From NCBI GenBank assembly GCA_964557695.1, contig CAZLAQ010000009.1, forward strand, positions 58 through 64,057: a DNA stretch of 64,000 nt, written 5' to 3'. Shown here piece by piece: positions 1-64,000 of the stretch. Origin of the DNA: an uncultured Candidatus Izemoplasmatales bacterium. Its GTDB lineage: Bacteria; Bacillota_I; Bacilli_A; Izemoplasmatales; Hujiaoplasmataceae. Under the pieces are notes generated by a model. It was not told the origin of the DNA and made no database searches. It worked only from the letters and a program-made list of their open reading frames with translations. Positions within the stretch are counted from its first letter, which is position 1, and each line of letters begins with the position of its first letter. The translations under genes were made by a program, and so were the position numbers.

Positions 1-79
1 TCAGTGGTTTTTCAAAGTAAATTGAATGGTTTGTAACCCTTTACATATATTAAATACCTGTGCTTTATGTTAATATCTT

Positions 80-88
80 TGGTATAAT
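80..88 (+). promoter_or_regulatory. Putative extended -10 promoter element (TGgTATAAT) for the GH13 gene
   Basis: TGGTATAAT at 80-88, GAGGTGA Shine-Dalgarno at 95-101, ATG at 106. The -35 is weak. Confidence 0.4.
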
Positions 89-105
89 GAAATCGAGGTG
101 ATAAC

Positions 106-2181
106 ATGGTGACATCAATCCTGGAAAAACTAAAATCTGTTCTTTCATGCAAAGTCGAATCTGGCAATATCAATTATGTCGTTCCCGACTTGTGGAACGC
201 CTGGGACTATTCGGGAAATGAAATGCGCAAGTTGCCTTCAAACGAACTATTGGTTAATCCATATCAATTTTACCTATCGGTAATTGAAGAATACATTCTT
301 GTCCACAAACAAGATGGTATTAAATACCTTCAGTCGCTATCCAAAATCAAACATGTCAAATCATTACCTGGGAAAACAGGTGGTGACTGGATCAAATCTT
401 CAGTACTTTATTCTACCATGATCCGAGCCTCATCGGCATGGGACCATGACCGGTCTTTTTCACTCGATATTTCCAACTTTGACAAGATGAAGGAAACTGG
501 CACATTTGTAAAAATGCTTGCCTTATTGCCGTTGCTAAAAAAAATGGGTGTTGACACAATGTATCTGTTGCCGTTGTCCAAATTTTCCTTGAAGGACAAG
601 AAAGGCGATTTGGGATCACCATATGGAGTATCATCGTTTTTTGATCTTGATCCGAACTTAAAAGACAACCTAACTGGTGATGATTTGTCAGTTGAGGAAG
701 AATTCCAGGCATTTATCGAAAGTTGCCACATCCTTGATATGCGCGTAGTGATCGATATTATCCCCAGAACCAATGCTGTGGTAAACGATTTGATCAAAGC
801 CCATCCCGACTGGTTCTACTGGATTAAAGACAAGGATTATGATAATTACAAAGTTCCGTTTGTAGATAATCTTCCGAGCACGCTCTCTCCGGAACCAAAA
901 TACATGAAACAAGTTTACGAATCGAAAGATGTGCGTCGCCACATCAACATGTTTTGCATCGATCCCGAAAAACAGGATCCCATTCTCTGGAAAAAAATCA
1001 TCGATCACAGTCAGAATATTACTGAGGCAATCAAAAAACATTTCGGGCTCAGGATTGCTCCGGCTTTTTCCGATCATATCAACGATGTTCAGCCGCCTTG
1101 GACCGATGTGACTTTCTTCCGGATGTTTCTTGATCATCCACAAGCAACAGTCGGTTATTTGAAAAGCAAATCGACCCCGCCATATATTCTCTTTGATACT
1201 ATCAAAGCCAATCTATATCCCGGAAAAGAACCCAATCTTGAATTATGGAATACCTTGGCTTCGATCATTCCGTTCTATCAAGACAAATATGGTATCGACG
1301 GAGCCAGAATCGACATGGGTCACGCACTGCCTAAGGACCTTCTGGAAATGATCATCCAAAATGCCAAAGCAAAAGATCCGGACTTCGCATTTATCGCCGA
1401 AGAACTGAATCCAGACAATGCAGAAAAAGCCAAAGCGCTAGGCTACAACATCATGATCGGCAACGGTTTCTGGATGGAACCGCGAATCTGGGAGAAAAAT
1501 CTTCATAAATTCGTCTATGGCGCTAAAGACATCGCCTTGCCGATGTTTGCCTGTGCTGAAACACATGATACTGCCAGGATTGCCGGGAGAGATGGAGGCA
1601 GGATACTGGCTCGCATGACAACGATACTTAATATGTTTTTACCAAATTTGGTACCTTTCATCAACTCTGGACAAGAAGTCTATGAAACCCAACCGATGAA
1701 CACTGGTGTTGATTGCACCGAAAAGGACAAATTCAATCTTCCAACCGGAGACCTGTTCTATGGAAAACTAGCCTTATTCGACAAATATGCCTTCCATTAT
1801 CTGAATCCAAATCGCTGGGAGCTTGCAGATCATCTTGATGGTGTTAAGTTCATCAGACAGAAATGGCTGAATCAAATCACCGACATCAAGACATATCTAC
1901 CTATTTATTTCAACGAATTCGACACCCCAGTGATCGGTGTCTCATATTTCAACAAGAAAACTAGTAAATGCCTGATTGTTGTCTGCAACAGCAATGTCTA
2001 TAACGATATCAACTGTATTGCTTCCTTGGAAACTTTGCGAAATGCTTCCGGTAATAATAACTTATCCGGAAAACTGCTATATGCGACATATGAATTAGGC
2101 CGTGATTATCATGATTTTTCCAACGATGGCGGAATCTATTTCCACCTTGGCGCTGGCGAAGTCAAAGTCGTCGAAATTTAA
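106..2181 (+). CDS. Alpha-amylase family (GH13) alpha-glucan-active enzyme, cytoplasmic; specificity unresolved
   Basis: 691-aa ORF with SD. GH13 catalytic regions are readable: GARIDMGH (nucleophile Asp), FIAEEL (acid/base Glu), CAETHDT (His-Asp). Region I reads VVIDIIPRT instead of DxxxNH. No signal peptide. Confidence 0.8.
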   Translation: MVTSILEKLKSVLSCKVESGNINYVVPDLWNAWDYSGNEMRKLPSNELLVNPYQFYLSVIEEYILVHKQDGIKYLQSLSKIKHVKSLPGKTGGDWIKSSVLYSTMIRASSAWDHDRSFSLDISNFDKMKETGTFVKMLALLPLLKKMGVDTMYLLPLSKFSLKDKKGDLGSPYGVSSFFDLDPNLKDNLTGDDLSVEEEFQAFIESCHILDMRVVIDIIPRTNAVVNDLIKAHPDWFYWIKDKDYDNYKVPFVDNLPSTLSPEPKYMKQVYESKDVRRHINMFCIDPEKQDPILWKKIIDHSQNITEAIKKHFGLRIAPAFSDHINDVQPPWTDVTFFRMFLDHPQATVGYLKSKSTPPYILFDTIKANLYPGKEPNLELWNTLASIIPFYQDKYGIDGARIDMGHALPKDLLEMIIQNAKAKDPDFAFIAEELNPDNAEKAKALGYNIMIGNGFWMEPRIWEKNLHKFVYGAKDIALPMFACAETHDTARIAGRDGGRILARMTTILNMFLPNLVPFINSGQEVYETQPMNTGVDCTEKDKFNLPTGDLFYGKLALFDKYAFHYLNPNRWELADHLDGVKFIRQKWLNQITDIKTYLPIYFNEFDTPVIGVSYFNKKTSKCLIVVCNSNVYNDINCIASLETLRNASGNNNLSGKLLYATYELGRDYHDFSNDGGIYFHLGAGEVKVVEI

Positions 2182-2184
2182 AAA

Positions 2185-2215
2185 AAAGAAAAACGACAAG
2201 AGTCGTTTTTTTTCT
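2185..2215. terminator. Bidirectional intrinsic terminator between convergent genes
   Basis: Hairpin ACGAC-aaga-GTCGT extended by A/T pairs, flanked by an A-run and a T-run (aaaaacgacaagagtcgttttttt). Confidence 0.6.
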
Positions 2216-2218
2216 TGA

Positions 2219-2968
2219 TCAAGCTTCAGTCTTCTTAAACACAAGTTGGCGCAATAACCTAAGCATCGGCACAAGCAGCATGACGTAAGCGGCCACTTCG
2301 ATTGGCATTTTGATGATCCTCAAGGGAATCCGTGCCCAGAAATCAATTCCGGGATACATGATAAATAGCCAGATCGGCGTCAGAATCAAGGAGACGACAA
2401 TATATAGCAAGAAGACTATAAACAAAAGTTTAGTGCCTTCTTTGCCATACTTCTCGCTTCTGTTCACAATGATATTGAAGATGACAAGTGATAAAGTACC
2501 AAATAAACTGATACCGATAAGAATATATTTTTGCGTATTAGAAAGTGTCGATGATATGACTTGATTGATATTGAAAAAATACCAGGTTGCCCCAAGTAAA
2601 AGCAATGCAGAAAGCGCAAAGTTCAAGTAATAGAAAAGTCTTTTCTCTTTATTGATGGCGAAACGGAAAATCAAACCCGGGATTACTCCATAGAGCGCTG
2701 CATTCAAAGTGAATCCGAGATTGAACACCTGACCAAGATTTGCTCCGACCATAAAAAAGCCCAGGATATCCTGGATGATACCGGCAGTCAGGCCGAAGAC
2801 GGGACCATAGATGATGCTGATAAGAATGATTGGAAGATAGCCGATCCCGAATTTGATAATCGGGTTTGATGGTGTAGGCAACGATATCGAGACAATTTGT
2901 CCCAGAATGATTCCGATAGCGACCATCAAACCAATGAATACCAATTTTTGAACTTGGTTTTTTGACAT
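2219..2968 (-). CDS. ECF transporter S component (folate-family-like)
   Basis: Multi-pass membrane protein with the typical S-component N-terminus (KLVFIGLMVAIGIILGQ...GYLPIILISIIYGPVFGLTAGIIQDILGF). Start trimmed to the ATG at 2968, preceded by GGAG; the track ORF extension overlaps ung. Confidence 0.6.
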   Translation of the reverse strand: MSKNQVQKLVFIGLMVAIGIILGQIVSISLPTPSNPIIKFGIGYLPIILISIIYGPVFGLTAGIIQDILGFFMVGANLGQVFNLGFTLNAALYGVIPGLIFRFAINKEKRLFYYLNFALSALLLLGATWYFFNINQVISSTLSNTQKYILIGISLFGTLSLVIFNIIVNRSEKYGKEGTKLLFIVFLLYIVVSLILTPIWLFIMYPGIDFWARIPLRIIKMPIEVAAYVMLLVPMLRLLRQLVFKKTEA

Positions 2969-2981
2969 TTTTTGCTCCAGT

Positions 2982-3656
2982 TTACAGTTTGAAATTAATC
3001 GGGATCTGTCCCGATTTGACAAGAAAAGCATTGATTTTGGAAAATGGTTTGGATCCGAAGAAACCTCGATAGGCCGACAATGGCGAAGGGTGTACGTTCT
3101 CGATCACCAAATGAATCGGATTGGTGATCAACTGTTTTTTGCTTCTGGCGAAACTTCCCCACAAAACGAAGACCATCGGGGTCTTTTTTTCATTGAGCAG
3201 CGTGATGATGTAATCTGTGAATCTCGTCCAGCCATACTGTTGATGGCTCAGAGGCTGGTTTTTTCTGACTGACAGGATGGCATTAAGCAACAAGACACCA
3301 TTTTTAGCCCAAGCAGTCAAATCTCCGGATAAAGGTATTTCATATCCTAGATCCGAATTGAGTTCGGTAAAGATATTTACTAGAGACGGAGGCAAAACCA
3401 CGTTTTTTTTTACGGAGAAAGCCATCCCCATCGCCTGGTCGGGGTTGTGGTAGGGATCCTGCCCCAGAATCAGGATTTTCGTGTCTTTATGGGCGGTTAA
3501 CCGCAAAGCATGGAAAACATCGTGTATGGGAGGATAACAGGTGAATTTGCGATACTCTTTTTGGATATTTTCGACAAGCCTCAAAAAATAGTCTTGCTTA
3601 AATTCGTCTTTTAACAAATCATCCCAATCATTATTTAACATTGTTCTTTTTTTCAA
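2982..3656 (-). CDS. ung: Uracil-DNA glycosylase, family 1
   Basis: Motifs LILGQDPYH and HPSPLSA; length 224 aa. Confidence 0.93.
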   Translation of the reverse strand: MKKRTMLNNDWDDLLKDEFKQDYFLRLVENIQKEYRKFTCYPPIHDVFHALRLTAHKDTKILILGQDPYHNPDQAMGMAFSVKKNVVLPPSLVNIFTELNSDLGYEIPLSGDLTAWAKNGVLLLNAILSVRKNQPLSHQQYGWTRFTDYIITLLNEKKTPMVFVLWGSFARSKKQLITNPIHLVIENVHPSPLSAYRGFFGSKPFSKINAFLVKSGQIPINFKL

Positions 3657-3822
3657 CCTTTAGCTTGATATGACAAGCTCTGTTGGAACATGTCTGGCAT
3701 CCTGAAAAATCCGTCAGGTTCTCACAACCTTCCGGAACTTTTGTCTTTTCATTGAGAATATAGGTGACAACGTAGATCAATATAATTAAGACTACGAGGG
3801 TGATGCCAAAAAATAATTCCAT
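3631..3822 (-). CDS. Small Cys-rich single-pass membrane protein (hypothetical)
   Basis: 63 aa with an N-terminal TM helix, then CENLTDFSGCQTCSNRAC. Loosely resembles small Cys-rich membrane proteins. Overlaps the ung start by 26 nt. Confidence 0.4.
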   Translation of the reverse strand: MELFFGITLVVLIILIYVVTYILNEKTKVPEGCENLTDFSGCQTCSNRACHIKLKVEKKNNVK

Positions 3823-3834
3823 AAGATACCTTCT

Positions 3835-5541
3835 TTATTTAATCTTGTCGACAATCCGTTTCAATTCCTCGATAATCCGTTTGACTCTCGTTTGGGCTTC
3901 AGCAAGCGTTCTGCCTTCCGAAGCAGCATAGATTTTCAGTTTTGGTTCCGTTCCTGATGGCCGCATTACAAACCAAGACCCATCGGCCAATATGTATTTT
4001 ATGACTTCTGAAGCTGGCAGATCGATCGTTTCCTGTTTGCCTGAGACAAATCTTAGTCCTAAAGAATAATCTTCGATTGTCGAGACTTTGGTGGAATCAA
4101 TCTTTTCCAGATGATTTTTTTGCATTGAATCCATAATTCTCTCGATTCTTCTTTTCCCTTCAAGTCCCAAAAGTTCCACATTCAGGAGTTCCTCACTATG
4201 ATAACCGTATTTGGCAAAAATATCAAGCAATACATCGTAGAGAGTTTTGTTTTCCGTGTTTTTGTAAAAAGCTGCGGCTTCAGAAGCTAACAGCAGCGCC
4301 TGCAAGGCATCTTTATCTCTTGCGCCATCATTGATCACATAGCCAAATGATTCCTCATAACCGAAAATAAATTTTTTGTCAGTTGTTTCCAAAAATCTTG
4401 CCTGTTCCCCGATGAATTTGAATCCGGTTAGTGTAGAGATGACTTCATATCCGAACGATATCGCGATCTTCGCCCCCAAAGTGGAAGTGACGATTGTATT
4501 GAACACCACACCCTTATGGGGAAGAAGTCCCAGTTTTTTCTTTTCGGTAAGCAAATAATATAAAAGCACCGCTCCGGTCTGATTGCCTGAAAGGAGATGG
4601 TATTCTCCGTCTTTTTTGACAGCTATCCCCAGTCTGTCGGCATCTGGATCGGTCGCTATCAACAAATCCGCATTGACTTTATTACCAAGGTCGATTGCCA
4701 TTTCAAACGATGCTTTATTCTCAGGATTTGGTGATTTGACCGTCCCGAAATTCGGGTCATGGATCATCTGTTCCTTGACAGGATAAAACTCGTATCCAGT
4801 TGTGGACAAGAGTCTTGTCGCCAGCATGGCACTTGTTCCATGCAAAGGCGTGAAGACGATTTTGATGTCTTTAATAATCTCGGGATGGATTTGGACGGTT
4901 TTCACAAGTTCCAGATAAGCCGTATCGACTGCTTCACCGATAAATTCGATCAAGCCTTCGCTTTCAAGCGCTTCATAGGCCAAACATTTGATACTGAAAA
5001 CATCTTTAACTTCATTGACGAGATCGATAATTTTGTTTGCATATTCAGGAGTATATTGACAACCATATTCATCGTAAATCTTGTATCCGTTATATTGAGG
5101 CGGATTATGACTGGCAGTCACGACAATGCCTGATATGGCGTGAAGATATCTGGTTGCGAATGAAAGCTCGGGGGTCGGTCGCAAAGTGTCAAACAAATAT
5201 GATTTGATTCCGTATGAGCCAAGCACTTTGGCAGACTCCATCGCAAACTCCCTGGACATTCTTCTGTTGTCATGGGCGATTACAACTCCACGAATCAATT
5301 CTTCCTCGCGATATCTTCCAAGCAAATATCTGGCAAGACCATCATTTGCCTTATGAATCGTATAGATATTCATTCTGTTCGTACCAGCGCCAAGAATTCC
5401 CCGCATTCCGCCCGTGCCAAAAGCTAGGGAAGAATAGAACATGTCTTCTAATTCCGCATTGGTTTTTCCTTCAAGGTCTTGCTTTAATGATTCGTCAAGA
5501 TCTTTGAAATCCAGCCATTTTTGATAGGATTCTTTCCACAC
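3835..5541 (-). CDS. pgcA: Phosphoglucomutase / phosphomannomutase family (alpha-D-phosphohexomutase)
   Basis: Active-site loop TASHNPPQYNGYK. GTG start preceded by AGGAGG. 568 aa. Confidence 0.9.
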   Translation of the reverse strand: MWKESYQKWLDFKDLDESLKQDLEGKTNAELEDMFYSSLAFGTGGMRGILGAGTNRMNIYTIHKANDGLARYLLGRYREEELIRGVVIAHDNRRMSREFAMESAKVLGSYGIKSYLFDTLRPTPELSFATRYLHAISGIVVTASHNPPQYNGYKIYDEYGCQYTPEYANKIIDLVNEVKDVFSIKCLAYEALESEGLIEFIGEAVDTAYLELVKTVQIHPEIIKDIKIVFTPLHGTSAMLATRLLSTTGYEFYPVKEQMIHDPNFGTVKSPNPENKASFEMAIDLGNKVNADLLIATDPDADRLGIAVKKDGEYHLLSGNQTGAVLLYYLLTEKKKLGLLPHKGVVFNTIVTSTLGAKIAISFGYEVISTLTGFKFIGEQARFLETTDKKFIFGYEESFGYVINDGARDKDALQALLLASEAAAFYKNTENKTLYDVLLDIFAKYGYHSEELLNVELLGLEGKRRIERIMDSMQKNHLEKIDSTKVSTIEDYSLGLRFVSGKQETIDLPASEVIKYILADGSWFVMRPSGTEPKLKIYAASEGRTLAEAQTRVKRIIEELKRIVDKIK

Positions 5542-5572
5542 TGTAAATTCCTCCTGTGTTAGCGATTAATAG

Positions 5573-5604
5573 AAAAAATACTTTTGACTCGTCAAAAGTA
5601 TTTT
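5573..5604 (-). terminator. Intrinsic terminator after the nitroreductase gene
   Basis: 11-12 bp stem AATACTTTTGAC/GTCAAAAGTATT followed by a U-run in minus sense. Confidence 0.6.
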
Positions 5605-5610
5605 ATATAG

Positions 5611-6153
5611 TCAACGAATATAATCTACGACGTCTTCTTTTCTTGGTTTTGGATCCGGATATTCACCATCAAAGTAACCGAAGCAAATTGATGCGTCATG
5701 TTGGTAACCATCCGGAATTTTGAGCATCCTGTTGATGTCGATGGCATTGGCTTGATGATACATGTATCTTGTCTGACCAATGATGCAGGAATCGATTCCC
5801 AGAGCTTTGGCAGCAATGGCCATGTTTTCCAAGGCACAGCCACAATTTAATTCACTGAAGCCTTCGATCGCGGAACTGAGCACGATGACAACAGGCGCAT
5901 GATAAAAAATATGATAGCCAGGCTCTTTCTGGATTCCCAGGCGATCCATGCCCTCAAGTGACAGTTGATTGATTTTTTCGATTGTCTCCCTTTCGGTTAT
6001 GACTGTAAAATGCCAATTCTGCTTGTTTCTTGCGGATGGGGCAAAAATGCCACATTTCACAATCCATTTCAGGTCGGCATCCGGAATTGCTTTTTCAAGG
6101 TAATGTCTGATGCTTCTTCGGTTCATAATCGTTTCAATGGTTTGATTCTTCAT
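5611..6153 (-). CDS. Nitroreductase family protein
   Basis: N-terminal RRSIRHY motif and nitroreductase-like layout. Start trimmed to the ATG at 6153, preceded by AAAGGGGTG. Confidence 0.8.
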   Translation of the reverse strand: MKNQTIETIMNRRSIRHYLEKAIPDADLKWIVKCGIFAPSARNKQNWHFTVITERETIEKINQLSLEGMDRLGIQKEPGYHIFYHAPVVIVLSSAIEGFSELNCGCALENMAIAAKALGIDSCIIGQTRYMYHQANAIDINRMLKIPDGYQHDASICFGYFDGEYPDPKPRKEDVVDYIR

Positions 6154-6166
6154 AACAAACACCCCT

Positions 6167-7060
6167 TTACGCTTCGAGAATTGTTTTGTCCAATGTAGGA
6201 TTGCATGCAAGTTCGGTTTCCATTGTCAAAGCAGCTATTTTTTTTCCAAGTTCGATTGAATAAGTCATGTCCTTCCCATTAGTAAGTCCAAAAATCACAC
6301 CAGACATCAATCCGTCTCCGGCGCCTACGCTCGATATTGTATATCTTGGTTCCAAGACTTGGGTATGCATTATCTTGTTTTGAATATTGTAATATACGGG
6401 TTTCTCCTTGTTGGTTGTTACTACAGTTCCGACACCTTGGTCAAGTAAGTCTTTGATTGCCTTAGCTGGATCGGAATATTGTTTGTCGAGTAGTGCTTCA
6501 AGTTCCTTGTGGTTAACTTTTAATAAATCGATATATGAAAGCAAATTTTTTATTCTGATTACCTTTGTCTGGCTTACGCCATCGACAAAGATTTTCTTAC
6601 TCTGAAATTTTTTTAACAGATATGAAAGCATAAATTCAGAAAGGTTGCAGTCAATCACCAAAAAGTCGGATTGTTCGATGATCGCTTCATACAAGAATAG
6701 GTCCTCCGGCAACAAACTGTCTGCAAGTTGAAAGTCATTGATGCCTGAAATCAGCTGACCAGCATTGTCATGAGCAGCCAAATAACAACAAGTGCTCATT
6801 CCATCCTTAACAATCAGATAATGCCTGATACCCATATTTTCCAGATGTTCACGGACGATTTTGGATAATCCTCCGTTCCCGACCGGGCTGATCAAACAAA
6901 CGTCACTTTGCAGTCTGTACAAATTCTCGGCGATGTTTCTGGCAACTCCGCCACAGGAAAGCCGGATTGCTCCGATATTTGAGTCATTGGGAATCAAATC
7001 ACCTTTGCTGATACCAATCAAATCGACAGATACGGCGCCGACTACGCAGATTTTGGCCAT
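6167..7060 (-). CDS. PfkB-family carbohydrate/nucleoside kinase (YeiC / pseudouridine-kinase-like)
   Basis: Motifs CGGVARNIAENL and SVGAGDGLMSG. Start trimmed to MAKICVVG at 7060, 1 nt after the upstream stop. Confidence 0.7.
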   Translation of the reverse strand: MAKICVVGAVSVDLIGISKGDLIPNDSNIGAIRLSCGGVARNIAENLYRLQSDVCLISPVGNGGLSKIVREHLENMGIRHYLIVKDGMSTCCYLAAHDNAGQLISGINDFQLADSLLPEDLFLYEAIIEQSDFLVIDCNLSEFMLSYLLKKFQSKKIFVDGVSQTKVIRIKNLLSYIDLLKVNHKELEALLDKQYSDPAKAIKDLLDQGVGTVVTTNKEKPVYYNIQNKIMHTQVLEPRYTISSVGAGDGLMSGVIFGLTNGKDMTYSIELGKKIAALTMETELACNPTLDKTILEA

Positions 7061-7061
7061 A

Positions 7062-7781
7062 TTATTCCAAGATATCCGTCGTAATGTAATCGACACCCAT
7101 CTTGATGAGCTTTTCTGCATTGTCTTTGTCATTGACGGTAAACACGCATACTTTCAAGCCCAGAAGATGGAATCTTTTGATAAAGGCTTCATCGATAGCT
7201 TCGGCTTTCACATCGAGATTGAAATGGTTTTTTTCGCAAAGGTCATAGATTTTTTCGGAAATTGTGTTTGAAAGATAATATAAGTTCGAATCAGGGTTGT
7301 TCTTTTTAAGATGCAACAAATATTTTTCATTGAATGCCAAAAAACTCGTCTCTTGCAAATCATGGAATTTATTGACTTGCTCAACCGCTTTGTCGATATT
7401 TTCCAAGGATAGATTCTCTTTGAGCTCAATCAAAGCGTGTTTTTGATAGGTCTTGCATATCGCCAGATAATCTGCCAGCAAGGGAATAGTCAAGGTGTCT
7501 GAAAGATGCCCTGTCTTGCGGTCAAGCAATGTGAATCTGCGGATTTCTTCATATTGATAACTTGGGACATAGATGTTCAGCATCCCCAAGCGTAAAAGCG
7601 TGTCATCATGAGTGATGATTAGTTTGCCGTCTTTCGAAGCGAACACATCGCATTCGATGCCAAAATAGCTTCTATTGGCGGCTGCCACGAAAGCATTGAC
7701 TGTGTTTTCAGTTTCGATGCCGCTCAAACCGCGATGGGCAACCATCCCGCGAAAATACTTGTCGATTTTTACTGTGTTCAT
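7062..7781 (-). CDS. Glycerophosphodiester phosphodiesterase family protein
   Basis: GDPD motifs AHRG..ENT and GIECDV...ITHDDTL. Confidence 0.85.
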   Translation of the reverse strand: MNTVKIDKYFRGMVAHRGLSGIETENTVNAFVAAANRSYFGIECDVFASKDGKLIITHDDTLLRLGMLNIYVPSYQYEEIRRFTLLDRKTGHLSDTLTIPLLADYLAICKTYQKHALIELKENLSLENIDKAVEQVNKFHDLQETSFLAFNEKYLLHLKKNNPDSNLYYLSNTISEKIYDLCEKNHFNLDVKAEAIDEAFIKRFHLLGLKVCVFTVNDKDNAEKLIKMGVDYITTDILE

Positions 7782-7927
7782 ATAATCACGCTTCCCTATT
7801 TCGAGTCATTACCAGCTTTATTGTATCATTGTTTTCTTTTTTTTTGCACAGAAAAAGCTAAAATTACGATTTTTTTTCCGCTTTAGAGCGAAATATATTA
7901 TAATACTTTTATAGGAGATGAAAAAAG

Positions 7928-8671
7928 ATGACATCTTATGAATTGGGATTCGATTTTCAAAAAATCAAAACCGCGACGATTCTAAAAAAAAGTAATGGCT
8001 TGCTTTTCCCGGTTTTGATTCTGTTTCCGACTTTTTTTAGCATATTCTTGGTGTTTTTGGGCTTTTATGTTTTCAAGATGACGATTGAGATTAACGATGT
8101 TCCAAGATCTTTTGGCGATCCCGAATATCAGGAGTTTTTTATGATATTTTTGACGATTCTTGGAGCGGTATCGTTCCTTCATATTGTAGTGTTTTTAAAA
8201 GTGTTTTTCCAGAAGCCTAAACCTTGTCTTTACATTACCACTAGTATTGATGCTGATCCTGTATTGTATTCTGTCAGCAAGAAGAAACATGTCTATGTTG
8301 ATGATAGACAAATGCTTACCCTATTCCTCTCCTCTTCGGTTGTTGACAGGACTACTGACCATGCAACTATCGAAAAAGCAAAGCATGGAATTTTGTTCTG
8401 GACCGGTTTGGAATATATCAAGGATTTCAAAATCAAAAAAGGCGTGAACCGAACGAAAATCACCTATGCCGATCCTTTCGTAAGCGAAAAGAAAACATAC
8501 ACGCTATACTTTGATGAATCGGGAAAACTAAAAAAATATGGTGAGTTGATCATGTCTAGAAATTATGGAAACCATCAATTGAAATCCATGAATACGTTTT
8601 ATGTTCAAAATATCAATCAAACGCAAAGACTTCCGATCAATCCACTTATTCAGGCAAAATTAGTAGAATAA
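7928..8671 (+). CDS. Hypothetical membrane protein (two N-terminal TM helices plus a soluble C-terminal domain)
   Basis: 247-aa ORF preceded by AGGAGA. I recognise no family motif. Confidence 0.55.
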   Translation: MTSYELGFDFQKIKTATILKKSNGLLFPVLILFPTFFSIFLVFLGFYVFKMTIEINDVPRSFGDPEYQEFFMIFLTILGAVSFLHIVVFLKVFFQKPKPCLYITTSIDADPVLYSVSKKKHVYVDDRQMLTLFLSSSVVDRTTDHATIEKAKHGILFWTGLEYIKDFKIKKGVNRTKITYADPFVSEKKTYTLYFDESGKLKKYGELIMSRNYGNHQLKSMNTFYVQNINQTQRLPINPLIQAKLVE

Positions 8672-8674
8672 TAC

Positions 8675-8708
8675 TTAAAATCCAACTTCTTGTTGGATTT
8701 TCTTTTTA
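8675..8708. terminator. Bidirectional intrinsic terminator
   Basis: 10-bp stem AAAATCCAAC/GTTGGATTTT with a 5-nt loop. U-run on the plus sense and UUUU on the minus sense. Confidence 0.7.
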
Positions 8709-8825
8709 CCTGTTCACATAATGAATAAAAAAAATTGGCAGCGAGTTACCGCTGTCAATTCTTTCTCAAATGTTTTTTGGCTCTAAACCAACCGTTAATC
8801 TATGAATGCTTCAAGGTTTATTTGA

Positions 8826-8942
8826 CTATTTTTTCCCGAAAGGTTTTTGTACTGGTTTTTGAGCTGGCTTTACTTCTGGTTTTGCAACTGGTTTTTGCAT
8901 TGGTTGTTGAACTGTTTTTGCTGCCGGTTTCTTGTTTTCCAT
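8826..8942 (-). CDS. Small Lys/Pro/Gln-rich basic protein (38 aa), below the ORF-track length cutoff
   Basis: My own translation gives MENKKPAAKTVQQPMQKPVAKPEVKPAQKPVQKPFGKK. AAAGGAGGA sits 6 nt upstream of the ATG. The ORF has its own promoter-like element and a downstream terminator. Confidence 0.5.
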   Translation of the reverse strand: MENKKPAAKTVQQPMQKPVAKPEVKPAQKPVQKPFGKK

Positions 8943-9075
8943 ATATTATTCCTCCTTTTCTTAAGAATAAAATATCTATATAATACCTGGATGAAATTCC
9001 ATCCATAACGAAAATATTCGAGGCTAGATATGTTTGGTTTTGATTATTTTTTTATTAACATATATCATCGTCTTC

Positions 9076-9103
9076 ATTATACATTTCCGTATAAAATTAG
9101 CAA
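9076..9103 (-). promoter_or_regulatory. Putative sigma-A-type promoter (TTGCTA-16-TATAAT) upstream of the small KP-rich ORF
   Basis: Minus-sense TTGCTA (9103-9098) and TATAAT (9081-9076). Confidence 0.4.
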
Positions 9104-9205
9104 GTCCACTTAACCCACTATTTGCATTATTTTGACGAATTATTTTCGTAAATTTAGTCTGAAAACACTTAAAGCTATTTATTTCTGAAAAGATTCAATT
9201 TTCCC

Positions 9206-9230
9206 ATAAAAAAAGGTGCCTGCGCACCTG
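9206..9230 (-). terminator. Intrinsic terminator after the ribU / CxxC-lipoprotein pair
   Basis: AGGTGC-gcag-GCACCT hairpin followed by U7 in minus sense, directly after the stop at 9234. Confidence 0.7.
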
Positions 9231-9233
9231 ATT

Positions 9234-9725
9234 CTATTCCATTATTTGGAAAATCGCCAACACATCCGAAGCGCCTTCGTATGCACTCTCAACAAGGTGG
9301 TTGACCACATGGACAAACGCGGGAGTATGAATGATTGGGATATTTTCGTTGATATCTGCTAAAACATGCGTTTCGATAAGATACACTTTAATGACTGTCA
9401 AATCATCTATTATTGTCAATACTTCCTGTTTGATCGTATTGCAACTGTAACAGGATGGTCCGTAAAAATATAGATAGTAATCATCTTCAACTTGAGATAA
9501 TTGTGTCTCTGCCTCCGTCAAAAAAAGAACTGAAAAATCACTATAGTCGTACAAATCAATAGTTGTATACACCAAATACTGAGATGTAGTAGTTGTATCT
9601 ACCGTCGTCGGTGTTGTAGTAGTTATGACTAACGTTGTTGGTGCTGTAGTGGTTATCTCCTGACAGCCAAATGTAAATACAACCAGGATAACCAAAAACA
9701 TAAGCAATAATCTATTTTTCATCAT
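9234..9725 (-). CDS. Thioredoxin-fold lipoprotein with a CxxC motif and a Thr-rich stalk
   Basis: Signal peptide plus lipobox FTFG|C. Thr-rich linker TTTAPTT..TTTTPTTVDTTTTS. YFYGPSCYSC (CxxC) and a downstream HTPAF cis-Pro-like motif. Confidence 0.7.
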   Translation of the reverse strand: MMKNRLLLMFLVILVVFTFGCQEITTTAPTTLVITTTTPTTVDTTTTSQYLVYTTIDLYDYSDFSVLFLTEAETQLSQVEDDYYLYFYGPSCYSCNTIKQEVLTIIDDLTVIKVYLIETHVLADINENIPIIHTPAFVHVVNHLVESAYEGASDVLAIFQIME

Positions 9726-10326
9726 ACGCGTCCTTCGCTTTTAGTAGCGGAGACACTCTTTTATAGATCAGAATGACCACCACGCTAACCAATGTTACCT
9801 TGATTATATTAAAAGGAACGACACAAAGCAAGATAAACATCTTGAGATTGTTGACATTGGCGTTGATGGCCGTGCCAAAAGCGACGAACTGATCCATGGT
9901 CATGCCAAAGGCATAACCGTATGCCGGCAATAAAACATAAACATTGAGGATAGAAGCAGAAACAACCATTACAACACTTCCGACAAGCAAGCCAATAATC
10001 GCGGTTTTCTTTGTCTTGTGGAGGTGATAGATGAAACTTGCGGGAAGAATAAAGGAAATGCCAATCAAAAAAGAAGCAAGTTCTCCGACTCCTGCAGTCA
10101 TTGTACCTCTTGCGAAATAAAGAATGATTACTTTAACTAGCTCGATCAAAATTCCAGCCAAAGGTCCCAATGAAAATGCACCAATCATCACGACGACTTC
10201 GCTCAAATCGAGTTTATAGAATTCTGGCGCCAAGAAAATGAGAGGAAATTCCAGTAACATCATTATTCCGGCCAACGTTCCCAAAATCGCCACCAACACC
10301 AGATATTTTGTTTTATTAATTTTCAT
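9712..10326 (-). CDS. ribU: ECF transporter S component, riboflavin type
   Basis: Six-TM S-component-like protein immediately downstream of an FMN riboswitch. SD GGGAGGA. Confidence 0.8.
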   Translation of the reverse strand: MKINKTKYLVLVAILGTLAGIMMLLEFPLIFLAPEFYKLDLSEVVVMIGAFSLGPLAGILIELVKVIILYFARGTMTAGVGELASFLIGISFILPASFIYHLHKTKKTAIIGLLVGSVVMVVSASILNVYVLLPAYGYAFGMTMDQFVAFGTAINANVNNLKMFILLCVVPFNIIKVTLVSVVVILIYKRVSPLLKAKDAYDEK

Positions 10327-10351
10327 TTAATGATCCTCCCTAGTCAAGCAA

Positions 10352-10505
10352 AATAAAAAAGCCCAAAATAAATCGGGCCTAAGCAAACAAATCATCACTT
10401 CTTTCATCCAGACTTTACTGTCGGTTTAGGAATTACACCTAATCGTGCCTAAGCTCGCGGACTTTACCGCCGGTAGGGAATCTCACCCTGCCCCGAAGTT
10501 ATACT
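10352..10505 (-). promoter_or_regulatory. FMN riboswitch (RFN element) with terminator expression platform
   Basis: Minus sense reads CTTCGGGGCAGGGTGAGATTCCCTACCGGCGGTAAAGTCCGCGAGC...GGTGTAATTCCTAAACCGACAGTAAAGTCTGGATGAAAGAAG. A GGCCC..GGGCU hairpin plus U7 follows at 10352-10381. Confidence 0.92.
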
Positions 10506-10568
10506 ATTTAATTTTGTATCTTAATTATAAGGTACCAATCGTTTTTTGTCAATTGATAAAGAATAATG

Positions 10569-11225
10569 TCAGTTTGTATCAAGTTTTTTCCCGACCGCTC
10601 TCACCATCGAAGCTTCCAACCCGGATATATTCAAGGGAAGGGCCATGAAGAAAAGTTCATTAGGAACGCTTGCCAAATTGGCTAGACTTTCAACAATCAA
10701 AATGTCTCTACCCAATAGGTCGCGATGAGCAGCTTTATTGTTGTTTCCGGGATATTTGATTGTCGGCAGATCAAGTCCTACTAGCCTGATTGAATTTTTC
10801 TGGAGAAAAATAAAGAATGAAGGTTCAAATGCGGGACACTTGTCGTAAAATTCGCGTTTGCCAAACAAAACATCATGTCCAGAATTAATCAAAAGCACCT
10901 GATGATGGGTAGAAAGTAAATTCCACTTTGATTCGATCTCATTCGTACTAATGATTCCCATAGCGGGAAAAACATTGATTTTACTGGCAAAGCCCATCCA
11001 CTTTTCAAGGGGAATGTCACTGATGCTTTTTCCTTTGCCAATAAAATGCATTGGACTGTCAACATGTGTGCCAAGATGCATCCCCGTCGTGATTTTTGAA
11101 ATCGAGAAGCCGGATTGTTCGTCCTTTTCCAAAAATTCAATTATCAGTGACGGATCACCAAAATATGGCAATGTGTCACTACCGATTTTATGAGTCAAAT
11201 CAATCCATATATCATTCGTTTCCAT
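10569..11225 (-). CDS. Cyclase family protein (arylformamidase-like fold)
   Basis: Motif HLGTHVDSPMH (HxGTHxDxPxH). Start trimmed to METNDIW at 11225, 1 nt after the glgP stop. Confidence 0.7.
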   Translation of the reverse strand: METNDIWIDLTHKIGSDTLPYFGDPSLIIEFLEKDEQSGFSISKITTGMHLGTHVDSPMHFIGKGKSISDIPLEKWMGFASKINVFPAMGIISTNEIESKWNLLSTHHQVLLINSGHDVLFGKREFYDKCPAFEPSFFIFLQKNSIRLVGLDLPTIKYPGNNNKAAHRDLLGRDILIVESLANLASVPNELFFMALPLNISGLEASMVRAVGKKLDTN

Positions 11226-11226
11226 A

Positions 11227-13644
11227 TTAGTTATCTTCTCCCAACACCGGTAATACATGCCAGATGATATCGGCATACTCCATAACAGCTCTGTCTGAAG
11301 AAAAAACTCCACTTTTTGCGATGTTGATAATTGCTTTTCTAGCCCAGCCGGTTCGGTCTTTGTACAACTCATTTGCTTTGGCGTGAGCCAGTTTATAGCT
11401 TTCGCAGTCTTTCAGGACGAAAAAGCGATCTTCATAGACGAGTTTGTTGAAGATTTCCTGAAATTCGTCTGTATGGACATCTTCGAAAAAGCCGTTGATC
11501 AGTTGATTTAGGACTTTCTGCAGCTCCGGTTTTTGGTCATACACTTCTTTGGGACGATAAGATTTTTCCTTCGTAATCCGGTTGACTTCGTCCGCTCTTA
11601 GTCCAAATATGACAATGTTGTCATCACCTACAAGTTCGTGGATTTCGACATTGGCCCCGTCTTCAGTCCCGATTGTAATCGCTCCATTCATCATGAATTT
11701 CATGTTTCCGGTTCCGCTTGCTTCTTTGGAGGCGGTGGAAATTTGTTCCGACAAATCTGCCGAAGGCATGATTATCTCCGCATAGGAAACGTTATAATTT
11801 TCAACGAATACGACTTTGAGATAGTCGGAAGCATCTTCATCATTGTTGACTTTTTTGGCAATCGTGTTGATCAGTTTAATAACTTTTTTGGCAAAATAGT
11901 AAGCGCTGGCTGCCTTAGCACCGAAAATGAAAGTATGCGGAAAATAGTTTTCCCTGAACTTTATGTCGGTTTTCAGTTTTTGGTAAAGATACATGATATG
12001 CAAAGCATTCATGAGCTGGCGCTTGTATTCGTGCAACCTTTTTACTTGAATATCAAACAAAGAATCAGGATTGATCCTTAACCCTTGTTCATGGAAGATC
12101 CGGTTTGCCAAAGCAACTTTTTTCGTCCGTTTCATTGCCAGGATTTTTTTCTGTACTTCAGGATCATCTTGAAAAGCCAAAAAATCATTCATTTTTTCTG
12201 GGTGTTTGATGAAATCATCACCAATCGTATCCTTCAAGATATCAGTAAGTTCAGTATTTGTATGGATTAGCCATCTGCGATGGGTGATTCCGTTTGTCAC
12301 ATTGTGGAACTTTTCCGGAAACAGCTCAAAAAAATCTTTCATCTCGATATTTTTCAAAATCTCGGTATGCAGTTTGGCGACTCCATTCACTGAAGACGCA
12401 GAAATTACACATAGATTTGCCATCCTGACAAGGTTGTTTTTAATGATCGATACACGGTTCGCCAGTTCGTTTTTTTGAATGCCAAATTTGTCTTTCAAGA
12501 AAAGACAAAAACGTCTGTCAATTTCTTCGATCAACTGATATATTCTTGGCAACATCGGCCGGATAATCGACACAGGCCATTTTTCAAGTGCTTCGGATAG
12601 GATGGTATGATTGGTATAAGCTGTAGCTTTTTGGGTAATCGACCAGGCTTCATCCCATTCCATGCCTTCTTCATCCAAAAGGATTCGCATCAACTCAGGG
12701 ATCACAAGCGTAGGATGCGTGTCATTGATATGAAAAATATGTTTGTCGGCGAGATTTTTCAACGTGCCATAAGTTCCCTTATGTTGTCTGAGGACGCTTT
12801 TTACACCAGCGGAACTGAAAAAGTATTGTTGCATGAGTCTTAATCTTTTTCCATCGTCAGTCGTATCGTCGGGATAAAGAAATCCTGAGATTCTCTGCAA
12901 TTCCGCCTCATATTCGAAGGGTTCCTTGTCTTTGGGGTATTTCCTCGAGGGTTCGGCATTCCAAAGGCGAAGTGAATTGACAACTCCGTTTTGATTTCCG
13001 ACAATCGGAACATCATAAGGAACTGCTCTGATATACTCGCTTGGTTTGTATATCATTTTCCCATTAAATTCGACATAGCCAAAATAAGGAATATCTTCTG
13101 CTTCCTCTTCTTTTCTTACTTCCCAGACATAACCGTCCGACAACCAGTTGTCTGGACGTTCTTCCTGATAACCATTTTTAATCTTCTGACGAAAAAGTCC
13201 ATATCTGTATCTGATGCAATGCCCGAATCCGGGGATCCCGAGCGATGCCATCGAATCAAGGTAGCAAGCGGCCAGTCTTCCTAAGCCACCGTTGCCAAGA
13301 CCTGGATCAGGTTCGAAGTTTTCGACTTCATTGAGATCAAGGCCTTCATCAGCGAAAGCTTGATTGACAACATCCCGAACTCCCATATTCATCAGATTGT
13401 TCGTGATTAGCCTTCCCATCAGAAATTCCATCGAGAAATAATGCACTTCTTTAGGTTTCAAAGAAACAAGCGTTTGATTGGTATTGATCCAATCCAAAGC
13501 GATTTCTTCTTTTAGAAGCATTCCGAGAACATTGTAGCGCTCGCGAACACTTGAATGTGGGATATCTTGCATATATGTTCTCTTCAAGCGCTCCTCAAAA
13601 GCCTTTTTAAAGGCAGTTTTGGAACAAAATGTTTTGTAATTCAT
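11227..13644 (-). CDS. glgP: Glycogen/maltodextrin phosphorylase
   Basis: GT35 hallmarks including the PLP-Lys motif EASGTGNMKFMMNGA. ATG at 13644 preceded by GAGGTGAGG. Confidence 0.93.
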   Translation of the reverse strand: MNYKTFCSKTAFKKAFEERLKRTYMQDIPHSSVRERYNVLGMLLKEEIALDWINTNQTLVSLKPKEVHYFSMEFLMGRLITNNLMNMGVRDVVNQAFADEGLDLNEVENFEPDPGLGNGGLGRLAACYLDSMASLGIPGFGHCIRYRYGLFRQKIKNGYQEERPDNWLSDGYVWEVRKEEEAEDIPYFGYVEFNGKMIYKPSEYIRAVPYDVPIVGNQNGVVNSLRLWNAEPSRKYPKDKEPFEYEAELQRISGFLYPDDTTDDGKRLRLMQQYFFSSAGVKSVLRQHKGTYGTLKNLADKHIFHINDTHPTLVIPELMRILLDEEGMEWDEAWSITQKATAYTNHTILSEALEKWPVSIIRPMLPRIYQLIEEIDRRFCLFLKDKFGIQKNELANRVSIIKNNLVRMANLCVISASSVNGVAKLHTEILKNIEMKDFFELFPEKFHNVTNGITHRRWLIHTNTELTDILKDTIGDDFIKHPEKMNDFLAFQDDPEVQKKILAMKRTKKVALANRIFHEQGLRINPDSLFDIQVKRLHEYKRQLMNALHIMYLYQKLKTDIKFRENYFPHTFIFGAKAASAYYFAKKVIKLINTIAKKVNNDEDASDYLKVVFVENYNVSYAEIIMPSADLSEQISTASKEASGTGNMKFMMNGAITIGTEDGANVEIHELVGDDNIVIFGLRADEVNRITKEKSYRPKEVYDQKPELQKVLNQLINGFFEDVHTDEFQEIFNKLVYEDRFFVLKDCESYKLAHAKANELYKDRTGWARKAIINIAKSGVFSSDRAVMEYADIIWHVLPVLGEDN

Positions 13645-13716
13645 TGTCCTCACCTCACAGATGATGCTAGTATCATTGATTTGCATATATTTTTTCACTC
13701 AAAACTGAATCTTATC

Positions 13717-16134
13717 TTAGATGATCATCATCCGATAAAGTTCGATGTATGATTTTGCGCTGTCCTTGAGCCAAAATCGCGAATTCATGGCATTGATGAT
13801 CAACTGATTCCAATCTGGTTTGCTCTTATCATACAGCGAATATGCCTGTGTGATTTGAAAAATAAGATCCCGGAAATCATAGTTGTAAAATTTGAATCCA
13901 TTGCCTCGTTTGGTGATCGAATCAAAATGCTCGATTGTATCATTCAAACCCCCGGTCTGCCTTACAATCGGGATCGTACCATATTTTAGTGCGATCATTT
14001 GTCCGGTCCCGCATGGTTCGTATCTTGAAGGCATCAGGAACACATCGACCCCTGCATAGATGTATCCGGGCTCGGTTGCATTATAGCCGATGTTCAGTGC
14101 AACCTGTTTGGGATGTTTAAGTTTGATCTGTTCCAACCAGGAAACATATTTTCCATCTCCTGCACCCAAGATCACAAACTGGATTTTGTCATTATGCAAT
14201 ACTTCCTCAAGTGCGGGCAGAAGGATATCAAAACCTTTTTGTTCTACAATCCTTGTAACCATTCCCAAGACAAAATATTCGTCTCCTACATTAAGATTCA
14301 TACGCTTTTGCAGTTCTTGCTTGTTGATCTTTTTTGCACCGAAAACATTCATGAGATTGTATTTCTCATGAATCGTCAAATCCTTGTTCGGACCTGTTTC
14401 TTCGCTCAATCCATTCAGGATACCGTAAAAATCGCGTTCACGCTTATTGATGATATCGACAAGGTTTTTGCTGAAGTATTCGAATTTCAATTCTTCCTTG
14501 TATGTTTCAGAAACAGTCGAGATTTTAGTTGCCGTTTGCAAGCCTATTTCCATGAAATTGATCCACTTCTGGTTGCCATTTTCTTTTAATCCGAGTTTTT
14601 CCAAAATATCAGCATCATAAATTCCCTGATATTCGATGTTGTGGATAGTCATCAAGGTTTTAATGTTTTTCAAATGAATGTGTTCTTTCAAAAGCAGCGG
14701 TATAAGCCCCATGTGCCAGTCATGGATGTGGATAATATCGGGCATTTCGTCGAATACATCAAGAAAAGCTAGTGCCGCCTTGGAAAAGAATGCAAAGCGG
14801 TCTCCATCGTCTTTATAGCCATAGATCGCTTCGCGGTCGAAGAAATCATATGATTCGATGAAGTAATAATTGACATTTTGATTGTTATATACATAAAGTG
14901 TTACTTTGTATTTATCATTTCCATAATCAATAATTTGATCAGCTTTAATCTCGATGAATAGTTTATATTTATCTTTTATCCTGGGATAAAGTGGCATCAT
15001 GACATTGCTGGAAATACCGAGAATGCTGTAGTTTTCCGCCAAAGAGCCGACTATATCGGCCAATCCGCCGGTTTTGACAAACGGATTGCATTCGGCAGTG
15101 ATTTGCAAAACTTTAAGATTTTCATCCGAAATCACGACTTGTCTCTTTTCAGATACAAAAAGCTGATTTAAGTTCCCTTTCACCACCGCGTTTTCAACGA
15201 CTCTTGTCTCTTTGTCCAGCAATGCATATTCGATAGTGGCTCCACTCTCGATTACACATTGATTCATGATGATGGAATGACTTACCTTGGCACCTTTCTT
15301 AATAATGGCTTTGCGCCCGATGATCGAATTGACCAATGTGCCTTCAACGATTGCGCCAGAGGCAACGATGCTGTTCTTAACCGAGGCTTCTTTAGAATAT
15401 CTTGACGGGGCAGACATCGTTTCCTTAGAGAGAATCGGTCTGTCCTTGCGGAAAAGTTGTTGTCTGACTTCTGGTAGCAACAGCTGCATGTTGGCTTGGT
15501 ATAATTCAAATGGGCTGTTAATGAAATAGCAGGCTTGTTCAAAATGATACGGATTCTTTTTCAGACTCGTGGAATAATCAAAAACATCTGTGAGATTTCG
15601 GTAAGGAATCGCATCATAATTTTTGATAAAATCCAAAAGCAGGTCTTTGGCAAGCACAAAAGTTCTGATCCGCTTTTGATCCAGAGAAACGACTTCGGTT
15701 ATATCTGCATTTTGGACCAAATGGTCGTGCAACAAGACCTGATAGTCGATGTTCCAAACAAGATTCGCAGGAGAGACAATAACGTATTCCTGGTTGCTTC
15801 TAGTAAAGTATTCAATATGTTCATACATCCTTTGAAAACTGATTGAATCCTCGATTGTCGGATTCAGATTCTTAGGAGGCAGGATGAAAATGCCATCTTT
15901 TCTGCGGTTTAAATCCCATCTGTCTCCTGACCCAATATGGTCTGCCAAGGAACGATAATTACCATATGGGAAAATAGCCACATTGGTAATATGAGAATTT
16001 TTACAGTTTGACAAAGTAAAGTCTATCAAGCGGTATTTCGCCCCAAATGGCAGTGCTCCAGGCATTCTATGCCTTGTGAGTTTGTTAAATCCGCCAACGT
16101 TTGAAGCATCGCACACTAAAAATAGATTAGCCAC
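13717..16134 (-). CDS. glgD-glgA: In-frame fusion of GlgD (non-catalytic ADP-glucose pyrophosphorylase subunit) and GlgA (glycogen synthase)
   Basis: The N-terminal ~339 aa are GlgD-like (LPFGAKYRLIDFTLSNCKNS, left-handed beta-helix tail). From nt 15117 the frame runs on into GlgA (LKVLQITAECNPFVKTGGLADIVG...) with no stop. Start taken as the GTG at 16134 after GGGTGATC; the ATG at 16167 is an alternative. Confidence 0.8.
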   Translation of the reverse strand: MANLFLVCDASNVGGFNKLTRHRMPGALPFGAKYRLIDFTLSNCKNSHITNVAIFPYGNYRSLADHIGSGDRWDLNRRKDGIFILPPKNLNPTIEDSISFQRMYEHIEYFTRSNQEYVIVSPANLVWNIDYQVLLHDHLVQNADITEVVSLDQKRIRTFVLAKDLLLDFIKNYDAIPYRNLTDVFDYSTSLKKNPYHFEQACYFINSPFELYQANMQLLLPEVRQQLFRKDRPILSKETMSAPSRYSKEASVKNSIVASGAIVEGTLVNSIIGRKAIIKKGAKVSHSIIMNQCVIESGATIEYALLDKETRVVENAVVKGNLNQLFVSEKRQVVISDENLKVLQITAECNPFVKTGGLADIVGSLAENYSILGISSNVMMPLYPRIKDKYKLFIEIKADQIIDYGNDKYKVTLYVYNNQNVNYYFIESYDFFDREAIYGYKDDGDRFAFFSKAALAFLDVFDEMPDIIHIHDWHMGLIPLLLKEHIHLKNIKTLMTIHNIEYQGIYDADILEKLGLKENGNQKWINFMEIGLQTATKISTVSETYKEELKFEYFSKNLVDIINKRERDFYGILNGLSEETGPNKDLTIHEKYNLMNVFGAKKINKQELQKRMNLNVGDEYFVLGMVTRIVEQKGFDILLPALEEVLHNDKIQFVILGAGDGKYVSWLEQIKLKHPKQVALNIGYNATEPGYIYAGVDVFLMPSRYEPCGTGQMIALKYGTIPIVRQTGGLNDTIEHFDSITKRGNGFKFYNYDFRDLIFQITQAYSLYDKSKPDWNQLIINAMNSRFWLKDSAKSYIELYRMMII

Positions 16135-17263
16135 TTCGATCACCCAATCTTTCCAGATTGTCTTCATCAAGCAAAGTGATTTTATCGGCTTCCAAGCGAT
16201 AATTTTCAGGAATGAAAGTGTTCCTGTTAACAATGAGGTTTTTGATTGACGCCCCTTTTGAGACAACTACTCCAGGCAAGAGCACGCAATTCTCGACACA
16301 AGCAGTTTTCTCGATCACAGTTTCATATCCGGCGCTAGAATGGATTAGCCTGCCATTGATTATTGAACCATCAGCAATGATGCTGTCTTTGACAAAGGCG
16401 TTTTCAAGGCAGATATGTGGGGGTAAATTTAGGGATTTAGAATATACCGGTAAGTTTTTGGACAGATTTAAAGTCAAAAAATCAATATCATCAAGCATAT
16501 CCATGTTAGCCTGGAAGAGCGATTCTACTGCGCCAACATCTTTCCAATACCCATCAAACACGTAGGCGCTTACCTGCTTTTTTTGTCTGATACTCTTGGG
16601 AATAATGTTCTTCCCAAAATCGACCTCATCTTCAGCGCTGGCGCCTGATAGAAGCGCCTCCAGGGTATCGGTATTGAAAAGGTACAGCCCCATTGAGGCC
16701 AAGTTACTTTTTGGATTGTCAGGCTTTTCTTCGAAGCCGACAACATATCCCTTTTCATCTAATTCCAAAATTCCAAATCTCGATGCTTCTTCTTGAGAGA
16801 TTTTTGTAGCAGCAATCGTGATTTCGGCATTATGCGTCAGATGGTGTTCAAATAGTTTCTGGTAATCCATTTTATAAACCTGATCCCCGGAAAGAATCAA
16901 AACATAGTCTGCCTCATTTTCTTTGACGAATCGAAAATATTGTTTGATGGCATGCGCAGTCCCTTTTTGCCATAAAACACCTCCGCTCCTTGCATATGGA
17001 GTCAGGAAACTGATTCCACCATCGGTCACGTCAAGATCCCAAGAAGCTCCAGAACCGATATAATTCATCAAATCATAGGGTTCGTACTGGGTTACAACCC
17101 CGACAACATCGATATTGCTGTTGGTGATATTCGATAGCGTAAAATCGATTAGCCTGTATTTCGCACCAAAAGACACAGCAGGCTTGGCTGTGTCTTTGGT
17201 GATTTCTTGCAGTCTTGATCCCGCTCCGCCGACCAAAATCATAGCTATCAATGTTTTTTTCAT
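16127..17263 (-). CDS. glgC: Glucose-1-phosphate adenylyltransferase
   Basis: N-terminus MILVGGAGSRL and FGAKYRLIDFTLSN. ATG at 17263 lies just after the glgB stop. Confidence 0.92.
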   Translation of the reverse strand: MKKTLIAMILVGGAGSRLQEITKDTAKPAVSFGAKYRLIDFTLSNITNSNIDVVGVVTQYEPYDLMNYIGSGASWDLDVTDGGISFLTPYARSGGVLWQKGTAHAIKQYFRFVKENEADYVLILSGDQVYKMDYQKLFEHHLTHNAEITIAATKISQEEASRFGILELDEKGYVVGFEEKPDNPKSNLASMGLYLFNTDTLEALLSGASAEDEVDFGKNIIPKSIRQKKQVSAYVFDGYWKDVGAVESLFQANMDMLDDIDFLTLNLSKNLPVYSKSLNLPPHICLENAFVKDSIIADGSIINGRLIHSSAGYETVIEKTACVENCVLLPGVVVSKGASIKNLIVNRNTFIPENYRLEADKITLLDEDNLERLGDRSG

Positions 17264-17267
17264 AAAA

Positions 17268-19169
17268 TCATTCCTTCTGATTATCTTGGTCAAATAAATC
17301 TTGATGGGGCATACTTTGAAAAATAGTAACGGATAGTGGCGCAACTTTTATTTCGATCGTATCAGTGAATCCGTGATTGTTCTCCCTGAAAGATACGATG
17401 GGGAGACCATTGAAGATATTCGACCCACCATAGATTTCCTTGTCGCTGTTAAGTATTTCTTCATATCTTCCGGCTTTGGGAACTCCGAGTTTGAATAAAT
17501 CATAGGTGTTTGGTGTCATGTTTAGTACTACGACGCAAAAATTGGTGTCATCAAGCGCATAGCGAACAAATGAGAAAACTGATTGGCTGCTATTTGTCTG
17601 GTCAATCCAGCGAAAGCCTCTTTGGTCGTGGTCAAGCTCAAAAAGGGGCAAATGGTGATTGTATACTTGAATCAAATCTCTAATAAAGAGGTTAGCGCGC
17701 TCATGCAAGGGATATTCCAACAAGAACCAATCCAGTTCTTCATTGTCCTTCCATTCGTGCATTTGAGCGAATTCTCCCCCCATGAATAACAACTTTTTCC
17801 CGGGATGGGTAAACAATAATCCCATCAAAAGCCGATAATTGGCAAACTTTTGCCAATAATCTCCTGGCATCTTGGATACCAGCGATTTTTTTCCATGAAC
17901 AACTTCGTCATGCGAAAGTGGCAAAATGAAACGTTCCGAATAGGCATAAATCATGCTAAACGTAATCAAGTCGTGATGGTACTTTCTGTAGATTGGATCT
18001 TTTTCAAAGTATCGCATTGTGTCGTTCATCCAGCCCATGTTCCACTTATAATCGAAGCCTACCCCTCCCTCAATAACCGAAGTCGTAAGTTTTGGATAAG
18101 TTGTCGAGTCTTCTGCGAACAGCAGGACGGAATGGTCATATTCCTTGACTGCGAAAGAAAGGTTCTTCAAAAACTCGACGGCAGGAAAATTGGTTCCGAT
18201 TGAAGAATTTCCAAGGAAATACAAGATATTTGAAACAGCATCAATCCGGAATCCATCCAGATGAAAGTAACGGATCCAGAATTGCGCATTGGAAATCAGA
18301 AAACTTTTGGTTACGCCTTTGCCAAGATCAAGGTTGACTGTTCCCCAGACAACATTCTCTCTGATAGTCATATCGTTGTATTCGTATAAAGGCTCACCGT
18401 CAAACATATAGAGTCCATGAGCGTCCTTGCAGATATGCCCCGGAACCCAGTCCATGATTACACCGATATTTTCCTTATGGCACATGTCAATAAAATACAT
18501 CAGATCTTTTGGCACACCGTATCTTGCCGTCGCGCTATAATATCCAGTCCCTTGATATCCCCAGGATTCATCAAGCGGATGTTCGATGATCGGCATGATC
18601 TCGATATGGGAGAATCCATGCGCTTTGACGTAAGGAATCAGATAATTGACCAATTCATTGTATTTATGAAATGACCCATCCGGTTTGGTCATCCATGAAC
18701 CCAAATGGACTTCATAGATGGACATCTTTCCCATGTAAGGATTACTGGATTTGCGTCGGGAGAGATATGCTCCATCTGACCAGTCATAGCCTTCGATATC
18801 GTAGACTTTTGAAGAAGTCTCTGGACGATTATCCGAATAATATGCATATGGATCAGCTTTGAAGATGGTTTGTCCATAACTTGTGACGATGCAGTATTTG
18901 TATCTAGTCCATTCTGCAAGATCAGAAACGAATATTGAATAGATGCCGGATTCATCGATTTTTTCCATCACGCTCGTCCGGGAATCCCAGTAATTGAAAT
19001 CGCCTACGACCGAAACTATTTTTGCATGCGGTGCGTAAACAGTAAATCTTACGCCCAGCACCTGATTCAAATCGTCTTTTATCAAATGCGATCCAAAATG
19101 TTTGTAGGCCTCTGTCAGTTTGCCTTCGTTGAATAAGAAAAGATCAAGTTCCGACATGCGATAATCCAT
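17268..19169 (-). CDS. glgB: 1,4-alpha-glucan branching enzyme
   Basis: GH13 branching-enzyme layout (DWVPGH, GFRIDAV, FAEDST, SHDEV). 633 aa. Confidence 0.92.
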   Translation of the reverse strand: MDYRMSELDLFLFNEGKLTEAYKHFGSHLIKDDLNQVLGVRFTVYAPHAKIVSVVGDFNYWDSRTSVMEKIDESGIYSIFVSDLAEWTRYKYCIVTSYGQTIFKADPYAYYSDNRPETSSKVYDIEGYDWSDGAYLSRRKSSNPYMGKMSIYEVHLGSWMTKPDGSFHKYNELVNYLIPYVKAHGFSHIEIMPIIEHPLDESWGYQGTGYYSATARYGVPKDLMYFIDMCHKENIGVIMDWVPGHICKDAHGLYMFDGEPLYEYNDMTIRENVVWGTVNLDLGKGVTKSFLISNAQFWIRYFHLDGFRIDAVSNILYFLGNSSIGTNFPAVEFLKNLSFAVKEYDHSVLLFAEDSTTYPKLTTSVIEGGVGFDYKWNMGWMNDTMRYFEKDPIYRKYHHDLITFSMIYAYSERFILPLSHDEVVHGKKSLVSKMPGDYWQKFANYRLLMGLLFTHPGKKLLFMGGEFAQMHEWKDNEELDWFLLEYPLHERANLFIRDLIQVYNHHLPLFELDHDQRGFRWIDQTNSSQSVFSFVRYALDDTNFCVVVLNMTPNTYDLFKLGVPKAGRYEEILNSDKEIYGGSNIFNGLPIVSFRENNHGFTDTIEIKVAPLSVTIFQSMPHQDLFDQDNQKE

Positions 19170-19170
19170 C

Positions 19171-19974
19171 TTATTTTCCCCTTTCTAGTGTTTGGCTTAT
19201 GAGTCCGTACGTATATCCTTTCCTTTGTAGAGCCTGGAGTATTTTATACTTTTTTTCATCATCGGAAAAACCAAGTCTTGAATATTTTTTTTCTATAAGT
19301 GTATAGTCTTTTTTGATTTGTTCTTCCTCATTGATGAGCTTTGAGAAATCCTGCTTTCTAATCGCGAGGATTTCGTTGATTTCCGCGAAATCGTAGCCTT
19401 TGGCATATAAATATTGTTTCATTTCTAATTCGGCTTTTTTTAGCGAAGAAGCTCGTAAAGACGGAAGTTTTTTTTCGAACAAATAATTGAGATTTTCCGC
19501 GACTTCATTTGTGCTAATCATGGAAAGCCTTGCAAAAATCAATTCTGTGGAAAAACCTTTATTACGCAAATCATACTCGATTTTCTTCATACCGTAATGC
19601 TTGTCGAAAAAGAAATTTCCGACCAATTTATCAATTGCTTCTCTATCATCAATCAAATGGAGTTTTTCAAGTTTAGCAATTATTTTGTTTTGTTGGTCAT
19701 ATGTCAGATTCAGCGCTTCCAAATACTTCCTAGTTTCTTTCTGAGAGCGATATTTGCCGATAACATAACGTTTTGCTTTTTGAATGAAGGTGTCAAGTTC
19801 AAGATCAATCAGAAACTTTTTATAAAGTTCAGGACTCAATTCTTTGTCTTTTACGAGCCTGTATTCGACAACAAGATCCTCGGAAATATCGCATACAAAA
19901 TCATCGGAAGCTTCGATTTGAAATGTTATTTCATATTTCTTTTTTTTTGCTTTGAGGCGTTTCACCTTGGGCAT
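19171..19974 (-). CDS. recX: RecX family regulatory protein
   Basis: Repeated three-helix RecX-like modules (..RKYLEALNL.., ..DLRNKGFS.., ..LYAKGYDF.., ..LQRKGYTY..). Start at MPKVKRL, nt 19974. Confidence 0.7.
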   Translation of the reverse strand: MPKVKRLKAKKKKYEITFQIEASDDFVCDISEDLVVEYRLVKDKELSPELYKKFLIDLELDTFIQKAKRYVIGKYRSQKETRKYLEALNLTYDQQNKIIAKLEKLHLIDDREAIDKLVGNFFFDKHYGMKKIEYDLRNKGFSTELIFARLSMISTNEVAENLNYLFEKKLPSLRASSLKKAELEMKQYLYAKGYDFAEINEILAIRKQDFSKLINEEEQIKKDYTLIEKKYSRLGFSDDEKKYKILQALQRKGYTYGLISQTLERGK

Positions 19975-20875
19975 TTTTGATAAACACCTCTTCTCTTGTG
20001 GACCATTCACCGTGAATCTCCGAAGCCGGAGTCACATAGACAAAAGCTTTGGGATCTGCCATGGTGATAATATTCCTCACGTACATATATTCATTGTTTT
20101 GGATGACCATTATCAGCATCGTCTTCTCTGATTCCGTAAAACCACCCAAACTTTTGATCTCAGTCATACCCCGGCTAAAGCCTGAAAATATGGCTGCTTT
20201 GACTACTTTTGGAAAATCCGTGATGATATGTACCGCTTTTTTGGATTGCAATCCCAGCAAAAAGGTATCTGCGACTTTTCCGGACAGAAAAACGATTACT
20301 AAAGCATAAAGCGCATTGATAAACCCGGCCCCGATGCCTTCTGGAGAAGTCAAGGCTCCGAGCAAAATAACAGAGGAATCGACAATATATAAGCACACAG
20401 CCAATGATAGGGTTGTGTATTTTTTCAAGATCTTGATAGGAATATCTGTTCCGCCGGTGGTGCCGCCGTAATGGATGACGATTGCGAAACCGACTCCGAT
20501 CAAGCCACCTGCATAAAGCGAAGCGAGCAAAAGCTCGTCAGGGCCGAAGGTCGGATTAACAATCGTAAATTCAAAGATAGCGAGAAACAGCGGAAAAAGG
20601 AGCGAGCCGTAGATGCTCCGGAAAAATTCCTTTTTTCCCAAAAACAATAGAGCCAGCAAAAGAAACACCATGCTGAAAATTAAGGCAAAAGCTGATATCG
20701 GGACGTTGGCAAAATATCTCTGGAATACCATTGCGATACCTGTGACACCGCCAGTGACTATGCCTGAAGGTATGACAAAAAAATAGAAGGCTACCGCCAT
20801 GATAAACACACCGAAAGTCAGAAAAAAGTACTGCTCGAGCCGGCCGATACGCCGCATCGGTTTGTTATTAATCAT
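19931..20875 (-). CDS. YitT family membrane protein (DUF2179 C-terminal domain)
   Basis: Motifs GGVTGIAMV and GGTTGGTDI. ATG at 20875 lies 5 nt after AGGAGG. The 3' end overlaps the recX start by 44 nt. Confidence 0.8.
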   Translation of the reverse strand: MINNKPMRRIGRLEQYFFLTFGVFIMAVAFYFFVIPSGIVTGGVTGIAMVFQRYFANVPISAFALIFSMVFLLLALLFLGKKEFFRSIYGSLLFPLFLAIFEFTIVNPTFGPDELLLASLYAGGLIGVGFAIVIHYGGTTGGTDIPIKILKKYTTLSLAVCLYIVDSSVILLGALTSPEGIGAGFINALYALVIVFLSGKVADTFLLGLQSKKAVHIITDFPKVVKAAIFSGFSRGMTEIKSLGGFTESEKTMLIMVIQNNEYMYVRNIITMADPKAFVYVTPASEIHGEWSTREEVFIKNAQGETPQSKKKEI

Positions 20876-20889
20876 AGGCACCTCCTAAA

Positions 20890-21987
20890 TTATTTCTTTG
20901 TTTTTAACAAATATGCATGGATGAACTCATCAAGGTCACCATCCATCACTTTTCCAGTTGCTCCCGTTTCGACAAGGGTTCTATGGTCCTTGACCATCGA
21001 ATAGGGATGAAAAACATATGAGCGTATCTGTGAGCCAAAGGCATTGGATACGTTAGTCGTGGACAGTTGGTCGATCTCTTGCTGTTTCTTTTCAAGTTCA
21101 AGTTGGTAAAGTTTGCCTTTCAAAACCCGCAAGGCAGTCTCACGGTTTTGTAATTGGCTTCTTTCATTTTGACATGTTACGACGGTTTTGGTCGGCAAAT
21201 GTGTAATTCTTACTGCGGAATCGGTCGTGTTTACGCTTTGTCCGCCGTTTCCAGAAGATCGATATGTGTCGATTTTCAAATCTTGGTCGTCGATTTCGAC
21301 ATCGATGGAATCATCGATTTCCGGAACAACAGAAACTGAGGCAAAAGATGTGTGTCTTCTGCCTGAAGCGTCAAATGGCGATATTCTCACGAGGCGGTGG
21401 ACTCCTGATTCAGCTTTTAGATAGCCATAGGCATTTGTACCGGAAACAAGCATTGTCGCCGATTTCAAACCTGCTTCCTCGCCATCCAAATAATCCAAAA
21501 TAGTTATTTTATAGCCACTTGCTTCCGCCCATCTTGTGTACATCCTCAAAAGCATCTGTGCCCAATCTTGAGACTCGGTGCCCCCGGCTCCGGGGTGAAA
21601 CTCTATGATAGCGTTCAATTTATCATAAGGCTTGTCTAGCAACATTTTGATAGTCATCAATTCATTTTTTTTATCAAACTTTTTGATCAACTTTTCTGCT
21701 TCTGACAAATCGATGTCCTCACCTGCTAATACAAGTTCATATGTCAGCTCCAAAGTATCAAGAATATCCTTAATTTCGTCAAATTCCTCGACGATCGCTT
21801 TGGTTTCGTTTTGTTCCTTGATTACTTTCTGAGCTGCTTTTGTATCCGACCAAAAATCCGGAGCGATTGTTTTTTCTCCCAGATTCTTCAGTATCTTCTG
21901 TTGTTTCTCGATCGACACAGTATCTTTTAGAGCATTGAAGCTCTCATTTAGTTCTCCTAGTTTTGTTTTCAGCTCCAGATGATTCAT
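20890..21987 (-). CDS. prfB: Peptide chain release factor 2 (single uninterrupted frame)
   Basis: SPF tripeptide (RISPFDASGRRHTSF) and GGQ (SSGNGGQSVN). ATG at 21987 after AAGGAG. No frameshift is needed. Confidence 0.93.
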   Translation of the reverse strand: MNHLELKTKLGELNESFNALKDTVSIEKQQKILKNLGEKTIAPDFWSDTKAAQKVIKEQNETKAIVEEFDEIKDILDTLELTYELVLAGEDIDLSEAEKLIKKFDKKNELMTIKMLLDKPYDKLNAIIEFHPGAGGTESQDWAQMLLRMYTRWAEASGYKITILDYLDGEEAGLKSATMLVSGTNAYGYLKAESGVHRLVRISPFDASGRRHTSFASVSVVPEIDDSIDVEIDDQDLKIDTYRSSGNGGQSVNTTDSAVRITHLPTKTVVTCQNERSQLQNRETALRVLKGKLYQLELEKKQQEIDQLSTTNVSNAFGSQIRSYVFHPYSMVKDHRTLVETGATGKVMDGDLDEFIHAYLLKTKK

Positions 21988-22003
21988 TTTGTCTCCTTGT
22001 GTT

Positions 22004-24487
22004 TTATTGATTTTTGCCGTGACAATATTTGTATTTTTTGCCGCTTCCGCAAGGGCATGGGTCGTTCCGGCCAACTTTTTGCATTACTTTTATAGGTTGT
22101 TTCTTCTTGGTTTCCTCTTCTTTACCGGAAGATGTGAATACAGGTTTAGCAACTTGGACACGTTCTGTGTTCTGCCTGACTTGGGCTTTCAATACGAATC
22201 TTGTAACATCATTTTGAATGCTTTCAACCATGGTTTCAAACATTCTGAAACCCATATCCTGGTATTCTCGGAAAGGATTGATCTGCCCATAACTTTGGAG
22301 TGTGACTGATTGTCTGAGTTCGCTCATAGCGTCAATATGTTGTACCCAGTAAGTATCGACAACTCTCAAAGTGACAGCTTTAAGAAAATCATTGTAGGCT
22401 TTTTCTCCAGCTAATGCTTTTTTGTTCTCAACTTCCTTATTGAATTGGTCCAAGACGTATTCAGCGATAATTTCTTCTGAAGCGATGATTTTCGGATCAA
22501 TCGCATCTTTGGCGAAGAATTTGTTCAAAATATTATACAATTCCTCGCGATTGTCAGGATGCTCAGCGATGATCCTTTTCAGACTGGTTTCAATCATCTG
22601 ACTGACAATTTCCTCGATCGAGTCCAAAAACAGAACATCAGTTCTCTGAGAATAGATGATCTCCCTTTGACGGCGCAAGACCTCATCATATTGCAACACT
22701 GTTTTCCGGCGATCGAAGTTGTTCCCCTCAATTTGGGTTTGTGCTCTTTGCACAAGTTTGGAAAACATGCCATATTCAAGCGGTTCTTCCGTACCGGTGC
22801 CTTTTTGAATTGTGACCATCGATATCATCCGTTTGAAACGGTCACCACCAAAACGGCGCAAAAGGTCATCGTCCGCGGATAGAAAGAATCTGGAATAACC
22901 CGGGTCGCCTTGACGTCCGCTACGGCCACGCAACTGATTGTCGATACGCCTTGACTCATGACGTTCGGTACCGATAACAGCAAGACCTCCAAGTTCAACA
23001 ATTCCTTGTCCAAGTTTGATGTCGGTTCCACGTCCGGCCATGTTGGTTGCGATGGTCACAGATCCACGTTGTCCAGCTTTGGCGACGATTTCTGCCTCGC
23101 GTTCATGTTGCTTGGCATTCAATACGTCATGTTTTACACCTTTTTTCTTTAGCAGGCTGGAAAGCAGTTCGGAACTTTCGATTGAAATCGTACCGACTAA
23201 CATCGGTTGTCCAAGTTTGTGCCTTCTCTCGATTTCCTCTGCAAGCGCTTTGTATTTTGCCTGCATGGTCGCAAAGATAAGATCGTTGTCATCGGTTCTG
23301 ATTACCGGTTCGTTGGTAGGAATCTCGATGACGTACATGTTATAGATATTGCGAAATTCTTCTTCCTCAGTCTTTGCAGTACCGGTCATTCCGGACAATT
23401 TCTTGTACATCCGGAAATAGTTTTGGAAGGTAATCGTCGCAAGCACCGTTGTTTCTTTCTTGATTTCAACAGCTTCTTTTGCTTCTAAGGCTTGGTGAAG
23501 CCCTTCCGAAAACTGTCGTCCATGCATGAGTCGACCAGTAAATGGATCGACGATGATGACTTTGCCTTCCTGAACAACATAGTCGATGTCTTTTGTCATG
23601 ATAAAATTGGCTCTCAAAGCATTATTGATGTGATGCAACAATGTGACATTGGTTACATCGTAAAGATTTTCGAGATTGAAGTGACCCTCGGCCGTTTTGA
23701 TTCCTGATTCCAATAGACCGATCGACTTGTCCTTGATATCGATTTGGAAATCTTCGTCCTCTTTGAGTCTGATCGCAAAATAATTGGCATTCTGATACAA
23801 TTCCGCCGTATTCTTTTCGCCACCGGAAATGATTAAAGGCGTTCTCGCTTCATCAACCAAAATCGAGTCAACCTCATCAATGATCGCAAAATTGAGGGGT
23901 CTTTGGACAATTGCTTCTTTGTAGATAACCATATGATCCCGCAAATAGTCGAACCCCAGTTCATTGTTGGTCGAGTAAAGGATATCGCAATTATATACGG
24001 CTCTTTTTTCTTCAGGAGTCAAATCACGGATATTGAGGCCGACAGTCAAACCGAGAAAACGAAACAAATCACCGATTTCTCCATTCACTTCACGTCCGGC
24101 CAAATATTCATTGACGGTTACGATATGGACTCCTCCTCCTCCGATAGCGTTCAAATAAGCGGGCATGACAGCGGTCAAGGTTTTTCCTTCACCAGTCTTC
24201 ATTTCCGCGATGTTGCCTTCATGGATGACGATTGCGCCCATAACCTGGACTTTGAAAGGCGTCATGCCAGTAACCCTGGTTGAAGCCTCTCTGACGGTGG
24301 CAAATGCCTCCGCCAACAAAGATTCTAACGATTCTCCGTTACTGAATCGCTCTTTGAATTCTTTGGTTTTCGCTTGAAGTTCTTCATCGGTCAACGTCTT
24401 GAATTCATTTTCCCGATCGAGAACTAGTTGAGCTGTTTTTTCCAGCTTTTTCAATGCTCTTTTATTTGTGTCAAATAATTTAAACAA
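22004..24487 (-). CDS. secA: Preprotein translocase ATPase SecA
   Basis: Full-length SecA with the C-terminal zinc motif CPCGSGKKYKYCHGK. TTG start after AGAGGTGA. Confidence 0.95.
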   Translation of the reverse strand: MFKLFDTNKRALKKLEKTAQLVLDRENEFKTLTDEELQAKTKEFKERFSNGESLESLLAEAFATVREASTRVTGMTPFKVQVMGAIVIHEGNIAEMKTGEGKTLTAVMPAYLNAIGGGGVHIVTVNEYLAGREVNGEIGDLFRFLGLTVGLNIRDLTPEEKRAVYNCDILYSTNNELGFDYLRDHMVIYKEAIVQRPLNFAIIDEVDSILVDEARTPLIISGGEKNTAELYQNANYFAIRLKEDEDFQIDIKDKSIGLLESGIKTAEGHFNLENLYDVTNVTLLHHINNALRANFIMTKDIDYVVQEGKVIIVDPFTGRLMHGRQFSEGLHQALEAKEAVEIKKETTVLATITFQNYFRMYKKLSGMTGTAKTEEEEFRNIYNMYVIEIPTNEPVIRTDDNDLIFATMQAKYKALAEEIERRHKLGQPMLVGTISIESSELLSSLLKKKGVKHDVLNAKQHEREAEIVAKAGQRGSVTIATNMAGRGTDIKLGQGIVELGGLAVIGTERHESRRIDNQLRGRSGRQGDPGYSRFFLSADDDLLRRFGGDRFKRMISMVTIQKGTGTEEPLEYGMFSKLVQRAQTQIEGNNFDRRKTVLQYDEVLRRQREIIYSQRTDVLFLDSIEEIVSQMIETSLKRIIAEHPDNREELYNILNKFFAKDAIDPKIIASEEIIAEYVLDQFNKEVENKKALAGEKAYNDFLKAVTLRVVDTYWVQHIDAMSELRQSVTLQSYGQINPFREYQDMGFRMFETMVESIQNDVTRFVLKAQVRQNTERVQVAKPVFTSSGKEEETKKKQPIKVMQKVGRNDPCPCGSGKKYKYCHGKNQ

Positions 24488-24565
24488 AGTAGTTCACCTC
24501 TTCACTTACATCCATAATCATACCACAAAATAGCCAACACATACAACAGATTTGTTAAGGGGTAT

Positions 24566-24592
24566 TAAAAAAAGTGACCTTAAAGGTCACTT
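24566..24592 (-). terminator. Intrinsic terminator after hpf
   Basis: AGTGACCT-ttaa-AGGTCACT hairpin followed by U7 in minus sense. Confidence 0.7.
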
Positions 24593-24600
24593 GGTTTGGT

Positions 24601-25137
24601 TTAGTAAGTTTCAATCAATCCGTATTTGCCATCGTCTCTGAGATACAACACGCAAACGTCCTTATCCTCATTTCGGTAGATGAAGAAATCGTGCCCGAGC
24701 AATTCCATTTGAGTGATCGCTTCATCAAGAGAAAGCATATCTAGTTGGATCCGCTTCTTCTTGATCGGTGAGATCAACTCCTTTTCAAGTAGTTCCAAAT
24801 CGAGTTCGTCGTTTTTAAATGCCTCCCTTAATCCGATTTTTTCTTGCAAGCTGCGATTCATTTTGTGTTTGTTCTTCCGAATTTGCGCTTCGAGCTTGTC
24901 GACGGCTTTGTCAATCGCAGCGTATAAATCCTTGTCTTCGACTTCTGCTCTGATTGTAATGAATTTAATGGGGATGGTAATTTCAACTTTGGTAAGTTCC
25001 TTGTAAATCTTGCATACTGCGAATGCTTCGAGTTCCTCGGAGAATACTTTCTCCACTTTTTTGAGTTTCTTTTCGAAATACAGTCTGATTGCCTCTGTTA
25101 TTTCAAAACCGCTTTTGCCTCTCACATCGAGTTTCAT
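24601..25137 (-). CDS. hpf: Ribosome hibernation promoting factor (long form)
   Basis: S30AE/HPF N-domain plus a C-terminal dimerisation domain (FFIYRNEDKDVCVLYLRDDGKYGLIE). ATG at 25137 after AAGGAG. Confidence 0.9.
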   Translation of the reverse strand: MKLDVRGKSGFEITEAIRLYFEKKLKKVEKVFSEELEAFAVCKIYKELTKVEITIPIKFITIRAEVEDKDLYAAIDKAVDKLEAQIRKNKHKMNRSLQEKIGLREAFKNDELDLELLEKELISPIKKKRIQLDMLSLDEAITQMELLGHDFFIYRNEDKDVCVLYLRDDGKYGLIETY

Positions 25138-25171
25138 TCTCATCACTCCTTTTCGTATTAAATCCAATTTC

Positions 25172-25200
25172 ATTATAACACCTTGCAAGAATGAAGTAAA
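25172..25200 (-). promoter_or_regulatory. Putative promoter for hpf (TTTACT-17-TGtTATAAT)
   Basis: Extended -10 TGTTATAAT and a 4/6 -35 match in minus sense. Confidence 0.45.
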
Positions 25201-25226
25201 TATTAGGGGCCTTTTTTTTAAAATAA

Positions 25227-25619
25227 TCACAATAACATCGCAAATATTTCGAAATCAAATCTGTAATTGGAAAAAATCATTATTTTGTTAAATAATAATA
25301 CGATAAAACCCCACTTGGTAAAATTAAGAAATTCCGCCTTTTCCATGAATAAAATTAGTTCATATTCATTTTGTTGTGAAATCGCCAAGTTAAGGGGTTT
25401 GTCAATCATGGTATCATAAACAATATCCATAGCAAAATCATGGTATTCAATATCCCTAAAATAGTAGTATTCAATGATTCCCCCTTGATAGGGAATACAT
25501 TCATAAAGCAGATTTGCTTCATGTATTCTTTTACATTTGCGACATGAAAACTCTGCTTTAAAAAGACTTGAGAATTCTAGGTTTGAAGAAAAAAATTTCC
25601 CGCAGAATCGGCACTTCAT
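25227..25619 (-). CDS. ComFC-position zinc-ribbon protein lacking a recognisable phosphoribosyltransferase domain
   Basis: 130 aa. CxxC...CxxC at the N-terminus (CRFCGK...CRKCKR). Start overlaps the comFA stop by 4 nt. No PRPP-binding loop is visible. Confidence 0.4.
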   Translation of the reverse strand: MKCRFCGKFFSSNLEFSSLFKAEFSCRKCKRIHEANLLYECIPYQGGIIEYYYFRDIEYHDFAMDIVYDTMIDKPLNLAISQQNEYELILFMEKAEFLNFTKWGFIVLLFNKIMIFSNYRFDFEIFAMLL

Positions 25620-26842
25620 TCTCTGTCTCTTATCATTTTGTTCAGTTGTCTAATCTCTTTTCTTGCCTCTATCATCGCCTTTGAAACATACTCAGAGAAA
25701 AAGCAGATTTCTCCACTGGGATAGTCTTTGAATCTTCCCACCCGTCCACATATTTGGATCAATACCGATTTTGTAAAAATCAAGGCGTCCGAATACAGAA
25801 CTCCGACCTGCACGTTCTTGAAAGTAACACCTCTTTCAAGGATAGTCGTTGTAATCATGATGTCGGTCCGTTTGCGTTGAAAGTCTCTAAGACAATTATC
25901 TTTATTCCATGATGCGCTGGAGATGTTATCTGACTTATATCCTGCCTGTTTCATAATTCTTGCCAAGCAAAGACCGATCGATATTGTTGGTACGAACAAA
26001 AATACGGAAAGGTTATTCTTAATCCATCGATCAAGGATCTGAGTAATTGTTTCCGGAATCTTATTTGTTTTTATCATCGTTTTAATGTTCTCAACCTGGA
26101 TAAACTGAGGTTCATCCAAAAAGCCATTATGGAACCTTGATGGAGATAGATGATAATTTGCGTTGCAAACGTCAATTTCATTTGGATCAATAGTTGCGGA
26201 CATTTGGATTAAGATACCACCCGGTCGCAATGCTTTATGCACAAGTCTTTTCAGATATTCATTGAAAGCATACGGATAAGCATCAGCCTCGTCAAGGATT
26301 ATAAGATCAAATTCATGTAAATAGTTGATCAATTGATGGATTGTGGAGATTACAAGCTGCGCCCCTTCGTCATCTTTGTTGTTTTGATGCAATGCCTTGA
26401 TGGTAGTCGAAGGAAAATATGTTTTAAACCTTTTTGAGAGTTCGATCACTATTTCTTTCCGGGGGATCGCAAAACAGATTTTCATCTCATGATTGAGTGC
26501 ATAAATAATCCCAGCATATGTCATCTCGGTTTTTCCAGCTCCACAGACTGCATGCAAGATGCCGTTTTGGCCGTTTTTTATCAGCTCAAGCAAAAAGGAG
26601 CTTCCTTTTTCCTGTTCTTGAGAAAGTTCAAAAGGAAATTTCAGGATATGTTTCCTGCTTTCTATTTCACGAAAGAAACGGTAGAGGGTTTCTCCCTCAA
26701 CCGCATGACAATCAGGGCAAGTCAAACGACCATAGATATCGTAAATCAAGTAATCGGACTGACACCGGTTGCATAAGTTATCGGAGATTGCTTTGATAGA
26801 TTCAGAATAAGATCTTGGTGACTTTCCGTATTTTTCGCGCAT
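25616..26842 (-). CDS. comFA: ComFA-like DEAD/DEAH-box helicase
   Basis: N-terminal Cys cluster, Walker A AVCGAGKTEM, ILDEADAY box, helicase C motifs. Conserved position upstream of hpf-secA-prfB. Confidence 0.8.
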   Translation of the reverse strand: MREKYGKSPRSYSESIKAISDNLCNRCQSDYLIYDIYGRLTCPDCHAVEGETLYRFFREIESRKHILKFPFELSQEQEKGSSFLLELIKNGQNGILHAVCGAGKTEMTYAGIIYALNHEMKICFAIPRKEIVIELSKRFKTYFPSTTIKALHQNNKDDEGAQLVISTIHQLINYLHEFDLIILDEADAYPYAFNEYLKRLVHKALRPGGILIQMSATIDPNEIDVCNANYHLSPSRFHNGFLDEPQFIQVENIKTMIKTNKIPETITQILDRWIKNNLSVFLFVPTISIGLCLARIMKQAGYKSDNISSASWNKDNCLRDFQRKRTDIMITTTILERGVTFKNVQVGVLYSDALIFTKSVLIQICGRVGRFKDYPSGEICFFSEYVSKAMIEARKEIRQLNKMIRDRE

Positions 26843-26844
26843 TT

Positions 26845-26883
26845 AAAACACCCATTAGAATTTTACGTCTTGATGGGTGTTTT
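26845..26883 (-). terminator. Putative terminator after leuS
   Basis: ACACCCAT/ATGGGTGT stem with a 17-nt loop, extended by A/U pairs. The U-tract is only moderate in minus sense. Confidence 0.45.
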
Positions 26884-26888
26884 TTCTT

Positions 26889-29309
26889 TTATATGACTAT
26901 GTTAACCAATTTATTGGGGACAACAATTACTTTACGAACCACGTTGCCTGACAACAATTCCTGAATTTTAGGAAGCGCTCTTGCCATACTCTCCATCGCA
27001 CTTGACTCAAGATTATTGGGAATCATCATCTTATCCTTGACTTTTCCATTGATGCTTACGACAACCTCGATCACATCCTCGATTAGTTTGCTAGCATCAT
27101 ATTCTGGCCAAGCTGCATTAACCAACATTTCATTATGACCAAGCTTTGAGTATAGTTCTTCCGCCAGATGCGGCGCAAACGGATTAACAAGTTTCAACAA
27201 AGTTTCGAACTCAGCGTATGTAATAACTTCTTTTTGCGTAAACTCGTTGGTTAAAGTCATCAGTTTTGCAATCGCTGTATTGAATTTCAAATTTTCAATA
27301 TCATCTGAAACACCCTTGATCGTCTTATGAACCAAACCCAAGGTATCATCAGAATAAAAGGGATCATCATTTACTTTGGGTAAAAGTCGCCAGACTTTGT
27401 CCAAAAATCTCCTACAGCCTTTGACGCCGTTTACGTTCCAGGGTGTGGGCATATCATAATCACCGATGAATAGAATGTACGCTCTTAAGGTGTCAGCCCC
27501 GAATTCGTTGATGATTTCCATCGGATTGATGACATTGTCTTTTGATTTTGACATTTTTTCATTGTCGGCGCCAAGAATCATGCCTTGAGCAGTCCTTTTT
27601 TTATAAGGTTCGCGATTTGGGACTTCGCCGATATCGAACAGAAACTGGTTCCAGAATCTTGAATAGATCAAGTGTCTGGTCACATGTTCCATGCCACCGT
27701 TGTACCAATCAACCTGTCCCCAGTAGTCAAGTTTCTCAGGAGAAGCAAATACTTCCTTGTTGCCAGGATCCATGTAGCGAAGGAAATACCAACTTGACCC
27801 GGCCCATTGTGGCATTGTATCAGTTTCCCTTTTTGCGGGTTTATGACATTTAGGACAAGTACAATTGACAAATTCGGGGATGTTTGCCAATGGGCTTTCC
27901 CCGGTTTCAGTCGGAAGGAATTCCTCGACGATTGGTAATTTAACTGGCAAATCCTCATAAGGGACTGGAACGACACCACAATCCTCGCAGTAAATAATCG
28001 GAATCGGTTCTCCCCAATACCTTTGCCTATTGAATGCCCAATCCTTCATTTTGAATTGCATTGCCTTGTTTCCAAGACTGTTTTTTTCCAGGAAGTCATT
28101 GATCTTTTCTTTTGCCTCTGGAACGGATAATCCATTGAGGATGTCACTGTTGACGAGGATTCCTGACTCCGTGTCAGTGTATGCTGCTTGGGACAAGTCC
28201 CCGCCTTGAATGACTTCAACGATTTCGAGAAAGTATTTTTGTGCAAATTCATAATCCCTGTCGTCGTGTCCCGGAACAGCCATGATGGCTCCTGTTCCGT
28301 AAGTGATCATCACGTAATCGGCAATGAATATCGGCATTGATTTATGATTCAGTGGATTGATAGCACTTATTCCTTCGATTTTGATTCCAGTTTTTTCCTT
28401 AACCAGCTGGACTCTTTCAAACTCGGTTTTCAGCCTGGATTTTTCAATATACTCATGGATCTCGTCCATGTTATGGATTTTAGCATGATACTTTTCAATA
28501 ATTGGATGTTCCGGTGCGATAACCATGAAAGTTGCGCCATAAATCGTATCCGGTCTTGTGGTAAAAACCTGTAGCTTGTCCTTGGAATCTGCAATGGGAA
28601 AATAGATATATGCTCCTTCGGATTTCCCAATCCATTTTTCCTGTTCCGTCTTGATCCTGGATGAAGATTCGAAATCATCAAGTCCTTTGAGCAGTTTGTC
28701 TGCGTAATCGGTAATCTTTAGAAACCAGACTTCTTTTTCTTTTTGAACGACTTCATGACCGCACCGATCACAAACTCCGCCTTGAGATTCTTCATTTGAA
28801 AGAACAACTTTGCAGTCGGGGCAAAAGTTGACATCGGTAGTGCTTTTATATACCAAGCCGTGTTCGAACATTTTTAAAAATATCCATTGGGTGAAACGGT
28901 AGTATTCCGGATCGGTTGTATCGACAAGCCGACTGAAATCAAATGAAAAACCGGTTGCTTTCAACTGGGCGGTAAATATTTCGATATTGTTATCGGTTAC
29001 GATTCTTGGATGAATCTGATGTTTAATCGCATAATTCTCCGTTGGAAGACCGAAAGCATCAAACCCGATGGGAAACAACACATTGTATCCTTCCATCCGT
29101 CTCTTTCGGGACACTACTTCCAATGACATGTAAGCGCGAATGTGACCGACATGCATTCCTTGACCCGAGGGATAGGGATATTCCACCAGATTGTAATACT
29201 TGGGCTTGTTATCAAAATCAATCCCTTTGAAGCAGTCTGATTCATACCAGCGTTTCTGCCATTTGCTTTCCAAAATCTGATGTTCGAAACTGGGAATGAA
29301 CTCACTCAT
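26889..29309 (-). CDS. leuS: Leucine--tRNA ligase
   Basis: HVGH (HMHVGHIRAY) and KMSKS motifs. 806 aa. Confidence 0.95.
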   Translation of the reverse strand: MSEFIPSFEHQILESKWQKRWYESDCFKGIDFDNKPKYYNLVEYPYPSGQGMHVGHIRAYMSLEVVSRKRRMEGYNVLFPIGFDAFGLPTENYAIKHQIHPRIVTDNNIEIFTAQLKATGFSFDFSRLVDTTDPEYYRFTQWIFLKMFEHGLVYKSTTDVNFCPDCKVVLSNEESQGGVCDRCGHEVVQKEKEVWFLKITDYADKLLKGLDDFESSSRIKTEQEKWIGKSEGAYIYFPIADSKDKLQVFTTRPDTIYGATFMVIAPEHPIIEKYHAKIHNMDEIHEYIEKSRLKTEFERVQLVKEKTGIKIEGISAINPLNHKSMPIFIADYVMITYGTGAIMAVPGHDDRDYEFAQKYFLEIVEVIQGGDLSQAAYTDTESGILVNSDILNGLSVPEAKEKINDFLEKNSLGNKAMQFKMKDWAFNRQRYWGEPIPIIYCEDCGVVPVPYEDLPVKLPIVEEFLPTETGESPLANIPEFVNCTCPKCHKPAKRETDTMPQWAGSSWYFLRYMDPGNKEVFASPEKLDYWGQVDWYNGGMEHVTRHLIYSRFWNQFLFDIGEVPNREPYKKRTAQGMILGADNEKMSKSKDNVINPMEIINEFGADTLRAYILFIGDYDMPTPWNVNGVKGCRRFLDKVWRLLPKVNDDPFYSDDTLGLVHKTIKGVSDDIENLKFNTAIAKLMTLTNEFTQKEVITYAEFETLLKLVNPFAPHLAEELYSKLGHNEMLVNAAWPEYDASKLIEDVIEVVVSINGKVKDKMMIPNNLESSAMESMARALPKIQELLSGNVVRKVIVVPNKLVNIVI

Positions 29310-29325
29310 ACAATTACCTCCTCTT

Positions 29326-29547
29326 AAATAAAAAAGTCATCCTAAAAAGGACGACTTGAATCGCGGTACCACCTTTGTTCCGGCAATTGCCGGCACTTTG
29401 TTCCCTAACGCGGAAAACGTTCAAGACTCCCGAGTTTCGCCTTGACTGCTCCAAAGACCAATTCATGTCCATTTGGTCCCGGTTTACACCTGCCACCGGG
29501 TCTCTGCAAGTCAAAATGGTCATTACTATTTCTTCTTCATAGCATTT
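29326..29547 (-). promoter_or_regulatory. T-box leader (tRNA-Leu responsive), candidate specifier CUC
   Basis: Minus sense has the AGAGA box, the GGUGG..AAACC distal region, and the T-box sequence AACAAAGGTGGTACCGCGATTC. The terminator is AAGTCGTCCTTTTTAGGATGACTTTTTT. GCGAAA-CUC-GGGAG sits at the expected specifier position. Confidence 0.88.
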
Positions 29548-29553
29548 TAGACT

Positions 29554-29582
29554 ATCATATCATGATTGACTAGCTTTTGCAA
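29554..29582 (-). promoter_or_regulatory. Putative promoter of the leuS T-box leader (TTGCAA-17-TATGAT)
   Basis: Hexamers at 29582-29577 and 29559-29554 in minus sense. Confidence 0.5.
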
Positions 29583-29598
29583 GGGCATATTACAAGTC

Positions 29599-30429
29599 TT
29601 ACTCGTCCTCGTCTGTATCTGAATCCGAATCTTTTTCCTCATCAGTCACTTTATAGGATGCTTCGACGGTATCGGAAGCATTTTCTTGCAAATGTAACAT
29701 GGTTTGGTAATAGAGCTCTCGTTGTAAAAGGAATACTGATCTGTAGCCGATAAGCATCAAGATGAAAAATAGAAATTCGGGAAGATCTAATAAGTTGTAA
29801 AATGTCATCAAGAAAGCGATTGGTGTAATCGCAAAAATCACGAGTTTGTAGATTACTTTGAAGCGGATGTATTTTTTCAGCCTGAAGAAAGGAATTGTGG
29901 AAACCAGTGAAACAAAAACAAGCAGGAAGAGGTTGCCAAGAAATGTGATCAATATGCTTCCAATCAAAACAGCCGTTGAGATATTGGCAAAATATCTGTC
30001 GAAAGTCATTGTATCAGGCAAAGAAGAAAATGGCCTTAGAGTGCTGAAAAATTTTCCGGAAAGATAGAAATCCAAAGAATTACCCTGAACAACAATAGAA
30101 GCATCATCCATCAGTGTAGACACATCGGATACAACTCCGGTTTCATCCAGAAAGAACACAGAGTAGCCATATAGCTGGTATTTATCTGTGTTGATATGCG
30201 AAGCCTCATCACAAACAACACTTGCCACAGCCAAATCGCATCCAGTCGTTTCCGTAGAAATAGTTGTATTACCTTGAAAACCAAGATAAAACACCGCTCC
30301 CCCAATACTCATGAAGACAGTCAAAATCAGGAGATAAAAAAAAGCAAACCACCCTGATTTGTTACGGTATTTGATAATTGATTTTGGTTGAAACAAACTG
30401 TCTTTAACAATATTATACACATTCATCAC
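29599..30429 (-). CDS. Multi-pass membrane protein (DUF1189-like) with an acidic C-terminal tail
   Basis: The N-terminus (FQPKSIIKYRNKSGWFAFFYLLIL) and topology resemble DUF1189. The tail is DEEKDSDSDTDEDE. Confidence 0.5.
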   Translation of the reverse strand: MMNVYNIVKDSLFQPKSIIKYRNKSGWFAFFYLLILTVFMSIGGAVFYLGFQGNTTISTETTGCDLAVASVVCDEASHINTDKYQLYGYSVFFLDETGVVSDVSTLMDDASIVVQGNSLDFYLSGKFFSTLRPFSSLPDTMTFDRYFANISTAVLIGSILITFLGNLFLLVFVSLVSTIPFFRLKKYIRFKVIYKLVIFAITPIAFLMTFYNLLDLPEFLFFILMLIGYRSVFLLQRELYYQTMLHLQENASDTVEASYKVTDEEKDSDSDTDEDE

Positions 30430-30515
30430 CTAACTCATTACATTATAACATATTATCTTCAGTAGAACAAAGATAAAATGCTCGTATTCATGCTATAATT
30501 TACCTTGGTGGTAGA

Positions 30516-31451
30516 ATGGATTATCTAAACAAGGAAAGACCTTATTTGACTGTAAACGACTTCTACAAAGCAAAATTTGGAACGAAGGTCTTCAAGATTC
30601 CCTTGAACGGGAATTTCACATGTCCCAACCGGGATGGAACGCTTTCAGATGAAGGCTGCATCTATTGTTCAGAAAAAGGTTCCGGAGATTTCGCCGGAGA
30701 TGTTTTGGATTCTCTAGAAGCACAATACTTAAAAATTTCTGAAACCATGCGAAAAAAATGGCCGATTGGAAAGACAATCGTCTATTTTCAAGCCAACACA
30801 AACACATATGCACCGGTAGATAAACTCAGATCGCTTTATGAAAAAGCCTTGTCATTGGATGATAATATTGTCGGCATCAGCATTGCCACCAGGCCGGACT
30901 GCCTCCAACAAGAAATTGTCGAATATCTTGCTGATTTGAACAAGCGGACTTTTTTGACCGTTGAAATCGGTCTGCAGACAATCCATCAAGAAACCGCAAA
31001 GATCATTAACCGTCAGCATGATCTGGAGTCTTTTGTCGACGCTGTAACAAGGCTCCGGAAACACAACATCCATGTTGTCTGTCACATTATCAACGGATTA
31101 CCAAAAGAAACCAAAGCAATGATGCTTCAAACAGTCAAATTTCTGAATAAACTCGATATCCAGGGCCTGAAAATCCATATGCTCTACATTATGAAAAACA
31201 CGGCTCTCGAGCACTATTATGAGAATAATCCATTTCCAATTCTTTCTCGGGATGAATATGTCAAAATCGTCGCATCCCAAATTGAACTGCTGCGACCTGA
31301 TATCGTCTTATATCGTCTTACAGGCGACAGTCCCAAAGAAGAACTGGTCGAACCGAAATGGTCACTAAAAAAATTTGTCGTCACGAACGAGATCGATAAA
31401 CTGCTTAGAAACAACAAGAGTTATCAAGGAATCAAATATCATAAAGAATGA
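30516..31451 (+). CDS. TIGR01212-family radical SAM protein
   Basis: Motif FTCPNRDGTLSDEGCIYCS. 311 aa. Confidence 0.85.
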   Translation: MDYLNKERPYLTVNDFYKAKFGTKVFKIPLNGNFTCPNRDGTLSDEGCIYCSEKGSGDFAGDVLDSLEAQYLKISETMRKKWPIGKTIVYFQANTNTYAPVDKLRSLYEKALSLDDNIVGISIATRPDCLQQEIVEYLADLNKRTFLTVEIGLQTIHQETAKIINRQHDLESFVDAVTRLRKHNIHVVCHIINGLPKETKAMMLQTVKFLNKLDIQGLKIHMLYIMKNTALEHYYENNPFPILSRDEYVKIVASQIELLRPDIVLYRLTGDSPKEELVEPKWSLKKFVVTNEIDKLLRNNKSYQGIKYHKE

Positions 31452-31626
31452 CTCTTCCAAAATTTAACACAATTTTTTTCGCTATTTCAAACGCTGGTGT
31501 TTAATCAGCGTTTACCTAGAAGCGATTGACAATCAAAAGAAATTGATGGAATATTATGTGGAAAATTCAATTATTCAACCTAAAACATGCAGATTTTTCC
31601 AGAATCATCATGTTTCAACAAACAGC

Positions 31627-31654
31627 CAAATGAAAAGAGTTCTCGCGAACTCTA
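31627..31654. terminator. Hairpin terminator after the LemA-like gene; also usable on the plus strand
   Basis: AGAGTTC-tcgc-GAACTCT stem. Followed by UUUCAUUU in minus sense and AUUUUUA in plus sense. Confidence 0.55.
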
Positions 31655-31657
31655 TTT

Positions 31658-32137
31658 TTATTGTTGGTGTAGGAATAAATCCCATTTATTCATTTTGAGG
31701 ATCTTGGCATAGATATTGAAAGGAAACATCAGAATTTTATGATTAAATACGATCGCCTTACTGTCGCGGGTTCTTCTTTGCTCCTGAAGATTCTCGAATG
31801 TCTCGACAAGATAGTTATTGGTCTCGTCAACTTTGTCTAATTCTTCGTACATCTCGTCAATAAGCATCAATAGTTGTTTTTTCTCATCGTGGGAAAGATC
31901 TTTAATGACTTCGTTCTGATAGTCTTTTAATTTCCCGCGCCCATTTCCATTGACTTTAGATAGAAGATTGATCATTTTTCTAAGTTCGATATCGAATTTA
32001 GATTGGTATTTGTATACATCTTTGTAACTCGCCTTGAGAGATCTGACGATAAGAACGCTTGTGACGACAATTACGCCGACAAAGATAAGAACTCCGCCAA
32101 TGACTTCCAAAATCTGTCCTAAGACTGATAATATCAT
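31658..32137 (-). CDS. LemA-like membrane-anchored protein
   Basis: N-terminal TM helix. The C-terminus [27 protein letters not shown] resembles the LemA R..YN..v..yN....FP motif. ATGA overlap with the metK stop. Confidence 0.45.
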
Positions 32138-33303
32138 GATTTGCTACCTGCTTCCAAGTATTTTTTTAGAATTGGAACCAAATCCAGTTTTTCCCATGGA
32201 AGGTCCAAATCATTTCGACCGAAATGACCGTATGCAGCTGTTTGTTTATAAATCGGTCGCTTCAATTTAAAATAATCAATTATTGCCTTGGGCCGAAAAT
32301 CAAAATGTTTTTCGATAATTTCCACAAGCTTATTATCTGATAATATACCTGTTCCAAAGGAATTGACACCGATACTGGTTGGTTTTGCCAAACCAATCGC
32401 ATATGATACCTGGATTTCCAATTCTGTGGCTAAGCCTGCTGCAACTATATTTTTAGCGACGTACCGGCATGCATATGCTGCACTTCTGTCGACTTTTGAA
32501 GGATCTTTTCCAGAAAATGCACCACCACCGTGATGTACTGCACCACCATATGTGTCCACAATGATTTTCCTCCCGGTAAGTCCGGAATCTCCGGATGGTC
32601 CGCCAATGACGAATCTTCCGGTCGGATTGACATAGATTATAGTCTCTTCATCCAAATACTTTGGAGGAATGACTTCTTTAATTACATGTTTGATCAAGTC
32701 TTTGCGAATAGTCTCTTGAAGAGATTCCGGAGAATGTTGTGTAGAAATGAGGATCTTGTCAAAGCGCTTAAGGCTTCCATCTTCATTGAATTCTCCTGTT
32801 ACCTGAGTCTTGCCATCGGGGCGAAGATAAGGCAACACACCGCTTTTTCTGACTTGTGCCAAACGAAGCGCCAGTTTACTGGCATACACATGGGTGATCG
32901 GCATATATTCTGGAGTACCAGAAATCGCATATCCAAACATCATGCCCTGGTCGCCCGCGCCTTGTTCATGGTGCAAATCCTCGTTGACACCAATAGCAAT
33001 GTCCTGAGATTGATTATTTATCGATACCAAAACAGCTAAGTTCTCGGCATCGAAGCCATATTTCCCGCGGTCGTAGCCAATTGATGCGACTGTGTCGCGG
33101 ACAATCTTTTGAATATCGACATATGTAGCAGTTGTAATTTCGCCGGCAACAAGTACAAGTCCAGTTGTAACGAGTGTTTCCACTGCGACTCTTGCATCGG
33201 GATCATCGGTCAAAATAGCGTCCAGAATGGAATCGCTGATTTGATCGCATATTTTGTCCGGGTGACCTTCGGTCACAGATTCGGAAGTAAAAAATCGATA
33301 CAT
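32134..33303 (-). CDS. metK: S-adenosylmethionine synthase
   Basis: Motifs [12 protein letters not shown] and [16 protein letters not shown]. 389 aa. Confidence 0.96.
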
Positions 33304-33314
33304 TTGTCTGTCTC

Positions 33315-34919
33315 CTATTCTGGGCTCAACTTGTAGTAAATCGATTCGAAATCTTCGCTGTATTTGACGAATCGGTCAACTATCTGTGGATCGAAATAAG
33401 GAAAAAACTCCAATTGTAACAAATCCATGGAACGTGAATGTTTGAGTTCTCGCTTATAGTTCCTGGGCTGCCTCAAGATGTCATAAATCTGACAAAGTAA
33501 TATGACTTGTGATTCGCGGTTATTCTGGATGATGTTCATTTCCTTGATAAAGTCTTTGTCAGCTGTTTTCTCGAAATGGGCACGAACAATGTCTTCTCCC
33601 TTTTTTTCGAGTTGCAACCGCTTGATGATTACTGAACCAACAATCGTCTTTTCCCTGATTTTACGAAAATCGGATTCTTCCAAAACATCCTTAGAATCAT
33701 AATCTGCAAGTGATAAATAATCTTTCTTGTCAATATGGATCGTGGAAAAGTCAAAGATTTCCTTGCAAAGCTTAGGTGAATAACCAAGGTAATTTCCAAG
33801 TTTTCCGGACATTTCAGCTACTCTTTTGGAGGCCATGATCACCATTTTTTCTTGATTTTCATCTACTCGCTGCCTATAGACACTGATAACGTCGAAAACA
33901 TCGGATACGACAGCCTTGAAATCTTTTTCCATGGCTCTGCGTTTGATGAGTTCTTCTTTTCTTTTGTTATTCATGTCTTCAGATATTTTCGCGGTCGAGT
34001 AAAGCGCAATCATGAATACGGCTAGCACCAATGTCCTGAGGATGATGTCTGTCAGAATCGGACCTTTGAGATAATTCCATAACGTTACAATATCTGTTGC
34101 ATGGTCAATAACAGGATAAAGAACTGTCACATGGATAATGGTCATGACAATGATAGAAATCTTAAATATCAGGCTAAGTAATTTCGAATCTTGATATAGT
34201 GCCAAAACGACCAAAGCGAAATAAATGAGAGAATATCCGGCTTGGGTGATGCTGAAGAAGCCTTCGGCAGCATTTGAACCAAGTGTGATTCTAAGTTTCA
34301 CGTATACAGCTATCGCCATCAACAGGATATAGACACCTGAAACATATTCTCCAAGTTGTTGCTTGTGCAGTGTTTTTGGCTCCTGTAAAATTATTTTGCG
34401 AATCGTGCGGCTGGTAAACACCATAATCAAAGATATCGCAAAGGTGACAATCAAATTAATTTTAAGATTTACGCCTTCAGATCCAATCAAAGTGAAAAGC
34501 AAAAACACAATATTGGTGATCCAGAGAATGTTTCTGATGACCATGTTTTTGCGATATAATACCGATGTTTCATCCAAAATATCAATCCCGGCTTCAAAAC
34601 TAAAGCGATTGATAAAAAATAGACGCATTTTATTGAGGAAAATCGAAAGTTTGCTTTTTCCTTCGACTTCGAATTGCTTGATATTCGCGCTGACTTTTTT
34701 CTCATCAAACCTGTTCTTGAATGACGTGATGCGGAAGAAATCGACGAATTTGTCCAAAAGCGTTCTTTTCTTTTGCGGTTTCTCCGGCACAACCGATGCC
34801 AAATACTCATCAATCTTGACTTGGCTTTCAGGTTTATCAGATTTTACTGAACGTTTTTTCTTGGCTGAATCATTCTTGCGGAAAAATTCATCCAAGGCTT
34901 TTTCTCGATTGTCCATCAC
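33315..34919 (-). CDS. Multi-pass membrane protein with a C-terminal degenerate HD-GYP-type (HD superfamily) domain
   Basis: Basic N-terminal region, about 6-7 TM helices, then a domain collinear with HD-GYP. The metal-ligand positions are replaced (SKRV for H..R, IHID for HD, REKT for H, AHFE for HHE, ADKDF for DGSGYP). The tail [15 protein letters not shown]...[10 protein letters not shown] is well conserved. Confidence 0.55.
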
Positions 34920-34947
34920 ATCACCCCCTTTGCCTCAAGTGTATAGA

Positions 34948-35508
34948 CTAGAACAATTTAGGTTGTTCGATGATCGAAGGATCTTTTCTTGCTTCGATTT
35001 CATTTTCGATTTGTGCGACTCTTGTCGATGCTGCAGCCGCTATGGCGCCGACGATATCGTCAAGGAAAGTGTGGCATGCGTTCTTTCCTTTTTTTCCCGC
35101 TTCGTTTAGTTTGTTGACAATTCCGGGTTTATTGACATCAATATCACCAAAATTAGTCTTTCCAATCGTACCATAAAGACCAGCAAGTTCCAAACCAAAC
35201 AGTTCATCAATTCCGAACATTCCTAAATCCGTTTCCAAAATTGATTGAATCGGTCCATGGAAAGCATTTTCTTCGGTAAGACGGTCGATTTCCGCACCAA
35301 GTTGCAACAAATGGAACACGTCACGCAAAGAAAGAATCTTTTCTACGGACTCTAGACATTCATTATAGGAAATATCGGGTTTCCATTTGGATTGCTGTTT
35401 GAAGGCTATTTCAGCGATTTGTTCAATTGAAACTCCACGTTCATGCAGTTTGTCAAGATTCATCAAATACATTTCTTCGCGAGAAAACAAGTTCTTTTGA
35501 CGGTTCAT
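34948..35508 (-). CDS. Phosphatidylglycerophosphatase A family protein (YutG-like)
   Basis: Motif HTFLDDIVGAIAAAASTR and overall similarity to Bacillus YutG-type proteins. Confidence 0.7.
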   Translation of the reverse strand: MNRQKNLFSREEMYLMNLDKLHERGVSIEQIAEIAFKQQSKWKPDISYNECLESVEKILSLRDVFHLLQLGAEIDRLTEENAFHGPIQSILETDLGMFGIDELFGLELAGLYGTIGKTNFGDIDVNKPGIVNKLNEAGKKGKNACHTFLDDIVGAIAAAASTRVAQIENEIEARKDPSIIEQPKLF

Positions 35509-35575
35509 ATAATCACCCCTAAATGAGTATATACTAACTAAATATTATAACATATTTAAATTGGATACTGAAAGT

Positions 35576-36511
35576 CTATTTGAAAATCTTGCCAGTCAAA
35601 AGCAGATTTTTGCCTGTTCCATTCATGAAGTCGGCAATGTCCATGACATTTTTACCTTGCAACTGGACTTTTTTCAAGGAAACAATCCCTTTTGAGGCTT
35701 TGACATACACTTTCTCGCGGTTGGAAAACACAATTTCTCCGTTTTCTTTATTATTGTAAAGATCCGAATCAAGGGCCTCAATAATGTACAGTTTTAATTT
35801 CAATCCATCAATTACTGCATGACACAATGGCTTGGGATGGAATGCTCTCACATGATTGAAAATACTTCTTGCGCTTTGACTGAAGTCTATTTTTTCTTCT
35901 TCTGGCTTGATGTTGTAGGCAAATGTCACCTTACTTGGATCTTGGTCTTGAGGCTTGATCTTGTTTTCAAACACAAGTGGAAGTGTTTCAAGCAAGAGAT
36001 CTCGTCCTGCAATTGCCAATCTTTTTTCCAAAGTTTCGACATCGTCAGCATCCTTTATTGTAACTTTTTTTTGAGCAAGAATAGGACCAGAATCCATTTT
36101 TTTCTCCATATACATGACAGAGACTCCGGTCGTCACATCTCCATTCATGATTGCTCGTTGCATAGGAGATCCGCCTCGGTATTTCGGTAGCAGGGAAGCA
36201 TGAACATTAATACATCTCTTTTGAGGATAATCCAAAATTAGATTCGGGATCATCTGTCCATATGCAGCGACTACAATCATATCTGGTTTGCAATCCAAAA
36301 TATCCTGATAATCTGTCTTGATTTTTTCTGGTTGGAAAACGGGTATTCCAAGTTTAATCGCTTCAAGTTTGACAGCTGAAGGTTTTGGCTCTTGCTTTCT
36401 TCCAAAAGGGCGGTCTGGCTGAGTAACCACCAAGCAGACATCATAATTTTCCGTCAATCCCTTAAGAATTGGCACGGCAAAATCCATGGTACCTATAAAT
36501 ACTATTTTCAT
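35576..36511 (-). CDS. fmt: Methionyl-tRNA formyltransferase
   Basis: MKIVFIGTMDFAVPIL, HASLLPKYRGGSPMQ. ATG at 36511 after GGGGTGAT. Confidence 0.93.
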   Translation of the reverse strand: MKIVFIGTMDFAVPILKGLTENYDVCLVVTQPDRPFGRKQEPKPSAVKLEAIKLGIPVFQPEKIKTDYQDILDCKPDMIVVAAYGQMIPNLILDYPQKRCINVHASLLPKYRGGSPMQRAIMNGDVTTGVSVMYMEKKMDSGPILAQKKVTIKDADDVETLEKRLAIAGRDLLLETLPLVFENKIKPQDQDPSKVTFAYNIKPEEEKIDFSQSARSIFNHVRAFHPKPLCHAVIDGLKLKLYIIEALDSDLYNNKENGEIVFSNREKVYVKASKGIVSLKKVQLQGKNVMDIADFMNGTGKNLLLTGKIFK

Positions 36512-36522
36512 CTTTATCACCC

Positions 36523-38874
36523 CTAACTCAAGGTCGGACTTTTGTCGATTGTAATCCGGACCAGTTCATTTTCATATTTTTCTTTGATTTCAGAAAGCAA
36601 ATGATTTAATTTTGGTTCATTCCTATATTTGATGATAACTTGGCAACTGTATAGATTCTTTATCTTGGGCATTATTGGAAGTGAAGGGCCCAAGATGATC
36701 GACTCGGCTGTAAGGACTTGCCTAATCGAACCCACAGCTGCTTTTGCGGCTATAAACAAATCACGCATCTTTTCACCCACGAAGAGGAGTTGTACCAGAA
36801 AGTAAAATGGCACATATTTTGCGAGTTTTCTGAGTCCCATCTCATGTTCATAGAACCCGAGATAATCATGGTTATATGCATATTGGATCGCATAATGATC
36901 CGGATTGAAGGCTTGAATGATAACTTTTCCGGAAACATCTCTCCTACCTGCTCTTCCAGAGACTTGTGTGATCAACTGGAAGGTTTTTTCCGGGGCTCGG
37001 AAGTCCGGGGAATAGAGATTGCCATCAGCCTGGATGATGCCAACTAACGTAACATTAGGAAAGTCTAAGCCTTTGGCAATCATTTGGGTCCCCAAAAGAA
37101 TATCTCCTTCATGTTCAAACTGAAACAGCAACTTTTCATGCGCATTTTTTGTTCTTGTAGTGTCATTGTCCATGCGGACAACTTTTGCCAGAGGAAATCG
37201 CACTGATAATTCTGCTTCGATTTTTTGCGTTCCGGAGCCATAGTATCGCAAATCTTCAGAATTGCATTTTGCGCAGGTTTTTGGAACGGTTTGCTTGTGG
37301 TTGCAATAATGACATTTCAATGTATGGTCTGCTTCATGATAAGTAAGTGAAATATCGCATTGAGGACAAGTAAACACAAAGCCACAGTTTCTGCAAATCA
37401 CAAATGTCGAGTAACCTCTTCTATTCAAAAGCAGAATTGTCTGTTCTTTCTTTTCAAGTCTGGTTTTGATTTCCTCATATAGTAAATCTGATAGCAGATT
37501 GTAGTTTCCGTTTTTGAATTCTTGTTTCATATCAACGATTTGCAGTTCAGGCAAGCTTGAGTTCTGAGCTCTTTTTTTCAATTCCAAAAGTTCATAGTAT
37601 CCGCGTTTATATCTGGCATATGATTCAATATTTGGAGTTGCCGAGCCCATAAGCATCGGAATATTGTAATATTTAGCACGATGATCCAGCACATCTAACG
37701 CATAATATTTGGGCATCTCGTCCTGTTTGTATGTGGACTCATGACATTCATCGACCACGATTAAGCCAAGATTGGTAAATGGCGCAAAACAGGCACTTCT
37801 CGCACCAATCACGATTTTAACTTCATGCCGTATTATCTTTCTCCATTCATCGAATTTTTCACCGGCGGACAGTCCGGAATGCAAGATAGCAACTTGATCA
37901 TGAAATCTGCTTTTAAATCTAGAAACCATCATCGGTGTCAGCGAGATCTCCGGGACAAGGAAGATGACTTCCAGGTTTTTTTTCAGAACAGTTTCTATGA
38001 CTTTTAAATATATCTCGGTTTTGCCTGATGAGGTCACACCATGAAGAAGAAACAATTGATTTTGATCTAGCTTGGCTATGATTTTATCATATGCAATTTC
38101 CTGTTCGATATTTAAGTTCACTTGTTTGTCATTCTCCGGTTGAAGGGAAAAAAGCTCTCTGTATTCTTCTTGAAGAATGATTTCGATAAAACCTTGTCTG
38201 GACAAAGTATCTATTACCGATGAAGTGATTGATAAATTTTTCAGCAGGGTCTGATAATTTTCACTATTTGTTTCTGTCTCTGTCAAATATGCGATGACGC
38301 TTTTTTGTTTATCAGTTTTTGGTAGCGTTGCATTCTTCAACAATCTTATGATTCTCACCGAGCGTGGATTGGCTTTTGACTTCACTTCTATGGTTTGTCT
38401 GAGAGTTCCGGCTTTCACCGCTTCCTTGACTGGTTTTAAGACCGTAGCCAATTCTTGATCGAGATATCTTTCATCTGTGTTTTCAAAATACGATTTCAAA
38501 ACTTCTGGCAACCCCGGACGATCCAATACACAGAGCAAGGTTTTATAAGTGGTCCGCAAGGCCGAAGGCAACATCGTTTCAATTACTCTAATCAATACAC
38601 TTGATGTGTCTTCCTGAATTTTTTTGGCAAGAACGATCAGTTCTTCGGTAAGATATGATTCCAAGTCCAACAGTGATTTTATCGGTTTGAGGTGGTCTTC
38701 ATACTCACTTTTTTCTACAATTTCCAAACAATAACCCATCAATTCCCGGTTTCCGAAAGGAACGATGACGCGCATTCCAATTTCTAAAACATCTTGAAAT
38801 TCAGCGGGTATCTCGTAATCGAACAACCGGTCAACTGCTTTTACCGGAACATCAACCAATACTCTACAAATCAT
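36523..38874 (-). CDS. priA: Primosomal protein N' (replication restart helicase PriA)
   Basis: Walker A GVTSSGKTE, DECH box, Cys-rich zinc-binding insert (CRNCG..CPQCD..CHYC..CAKC). Confidence 0.93.
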   Translation of the reverse strand: MICRVLVDVPVKAVDRLFDYEIPAEFQDVLEIGMRVIVPFGNRELMGYCLEIVEKSEYEDHLKPIKSLLDLESYLTEELIVLAKKIQEDTSSVLIRVIETMLPSALRTTYKTLLCVLDRPGLPEVLKSYFENTDERYLDQELATVLKPVKEAVKAGTLRQTIEVKSKANPRSVRIIRLLKNATLPKTDKQKSVIAYLTETETNSENYQTLLKNLSITSSVIDTLSRQGFIEIILQEEYRELFSLQPENDKQVNLNIEQEIAYDKIIAKLDQNQLFLLHGVTSSGKTEIYLKVIETVLKKNLEVIFLVPEISLTPMMVSRFKSRFHDQVAILHSGLSAGEKFDEWRKIIRHEVKIVIGARSACFAPFTNLGLIVVDECHESTYKQDEMPKYYALDVLDHRAKYYNIPMLMGSATPNIESYARYKRGYYELLELKKRAQNSSLPELQIVDMKQEFKNGNYNLLSDLLYEEIKTRLEKKEQTILLLNRRGYSTFVICRNCGFVFTCPQCDISLTYHEADHTLKCHYCNHKQTVPKTCAKCNSEDLRYYGSGTQKIEAELSVRFPLAKVVRMDNDTTRTKNAHEKLLFQFEHEGDILLGTQMIAKGLDFPNVTLVGIIQADGNLYSPDFRAPEKTFQLITQVSGRAGRRDVSGKVIIQAFNPDHYAIQYAYNHDYLGFYEHEMGLRKLAKYVPFYFLVQLLFVGEKMRDLFIAAKAAVGSIRQVLTAESIILGPSLPIMPKIKNLYSCQVIIKYRNEPKLNHLLSEIKEKYENELVRITIDKSPTLS

Positions 38875-38929
38875 GACGTCACCCCCTTCGATATAATTAT
38901 ACCATAGATACGACCACTAAAAAATAAGC

Positions 38930-39622
38930 TTATTTTTCTGGCTGAAAATGATTTGATTCAACCAAATTAATTTTATCAAAGAATTTCTTGACGACTGCCT
39001 TGACTTCCTCGATCTTGACTCTGTTTAAATGATAAGAGTTCTCTGCCTGAAGATATCGTAGATCGATTAAGTCTTGATCGCTGCTAGAGATTTCCAGAGA
39101 ATTGCCTGCTTCATCCTCCAAAGTAAGAAAATTGTCTTTTTTATTTTCCAACATTCTGTCCAGATATTTCATTATTTCATCAATAGTGGCATATATCTCA
39201 TCTTTCATTTGAATTTCAAGATTAAATCTTGGTGAGGACAAAGTCACACGCATTGTCTTTGACATCGATTTAGTCGCTTTGAAAAAATTAGGCTTTACCG
39301 TCTTCTTTTTTTCAAAAAACAGGATTCTATTCCGATGATGAGCCAAGGTGCCGATGTCGTTTACATATAATTCGTCATATAGGCTCTGTTTGACCCTCAG
39401 TTGAAAAGCGACACCGTTTCTTGCGACAAACTCCACGAAATAATGAGCCATTCCTTTGGACTTGGAGAATGTCTTGTGTGTGCTTTTTACATAAACTTGT
39501 TCAAGATTTTCGGCAATAAATTTTTTCTTCCTGTTTTGGGCAATCACTAGAATCACTGCCGCGACGATCCCTCCCAAAGACACTAAAAAGCAAGCCATGA
39601 ACCAATAGAAGATAGGTGGCAT
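38930..39622 (-). CDS. Membrane-anchored hypothetical protein (DUF2500-like N-domain plus an extra C-terminal domain)
   Basis: TM helix, then YFVEFVARNGVAFQLRVKQSLYDELYVNDIGTLAHHRNRILFF, which resembles DUF2500. SD AAAGGAGGA. Confidence 0.5.
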   Translation of the reverse strand: MPPIFYWFMACFLVSLGGIVAAVILVIAQNRKKKFIAENLEQVYVKSTHKTFSKSKGMAHYFVEFVARNGVAFQLRVKQSLYDELYVNDIGTLAHHRNRILFFEKKKTVKPNFFKATKSMSKTMRVTLSSPRFNLEIQMKDEIYATIDEIMKYLDRMLENKKDNFLTLEDEAGNSLEISSSDQDLIDLRYLQAENSYHLNRVKIEEVKAVVKKFFDKINLVESNHFQPEK

Positions 39623-39641
39623 TTATATTTCCTCCTTTTGC

Positions 39642-39674
39642 TAAAAAAAACACTAAAAATATCTCTTTTAGTGT
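39642..39674 (-). promoter_or_regulatory. Terminator-like hairpin plus U-tract inside the 5' leader of the 38930-39622 gene (possible attenuator)
   Basis: ACACTAAAA-gagatat-TTTTAGTGT followed by U7, ending about 20 nt before the start codon. No upstream same-strand gene exists for it to terminate. Confidence 0.4.
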
Positions 39675-39787
39675 GACATGTCGGCTTTTAGACCTACAAT
39701 CCAGAGTATATTTCCCGCATGTATTTTTATTGTAATGCCTTATTTGGCAAAAATCAAGCCAATGAAGAAATAAATCGGTGCTTCTAT

Positions 39788-39816
39788 TTGCAAATTATAA
39801 GTTTATTATGTATAAT
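39788..39816 (+). promoter_or_regulatory. Putative sigma-A promoter of the RNase J gene (TTGCAA-17-TATAAT)
   Basis: Hexamers at 39788-39793 and 39811-39816. Confidence 0.6.
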
Positions 39817-39866
39817 AAGCAGTAAAGTTATGACATTTCAATACTTTAGAAAGGATTGTATTCACC

Positions 39867-41546
39867 ATGCAAAATCAATTGTTTTCCAATCATGAAGTCG
39901 GGATTTTTGCACTTGGTGGATTAGGAGAAGTAGGAAAGAACATGTATTGCGTGGAATACCGTGACGAACTCATTATCGTAGACTCTGGGCTTTTATTCCC
40001 GGATGAATTCCTGATGGGCATCGATTACGTGATTCCCGATTATACTTATTTAATCGAGAACCAAAATAAGATCAAGGCTCTTTTCATCAGCCATGGACAT
40101 GAGGATCATATCGGAGGAATTCCGTTCCTTTTGAAAATGGTGAGGGTACCGGTAATTTATGCTTCCGGACTTTCAGCCGGACTCATTCAGACCAAAATGG
40201 AAGAGCATACAAATCTATCTCTTAATCTGCAAGAATACCATGAATCGGATATCATCCGTTTCAAAAATATATCAGTCAGTTTCTTCCGGACCAATCATTC
40301 GATTCCGGATTCTTTCGGCATAAAAATCAGCACTCCCGAAGGTGTAATTGTTCATACCGGAGATTTCAAATTTGATTTCTCACCCACAGGAGCTGATGCA
40401 AACTACCAAAAAATGGCAAGAATCGGTGAAGAGGGCGTTTTATGTCTGCTTTCCGATTCCACTAATTCAGAATTGGAGGATTTCACAATATCCGAAAAAG
40501 TCGTTGCCGAAAATATCAAAGAACTGTTTCGAAGCATCTCAGGCCGGGTTATCATTGCTACATTTGCCTCGAACATCCATCGCGTCCAGCAAATCGTTGA
40601 AGCTTCCGTCGTCACAGACCGCAAAATCGCAGTCTTTGGCAGATCCATGGAAAAAAATATCAATGTCGGGATGAAACTAGGATATATCAAGGCTCCGCAC
40701 GGAACCTTCCTTTTCAGTAAGAACATGGTCGGTCTAAAACAGAAAAATTTGACGATTCTTTGCACCGGATCACAAGGCGAACCCTTGGCCGCACTGACCC
40801 GGATTGCTTCCGGAACTCACAAGCAAATATCCCTGATTCCCGGAGATACCGTCATTCTATCTTCTTCTCCGATTCCCGGAAACCTAGAAAGCGTGAACAA
40901 AACCATCAACCTGCTTTATAAAAATGGCGCTTCTGTTATCACCCAGTCACCATTTGCCGATGTGCATGCTTCAGGGCATGGCGGGCAGAACGAGCTTAAA
41001 TTGATGTTGAAACTCATGCGTCCAAAATATTTCATGCCGATTCACGGCGAATACCGGATGCTCAAGACCCATGCCGGACTCGGAGCCGATACGGGAGTAA
41101 AAAAAGAAAACATCTTCATTCTCGACAATGGTGATGTTCTCGCCGTCTCGAAAGACAACGCCAGAATTGCCGGCAAAGTCCAGACATCGGATGTCTATGT
41201 TGATGGCTCTGCCATCGGCGAAGTCGGAAGTCAAGTCATCAAGGACAGACGCGAATTATCTGAGGACGGCTTGTTCTCGGTTGTGTTGACAATCAATCAG
41301 GAAAGGCGCGAAGTCATCTGCACTCCTTCGATCGTATCCAAAGGATTCATTTTCATGAAAGACAACCAGCAGATGATTAAAGACTTGCAAACACTCGCTC
41401 TCGACGTGACTGACAAGTATCTGGCTACTGGTAAGAAACTAAACATCAGTGGCATGAAAAATGACCTGACAAAAGCCTTGGGCAAGTATATTTCCCAGAA
41501 AACCAGCCGGGAACCGATGGTCATGCCAGTAATTATGGTCCTATAA
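39867..41546 (+). CDS. rnj: Ribonuclease J
   Basis: Metallo-beta-lactamase motif SHGHEDHIGG, beta-CASP and C-terminal domains. 559 aa. Confidence 0.93.
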   Translation: MQNQLFSNHEVGIFALGGLGEVGKNMYCVEYRDELIIVDSGLLFPDEFLMGIDYVIPDYTYLIENQNKIKALFISHGHEDHIGGIPFLLKMVRVPVIYASGLSAGLIQTKMEEHTNLSLNLQEYHESDIIRFKNISVSFFRTNHSIPDSFGIKISTPEGVIVHTGDFKFDFSPTGADANYQKMARIGEEGVLCLLSDSTNSELEDFTISEKVVAENIKELFRSISGRVIIATFASNIHRVQQIVEASVVTDRKIAVFGRSMEKNINVGMKLGYIKAPHGTFLFSKNMVGLKQKNLTILCTGSQGEPLAALTRIASGTHKQISLIPGDTVILSSSPIPGNLESVNKTINLLYKNGASVITQSPFADVHASGHGGQNELKLMLKLMRPKYFMPIHGEYRMLKTHAGLGADTGVKKENIFILDNGDVLAVSKDNARIAGKVQTSDVYVDGSAIGEVGSQVIKDRRELSEDGLFSVVLTINQERREVICTPSIVSKGFIFMKDNQQMIKDLQTLALDVTDKYLATGKKLNISGMKNDLTKALGKYISQKTSREPMVMPVIMVL

Positions 41547-41575
41547 AAAGATGAACTCAAGGTTCATCTTTTTTC
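41545..41575. terminator. Bidirectional terminator between rnj and the convergent transporter gene
   Basis: AAGATGAAC-tcaag-GTTCATCTT flanked by A- and T-runs. Overlaps the last codons of the transporter CDS. Confidence 0.65.
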
Positions 41576-43090
41576 TTGTCTTAACAATTCATCGACTCCA
41601 TACCCTCTTACAGAAAAGGCCGCAAAAATCATCAAAATAATCGGCAGTATGCAAAAAGTCAGCTTAATGGCAAAAGGAGCAGATAAGTTCGATTGCAGGT
41701 AAAGCCAGGTGCCATCGATTGAAAGCGATGCGTTTTCAAGCGCTGTGAACCAACTTTGATCCGGCTTGGCAATATATCCGGACAGGTCGAGAATCGGTCC
41801 AATCAACAATGTTGCCAGTCCGATACCAATTTTTTGGAGAAAAGAAACAGAACCAAAGTAGCTTCCTTCCTTTTCTGGGGCTTCTTTGGTTATAACGCTG
41901 ATTGCGTCTGGATACATTCCATAAGCAGTCAGATGAATGTTGCCCATCCCCAGACCGAGAATGAAAACTGCGATCCACCCCCACCAGGGAAAACTAATGA
42001 TTGCATCCAGCATTGAAAGCGGGACGATATAGATTTGATTTTGAAAATTCAGAGCGATTTCCTGATAAGGCAGTTGCGGAAGTGCCATGAACATCGCAAA
42101 CGCCACTATCCAACAAAGACTTCCAAGATATAGTGTCTTTTTTTTGCCAATTTTGTTCGAGATTACTACCCACAAGGGCACACTCAGAAATCCAAGCACC
42201 AGCACCGATCCTGCCAAGGGTAGGAACAACTCTGGGGACTGAAGCCAGTAGTTTACATAGTATTGGATTGTATCTTGTAAAACAAAAATAGCCGACAGAC
42301 TGAACATAAAGGCTAGAGAAGCTCTTCTGAATTCCTTTGCTTTAAAACAAGATAGAAAATCGCGATAAAAATGGAATTTCTCCTTTGGTGTTATCTCTTC
42401 CGAAACCAATTCATAGGTACCAAAAATGGAAAAGAGCAGTATCAATACGATCAAAACACCGAAAATAGCGGAAATAAGAATGAATTTTTCTCCCGAATGC
42501 GTCAAAGTGACATCGCCCATGATCAAATCGGGAATTGCGACTGCGATGATTGTCGCGAGGATCGTTGCGACCATTCTGTATCCTGTGAGTTTGGTTCTTT
42601 CGTTATATTTCTTGGTCATGTCATTGATCAAAGAAATATACGGGATATACGCTAAAGTGTAACAAAGATAAAAAAACAAATAAATTACAAGAACTAGAAA
42701 AGACTTGATTAGTAAAACAAGCGTAAGACTGTTTTGACTCCAGCCAAACATCTCTGGAGACATTTTGGCAATCAATGTCGAGACCGCAAAAATAGCGAAA
42801 AAGGAAATTCCCAAGGGCAAGGCAGCCCAAAGCATCAGTTTTCTTCTCCTGCCGAATTTTGATTTGATCCGGTCTGAATAATAGCCAACAATGGGATCAG
42901 TAATCGCGTCCCAGATGAACCCCAAGAAAATGATTCCGGATGCCATATAACCTTTGAGGCCGACGACATTTGTCAAGAATATCAAAAGATAGAAACCTGT
43001 GATCGCCGTTCCAAATGTAAATGACATGTCTCCGGATCCGTAAGCAATTCTTGATATGACAGGAACAGTTTCGTTATGCTTGGATTTCAT
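41564..43090 (-). CDS. Glycoside-pentoside-hexuronide (GPH) family cation symporter / MFS-type sugar transporter
   Basis: About 12 TM helices. N-terminal signature YGSGDMSFTFG...WDAITDPIVGYYSDR. Confidence 0.8.
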   Translation of the reverse strand: MKSKHNETVPVISRIAYGSGDMSFTFGTAITGFYLLIFLTNVVGLKGYMASGIIFLGFIWDAITDPIVGYYSDRIKSKFGRRRKLMLWAALPLGISFFAIFAVSTLIAKMSPEMFGWSQNSLTLVLLIKSFLVLVIYLFFYLCYTLAYIPYISLINDMTKKYNERTKLTGYRMVATILATIIAVAIPDLIMGDVTLTHSGEKFILISAIFGVLIVLILLFSIFGTYELVSEEITPKEKFHFYRDFLSCFKAKEFRRASLAFMFSLSAIFVLQDTIQYYVNYWLQSPELFLPLAGSVLVLGFLSVPLWVVISNKIGKKKTLYLGSLCWIVAFAMFMALPQLPYQEIALNFQNQIYIVPLSMLDAIISFPWWGWIAVFILGLGMGNIHLTAYGMYPDAISVITKEAPEKEGSYFGSVSFLQKIGIGLATLLIGPILDLSGYIAKPDQSWFTALENASLSIDGTWLYLQSNLSAPFAIKLTFCILPIILMIFAAFSVRGYGVDELLRQEKR

Positions 43091-43994
43091 TTGTTTTCTC
43101 CAATGTGTTAGTATTGTCTTTCAATGTATTAATCATCAATTTGCCATTGATTACATCTTGAAACCAAAAAAAGACATTTTTGGTCACCGTGGCATCCTGA
43201 AAGGCATCATGGAGCTGGTTTGTCAAGTCAACTGCAGCATACATATTGTAGGCGCTAAAGAGCCCAAGATCGTTTTTGAGACCAAAATAGATTTTGTGGA
43301 GATGCAATAAATCGATGAATTGGGCTTTGCCTGCGAACTCTTCAAGTTGATGGATACTATTCATCTTATTAAGTTCCAGTTTATCGTTCTTTCCCCAAAT
43401 GAAAATCATTGGGCGGTACGTGTTTTGCATTTTTAGAAAGATTTCATGGAAGTAGCTATAATCTTTCCCATCCACGATATCATCCTGGCTGATATGCAGA
43501 AATTTCTCTGTTCTATCACTGATTTGTGGAAATAGAGTAGGTTTGATGAAGAAAGAGTGTTCTTCCAAAACAATTCCGGAAGCGTCGGTAAGAATCATGC
43601 CCACCTGGATAATTTCCGAGACGAAATTTTGATAGTTCCGATATGGAGGCATCGACATTTCAAAATCGACAAATAGTTTTGGCTTGTTGGCATTGACAAT
43701 CGTTTTTACTCCAGCTTTGATAATCGAAACATCGTAGAACATGTTCGGTCTCTGCCTGTTAGGAGCCATGACCTTTTCCACATTGACCACGTTATGGACG
43801 GAATAGCCTTTATATGATCGACATGCTTTTAAAACGGTCATGTAAACATATATCCCCGGTCCAAAATAATTCATGAATCCGGTGAACATGCCTTTTGCCA
43901 TATAGAAAAAACGAACCCGATGTTTGGTCTTGATTGCCAGCACGCGTTTTTTCTCATCGACTCCGTGCAAAAGCCCGTATACAAATTCTGTCAT
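43074..43994 (-). CDS. DEDDh-type 3'-5' exonuclease (KapD/ERI-like) with an uncharacterised ~100-aa N-terminal extension
   Basis: Exo I LFVDFEMS, EIIQVGMIL, and Exo III LHDAFQDA. The first ~100 aa match nothing I recognise. Confidence 0.6.
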   Translation of the reverse strand: MTEFVYGLLHGVDEKKRVLAIKTKHRVRFFYMAKGMFTGFMNYFGPGIYVYMTVLKACRSYKGYSVHNVVNVEKVMAPNRQRPNMFYDVSIIKAGVKTIVNANKPKLFVDFEMSMPPYRNYQNFVSEIIQVGMILTDASGIVLEEHSFFIKPTLFPQISDRTEKFLHISQDDIVDGKDYSYFHEIFLKMQNTYRPMIFIWGKNDKLELNKMNSIHQLEEFAGKAQFIDLLHLHKIYFGLKNDLGLFSAYNMYAAVDLTNQLHDAFQDATVTKNVFFWFQDVINGKLMINTLKDNTNTLEKTNEIQA

Positions 43995-44072
43995 AGTGTA
44001 CCTCGTCCATCATCAATCTGTAATTCATATTTCATTTTACCACATATCATTTGTTAGTGACAGAAAATATCG

Positions 44073-45842
44073 CTATTTGATTCCCTCAAGAGCGATTCTG
44101 AGATTTGCGATTTGTTTTTTGGAAAGACTGAGTTTTTGTAAATCCTCATCCAGTGCATTCTTGATATTTTCCAGGGTTTTGAATTTGAGCAAAAGTTTTG
44201 TTTTTGTTTGTTTTCCGATTTTAGGAATCGCATCCAATATCGAAGCATATATCTCTTTGGACTGCTTTTGCCTATGGAAGGTAACCGCGAAACGGTGCGC
44301 TTCTTCCTGAATCTTGTTCAGCAGTATATATAAGGGGTCATGTCTGTCAAGGAGAATATCCTGTTCACGAAGATTCAACAGGCGATTCGTCTTGTGCTTG
44401 TCATCTTTTTTCAATCCGACAACCGGGATTGAAAGCTTTAGAGAATCAAGTATTTCCTTGCAGGCGTGGACTTGGGTTATGCCTCCGTCCATGATGATGA
44501 GTCCAGGTCTTCTTGTGTCTTCATAAAGCATCTTTTGGTATCTGCGGTAGATGATTTCTTTCATTGTGTTGTAGTCGTCAGGCCCTTTGATCGTCTTTAC
44601 TGCATACTTGCGATATTCTTTTTTGTCCGGAAGCCCATTTGAAAACACGACCATCGAAGAAACTGGATTTGTCCCCATCGTGTTGGAGTTATCAAAAGCT
44701 TCGATTCTCGTTGGCGGTTCAATCTGCAAGAGTTCTCCCAATTTTTCCAAGGCTCCAATAGTTTTTTCGTGTTTTTTCAAATATGTTCCAAGGTTGTTCT
44801 GCAAATGGATTTTGGCATTTTCCAATGCCATGTCCATAAGTTGCATTTTTTTTCCGCGTTGGGGAATAAAGCCCTTTTCTTTGAGAATCGGCTCCAGCAG
44901 TGACAGATCAATCCCCTGCGGTAACAAAACCTCGTCAGGTACGGGATGGATTTCATAGAACTGGGCAAGATAGCTTAAGAAGGCTTCTTCTGGATCATTG
45001 TAGAAAGTCAGAATCGGTGTCTGTGAAAAAATAATTTTCCCTTGGCGCATGAAAAGAATCGACAAGGCCATATAGTTATCATATGTATGGAAATTGATGA
45101 TATCCCTGTTGTTAAGATCGGAAAATATGATTTTTTGTTTCTCTGTGGTTTTCTCGACTGCATCCAGCAATTCCTTATATTCTTTGGCTTTTTCGTATTC
45201 CATCTTTTCAGAATGTTCATGCATTTTTAGTTTCAGTTCATCGATCAAATCCTGGCTAAGGCCCGACATGAATCTTTTTATCTTTTTAATCATCTCTGCA
45301 TATAGACTGTCTTCAACCGGATTTACACACGGTCCCAGGCACTGTCCGATATGGAAGTATAAACAGAGCTGCTTGGGGAGCTTCTGACACTTTCTGAACG
45401 GAAACAGTTTGTTTAGAAGATGCATTGTTTCCCTGGCAGAATATGCATCGGGAAAAGGGCCGAAAATATTCTTGTTTTTTTTGTTTGCTTTTCTGGTGAT
45501 GACAAGCTTTGGATGTTTCTCATTCGTGATTTCGATATAAGGATAGGTCTTGTCACCTGTAAGCATGATATTGTATCTGGGTGCGTGTTCTTTGATAAGA
45601 GAAAGTTCCAGCAAAAACGCCTCGAGTTCCGAAGCGGTAACAATATAGGTAAAATCAGTTATGCTTTGGACAAGACTGGTCGTTTTTTGGTCATGGCTGC
45701 CGGTGAAATAAGTCTTGACTCTGTTCTTGAGGTTTTTTGCTTTGCCGACATAGATGATCTCTCCCAAAGCGTTAAGCATCTGATAACTTCCGGGAGCTTC
45801 CGGCAAAGTCTGTAATTTATCTTTAATCGTGGAATTCATCAA
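44073..45842 (-). CDS. uvrC: Excinuclease ABC subunit C
   Basis: GIY-YIG N-terminus (GSYQMLNALGEIIYVGKAKNLKNRV), UVR domain and a C-terminal HhH. 589 aa. Confidence 0.95.
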   Translation of the reverse strand: MMNSTIKDKLQTLPEAPGSYQMLNALGEIIYVGKAKNLKNRVKTYFTGSHDQKTTSLVQSITDFTYIVTASELEAFLLELSLIKEHAPRYNIMLTGDKTYPYIEITNEKHPKLVITRKANKKNKNIFGPFPDAYSARETMHLLNKLFPFRKCQKLPKQLCLYFHIGQCLGPCVNPVEDSLYAEMIKKIKRFMSGLSQDLIDELKLKMHEHSEKMEYEKAKEYKELLDAVEKTTEKQKIIFSDLNNRDIINFHTYDNYMALSILFMRQGKIIFSQTPILTFYNDPEEAFLSYLAQFYEIHPVPDEVLLPQGIDLSLLEPILKEKGFIPQRGKKMQLMDMALENAKIHLQNNLGTYLKKHEKTIGALEKLGELLQIEPPTRIEAFDNSNTMGTNPVSSMVVFSNGLPDKKEYRKYAVKTIKGPDDYNTMKEIIYRRYQKMLYEDTRRPGLIIMDGGITQVHACKEILDSLKLSIPVVGLKKDDKHKTNRLLNLREQDILLDRHDPLYILLNKIQEEAHRFAVTFHRQKQSKEIYASILDAIPKIGKQTKTKLLLKFKTLENIKNALDEDLQKLSLSKKQIANLRIALEGIK

Positions 45843-45892
45843 CTAACACCCTGTATCATTATACCTTAACCAGCCATGGCATTCAATCAAGA

Positions 45893-45930
45893 ACCTAAAA
45901 AGAAAAACTTTGGCAAATAGCCAAAGTTTA
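45893..45930 (-). terminator. Intrinsic terminator after rbfA
   Basis: AAACTTTGGC-tattt-GCCAAAGTTT followed by a U-run in minus sense. Confidence 0.7.
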
Positions 45931-45933
45931 TCC

Positions 45934-46263
45934 TCATTTGATTTTCTTGATAATCTCGTCAACGCGGCGTCCAGTAAACTCTGATTTGTCATATTTGAAG
46001 ACAAGTTCGGGGACTTTCCGCATTTTGACACGCAAGGCAATCTGGTTCTTGATGAATCCTTTTGCTCTTTCTAGTGCCTCCTGGGATTTTTGTAATCTGT
46101 CTTCCGGTCCGAAGATCGTGTAGTATACATACATGTAAGATAATTCGTTGGTGATTTTGACACCGGTTACGGTCAGAAAGCCCAGGTCATCCTTGATTTC
46201 CCTGGTAATGATGTCGGCAACCACTCTTTGAACCAATGTTTCCAAACGATCGGTTTTAGGCAT
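45934..46263 (-). CDS. rbfA: Ribosome-binding factor A
   Basis: 109 aa, RbfA-like (RVADIITREIKD...VTGVKITNELSYMYVYY), in the conserved position after infB. Confidence 0.9.
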   Translation of the reverse strand: MPKTDRLETLVQRVVADIITREIKDDLGFLTVTGVKITNELSYMYVYYTIFGPEDRLQKSQEALERAKGFIKNQIALRVKMRKVPELVFKYDKSEFTGRRVDEIIKKIK

Positions 46264-46264
46264 T

Positions 46265-48148
46265 TTATACCACCTCTTTCATTACTGATGCTTCAATAAC
46301 ATCGTCAACTTTCACATCATTATAGTTTTCAATCATAATTCCGCAGTCAAATCCTTGTTTCACTTCCTTGACATCTTCCTTAAAGCGTTTCAGTGAGGAA
46401 ATTTTGCCTTCAAAAATGATTTTCCCGTTTCGGATCAGTTTTACCGTAGAATCCCGTTTGATCGATCCCGAAGTTACCATGCAACCGGCAATGGTGCCGA
46501 CTTTGGAGATCGAGAAAGTTTCCCTGATGGCAGCTTCACCGATGATCTGTTTTTCAAAGACAGGTTCTAACATACCTTTCATTGCGGCCTCAATGTCATC
46601 CATGGCTTCGTAGATAACGCGGTAATCTCTGATTTCAACGCCCTTTTCATGAGCGCTGTCTCTGACATTTGAGGGTGCCTGGACATCAAAGCCAATAATG
46701 ATTGCGTTGCTTGCTTCGGCAAGTGACACGTCAGTATCAGTAATTGCCCCAACTCCGGTTCTCACGATGTCGATGGATGTTCCTTCAATAGAAATTTTTT
46801 CGATTGAGCCCTTGAAAGCTTCAATTGATCCTTGGGCGTCAGCCTTGATGATTAAGCGTAATTCTTTGACTGTGCCTTCTGCTTTCAAGAAGAATTCCTC
46901 GAGAGTAATCGTTTTTTTAGCAGAACTAGTGTCTTTGAATAGACGGTCGGAACGTTTTTGCGCGATATCTTTGGTCAGTTTTTCGTCATCCAATACCATA
47001 AATGGATCGCCAGCTTGCGGAACATCGTTCAATCCGTTGATTTCAACAGCGGATCCCGGTTTTGCTTTATGGACACTCTTTCCAAGGTCGTCATTCATAC
47101 CACGGATTTTGCCGTATGTGTTACCTACGACAAAAGTATCGCCGATTTTGATGGTACCATTGGATACAAGAATAGTTGCGACCGGGCCTCTGCCTTTGTC
47201 GAGCTTGGCTTCAATACAAGTGCCGATGGCATTTCTTTTGGGATTGGCTTTTAGTTCAAGCATTTCGGAAACCAACTGGATTGTATCAAGCAATTCGTCA
47301 ACACCGGTGTTTTTCAATGCGGATATATAGCAAAACGGTGTCTCGCCGCCCCAGTCATCCGGTAACAAGTCGAGATCGGCAAGTTCCTGTTTGACCCGTT
47401 CGGGGTTAGCTCCGGGTTTGTCCATTTTATTGATGGCTACGATGATTGAGCATTTTGAGGCCTTAGAATGGTCGATAGCCTCTTTTGTCTGTGGCATGAC
47501 GCCATCATCAGCCGCAACGACCAATACGACAATATCGGTCACCCTGGCGCCTCTGGCGCGCATTTCAGTGAACGCTGCATGTCCGGGAGTATCAATGAAT
47601 GTGATGGCTTTGTCATTTCTAACGACCTGATATGCTCCGATATGCTGGGTGATGCCACCTGCCTCTGATTGTACGACACGAGTATGTCTGATCGTGTCAA
47701 GCAAAGTTGTTTTGCCGTGGTCGACATGGCCCATTATGGTGACTATAGGTGGTCTTTCAACCAAATCTTTGGGATCGTCTTCGATAGATAGTTCATCATA
47801 TCTTGTCATGTCCGTCATGACTTCATCTTTGAATTCAAAACCATAATCCAAAGCTAAGATTTCCGCTGTGTCTCTATCGACAGATTGTGTTTGGGAAGCC
47901 ATTATACGCATAAACATCAATTTTTTGATGACTTCTGGGACAGGACGGTGTAATTGTTCTGCAAGTTCAAGCACAGTCATTGTATTTTTGTAATAGACTG
48001 TCTTATCGATGACTTCCGCCTGTTTTTCAATCATTGGATTGGGTTTACGGCTTGGGGTCCTTGTTTGGGGTTTATTGACTGGTTTCCCAGACGGTTTATT
48101 GGATTTGAAGTTTGATTTCTTCTTGGTATTTGGTTTTTTTGTTACCAC
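46265..48148 (-). CDS. infB: Translation initiation factor IF-2
   Basis: G-domain [24 protein letters not shown] start after AAGAGGTGG. Confidence 0.95.
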
Positions 48149-48166
48149 ATTACCACCTCTTTCTGT

Positions 48167-48472
48167 TTATTCATTGATTGCCTCAAGCAATAATTTGGCA
48201 AAATCTTTGCTTGTTACGCAAATCACTTTTCGGTTGGTCTTGCCGATTGCCAGGCTTAATTCATCGGTTGACAAGTCCTGATTCAGGATTACATTGTGAA
48301 ACTTGGTTTTATCTTGGATCCTTTTAGTCGTGTTGACTCCGGAATCGTTAGCAAGAAAAACGAGTGAAGCTCTGCCTTTTTTGATAAGATCGAGACTGAA
48401 CTCTTCTCCGGAAACAACCTTGTCGGCCCTGAATGCCAACCCAAGGGTTTTCAATAGTCTGCCTTTATTCAT
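48167..48472 (-). CDS. ylxQ: L7Ae-family RNA-binding protein YlxQ
   Basis: 101 aa, L7Ae-like (GLAFRADKVVSGEE...VFLANDSG), located between ylxR and infB. Confidence 0.8.
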   Translation of the reverse strand: MNKGRLLKTLGLAFRADKVVSGEEFSLDLIKKGRASLVFLANDSGVNTTKRIQDKTKFHNVILNQDLSTDELSLAIGKTNRKVICVTSKDFAKLLLEAINE

Positions 48473-48734
48473 TGCCGACCTGTCTTAATAGTTCTTCATA
48501 GATTTCATCCGGGATCTTTGTCTCAAGATGTTTTGCCAAGATATTGGTCTTCTTCGCTTTTTCGATTACGGCTTTGTTTTTCGAGACATAGGCGCCTCTG
48601 CCGTTGGCTTTTCCGGTTGGATCGAAAATCACTTCTCCGTTAGGTGTCTTGACGACACGAAGCAGTTGCTTTTTTTCAAATTTTTCACCGGTGACAACAC
48701 ATTTGCGAAGCGGGATTTTCTTTTGTTTGATCAT
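48465..48734 (-). CDS. ylxR: YlxR family (DUF448) RNA-binding protein
   Basis: PLRKCVVTGE...LLRVV...GRGAYV motif, located after nusA. Confidence 0.85.
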   Translation of the reverse strand: MIKQKKIPLRKCVVTGEKFEKKQLLRVVKTPNGEVIFDPTGKANGRGAYVSKNKAVIEKAKKTNILAKHLETKIPDEIYEELLRQVGNE

Positions 48735-48750
48735 GGTCGTTCCTCCTTGA

Positions 48751-49815
48751 TCAATAGTGGATTCCTTGAATCAAGGCATCCGTTTCGGATTTGATGTCAA
48801 TCTTCCATCCACTTGATTGGACAGCCAGCCTAGCATTTTGTCCCCTTTTGCCGATGGCAAGCGACAATTGATCGTCAGGTACGATCACTGTCGCGCTTTT
48901 TTCTTTCACGTCGATGATTACTGCAATCGACTTGGCAGGTTGGATCGCATTTGAAACCAGTTCTCTGGGATCTTCACTATACTTATAGATGTCGATCTTT
49001 TCGCCACTAAGCGAATCGATGACTTCGCGGATCCTGACACCGTTTCTTCCGAGACAAGCGCCAACTGGATCAACTTTCGGATTGTTTGAGGCAACGCAGA
49101 CTTTGCATCTGTCTCCCGGGTCTCTTGCAAGGCCCATGATTTCCACGATGCCTTCCTGAAGTTCGGGAATAGCTTGTTCCATAAGTCTTTTGACAAGATT
49201 TCTGTCAGTTCTTGATACGTAGACTTTAGGTCCTTTTGTGGTTTGTTCGACTTTGGTGATATAAACTCTAATTTGGCTTCCCATAACTAGGTCGGTACCA
49301 ACAAGGTCTCTTGCGGGAATTGATGTCTCAGTGTCATATCCTAGGAAAAGCGTGACAAAGTCGTCGTTCATGGCGACGATCTCCGCGATGACCATCTCAC
49401 CGGTCTTATCGGTGAAGATTTCATAGTTTCGCTCTCTTTCGAGTTGTTTCAGCCCCTGTGTCAAGATTTGTTTAGCACTTGAAGCGGCGATCCTGCCGAA
49501 ATCTTTCGGTGTGATCTTCACTTCAATGATATCTCCCACCCTGGCATTCTTTTTCAATTCCTGTGCGTCATCAGCAGTGATCTGTATGCCTTTTTCCGCT
49601 TCCGGATCGATGGTTTCAACTACAAGATATGTGGCAACAATCAGAATCTCGGCTTTTTCCTCGTTGAAAACTACTTTGGCATTTTGTTGGCCATTGTAGT
49701 CTTTTTTATAGGCGTTTAATAATCCCTTGCCAAAAATATCCAAGATTTTCTCTTTGGGAATATCTCTGTCTTCGGCTACTTGTTCCAATGCCTTGAAAAA
49801 TTCTTTACTAATCAT
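48751..49815 (-). CDS. nusA: Transcription termination/antitermination factor NusA
   Basis: S1 and two KH domains (GLARDPGDRCKV, LAIGKRGQNARLA). 354 aa. Confidence 0.95.
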   Translation of the reverse strand: MISKEFFKALEQVAEDRDIPKEKILDIFGKGLLNAYKKDYNGQQNAKVVFNEEKAEILIVATYLVVETIDPEAEKGIQITADDAQELKKNARVGDIIEVKITPKDFGRIAASSAKQILTQGLKQLERERNYEIFTDKTGEMVIAEIVAMNDDFVTLFLGYDTETSIPARDLVGTDLVMGSQIRVYITKVEQTTKGPKVYVSRTDRNLVKRLMEQAIPELQEGIVEIMGLARDPGDRCKVCVASNNPKVDPVGACLGRNGVRIREVIDSLSGEKIDIYKYSEDPRELVSNAIQPAKSIAVIIDVKEKSATVIVPDDQLSLAIGKRGQNARLAVQSSGWKIDIKSETDALIQGIHY

Positions 49816-49827
49816 GTCTATATTCTC

Positions 49828-50265
49828 CTAAAATTTAATTGCAAGACGAATCATAATAACATCTATATAGTTAAATGATATCTGCTTGTTGAATTTATCG
49901 TTAATCGTAATTGTGTCCCCATCGAAATGTAAAAGTTCGCCATCCATTTTTTGGTCGTAGGTTTCAATATGGACGTATCTTCCGACGGCTTTTTTAATTT
50001 CAGAAGCGTCTTTTAGTTCTCTTTCTGCTCCTGGAGACGTCACTTCCAGACTATACTCATTGGGGATAGGATCGATATCGTCTAGAAAAGCACTCAAATG
50101 ATGGGAGACTTTGACGCAATCGTCGATTGTGATACCAGAATCGTTGTCGATTACGACTTGTAACAAGTCGGTTTTTTTCTCTTTCACATAATTGAGGTCG
50201 TATAATTCATAGCCAAGTTTTTTGATTGCTTTTTCCAGTTCTTTTTTCAACTCGTCAAGTTTCAA
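49828..50265 (-). CDS. rimP: Ribosome maturation factor RimP
   Basis: LEVTSPGAERELK motif, located upstream of nusA. Confidence 0.9.
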   Translation of the reverse strand: MKLDELKKELEKAIKKLGYELYDLNYVKEKKTDLLQVVIDNDSGITIDDCVKVSHHLSAFLDDIDPIPNEYSLEVTSPGAERELKDASEIKKAVGRYVHIETYDQKMDGELLHFDGDTITINDKFNKQISFNYIDVIMIRLAIKF

Positions 50266-50286
50266 TTCGATTCCCTCCTTAAGTAT

Positions 50287-50312
50287 TTAAAAGGGAGGGT
50301 CCGACCCTCCCA
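50287..50312 (-). terminator. Intrinsic terminator upstream of rimP (ends the GNAT/TrmH unit)
   Basis: GGGAGGG-tcgga-CCCTCCC followed by UUUUAAAU in minus sense. Confidence 0.65.
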
Positions 50313-50368
50313 AATGTAACTTATGCTAAAGTAATTATATCATACCAACCTGAAAGAAACAAGTTTTT

Positions 50369-50665
50369 TTATTCCGTTTTTTTCGTTTTGACATTGATGA
50401 CGATATCTTGAAAATCGGGATATTTCTTGAACCAGTTGATGGCATACGGGCACTTTGCGACAATCTGTTTGTTTTGGCTTTTAATGTAGTAGTAAGCAAG
50501 TTGCATCAACTTTGATGCGATTCCCTGCCCGCGTAACGATTCGTCAACAAACACATGCTTGATGTCAATCCTGGATTCATCCCTTTTCGGCAACAAGATT
50601 TCTGTCAACAATTGCTTGTTTTCATTTTCGGCAAAAATCCTTTGGGCTTCATAGATATAATCCAT
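50369..50665 (-). CDS. Small GNAT-like N-acetyltransferase (YjdJ type)
   Basis: 98 aa. VDESLRGQGIASKLM...AKCPY pattern. Confidence 0.7.
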   Translation of the reverse strand: MDYIYEAQRIFAENENKQLLTEILLPKRDESRIDIKHVFVDESLRGQGIASKLMQLAYYYIKSQNKQIVAKCPYAINWFKKYPDFQDIVINVKTKKTE

Positions 50666-51384
50666 TATTTACTAACTCGAAATTTATACATTATGATTCC
50701 GCCGGCTACTCCGACATTGATTGATTCCATCCCGTTCATTTCAATCGTTACCGAGCTTTGGGTGAGATCCAGGAGTTCTTTTCTTACACCTTGTCCTTCA
50801 TTGCCCAACAACAATCCGATTTTTTCGGATTTTATTTCAGCTTGACCCAGGGGCAAACCTGTCAAGACATCCGTGCCGATATAATGGTATTCAGGGTGTT
50901 CTTTCATGAAATCAGACAGCGTTGCCTGACGACAAGTCACGTGAAAAAGTGCTCCTTGAGTGGAACGAATGACTTTGGGATTATATAAATCAACTGTATT
51001 TTCATAAATAATCGTCTCAAAACCAAACGCTTTGGCGCTTCTGAGCAGTGTGCCTAAATTCCCCGGATCCTGAATGCCATCAAGCAATAAGATCCTGTCA
51101 CCTATTCTAAAATCAGAGGACATGTGGCAAAGCGCAAAAATCTCCTGGGATTCTTCGACATCAGATATAAGTTTAAGCAATGGCTCGCTCAGCAGGATTG
51201 TGTCTTTTTCCCAAAAAGTGACCGCATCTTTTGCGATCACTTCCAAACACAAACCGCAAGCGATGGCTTCTTTGACAAGATGCACGCCTTCGACGAGAAA
51301 TTGGTTGTTAAGAAGTCGGTATTTTTTTTGTTTAAGTTTCATCAAGTCCTTGAAGAAATTGTTTCTTGCAGAAGAAATCACCAT
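50665..51384 (-). CDS. TrmH/SpoU family RNA 2'-O-methyltransferase
   Basis: Motifs DGIQDPGNLGTLLRSA, LLLGNEGQGV, SINVGVAGGIIMY. Start trimmed to 51384 (GGTGAT SD) because the upstream ORF extension contains the terminator of the giant gene. Confidence 0.85.
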   Translation of the reverse strand: MVISSARNNFFKDLMKLKQKKYRLLNNQFLVEGVHLVKEAIACGLCLEVIAKDAVTFWEKDTILLSEPLLKLISDVEESQEIFALCHMSSDFRIGDRILLLDGIQDPGNLGTLLRSAKAFGFETIIYENTVDLYNPKVIRSTQGALFHVTCRQATLSDFMKEHPEYHYIGTDVLTGLPLGQAEIKSEKIGLLLGNEGQGVRKELLDLTQSSVTIEMNGMESINVGVAGGIIMYKFRVSK

Positions 51385-51410
51385 ATTTATCACCAAATCA
51401 ATTATAACAC

Positions 51411-51452
51411 ATAAAAAAAAGAGGAGCCAAAATTTTGCAATTTGGCTCCTCA
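51411..51452 (-). terminator. Strong intrinsic terminator after the giant lipoprotein gene
   Basis: 11-bp stem GAGGAGCCAAA/TTTGGCTCCTC followed by U8 in minus sense. Confidence 0.8.
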
Positions 51453-51466
51453 TAAATCATGAAAAT

Positions 51467-54400
51467 TTATTCAATTTCGCCGGTCTCATTTTGTGAAAAC
51501 AGACCTCCGAAGTCTTGGATGTAGGTGATCAAAGTCATGATCTCATCATAATCAGTCTCTGTCAGCATCAATAAATCGAACTCGTTAACCAAATACATCT
51601 GGTCGATAAAATTCACTACCGTTTCTGTAACATCAAGACGGAAATCTTCAATCGTCCAACCTTCATCAGGCAGGAACACTGTTGCATAGCTTGATATTAA
51701 TTCGCTAAGGAAAGTGTTGAGTTGCGATCCCGGATTACTAGTTCCGGATGCATCGAAAAAGATCGGCCCAAACAAGATCATCAGATTTTGCATTTTTTCC
51801 AGTATTTCTTCTGGAGTAGTAAATTCATTGAAATCGAAATAATAGTTCGAGAAAACTTTGTTCAGGATCATGAAGTCTTCTTTTGTCAAATCTTCAAGCA
51901 CTGCATCAAGACGGTTCATCAGCAAGGCGAGTGTTGCTTTCGCCAAGATAACATTGTCTGGATCGCTGAAGAAATCATCAAACATCGATAACATCATGAT
52001 ACCTTGCGAAGTCCGTTCAATATTGTCTTGGGCTTCTTCAATCCACATTGAATACATTTCAGCCCAATGCTGCGAATCTAGTCTGTCTCCTCGTTGCCAG
52101 TCAATGTAATAACCGAAATCATTCAACTCGGAAGTGACAACTATATATGAATTCAAATTATTCCATAAATCCACGTATTGTCTTTCTGCATTCCAATAAT
52201 TACTTGCAGCATTCAAAATCGGCATATAGACATCTTTTTCCGCTTGTCTCAAGGAATCATACAAATAATTAAAGGCATCAATGTTGGGTTCTGTTTCCAT
52301 GTTGCCCGCCCAATATAGCTCAAGTTCGAAGTATCGCTCTGAATCAAAATAGAATTCTTCGTGCGAGAAGCCTTCATGATACATTGAATTCCAGAATGAA
52401 TATACCATATCACGGTAGATTCCTTGGTTATACATTTGCTCGGCAATTGCTGCTGCCCCTGAATTTGTAATCGCCAATAATGCGATTTCAGCTGCCACAT
52501 CGGCATCGATTTGAGCTACATCATCTTCGTAATATGCTAACTGAACTTCAAAATCGAGGATGTCTTGTTCCCAAGCTTCAATTTGTTCTTCATCCGAATT
52601 ATCAGCTATCGCCATATTCAATCTGGAAATGGCAAAATTGATCAGGTACGTTGCCAAGTCTTCATTGCTAAAGCCGATGCCTCGGAGGGATCGATAGAAG
52701 TCAAGAACGTCATAGAAGGAACGCATTTCAGGCAAATTCCTCATGAACGAGCCTAACAACATAATCCGATAATAAGCTGCTTCCTCATCTTCAACTTCGA
52801 ATAGATCGATAAAATTCTGAATCTCAATCCCGATTTGTTCTTCAGTAATCTCTTCACCATACATTGATATGATCAGGTTAACAAAATCCTGATGTTCATA
52901 AAGCAATGAGATTGGGAGCGGATATACTAGGCCTTCTGGATTTTGAATATTTTGACCAATCCATTCGCCATATTTGTACAATTCGAAGATTGTAGCATAA
53001 TTCTCATCTGTCAGATTCATCGGGTCAAAGGATGCAATCTCATAGGCGTACGCCAGTAGATCTTCAACATGACTGAGAACAATTGTCTGGAGATCTGTCA
53101 TGTCTAATTCTTCGTAATCAAACATGTACATAATGTCAAAATAAAGCTCAACTGCGTAATTAAAGATGGTTTCGTAATCAAAGGTGTCAGGAACTTCTAA
53201 GGTTTCGTCATAACACAAGATATCAATCAAAGTCGACACTCCGATAATAATTTGAGCCATTGAAGCGTTGTCGACGAAGAGATTCGGAGCCAGAGCCACG
53301 AATGTATTTAATTCTTCCAAACTGATTCCATCTAATGTCACGGCAACTATGTCAAGCACATCCCGAACCCTGTCAAAATACTTGTTAATAGCTAAATTGA
53401 TTATAACCATTTTCAAATCGACTTCAACTTGTGACTGGCCTTCAGCCAAGAACTGGATTTCCAGCATATCGATAGCAAAAGCTTTGATATTTGCTTCGTC
53501 GGTAGCATCTATTGTTGAGAACAATGTTCCGATAACAGCAGATATATCCTGAATATAGCCTAGTACAGCTTCAGGAGACAAGTCGATATTTGGTCCGTCA
53601 ATTTCGGGCTCCTCAGACATGACTCTTAGTCCGAAGTTCATACTGCCCATAATCAATTCCATAAATGTGTCAAAGGTTTCTGAATTGGCAGTATTGACCA
53701 AATTGGTGATTTCATCCGCGGCAACAAGCATGACATCTATTGTCAGTTGCAAGTTATCTGGGTCATCCAAATAATCGAGGATCATTTCTGCTCTGGCTTT
53801 GTCAATGGCAAGATATTCCAGGGATTCATTATTTTCATCAATCCATTTTTCAAGATTCTGGATGTCATAGTAGAATTCTTCATAATATTCAATAGCATTC
53901 CAGTAATATTCGTTAACACCAGTCGCCTGATACAAGTCCGAAACGAATGAGTCCATTAGCGGATCATATACTAAAGTTTTCCATTCAGAATATTCGACAA
54001 GTAAGTCAATCACATCCTGATAGAGTTCTTGTTCCTCTTGTCTCAGTTGATTCCAAAGCAAATCGAAATCATCTTGTGTCTTGTACCCTATGTAAATATC
54101 TTCCAGACAGTCAGTCAAATCAAAATATGTATCGTAATCAAAGATATCACTTGAATACATCATGTCAGAAACCAAAATATTGATGTCCGCTAACATGCTG
54201 ACTTCTGTTGTCATCACATGCCAGTAAATCATGTAATTGTCAATCAGCGTCTGGTTTAAGCCACTTATCTTGAATAAAATAGTATTTTCGATATCCTGAA
54301 TATGACCTTCATCTTCGATGATCATATCTTCATAATTGGATATCCAATTCTCGTAATAATCTTTTTCAGTGTCGAAATGCCCACCAGGAGCAAGTTGTTT

Positions 54401-57244
54401 GGTAAAATTATAAATTATGAAATTCACGACGCATTGCGCCATTTCTGGACGGGTATAGCCATAATTATCAAAACCGGCAACCCAGGCTTGCACATCAGAA
54501 AACGATGTAATTGCCGTTACGCTCATTACTTGAAGCATCAGCGTTTGAAGCAGATAATATGCCGTTTCTTCATCGGTTTCATTAAGGATACCCATCAAAT
54601 CGAGGATCTTTTGGTCCGCTTCTTCCTCGGTTAGATAACCATCGGACATATTTTGTACTAGGTCGACAAAAGCCTGATGCGTGTAGCCGAATTCAATTGG
54701 TTCAAGAATCGATTCGAATCCGGAAGAAAACATCCCAGCCAAGGCCTGGCCTCTCGCCATAAATTCCTCCATTGCGATTACGCCGTCTACCCCGATAGCT
54801 ACCGGATTGTAAGCACCGATAATAGCCGATAGTTCGAGAAGTCTAGCAATATTTAGATTGGCAGCTGCCTTGACAGATGCTTTCAAAACTTCATCAGGTT
54901 CGAATTGAGTAGTTATATCATAATAAAGATTGATAACATCGTCAACAATCATGGATAGATCTAGCGAACCGTCTCCAAGCATTACATCAGCGAAATTGGC
55001 GATTGTCCAAATCATCAGGACATAATTATCGGGCCCATCATCTTCCAAAACGCTCATATCCGGGCCATCTGGTCCGTTCTGGGCAAACAGTTTCACAAAG
55101 TCAAGTATCGCTTCGACCTTGACAACATCAATCGAATTTAGGAAATTGATTAAGTTGTCGAATTCATCTAAGGCCATAGTGACATATTCTTCCACTTTCG
55201 GCAATGCCAAACTTAAGATAAGAGCTTTTTCTGTTTCTGTCATATCCTGGCTCTGGATTACACGGGTCAGAATATCTTCTCCAATTGTAACCAAGTTGTC
55301 GATTGAAATGGCTCCAGTATCAAATTTGGTTTGGAAAAATTCCAAAATATCTACAAACTTCGGAATGTAAAATGCTAAATTCTCCGGAGTCAATAGGAAA
55401 GATAAGTCAGGATTTTCATCTTCTTCCAAGTTCATTGTCAAATGCATAATTTCCATGACAAGGTCAAATAAATCAGAATCGACAGTTGTCAGTAATTCTT
55501 TGGCAGAAGTATATAAATCTTCGACCAGTTCTCTGATATTTGCCAATCCTCCCGGAGTTTGCAGATAACCATAGAAAATCGACATGGTCCGGTGTTGATC
55601 GAGCATTCTGGCTCTTTCTTGCTGAGAATTATTTATTTCTCCATGCCAATTCTGATTATCCCAAAACAAATTCTGGTAATCTCCGAAATACCATACGATT
55701 TGATTTTTTACCAGCCTATGATCTCCCGTCGTGTCGATAATACCGTCCAAAGAATCTTCAAGCGGATAATAAACCGTATCTTCATATAAGAGGTATGCCC
55801 AAAACGCATTCAGAATCGGCATATACGCTGTATATTCATCTGGATTTAATGTCAATAATAGTCCATTGTAGTCGCTCAGATACGCAGCTGCTTCCGACAG
55901 ATTAATGTCTTCATAAGTGTAATAGAAATACTGATCAATCAACTCTTGCAGTTCCTGATAGCGCTCGGAACCCTCAAAATCTACAGATCTAAAGTAATCG
56001 TTGTACAATCGATCGTATTCCATAAAATAGTTGTTTAAATTTTGAACCGATGCATCGTAATATGCGATGCATTCAGAAGGCATTGAAGTGGAAGTCGTGC
56101 AATAATTAACTACGTCACTTCTGATACCATCCATCATTATTTGATTTTCATCGACGCGATTTTGGAAATAGGCAATATCGTCATCGATGTATGAAATGTC
56201 AAAGTACTCATAACTATTTGCTATCATCGTCGACAGCATGTGCATCAAAGTATTGACAACAAATTCGTCGTCCATGTCGGGGTTGCCAGTCAATTCAGCT
56301 ACCCATGTATTGAAATCTTCCGCATTGTCAATGGTCTGCAATTCGCCAAACTTCGTTGTTACAAACGAAAGAATTTGATAAAGATGTTCTTCGGAGAAAA
56401 TACCTAGAACATATAAGTACATGTCTATTTCTTCTTCGATTTCCATCTCGGTCAATTCATCTTCTGTCATCATTTGGATCAAAGCAATCAGATCAGCTCT
56501 GTCAAATTCGCCGCTCGCATCCAAATACTCGACGTCATACACTGGTCTTACAACCATGTTTTCCGTAATGCCAGTCAGATCATGATCCCAATATACAAAT
56601 GTATATCTGTAGTGGGAGGTATCAGACAATGAAGGCCCTGCGGGAGGTGTCACGTCTCCACCATATGCAATGACTGCCTCCAAAAGGATCGTGCCATCTT
56701 CATTCAAGAAGGTAACTGTCACCTCTTCAGGAAGAGTAGCCGAAGTTTCAGTTGATTCTGTTGAAACCGTGGTTGTCGGGACAGTAGTCACAGTGGTCGT
56801 CGTAGCTGTTGTAGTTGCGGTAGTACTCACGGTCGTTGTTGCCGTGGTTGTCGGGACAGTTGTCACGGTCGTTGTGGCAGTTGTAACCGCAGTGGTGACT
56901 GCAGTCGTTGTTGCCGTGGTTGTCGGGACAGTAGTCACAGTGGTCGTCGCAGCTGTTGTAGCTGCAGTAGTTGTCACGGTCGTTGTGGCAGTTGTAACCG
57001 CAGTGGTTAACGCCGTTGTAGTTGTTCCAGCAGTTGCAGCAGTTGTTGTGACAGCTGTAGCACCTGTTGTTGTACCGGCGGTTGTAATAGCGGTTGTTTC
57101 AGCAGTTGTTACCGAAGTGTCTCCAGCAGTTGTTGTTGCAGCGGTAGTAATAAACGTTGTTGTTCCGCCACCAAAAAAATCGCAACCAACAAGGAAAAGT
57201 CCGAAAAACACAAAAAATAGTAAGGCTAAAATCTTTCCTTTCAT
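51467..57244 (-). CDS. Giant (1,925 aa) highly acidic surface lipoprotein of unknown function: Thr/Ala stalk, one Flg_new-like domain, then three paralogous ~500-600-aa modules
   Basis: SD AAGGAGGA at 57251-57258. Signal peptide with lipobox LFLVG|C (Cys21). Composition and internal repeats were read directly from the translation. No catalytic or known adhesin motif recognised. Confidence 0.85.
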   Translation of the reverse strand: MKGKILALLFFVFFGLFLVGCDFFGGGTTTFITTAATTTAGDTSVTTAETTAITTAGTTTGATAVTTTAATAGTTTTALTTAVTTATTTVTTTAATTAATTTVTTVPTTTATTTAVTTAVTTATTTVTTVPTTTATTTVSTTATTTATTTTVTTVPTTTVSTESTETSATLPEEVTVTFLNEDGTILLEAVIAYGGDVTPPAGPSLSDTSHYRYTFVYWDHDLTGITENMVVRPVYDVEYLDASGEFDRADLIALIQMMTEDELTEMEIEEEIDMYLYVLGIFSEEHLYQILSFVTTKFGELQTIDNAEDFNTWVAELTGNPDMDDEFVVNTLMHMLSTMIANSYEYFDISYIDDDIAYFQNRVDENQIMMDGIRSDVVNYCTTSTSMPSECIAYYDASVQNLNNYFMEYDRLYNDYFRSVDFEGSERYQELQELIDQYFYYTYEDINLSEAAAYLSDYNGLLLTLNPDEYTAYMPILNAFWAYLLYEDTVYYPLEDSLDGIIDTTGDHRLVKNQIVWYFGDYQNLFWDNQNWHGEINNSQQERARMLDQHRTMSIFYGYLQTPGGLANIRELVEDLYTSAKELLTTVDSDLFDLVMEIMHLTMNLEEDENPDLSFLLTPENLAFYIPKFVDILEFFQTKFDTGAISIDNLVTIGEDILTRVIQSQDMTETEKALILSLALPKVEEYVTMALDEFDNLINFLNSIDVVKVEAILDFVKLFAQNGPDGPDMSVLEDDGPDNYVLMIWTIANFADVMLGDGSLDLSMIVDDVINLYYDITTQFEPDEVLKASVKAAANLNIARLLELSAIIGAYNPVAIGVDGVIAMEEFMARGQALAGMFSSGFESILEPIEFGYTHQAFVDLVQNMSDGYLTEEEADQKILDLMGILNETDEETAYYLLQTLMLQVMSVTAITSFSDVQAWVAGFDNYGYTRPEMAQCVVNFIIYNFTKQLAPGGHFDTEKDYYENWISNYEDMIIEDEGHIQDIENTILFKISGLNQTLIDNYMIYWHVMTTEVSMLADINILVSDMMYSSDIFDYDTYFDLTDCLEDIYIGYKTQDDFDLLWNQLRQEEQELYQDVIDLLVEYSEWKTLVYDPLMDSFVSDLYQATGVNEYYWNAIEYYEEFYYDIQNLEKWIDENNESLEYLAIDKARAEMILDYLDDPDNLQLTIDVMLVAADEITNLVNTANSETFDTFMELIMGSMNFGLRVMSEEPEIDGPNIDLSPEAVLGYIQDISAVIGTLFSTIDATDEANIKAFAIDMLEIQFLAEGQSQVEVDLKMVIINLAINKYFDRVRDVLDIVAVTLDGISLEELNTFVALAPNLFVDNASMAQIIIGVSTLIDILCYDETLEVPDTFDYETIFNYAVELYFDIMYMFDYEELDMTDLQTIVLSHVEDLLAYAYEIASFDPMNLTDENYATIFELYKYGEWIGQNIQNPEGLVYPLPISLLYEHQDFVNLIISMYGEEITEEQIGIEIQNFIDLFEVEDEEAAYYRIMLLGSFMRNLPEMRSFYDVLDFYRSLRGIGFSNEDLATYLINFAISRLNMAIADNSDEEQIEAWEQDILDFEVQLAYYEDDVAQIDADVAAEIALLAITNSGAAAIAEQMYNQGIYRDMVYSFWNSMYHEGFSHEEFYFDSERYFELELYWAGNMETEPNIDAFNYLYDSLRQAEKDVYMPILNAASNYWNAERQYVDLWNNLNSYIVVTSELNDFGYYIDWQRGDRLDSQHWAEMYSMWIEEAQDNIERTSQGIMMLSMFDDFFSDPDNVILAKATLALLMNRLDAVLEDLTKEDFMILNKVFSNYYFDFNEFTTPEEILEKMQNLMILFGPIFFDASGTSNPGSQLNTFLSELISSYATVFLPDEGWTIEDFRLDVTETVVNFIDQMYLVNEFDLLMLTETDYDEIMTLITYIQDFGGLFSQNETGEIE
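51470..52897 (-). repeat. Protein-level module C of the giant lipoprotein (res 1450-1925, shorter)
   Basis: Landmarks HQDFVNLI, TEEQIGIEIQNF, DEEAAYYRIMLL, DVYMPILNAASNYW and KEDFMILNKVF. Confidence 0.6.
52898..54682 (-). repeat. Protein-level module B of the giant lipoprotein (res 855-1449)
   Basis: Landmarks HQAFVDLV, TEEEADQKILDL, DEETAYYLLQTL and SETFDTFMELIM. Confidence 0.6.
54683..56524 (-). repeat. Protein-level module A of the giant lipoprotein (res 241-854)
   Basis: Landmarks EFDRADLI, SEEHLYQIL, YTAYMPILNAFWAY and DSDLFDLVMEIM occur in the same order as in modules B and C. Confidence 0.6.
56525..56722 (-). other. Listeria-Bacteroides repeat (Flg_new / InlB B-repeat)-like segment within the giant lipoprotein
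   Basis: VTVTFLNEDGTILLEAVIAYGGDVTPPAGPSL..YRYTFVYWDHDLTGITENMVVRPVY fits the vtF..dG....v..G....P..P...gY.F.gW.......i.....v.a.Y pattern. Confidence 0.5.
56741..57166 (-). repeat. Thr/Ala-codon low-complexity tract with interleaved near-identical DNA repeats (stalk of the giant lipoprotein)
   Basis: A ~47-nt segment at 56768-56814 recurs at 56915-56961 with one mismatch. About 29 nt at 56832-56860 recurs at 56905-56933. About 35 nt at 56861-56895 recurs near 56971-57005. Confidence 0.8.
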
Positions 57245-57267
57245 AAAAATTCCTCCTTATTTATTCT

Positions 57268-57302
57268 ATTATACGAAATATATCACAATATGAATATATC
57301 AC
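57268..57302 (-). promoter_or_regulatory. Putative -10 (TATAAT) of the giant gene, preceded by two 10-bp direct repeats (GTGATATATT)
   Basis: Minus sense reads GTGATATATT-catatt-GTGATATATT-tcg-TATAAT. Repeat copies lie at 57293-57302 and 57277-57286, and the -10 at 57268-57273. Confidence 0.4.
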
Positions 57303-57348
57303 TAAACATAGAAAAAAGCCATATATCAAGGAGGCTTTTTTACATATT

Positions 57349-57364
57349 TGACAATAAATTGTCA
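57349..57364. promoter_or_regulatory. Perfect 16-bp palindrome TGACAAT-AA-ATTGTCA upstream of the giant gene promoter (candidate operator)
   Basis: Read directly from the sequence. Lies about 105 nt upstream of the ATG at 57244. Confidence 0.3.
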
Positions 57365-57404
57365 CTCAAGCACGAAAAACACAGCAATTGTATTCGATTT
57401 TCGA

Positions 57405-57436
57405 AGAAAAAAAGAGCCGACCGAAGTCAGCTCTCA
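57405..57436 (-). terminator. Intrinsic terminator after the beta-propeller lipoprotein gene
   Basis: GAGCTGAC-ttcg-GTCGGCTC (one mismatch) followed by U7 in minus sense. Confidence 0.65.
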
Positions 57437-57456
57437 TTAACATATTTCAATGCAAA

Positions 57457-59523
57457 TTATTCCTGATCGAACTCAGTTTTTGCGACAAATGCAAAATCTG
57501 AAGACATGTCATATTGTTGAATTTGCGAATAAGAAACCGTGTAAATCATGTTTTCGATCATTACTGTCCGTTCAATCGAATCATAGTAGTAATAGTAATA
57601 TTCATCTTGTGGATCCTGTAAATGTGAAAGTTTGGTCAGATATTGTAAGTCTCCAGAGTAGAACACCTTGAAAACATATACACTTTGTAGTGAACGGTAA
57701 TATACTTGATGGTACTCGTAGACCGGGATTGCGACATACATAAAATCCTCGCCTTCCGGTTCATAGCTAACGAAAGCCTTGTGATCATATGTGACCGGAG
57801 AATAACTGTACTCACCTTCAACAAGATAGGTTTCAAGTCCAATCGGATCATTTCCCGATATGTCGTATAATGAAACTTTAACTCCTGTGAAATAAGTAAA
57901 ACCCCACTCAGACACGGCAGCCTGACGACCGACGCCTAGCATCAGGTTGTCTCCGATTTCATGCAGGTAATCCGAAACTCCTTCTTCATACAATTCGCCG
58001 ATAATTTCTGGATTTTCCGGATCGGATAAATCAAGTTTGTATAATGGATCGGTATTGACAAATGTCACAACATAGCCATAGTCCCCGCTGAAACGGACAG
58101 CAAAGATTCTTTCGTTTGGTTTTCCTAGATCGTCAATTTCAGAAACCGGTTCGATTATGCCATCACTTGTTGCATCAAAGATCGTGACTTTGTTGACAAT
58201 TTTCCAAGTTGTTTCAATAGTGGACCAACTCCCGGTAAACGTTCCTTCTGACACATCAGATGAATTGGGAACTGTCGTAGCGGGCGCTGTAGTCGTCACT
58301 GGAACAGTCGTTACAGGAACGGTAGTTGTTGGAACTTCATCCGAGCCGACTGTATCGTCGGGTGAAGACGGGTCATACTCGATCCAACGAGTTACTTGTG
58401 TATATTCATATCCCGTTGTGGCAATCCGGAAGTAACCGTCATACTCGTCCATCGAGAACTGGTTGAGTGGAGATCCATCAACGGAACCGACTGCTTTGTA
58501 CACCAATTTATGATCCTCGATTGCATAGCGAATAATCATTGTTTGATAATTGTAGAAAAACGTTGCTTCGTCGTACCAATACCTGTATACGATTGTGTAT
58601 AGATTGTTTTGACTCATAAATATCTGATAAGAACTGCCGAGATATGCATTCACATCTGCAGCCTCGTCACTTGATATCTCAAATGAAACAAGCATTAGAA
58701 AGCCGAATGACGAAAAATCATTTGGCATGTAATAGATATTTCTAGCAGGAAGTTTGATGATTTCATCAGAAACAGTACTGTCAAAATATTCAGGAATATA
58801 GTCATCATCAGTATATCCGTAATTTGCCGCATAGTTGTTCATGACAAGATAACAATATCCGTCAATCATTCTGCTTTCAGTAAGGGAACTGCCTTCAAAA
58901 TACAATTCTTTTGCGATTGCGATATCGGCTTTGTCAGTAATATCCAAAACCGTTACCCTAGTGCCAAAAGTATATCTTACATAATAAAAGTCATATACTC
59001 CTGTACCGGTTTTATCCACGCTTTGCTCATAATGATATTCATTTGTAAGCAATACGATAAAGTTTTCATACTTGTACATTCCGTATGTATATCCATAATA
59101 TGTATTATCACTATCATAAGTAAACGTGTCGGAAATCGACAAGTCGTCTGCATTTACAATTACGAATTGGTTATTGGAAAGCACATAAATATAGAACCCG
59201 TCGGTAAGGATTCTGTCCGCCTCGTACACGCCATCTACCTGATTGTTTGTTTCAGAATGGGACTTGTCTTCGCCGGTGCCTTGGGTTGATGCGGCAGCGG
59301 TTGTCGTAATCGCTGCTCCAGCCTCGGCATCCATATAGTAATCATTGCGATAAACGTAGGTATCATCATAGAAAGTATCCAGGTATTCTTTCAACTGCGA
59401 ATAATTTTGAAAATTGCCGACATCTTCGATTTCTTTATAGTCAAGCGGAGTATATGATTCATTACAGCTTGCCAGAGCAAAAAGTGCCAATAGCATGAAG
59501 ATGCTTATTAATATTTTTTTCAT
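57457..59523 (-). CDS. Beta-propeller domain lipoprotein (PF09826 / COG4880 family)
   Basis: Lipobox LALAS|C. Family motifs ETNNQVDGVYEADRILTDGFYIYVL, SPLNQFSMDEYDGYFRIATTG, ERIFAVRFSGDYGYVVTFVNTDPLYKLDLSDPENPEIIGEL..SDYLH, GVKVSLYDIS and YDHKAF. Confidence 0.85.
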   Translation of the reverse strand: MKKILISIFMLLALFALASCNESYTPLDYKEIEDVGNFQNYSQLKEYLDTFYDDTYVYRNDYYMDAEAGAAITTTAAASTQGTGEDKSHSETNNQVDGVYEADRILTDGFYIYVLSNNQFVIVNADDLSISDTFTYDSDNTYYGYTYGMYKYENFIVLLTNEYHYEQSVDKTGTGVYDFYYVRYTFGTRVTVLDITDKADIAIAKELYFEGSSLTESRMIDGYCYLVMNNYAANYGYTDDDYIPEYFDSTVSDEIIKLPARNIYYMPNDFSSFGFLMLVSFEISSDEAADVNAYLGSSYQIFMSQNNLYTIVYRYWYDEATFFYNYQTMIIRYAIEDHKLVYKAVGSVDGSPLNQFSMDEYDGYFRIATTGYEYTQVTRWIEYDPSSPDDTVGSDEVPTTTVPVTTVPVTTTAPATTVPNSSDVSEGTFTGSWSTIETTWKIVNKVTIFDATSDGIIEPVSEIDDLGKPNERIFAVRFSGDYGYVVTFVNTDPLYKLDLSDPENPEIIGELYEEGVSDYLHEIGDNLMLGVGRQAAVSEWGFTYFTGVKVSLYDISGNDPIGLETYLVEGEYSYSPVTYDHKAFVSYEPEGEDFMYVAIPVYEYHQVYYRSLQSVYVFKVFYSGDLQYLTKLSHLQDPQDEYYYYYYDSIERTVMIENMIYTVSYSQIQQYDMSSDFAFVAKTEFDQE

Positions 59524-59590
59524 AGGTTTCCCTCCTTGCGTTTCACCAATATAAACAAAGAAGATTGGTTGTTTGTTGGAAAAATATTAT

Positions 59591-61348
59591 TTATTCCGTC
59601 AATTCCAAGAAAAGATCGATGTCTTGTTTCAAAAGTTCGAGAGATCCTTGCCAAAAATCTTTTTTTGTCACATCGATTCCCGCGATCATTGCAGCATCTT
59701 CGACCATGTTTTTACCTGTAGCGGATAATAACAGATCATACATTTTCACAAAACCTGACTTGTCAGTCAAATATTTGGAATAGAGGCCTTTCGCAAACAA
59801 GAGGCCAAATGCATATGGGAAGTTGTAATAGCTGAGTTCTCCGGAATAATAATGCGGTTTGCATAACCACATATATGGATGGAGCAAGTTTTGGTCGAGT
59901 CCGTCGCCATATGTTTGTTTTTGCGCAGACAGTATCAAGTCCTTGAGTTCTTCTTCATCAAAAATAGTAGTTTGTCTACCTTCGAACACGCTCTTCTCAA
60001 AGATGAAACGGCTCATGATGTCAACGATGACTTGGGTATAATCCTGCAGGGATGATTCCAAAAGATAGATTTTCTCGTCTTTGGAAGTCGCATCTTTCAA
60101 AGCGGCTTTGTTGACAATGGTTTCACAAAATGTCGAAGCAGTCTCCGCAACCGGCATTGTATATGAAGAATTAAGGATGGATTCAGTGAAAATCGCTTCA
60201 CCATGATAGGCATGACCTAATTCATGGGCAATCGTGATAACATCACCGAAAACACCGGTGAAATTTGTGAGGACTCTGCTTTCCTTAATGGGATGAATAT
60301 TGGAGCAGAAAGCTCCGCCAACCTTGCCTTTTTTCGGAACAAAGTCAATCCAGTTTTCTTTGAAAGCCCTGTCCGCCATTTCAAAAAGACGCTTGTTGAA
60401 AGTCGCAAAGTTTTTGCGGATATAATCAGCGGCTTCCGGGATCGTGAAAGTTTTGTTGATGTTGCCTATTGGTGCAAACAAATCGTAAAAAGGTAGTCCT
60501 TCGGAGTAACCGAGCAATTTAGCTTTCCGTTGGAGGTATTTCCGGAATATGGGTAGATATTCCGTCATGGTATCCATCATGGCATCAAGTGTTGTTTTTT
60601 TCATCCGGCTTTTGAATAGTGTTTCTTCTAGTGGTGAATTATATCCTCTTGCCTCAGAAAGCGTGTTGACTTCGCCTTTGATGGCATTGATTGAAAATGC
60701 GATTGCTTTGTCTATTTTCTTATATGCCTCTAACTCAGCGTAATATGCTTTTTTTCTGACATCTTTGTCTTTTTCGTACGCCAAGTTTCTGACTTCTGAT
60801 AGTGTGATTTCTTTTCCTTCGTAATCGACTGCTACCGTCGAGGTCAATAGTCCCTGTAATCTTCCCCAGGCGCTTGATCCTGATTGTTTCAATTTCCCGA
60901 TCAGATTCTCGGTCTGGTCATCAAGCATGTGTTCGGCTTGGGCTTTGAGTTCGTTCAAATAAAACGAATGTTCAGACAGTTTAGGATTTGCAGCAATTAT
61001 CTTATCAAGTCCGGGAACGTCACGCAACCATTTTTTAAACTGCGTGTCAACAATCGTCAATTCGTTAATCTTGACTCGAAGCGTGTTCAGATATTTTACC
61101 GCCTGTTGATTTGTCGATTCTGTGGCTTCACGCAAGCCCGAATATTGGAATAGTTTGTCAGCATAAAAGTTGAGATCGGCACTTGCTAAAAGGTATTGTT
61201 CAAGTATCTTTTCCGCATTGAGGTACCCTGAGAATTCTTTCCCCAGCAACTTTGCCTGATCGACTAATTCAAATAGTGTTTTTAAATCTTGTGAAAAATG
61301 TTCGTCTTCAAAACTTGTGTATAGCTTGTCTAGATTCCATGTGTTCAT
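59591..61348 (-). CDS. pepF: M3B family oligoendopeptidase F
   Basis: Zinc motif HELGHAYH. 585 aa, no signal peptide. Confidence 0.88.
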   Translation of the reverse strand: MNTWNLDKLYTSFEDEHFSQDLKTLFELVDQAKLLGKEFSGYLNAEKILEQYLLASADLNFYADKLFQYSGLREATESTNQQAVKYLNTLRVKINELTIVDTQFKKWLRDVPGLDKIIAANPKLSEHSFYLNELKAQAEHMLDDQTENLIGKLKQSGSSAWGRLQGLLTSTVAVDYEGKEITLSEVRNLAYEKDKDVRKKAYYAELEAYKKIDKAIAFSINAIKGEVNTLSEARGYNSPLEETLFKSRMKKTTLDAMMDTMTEYLPIFRKYLQRKAKLLGYSEGLPFYDLFAPIGNINKTFTIPEAADYIRKNFATFNKRLFEMADRAFKENWIDFVPKKGKVGGAFCSNIHPIKESRVLTNFTGVFGDVITIAHELGHAYHGEAIFTESILNSSYTMPVAETASTFCETIVNKAALKDATSKDEKIYLLESSLQDYTQVIVDIMSRFIFEKSVFEGRQTTIFDEEELKDLILSAQKQTYGDGLDQNLLHPYMWLCKPHYYSGELSYYNFPYAFGLLFAKGLYSKYLTDKSGFVKMYDLLLSATGKNMVEDAAMIAGIDVTKKDFWQGSLELLKQDIDLFLELTE

Positions 61349-61884
61349 AAGTTCTCCTCCTTGAAATTATAATTTTCTTTTCTTATTTCATAAAAATATG
61401 ATCTTTTTTCTTGATTGGTAATAGTTTTGTAGTCGTCTTCTTTGAGATAGTTGAATCCGCATTTATCGATAACTCTTTTCGATTTCAGATTGCCGATAAA
61501 ATGGGTTACCTTAATCAATTTTATGTCGGTTTCTTCAAAAATGTATTTTATCGCTCTTTTACAGGCTTCGGTCATCAAACCTATGCCTTCATAAGGCGTG
61601 GAAAGCACGTAACCAAGGGATTTTACCTTATTTCCCTCTGTATCCTGAAAATCATGCATTCCGACCGAACCGATTACTTTTCCGTTTGCTTTGAGAACCA
61701 ATGCCCAAGTATCGTCAACGGCAATGAATTTATTGAGGATTTCCTTGCTTTCTTCAAGACTCTCATGTGGTTTCCAACCAGCATATGGTCCGACCGTTTC
61801 AAGTTTAGCATATTCATACAAGTCGTGCAAATCTGATAATTGCCAACTTCTCATAATCAGTCTTCCAGTATACAATGTTTTCAT
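61345..61884 (-). CDS. GNAT family N-acetyltransferase (RimJ/RimL-like)
   Basis: GRLIMRSW...GYVLSTPYEGIGLMTEA pattern. 4-nt overlaps with both neighbouring genes. Confidence 0.8.
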   Translation of the reverse strand: MKTLYTGRLIMRSWQLSDLHDLYEYAKLETVGPYAGWKPHESLEESKEILNKFIAVDDTWALVLKANGKVIGSVGMHDFQDTEGNKVKSLGYVLSTPYEGIGLMTEACKRAIKYIFEETDIKLIKVTHFIGNLKSKRVIDKCGFNYLKEDDYKTITNQEKRSYFYEIRKENYNFKEENL

Positions 61885-63107
61885 TTAAGTGCCTCAGCGA
61901 CTGTAAGACCCAATGATTGAAGATCCCTGTGGACAAAAGCATCGATTTCTAGTGTTTTTGTTTGACTGACTATTTCCTCGATCAAATTCTTGAAAGCGAA
62001 CTTGAACTCGTATTTTTCTGCGAAGAATACTTCGGGTCTGATGGACGGACTCTTGGGAACATATACACTGCAACAGTCCGAAAAAGGACGGTTGGAAATA
62101 TCAAGTGTCTTGATTTTTCTGGCCAGAGTCATTATTTCCAGTTTGTCATAACTCGCAAGTGGCCTGATGATCAAATCGTCAGTGACTTGTTGGATGGTCG
62201 CCATGCTTTCCAACGTTTGGGAAGCAACCTGACCGATTGAGTCACCGGTGACGATCGCCAAAGCTTTTGCTTTTGTTTTGATCTCAGAAGCGATTCTTAG
62301 CATCATTCTGCGCATGATCGTGATTAGATATGATTCAGGAATATGTTGGATGATTGCCTCATGCAGCTGGAAAAAAGGCACAAGATGGAGTTTGATTTTG
62401 TTTGATGGGGCGTATCGGGCCAACACTTCGGTCAAATCAATGACTTTTTGCACGGATTCGATTGAAGTCATCGGTGTCGATTCAAAATGGACGCATTCGA
62501 TCTGCAAACCTTTTTTCATCGCCAGAAAAGCTGCGACCGGCGAATCGATACCTCCACTCAGAAGGACGATGACTTTGCCTCCAATCGATACGGGAAATCC
62601 GCCCGTCCCCATAATCTGGTTTAGATAAATGTAGGCTCCGTCGGTGCGGACCTCGACATCTAGCGTCAGTTCGGGATTATGGACATCGACTTTGAGATTT
62701 TCCATTTGCACCAAGATTTTTTTGGAAACCAATTTCGATATTTCCATTGAAGTTAATTCGATACTCTTGTCTGCGCGCTTGGTTTCAACTTTGAATGTGG
62801 TCAATTTGTTGTTTGTTGCCTCGCGGATCATCAAAACCGCAATCCTGGAGATTTCGTCATAATCGATTTCGCATTTCGATACCAGACTATACGAATACAA
62901 CCCTGTAACATATTGCAGTTTTTCGATTACTTCCTGATGACTGGCATCATTCAAAATAACATAGCATCTATCATGCCTGAAATCGTATTCTACAGGTAAT
63001 CCTGATAACTTCTCTTTGATCAACTTATTGATAAGTTGAGTGAAATACTTTTTATTCTTGCCTTTCAAAACAAGGTCCCCGTAACGGACCAGGATCAATT
63101 CATTCAT
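61881..63107 (-). CDS. thiI: tRNA 4-thiouridine(8) synthase ThiI
   Basis: THUMP domain plus the PP-loop LLSGGIDSPVAAFL. Confidence 0.93.
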   Translation of the reverse strand: MNELILVRYGDLVLKGKNKKYFTQLINKLIKEKLSGLPVEYDFRHDRCYVILNDASHQEVIEKLQYVTGLYSYSLVSKCEIDYDEISRIAVLMIREATNNKLTTFKVETKRADKSIELTSMEISKLVSKKILVQMENLKVDVHNPELTLDVEVRTDGAYIYLNQIMGTGGFPVSIGGKVIVLLSGGIDSPVAAFLAMKKGLQIECVHFESTPMTSIESVQKVIDLTEVLARYAPSNKIKLHLVPFFQLHEAIIQHIPESYLITIMRRMMLRIASEIKTKAKALAIVTGDSIGQVASQTLESMATIQQVTDDLIIRPLASYDKLEIMTLARKIKTLDISNRPFSDCCSVYVPKSPSIRPEVFFAEKYEFKFAFKNLIEEIVSQTKTLEIDAFVHRDLQSLGLTVAEALK

Positions 63108-63149
63108 GTTTTTACCTCGTTTCGGTTCACTTCTATTTTATCATATATC

Positions 63150-63178
63150 TTGTTAATTTTGCGCAGATAATTTATAAT
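63150..63178 (+). promoter_or_regulatory. Putative promoter of the GAF-domain gene (TTGTTA-17-TATAAT)
   Basis: Hexamers at 63150-63155 and 63173-63178. The track ORF start at 63177 lies inside the -10. Confidence 0.5.
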
Positions 63179-63194
63179 GGGGCGGGTGATTGAT

Positions 63195-63674
63195 ATGTAT
63201 GATATAGAACCAGACAAGCTGTCTCAAGCTGATAAAGAATCATTGTTTATGGAAACGTTACAAGGTTATTTGGCTAAAAAACTTAACCTTGTGACAAACC
63301 TCGCCAACATGTCAGCAGTAATCCATGTTTTTTTTCCCGACTTGAATTGGGTCGGATTTTATCTATATGAAAACAAGAGCCTCTATCTCGGACCTTTTCA
63401 GGGCAAGCCTGCCTGCACTTCAATCCAAATCGGAAAAGGAGTGTGTGGCACCTGTGCAAAAACGGAAATCGCGCTCCTTGTTCCAGATACTTCCAAATTT
63501 CCTGGACATATCGTATGCGACGTGGCTTCAAAATCGGAATTGGTGGTGCCAATTGTCCATAATTCGCGCTTTGTGGGCGTTTTGGATCTGGACAGTCCCG
63601 AGCTTGACCACTTTCAAAAAACCGATCTGGACCTGTTCACGAAAGCCGTGAATCTTTTGGTTGACATTTTATAG
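63195..63674 (+). CDS. GAF domain protein (free methionine-R-sulfoxide reductase / YtsP-like)
   Basis: Motifs NWVGFYL, FQGKPACTSIQIGKGVCG and LDLDS. ATG at 63195 after GGGTGAT. Confidence 0.8.
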   Translation: MYDIEPDKLSQADKESLFMETLQGYLAKKLNLVTNLANMSAVIHVFFPDLNWVGFYLYENKSLYLGPFQGKPACTSIQIGKGVCGTCAKTEIALLVPDTSKFPGHIVCDVASKSELVVPIVHNSRFVGVLDLDSPELDHFQKTDLDLFTKAVNLLVDIL

Positions 63675-63689
63675 TCTTTCCGCTATAAT
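63661..63689 (+). promoter_or_regulatory. Consensus sigma-A promoter (TTGACA-17-TATAAT) for rpsD, with a ~170-nt leader
   Basis: Hexamers at 63661-63666 and 63684-63689. The leader contains a long-range complement, AAGCAGTT (about 63710) with AACTGCTT (about 63773). Confidence 0.7.
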
Positions 63690-63866
63690 ACTACTTGCGC
63701 ATGTAATAAAAAGCAGTTGTTCTTAAAATGTTTTATTGTGTGATTGTTCCTCATTTGGTTTGGAAGTACTGTGAACTGCTTCACATGAAACCATCAAAAC
63801 AATCCGGATATCCAGTTTATGAACTCCTCAACCGTTACGCGTAATCAAATAAAAGGAGGATAATAT

Positions 63867-64000
63867 ATGTCAAGATTTACAGGATCGCAATGGAAAGTAT
63901 CACGTCGTTTGGGTTACTCGATCACTGAAACCGGAAAAGAACTCAACAAGCGTCCTTACGCACCGGGTCAACATGGTCAAAGACGTTCAAAAGTTTCTGA
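63867..64000 (+). CDS. rpsD: 30S ribosomal protein S4 (5' partial; runs off the window)
   Basis: My translation gives [56 protein letters not shown]. Confidence 0.93.

Follow-up and report, generated by a model that had tools for sequence, protein, structure and literature searches.

A giant stalked polyanionic lipoprotein with three helical modules, a candidate surface-coat protein of the wall-less Izemoplasmatales

The window analyzed here, a 64-kb stretch of DNA from an uncultured Candidatus Izemoplasmatales bacterium, encodes a giant acidic protein with a net charge of -274 and a pI of about 4.05. Its gene, the segments of the protein and the flanking signals are collected in Table 1.

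Table 1. Features of the giant lipoprotein gene and its surroundings (coordinates are those of the window).
Feature	Position	Strand	Description
Giant lipoprotein ORF	51467..57244	(-)	Complete; ATG start, 1,925 aa + stop codon
Type II (lipoprotein) signal peptide	57182..57244	(-)	Residues 1-21; lipobox L-V-G-C21
Thr/Ala/Val/Pro-rich low-complexity stalk	56735..57181	(-)	Residues 22-170, about 150 aa
Listeria-Bacteroides (Flg_new / InlB B-repeat) beta domain	56525..56725	(-)	Single; residues about 174-240
Module M1	54683..56524	(-)	Residues 241-854; all-alpha, acidic, net charge -90
Module M2	52898..54682	(-)	Residues 855-1449; all-alpha; net charge -98; 22 helices, the longest of 53 residues
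Module M3	51470..52897	(-)	Residues 1450-1925; net charge -73
Shine-Dalgarno (SD) sequence AAGGAGG	57252..57258	(-)	7 nt upstream of ATG; read from sequence
Putative extended -10 promoter element TGaTATATT	57293..57301	(-)	About 50 nt upstream of start codon
Intrinsic terminator of upstream Beta_propel gene	57412..57435	(-)	10-bp stem, 5 GC pairs, then T-run
Intrinsic terminator downstream of giant gene	51413..51451	(-)	16 nt after stop; 11-bp stem, 9-nt loop, U8
Beta_propel neighbor	57457..59523	(-)	688-aa acidic lipoprotein; PF09826, Pfam E 1.2e-108

The initial annotation had placed the gene in a neighborhood of pure housekeeping functions. This does not hold for the upstream side, where the neighbor is another acidic lipoprotein (Beta_propel, PF09826) that is conserved beside the giant gene: the two adjoin in all seven genomes with an upstream flank (the contig of L001 is cut). 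The slot between the Beta_propel lipoprotein and the SpoU-rimP-nusA-infB block was occupied by a family member in each of the eight genomes compared, two of which are complete 2-Mb genomes. In Mycoplasmatota bacterium WC30 (CP134495.1), the ortholog lies at L013:12286-18333. Two other lipoproteins encoded in the window are equally acidic (pI about 4.1); since acidity is common to the organism's other lipoproteins, it may be a general adaptation of the exoproteome rather than a function of the giant protein.

The Beta_propel gene lies upstream in a separate transcription unit, and its terminator shields the giant gene from read-through. The hairpin and T-run of this terminator were also visible in L002, L011, and L006; in L010, nothing aligned to the stretch. 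Across five genomes whose giant proteins are only 22-74 % identical, the best-conserved intergenic stretch was the extended -10 block (TGATATATT in three genomes, TGGTATATT and TGATATGTT in the others), which, judging from its sequence, probably serves as the promoter of the giant gene; the GGAGG of the SD sequence was also kept in the alignment. The hairpin following the giant gene folded at -21.2 kcal/mol (z -4.78), and none of 200 shuffled sequences was equally stable. Overlapping this hairpin is a sequence that resembles a promoter for the following gene (51430..51401; TTGGCT-18-TATAAT with a TG). With a conserved extended -10 promoter to itself and a terminator at either end, the giant gene would constitute an independent unit whose expression is probably high. 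Thus, the monocistronic arrangement with its own promoter, the strong SD (here the consensus) and the strong terminator, all claimed at the outset, were borne out. The GC content of the gene is that of the genome, as expected for a native gene, and a tblastn search with M2 against phage and plasmid collections returned no match; on these grounds, an origin from a mobile element was rejected.

The signal peptide of the giant protein, MKGKILALLFFVFFGLFLVG, leads directly into the lipobox cysteine, Cys21. Lipoproteins were recognized by a positive n-region, a hydrophobic h-region and a lipobox of the form [LVI][ASTVI][GAS]C within the first ~35 residues, and the layout found here (M-K-G-K, then ILALLFFVFFGLFLVG, then C21) is that of a signal peptidase II substrate, supporting the membrane anchor that had been proposed from the lipobox. 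Cys21 is directly followed by D-F-F-G-G, which is typical of the family, most complete members of which start with GC-D[FL][FL]GG. Neither Lgt nor LspA was recognized among the ORFs scanned in the 64-kb window. The Thr/Ala stalk described initially is present as a Thr-rich tandem-repeat spacer; its coding DNA consists of imperfect tandem repeats of 72 nt and 111 nt, which are confined to this part of the gene. P0001 differs from the window protein only in missing residues 80-116 (nt 56897-57007); since this gap equals exactly one 111-nt unit (37 aa), stalk length is polymorphic. Across the family, N-terminal regions ranged from about 50 to 665 aa.

The single beta domain that follows the stalk had been called Flg_new-like. 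When the segment alone was compared with Pfam PF09479, it scored below the 27-bit gathering threshold (14.9 bits, E 0.03), and scanning the whole giant protein against Pfam gave no match to PF09479. Although sub-threshold in Pfam, it is a genuine repeat: by BLASTP, it matched 14 or more units of the PF09479-annotated protein P0005 at 30-44 % identity (E 2e-12 to 4e-7), and four family members (P0016, P0035, P0068, and P0090) carry Flg_new above the Pfam threshold at the corresponding position.

The 1,685-residue body had been described as rich in Asp, Glu, and aromatic residues and poor in Lys, Arg, and Cys, in agreement with the measured composition (D+E 19.2 %, K+R 3.7 %, Y+F+W 13.6 %, M 4.4 %, and 5 Cys in total). 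BLASTP with composition correction related M1 to M2 (E 1.4e-11 over 620 columns), M2 to M3 (E 1e-10) and M1 to M3 (E 1e-3), and alignment of ortholog profiles with hhalign gave probabilities of 99.4, 99.3 and 96.3 %. Both methods thus make the internal repeat significant. Moreover, the three module types are distinct and stand in a fixed order across the Izemoplasmatales, and the modules are positionally orthologous throughout the family, so that the earlier view of three ancient paralogous modules was upheld. The four motifs quoted as landmarks share alignment columns across modules, and the landmark YMPILNA, said to be missing from M2, has a counterpart there. M3 corresponds to M1 and M2 with about 125 aa missing internally (profile positions about 425-533). 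Within-module self-comparison weakly hinted (probability 26 %) that the C-terminal half contains a sub-repeat of ~125 aa. For M2, AlphaFold2 gave a confident model (pLDDT 85.4, pTM 0.73) that was all-alpha, with 22 helices, as expected from the helical body suggested previously; the shape of the modules and the pattern of their surface charge are predicted from secondary structure only.

Searches for a known family or fold were consistently negative, as the initial annotation had anticipated in writing of a family that it could not name. Pfam and NCBIfam searches with the whole protein, each module and 29 diverse modules gave no recurrent match (best single E 0.027), and profiles A2 and A3, run against the sequences of the PDB, returned chance-level matches only (IpaB, E 0.035; annexin, E 0.066). 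Foldseek comparison of two M2 models with the PDB (best E 0.075 and 0.44) and of the better model with BFVD (best E 0.15) yielded TM scores of at most 0.2. Neither the profile searches nor Foldseek of the M2 model therefore placed the modules in a characterized family, and the module is a new domain family inside a known kind of protein, the surface lipoprotein. SusD-like, alpha-pore-forming-toxin, apolipoprotein, spectrin-like and P116-like folds were considered and set aside, as none surfaced in these searches. Pfam and NCBIfam likewise revealed no S-layer or anchoring domain (SLH, CWB2, etc.) in the giant protein, and it had no sequence or fold match to solved S-layer proteins in the PDB.

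The giant protein is not unique, being a member of an unannotated, order-wide Izemoplasmatales family. We defined family membership by at least one ~580-aa all-alpha module (A2/A3 profile), a lipobox with a Thr-rich stalk, and D+E well above K+R; with three modules, the giant protein belongs to the family so defined. An exhaustive profile search recovered 89 cluster representatives at E <= 1e-3, with 53 still retained at E <= 1e-30; those with names were all called "hypothetical protein" or "InlB B-repeat-containing protein" (the latter being the NCBI name of one family member) and came from genomes of Izemoplasmatales, Tenericutes or Bacilli. Used as the query of a word-index homolog search, the body yielded just four relatives. 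Taken over all searches, relatives were labeled Candidatus Izemoplasmatales, Tenericutes or Mycoplasmatota. A contig scan with two clade-specific peptides matched one species only and is uninformative on wider distribution. The lipobox, stalk, one to five modules and extreme acidity are common to almost all complete members, with K+R of 1-4 % and D+E of 13-23 % kept in nearly all. The giant gene has no paralog within the 64-kb window; single-module paralogs occupy an unrelated locus without Beta_propel.

In comparisons with five relatives, the giant protein was 74, 41, 27, 22 and 23 % identical while NusA was 100, 92, 80, 74 and 75 % identical, and the giant gene was the fastest-diverging of its block. 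In relatives sharing 74, 41 and about 22-27 % identity with it, the ORF was uninterrupted, contrary to what would be seen in a pseudogene, and a dN/dS of 0.17 (dS 0.89) indicates purifying selection. Rapid divergence together with this dN/dS fits an exposed, structurally constrained coat protein.

The Izemoplasmatales are free-living, wall-less relatives of the mycoplasmas that are widespread in anoxic sediments, and we know of essentially no study of how their naked membrane is protected and organized. Cultured members have no cell wall, and surface proteins go unmentioned in the paper describing the first cultured isolate (PMC8397711). Our literature searches on Izemoplasma lipoproteins, PF09826, and strain WC30 found nothing relevant. 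Since the organism would lack a wall, the giant protein would be directly exposed to the environment, where it probably exceeds all other surface proteins of the cell in size. From the features above we would infer a function of the "scaffold or adhesin" kind suggested initially. In our judgment, there is somewhat less than an even chance, but a better one than for any other reading, that the protein is a stalked polyanionic surface coat or scaffold lipoprotein that provides an outer protective and spacing layer. After Sec export, Cys21 would be lipid-modified and the signal peptide removed, following the standard lipobox rule, leaving the protein to hang from the outer leaflet of the sole membrane. 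The ~150-aa Thr-rich spacer, presumably extended and probably O-glycosylated, would lift the beta domain and three rigid, elongated helical modules off the membrane, each module having about 22 helices that reach about 8 nm in length. At a charge of about -274 and with Lys and Arg nearly absent, the protein could in many copies form a hydrated polyanionic brush or coat that repels the anionic membrane and anionic polymers, buffers cations, and prevents enzymes, phages and particles from reaching the bare membrane, making it a functional analog of an S-layer, glycocalyx or teichoic acids. The strong SD, the conserved promoter and the acidic, Cys-poor composition are indirect hints, taken from the sequence, toward an abundant S-layer-like protein. 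Against a coat stand the absence of any lattice-forming or anchoring domain from the giant protein and the mostly beta-rich nature of classical S-layer proteins.

The high content of Y+F+W and Met and the three differentiated, conserved module types could equally reflect binding of a specific ligand or partner. The protein would then be an adhesin or receptor whose stalked helical modules bind mineral or organic particles, polymers, host surfaces or partners such as the Beta_propel lipoprotein, with coat formation secondary. Flg_new / InlB B-repeats are a usual feature of surface adhesins, and some family members carry several of them, the gene always lies beside that of the Beta_propel lipoprotein, aromatic residues are abundant, and distinct module types in a fixed order across the Izemoplasmatales suggest non-redundant roles. 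However, no known binding fold emerged from the searches, ortholog identities down to about 22 % are hard to reconcile with a conserved ligand, the giant and Beta_propel genes belong to separate transcription units, and single-module paralogs occur at an unrelated locus where Beta_propel is missing. On balance, we consider an adhesin unlikely, if still a serious contender. Should the protein be only another adhesin-like lipoprotein, its value would be one of annotation alone, as a new domain family.

We find it quite improbable that the polyanionic helical bundles serve in capture or storage, either by sequestering cations (Ca2+, Mg2+, metals), as calsequestrin-type high-capacity binders do, or by scavenging hydrophobic nutrients and lipids in the manner of the lipid-extracting Mycoplasma surface protein P116. 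In favor of such a role are the acidic residues (D+E 19 %), the net charge, and the Met and aromatic residues within all-helical bundles. Nevertheless, neither an EF-hand nor another cation-binding motif recurred in the modules (Pfam/NCBIfam, 29 diverse modules), the residues conserved family-wide (DPxN, GDxSLD, FLDS) look structural, and Foldseek against the PDB gave nothing better than E 0.44 or TM 0.19; since the PDB includes lipid-binding helical proteins, a close structural relative should have shown up. Finally, although the repetitive stalk is a place where assemblies break or collapse (the L001 contig ends inside it) and the 111-nt indel relative to P0001 lies there, an assembly artifact, pseudogene or chance ORF in repetitive DNA is refuted by the intact state of the ORF across independent assemblies (100, 74, 41 and about 22-27 % identity), by the dN/dS, by orthologs in two complete genomes and by the confident AlphaFold model, and can hardly be entertained.

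Returning to the coat reading, the family would be a concrete candidate for the outermost layer of the Izemoplasmatales. A bolder version, which we think rather unlikely in its entirety, makes it the building block of an unrecognized all-alpha surface layer of new fold, N-terminally lipid-anchored and stalk-mounted, that replaces the cell wall and anionic polymers in these free-living bacteria, with phages or grazers driving its divergence and stalk-length variation. The giant protein defines an unannotated order-wide family fixed in one slot, with a domain that has no Pfam, PDB or BFVD counterpart, and offers a new fold for structural work as well as a rapidly evolving marker for studying populations and phage-host relations.

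Several known systems share parts of this design. The haloarchaeal S-layer glycoprotein (Halobacterium / Haloferax Csg), the sole envelope layer of a cell without peptidoglycan, is large, extremely acidic and Cys-poor, with a lipid anchor and an O-glycosylated Thr-rich stalk. The giant protein resembles it in size, acidity, scarcity of Cys, predicted lipid anchoring (by a lipobox) and a membrane-proximal Thr-rich stalk. Csg, however, has a proven lattice, a C-terminal anchor and stalk and beta-rich domains, whereas the giant protein has its stalk and predicted anchor at the N-terminus, is all-alpha and triplicated, and is unrelated to Csg in sequence or fold. Among the variable surface lipoproteins of Mollicutes are Vsa of Mycoplasma pulmonis and Vlp of M. 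hyorhinis, lipoproteins of wall-less bacteria whose tandem repeats of variable length shield the membrane; the giant protein, too, is a lipoprotein of a wall-less host with a tandem-repeat region that varies in length. Vsa and Vlp, though, form small phase-variable multigene families in which repeats make up most of the protein. The giant gene, by contrast, is single in the window and sits in a fixed, syntenic, housekeeping-flanked slot; its repeats are restricted to the 150-aa stalk, the bulk of the protein being three folded helical modules of 480-615 aa, so that it falls outside the Vsa/Vlp/Vsp class of the Mollicutes. Homology to Mollicutes variable surface lipoproteins was not detected either, the profile search giving only Izemoplasmatales-type relatives.

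The surface coats of trypanosomes (VSG) and Borrelia (OspC, Vsp, VlsE) consist of fast-evolving proteins that are lipid-anchored and folded as elongated alpha-helical bundles, and the giant protein has a predicted lipid anchor, modules predicted to be elongated and helical, and fast evolution in common with them. They are small single-domain proteins of the antigenic-variation systems of parasites, whereas the giant protein shows no Foldseek similarity to them and comes from MAG lineages of the free-living, sediment/digester type. Listeria-Bacteroides repeat proteins, in turn, share with it one PF09479 repeat, which accounts for <4 % of its length, while the body is unrelated to internalins or any Pfam family.

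The giant gene is preceded by AAGGAGG 7 nt upstream of its ATG, the strong Shine-Dalgarno sequence described in the initial annotation. That annotation had named interruption of the ORF in relatives as a sign of artefact. Orthologs were found intact: P0001, identical to the window's protein save one 37-aa in-frame gap equal to one 111-nt repeat unit, P0002 (74% identity), P0004 (41%), and orthologs at greater distance (22-27%). Compared with the 74% relative, dN/dS was 0.17 overall and 0.16, 0.19, and 0.22 for modules M1, M2, and M3 (residues 241-854, 855-1449, and 1450-1925; dS ~0.9), and GC content was 40.1% in the gene vs. 40.2% in the whole window. The intact relatives, the dN/dS ratio, and the equal GC content rule out an artefact, to which we assign a negligible probability.

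Coordinates of features in the window and in related loci (L-handles)
Feature	Coordinates	Strand	Remark
Giant ORF	51467..57244	-	single ORF, 1,925 codons
Terminator of upstream gene	57435..57412	-	hairpin and T-run
Putative extended -10 element TGATATATT	57301..57293	-	~50 nt before giant-gene start codon
Post-cysteine motif D-F-F-G-G-G	57166-57181		residues 22-27
Antisense ORF	56670-57293	+	207 aa, Val-rich
Methylase (SpoU/RlmB-type), mechanical ORF	50665-51453	-	262 aa
NusA, YlxR, L7Ae	48167-49815		L002:9699-11347
Thioredoxin-like lipoprotein	9234..9725	-
Beta_propel lipoprotein	57457..59523	-	PF09826
M1-type single-module paralogs	L008:10001-11893; L012:8001-9884		second conserved locus

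Transcription signals were predicted from sequence and conservation. The element TGATATATT was the best-conserved block of the intergenic region in an alignment of five genomes, and 16 nt past the stop codon lies a predicted terminator (11-bp stem, 9-nt loop, then U8; -21.2 kcal/mol, z -4.8), overlapped by the next gene's promoter-like site, TTGGCT-18-TATAAT. A pattern scan had passed over this terminator on account of its loop length. An own conserved promoter element and flanking terminators support the earlier description of the gene as monocistronic. The mechanically called methylase ORF starts inside this terminator; in L001 and L002, the two closest relatives, its orthologs are likewise called at 262 aa, and those in L006/L007, L010, L011, L013, and L014 at 235-243 aa. 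Translation probably begins at the ATG at ~51384 (M24, 239 aa).

The N-terminus, MKGKILALLFFVFFGLFLVG|C, is a textbook predicted signal peptide of a lipoprotein and contains the lipobox noted initially (L-V-G-C21). It is followed by the stalk (residues ~22-170), in which Thr, Ala, Val, and Pro make up nearly everything and whose coding DNA consists of imperfect tandem repeats with units of 72 and 111 nt. The antisense ORF listed in the table is not a gene; it mirrors the stalk's Thr (ACN) codons. At and right behind the predicted lipidation-site Cys, C-D-[FLW]-[FLG]-G-G is conserved in most family members and absent from the window's other two lipoproteins; the motif may serve this family as a signal for sorting, for processing, or for the start of glycosylation. 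Residues ~174-240 form one Listeria-Bacteroides (Flg_new) repeat. This segment in isolation fell under the Pfam threshold of 27 (14.9 bits, E 0.03). BLASTP matched its full length to 14 or more bona fide repeat units of protein P0005 (E down to 2e-12), and above-threshold repeats occupy exactly the same position in several family members. The remaining body of 1,685 residues is acidic and poor in Lys, Arg, and Cys, as originally reported (D+E 19.2%, K+R 3.7%, Y+F+W 13.6%, Met 4.4%, five Cys only), and the whole protein carries a net charge of -274.

The initial annotation had divided this body by eye into three ancient paralogous modules sharing ordered landmarks, and self-alignment of the modules proved significant. 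Pairwise BLASTP with composition correction gave E 1.4e-11 for M1-M2 (620 aligned columns), 1e-10 for M2-M3 (428), and 1e-3 for M1-M3 (296); profile-profile comparison of ortholog alignments gave probabilities of 99.4% (566), 99.3% (365), and 96.3% (341), respectively. All four landmark motifs fell in common alignment columns. M3, collinear with the other two modules, lacks ~125 residues (profile positions ~425-533), and since it is full length in most relatives, this deletion is specific to the window's clade. Across the wider family, position-1 modules were closest to the window's M1 in 38/40 cases, position-2 modules to M2 in 24/27, and position-3 modules to M3 in 10/13; triplication is therefore older than the split of these lineages. 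These alignments confirm the three-fold repeat as genuine and of ancient origin, and the three types have been kept distinct since; paralogs with a single module belong to the M1 type. Within the module, the C-terminal half (profile positions ~320-577; M2 residues ~318-577) showed weak self-similarity at an offset of ~125 aa (hhalign probability 23-26%), about the length of the M3 deletion, a hint that the module may descend from a smaller helical sub-unit.

AlphaFold2 modeled M2 with pLDDT 74 from nine aligned modules and with pLDDT 85.4 and pTM 0.73 from 29 diverse modules. The model comprised 22 helices, several of 32-53 residues, and no strands, in agreement with the helical body proposed earlier. 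Foldseek found no match for it in PDB (best E 0.44, TM <= 0.19) or BFVD (best E 0.15), and PDB sequence profiles, like scans of the 29 modules against Pfam, returned scattered chance matches only. Therefore, the module, already described as having no recognisable domain, is an undescribed domain without a detectable solved relative in PDB, BFVD, and Pfam searches.

A word-index search returned four relatives only. When 1.84 billion cluster representatives were searched exhaustively with an HMM built from nine modules, 89 proteins scored E <= 1e-3, including 53 at E <= 1e-30. Nearly all complete members have a lipobox (typically L-[AV]-G-C, then D-[FL]-[FL]-G-G), a Thr-rich stalk, at times with several Flg_new repeats, and one to five modules of ~580 aa, with D+E of 13-23% and K+R of 1-4%. 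Named members are "hypothetical protein" throughout, apart from one "InlB B-repeat-containing protein," and come from Candidatus Izemoplasmatales, Tenericutes/Mycoplasmatota, and Bacilli or Bacillota MAGs. The window's flanking housekeeping proteins are 84-100% identical to those of an Izemoplasmatales MAG. These identities and the origins of the named members point to a member of the Izemoplasmatales as the source of the window.

In every genome with readable context, a multi-module member occupies the same slot: ThiI, acetyltransferase, PepF, Beta_propel lipoprotein, giant gene, SpoU-type methylase, acetyltransferase, and rimP-nusA-ylxR-L7Ae-infB-rbfA-uvrC. This held for the window, L002/L005, L001 (where the contig end cuts the upstream flank), L006/L007, L010, L011, and two complete 2.0-Mb genomes obtained with the Beta_propel neighbour as bait, L013 (CP134495.1, "Mycoplasmatota bacterium WC30"; three modules) and L014 (OW818673.1; two modules and Flg_new). 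The giant gene diverges fastest within the block: identity to the window in L002, L001, L011, L010, and L006 was 74, 41, 27, 22, and 23% for its body, 100, 92, 80, 74, and 75% for NusA, and 89% (L002), 53% (L011), 47% (L010), and 48% (L006) for Beta_propel, with no data for L001. NusA, YlxR, and L7Ae are 100% identical between the window and L002, with nusA dS of 0.04 vs. 0.5-0.9 for all flanking genes; this tract looks like recent recombination or gene conversion between the two lineages. Single-module paralogs P0048 and P0057 occupy another conserved locus, without Beta_propel (HI0933_like, DUF8436, ApbA, small ORFs, paralog, Pyr_redox_2). One Izemoplasmatales genome thus seems to carry both a giant and a small member; P0048 and the family member P0010 come from the same sample (SRR27205373).

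The Izemoplasmatales are wall-less (PMC8397711). Jointly, the predicted export and lipidation signal, spacer of variable length, small beta domain, three rigid helical modules, huge negative charge, order-wide fixed slot, own promoter, and fast yet constrained evolution suggest that this ectoprotein of a wall-less cell is stalked, exposed, and non-enzymatic. Our favoured, still tentative reading is a polyanionic coat or brush, which would protect and space the surface of a cell without a wall. A specific adhesin or receptor seems unlikely, and a protein capturing cations or lipids distinctly more so. By analogy, the giant protein most resembles haloarchaeal S-layer glycoproteins (lipid-anchored, Thr-stalked, acidic) and mycoplasma shielding lipoproteins in function and architecture; it is homologous to neither and lacks the testable features that define membership in either group. 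Large repetitive surface lipoproteins are an already known kind of protein. Not described before are the module and its triplication, as well as the family and its fixed genomic slot.

Charge is not peculiar to the giant protein. The thioredoxin-like and Beta_propel lipoproteins are equally acidic and Lys/Arg-poor (pI ~4.1), so that the window's three lipobox proteins span pI 4.05-4.13 and K+R 2.5-5.2%, in contrast to pI 5-9 for cytoplasmic proteins. Therefore, acidity is a trait of this organism's exposed proteome, throughout which positive charge seems to be avoided. The Beta_propel lipoprotein had no relative among PDB sequences and no NCBIfam name; it contains its own internal Thr/Pro/Val-rich linker (residues ~385-420; …EVPTTTVPVTTVPVTTTAPATTVP…).
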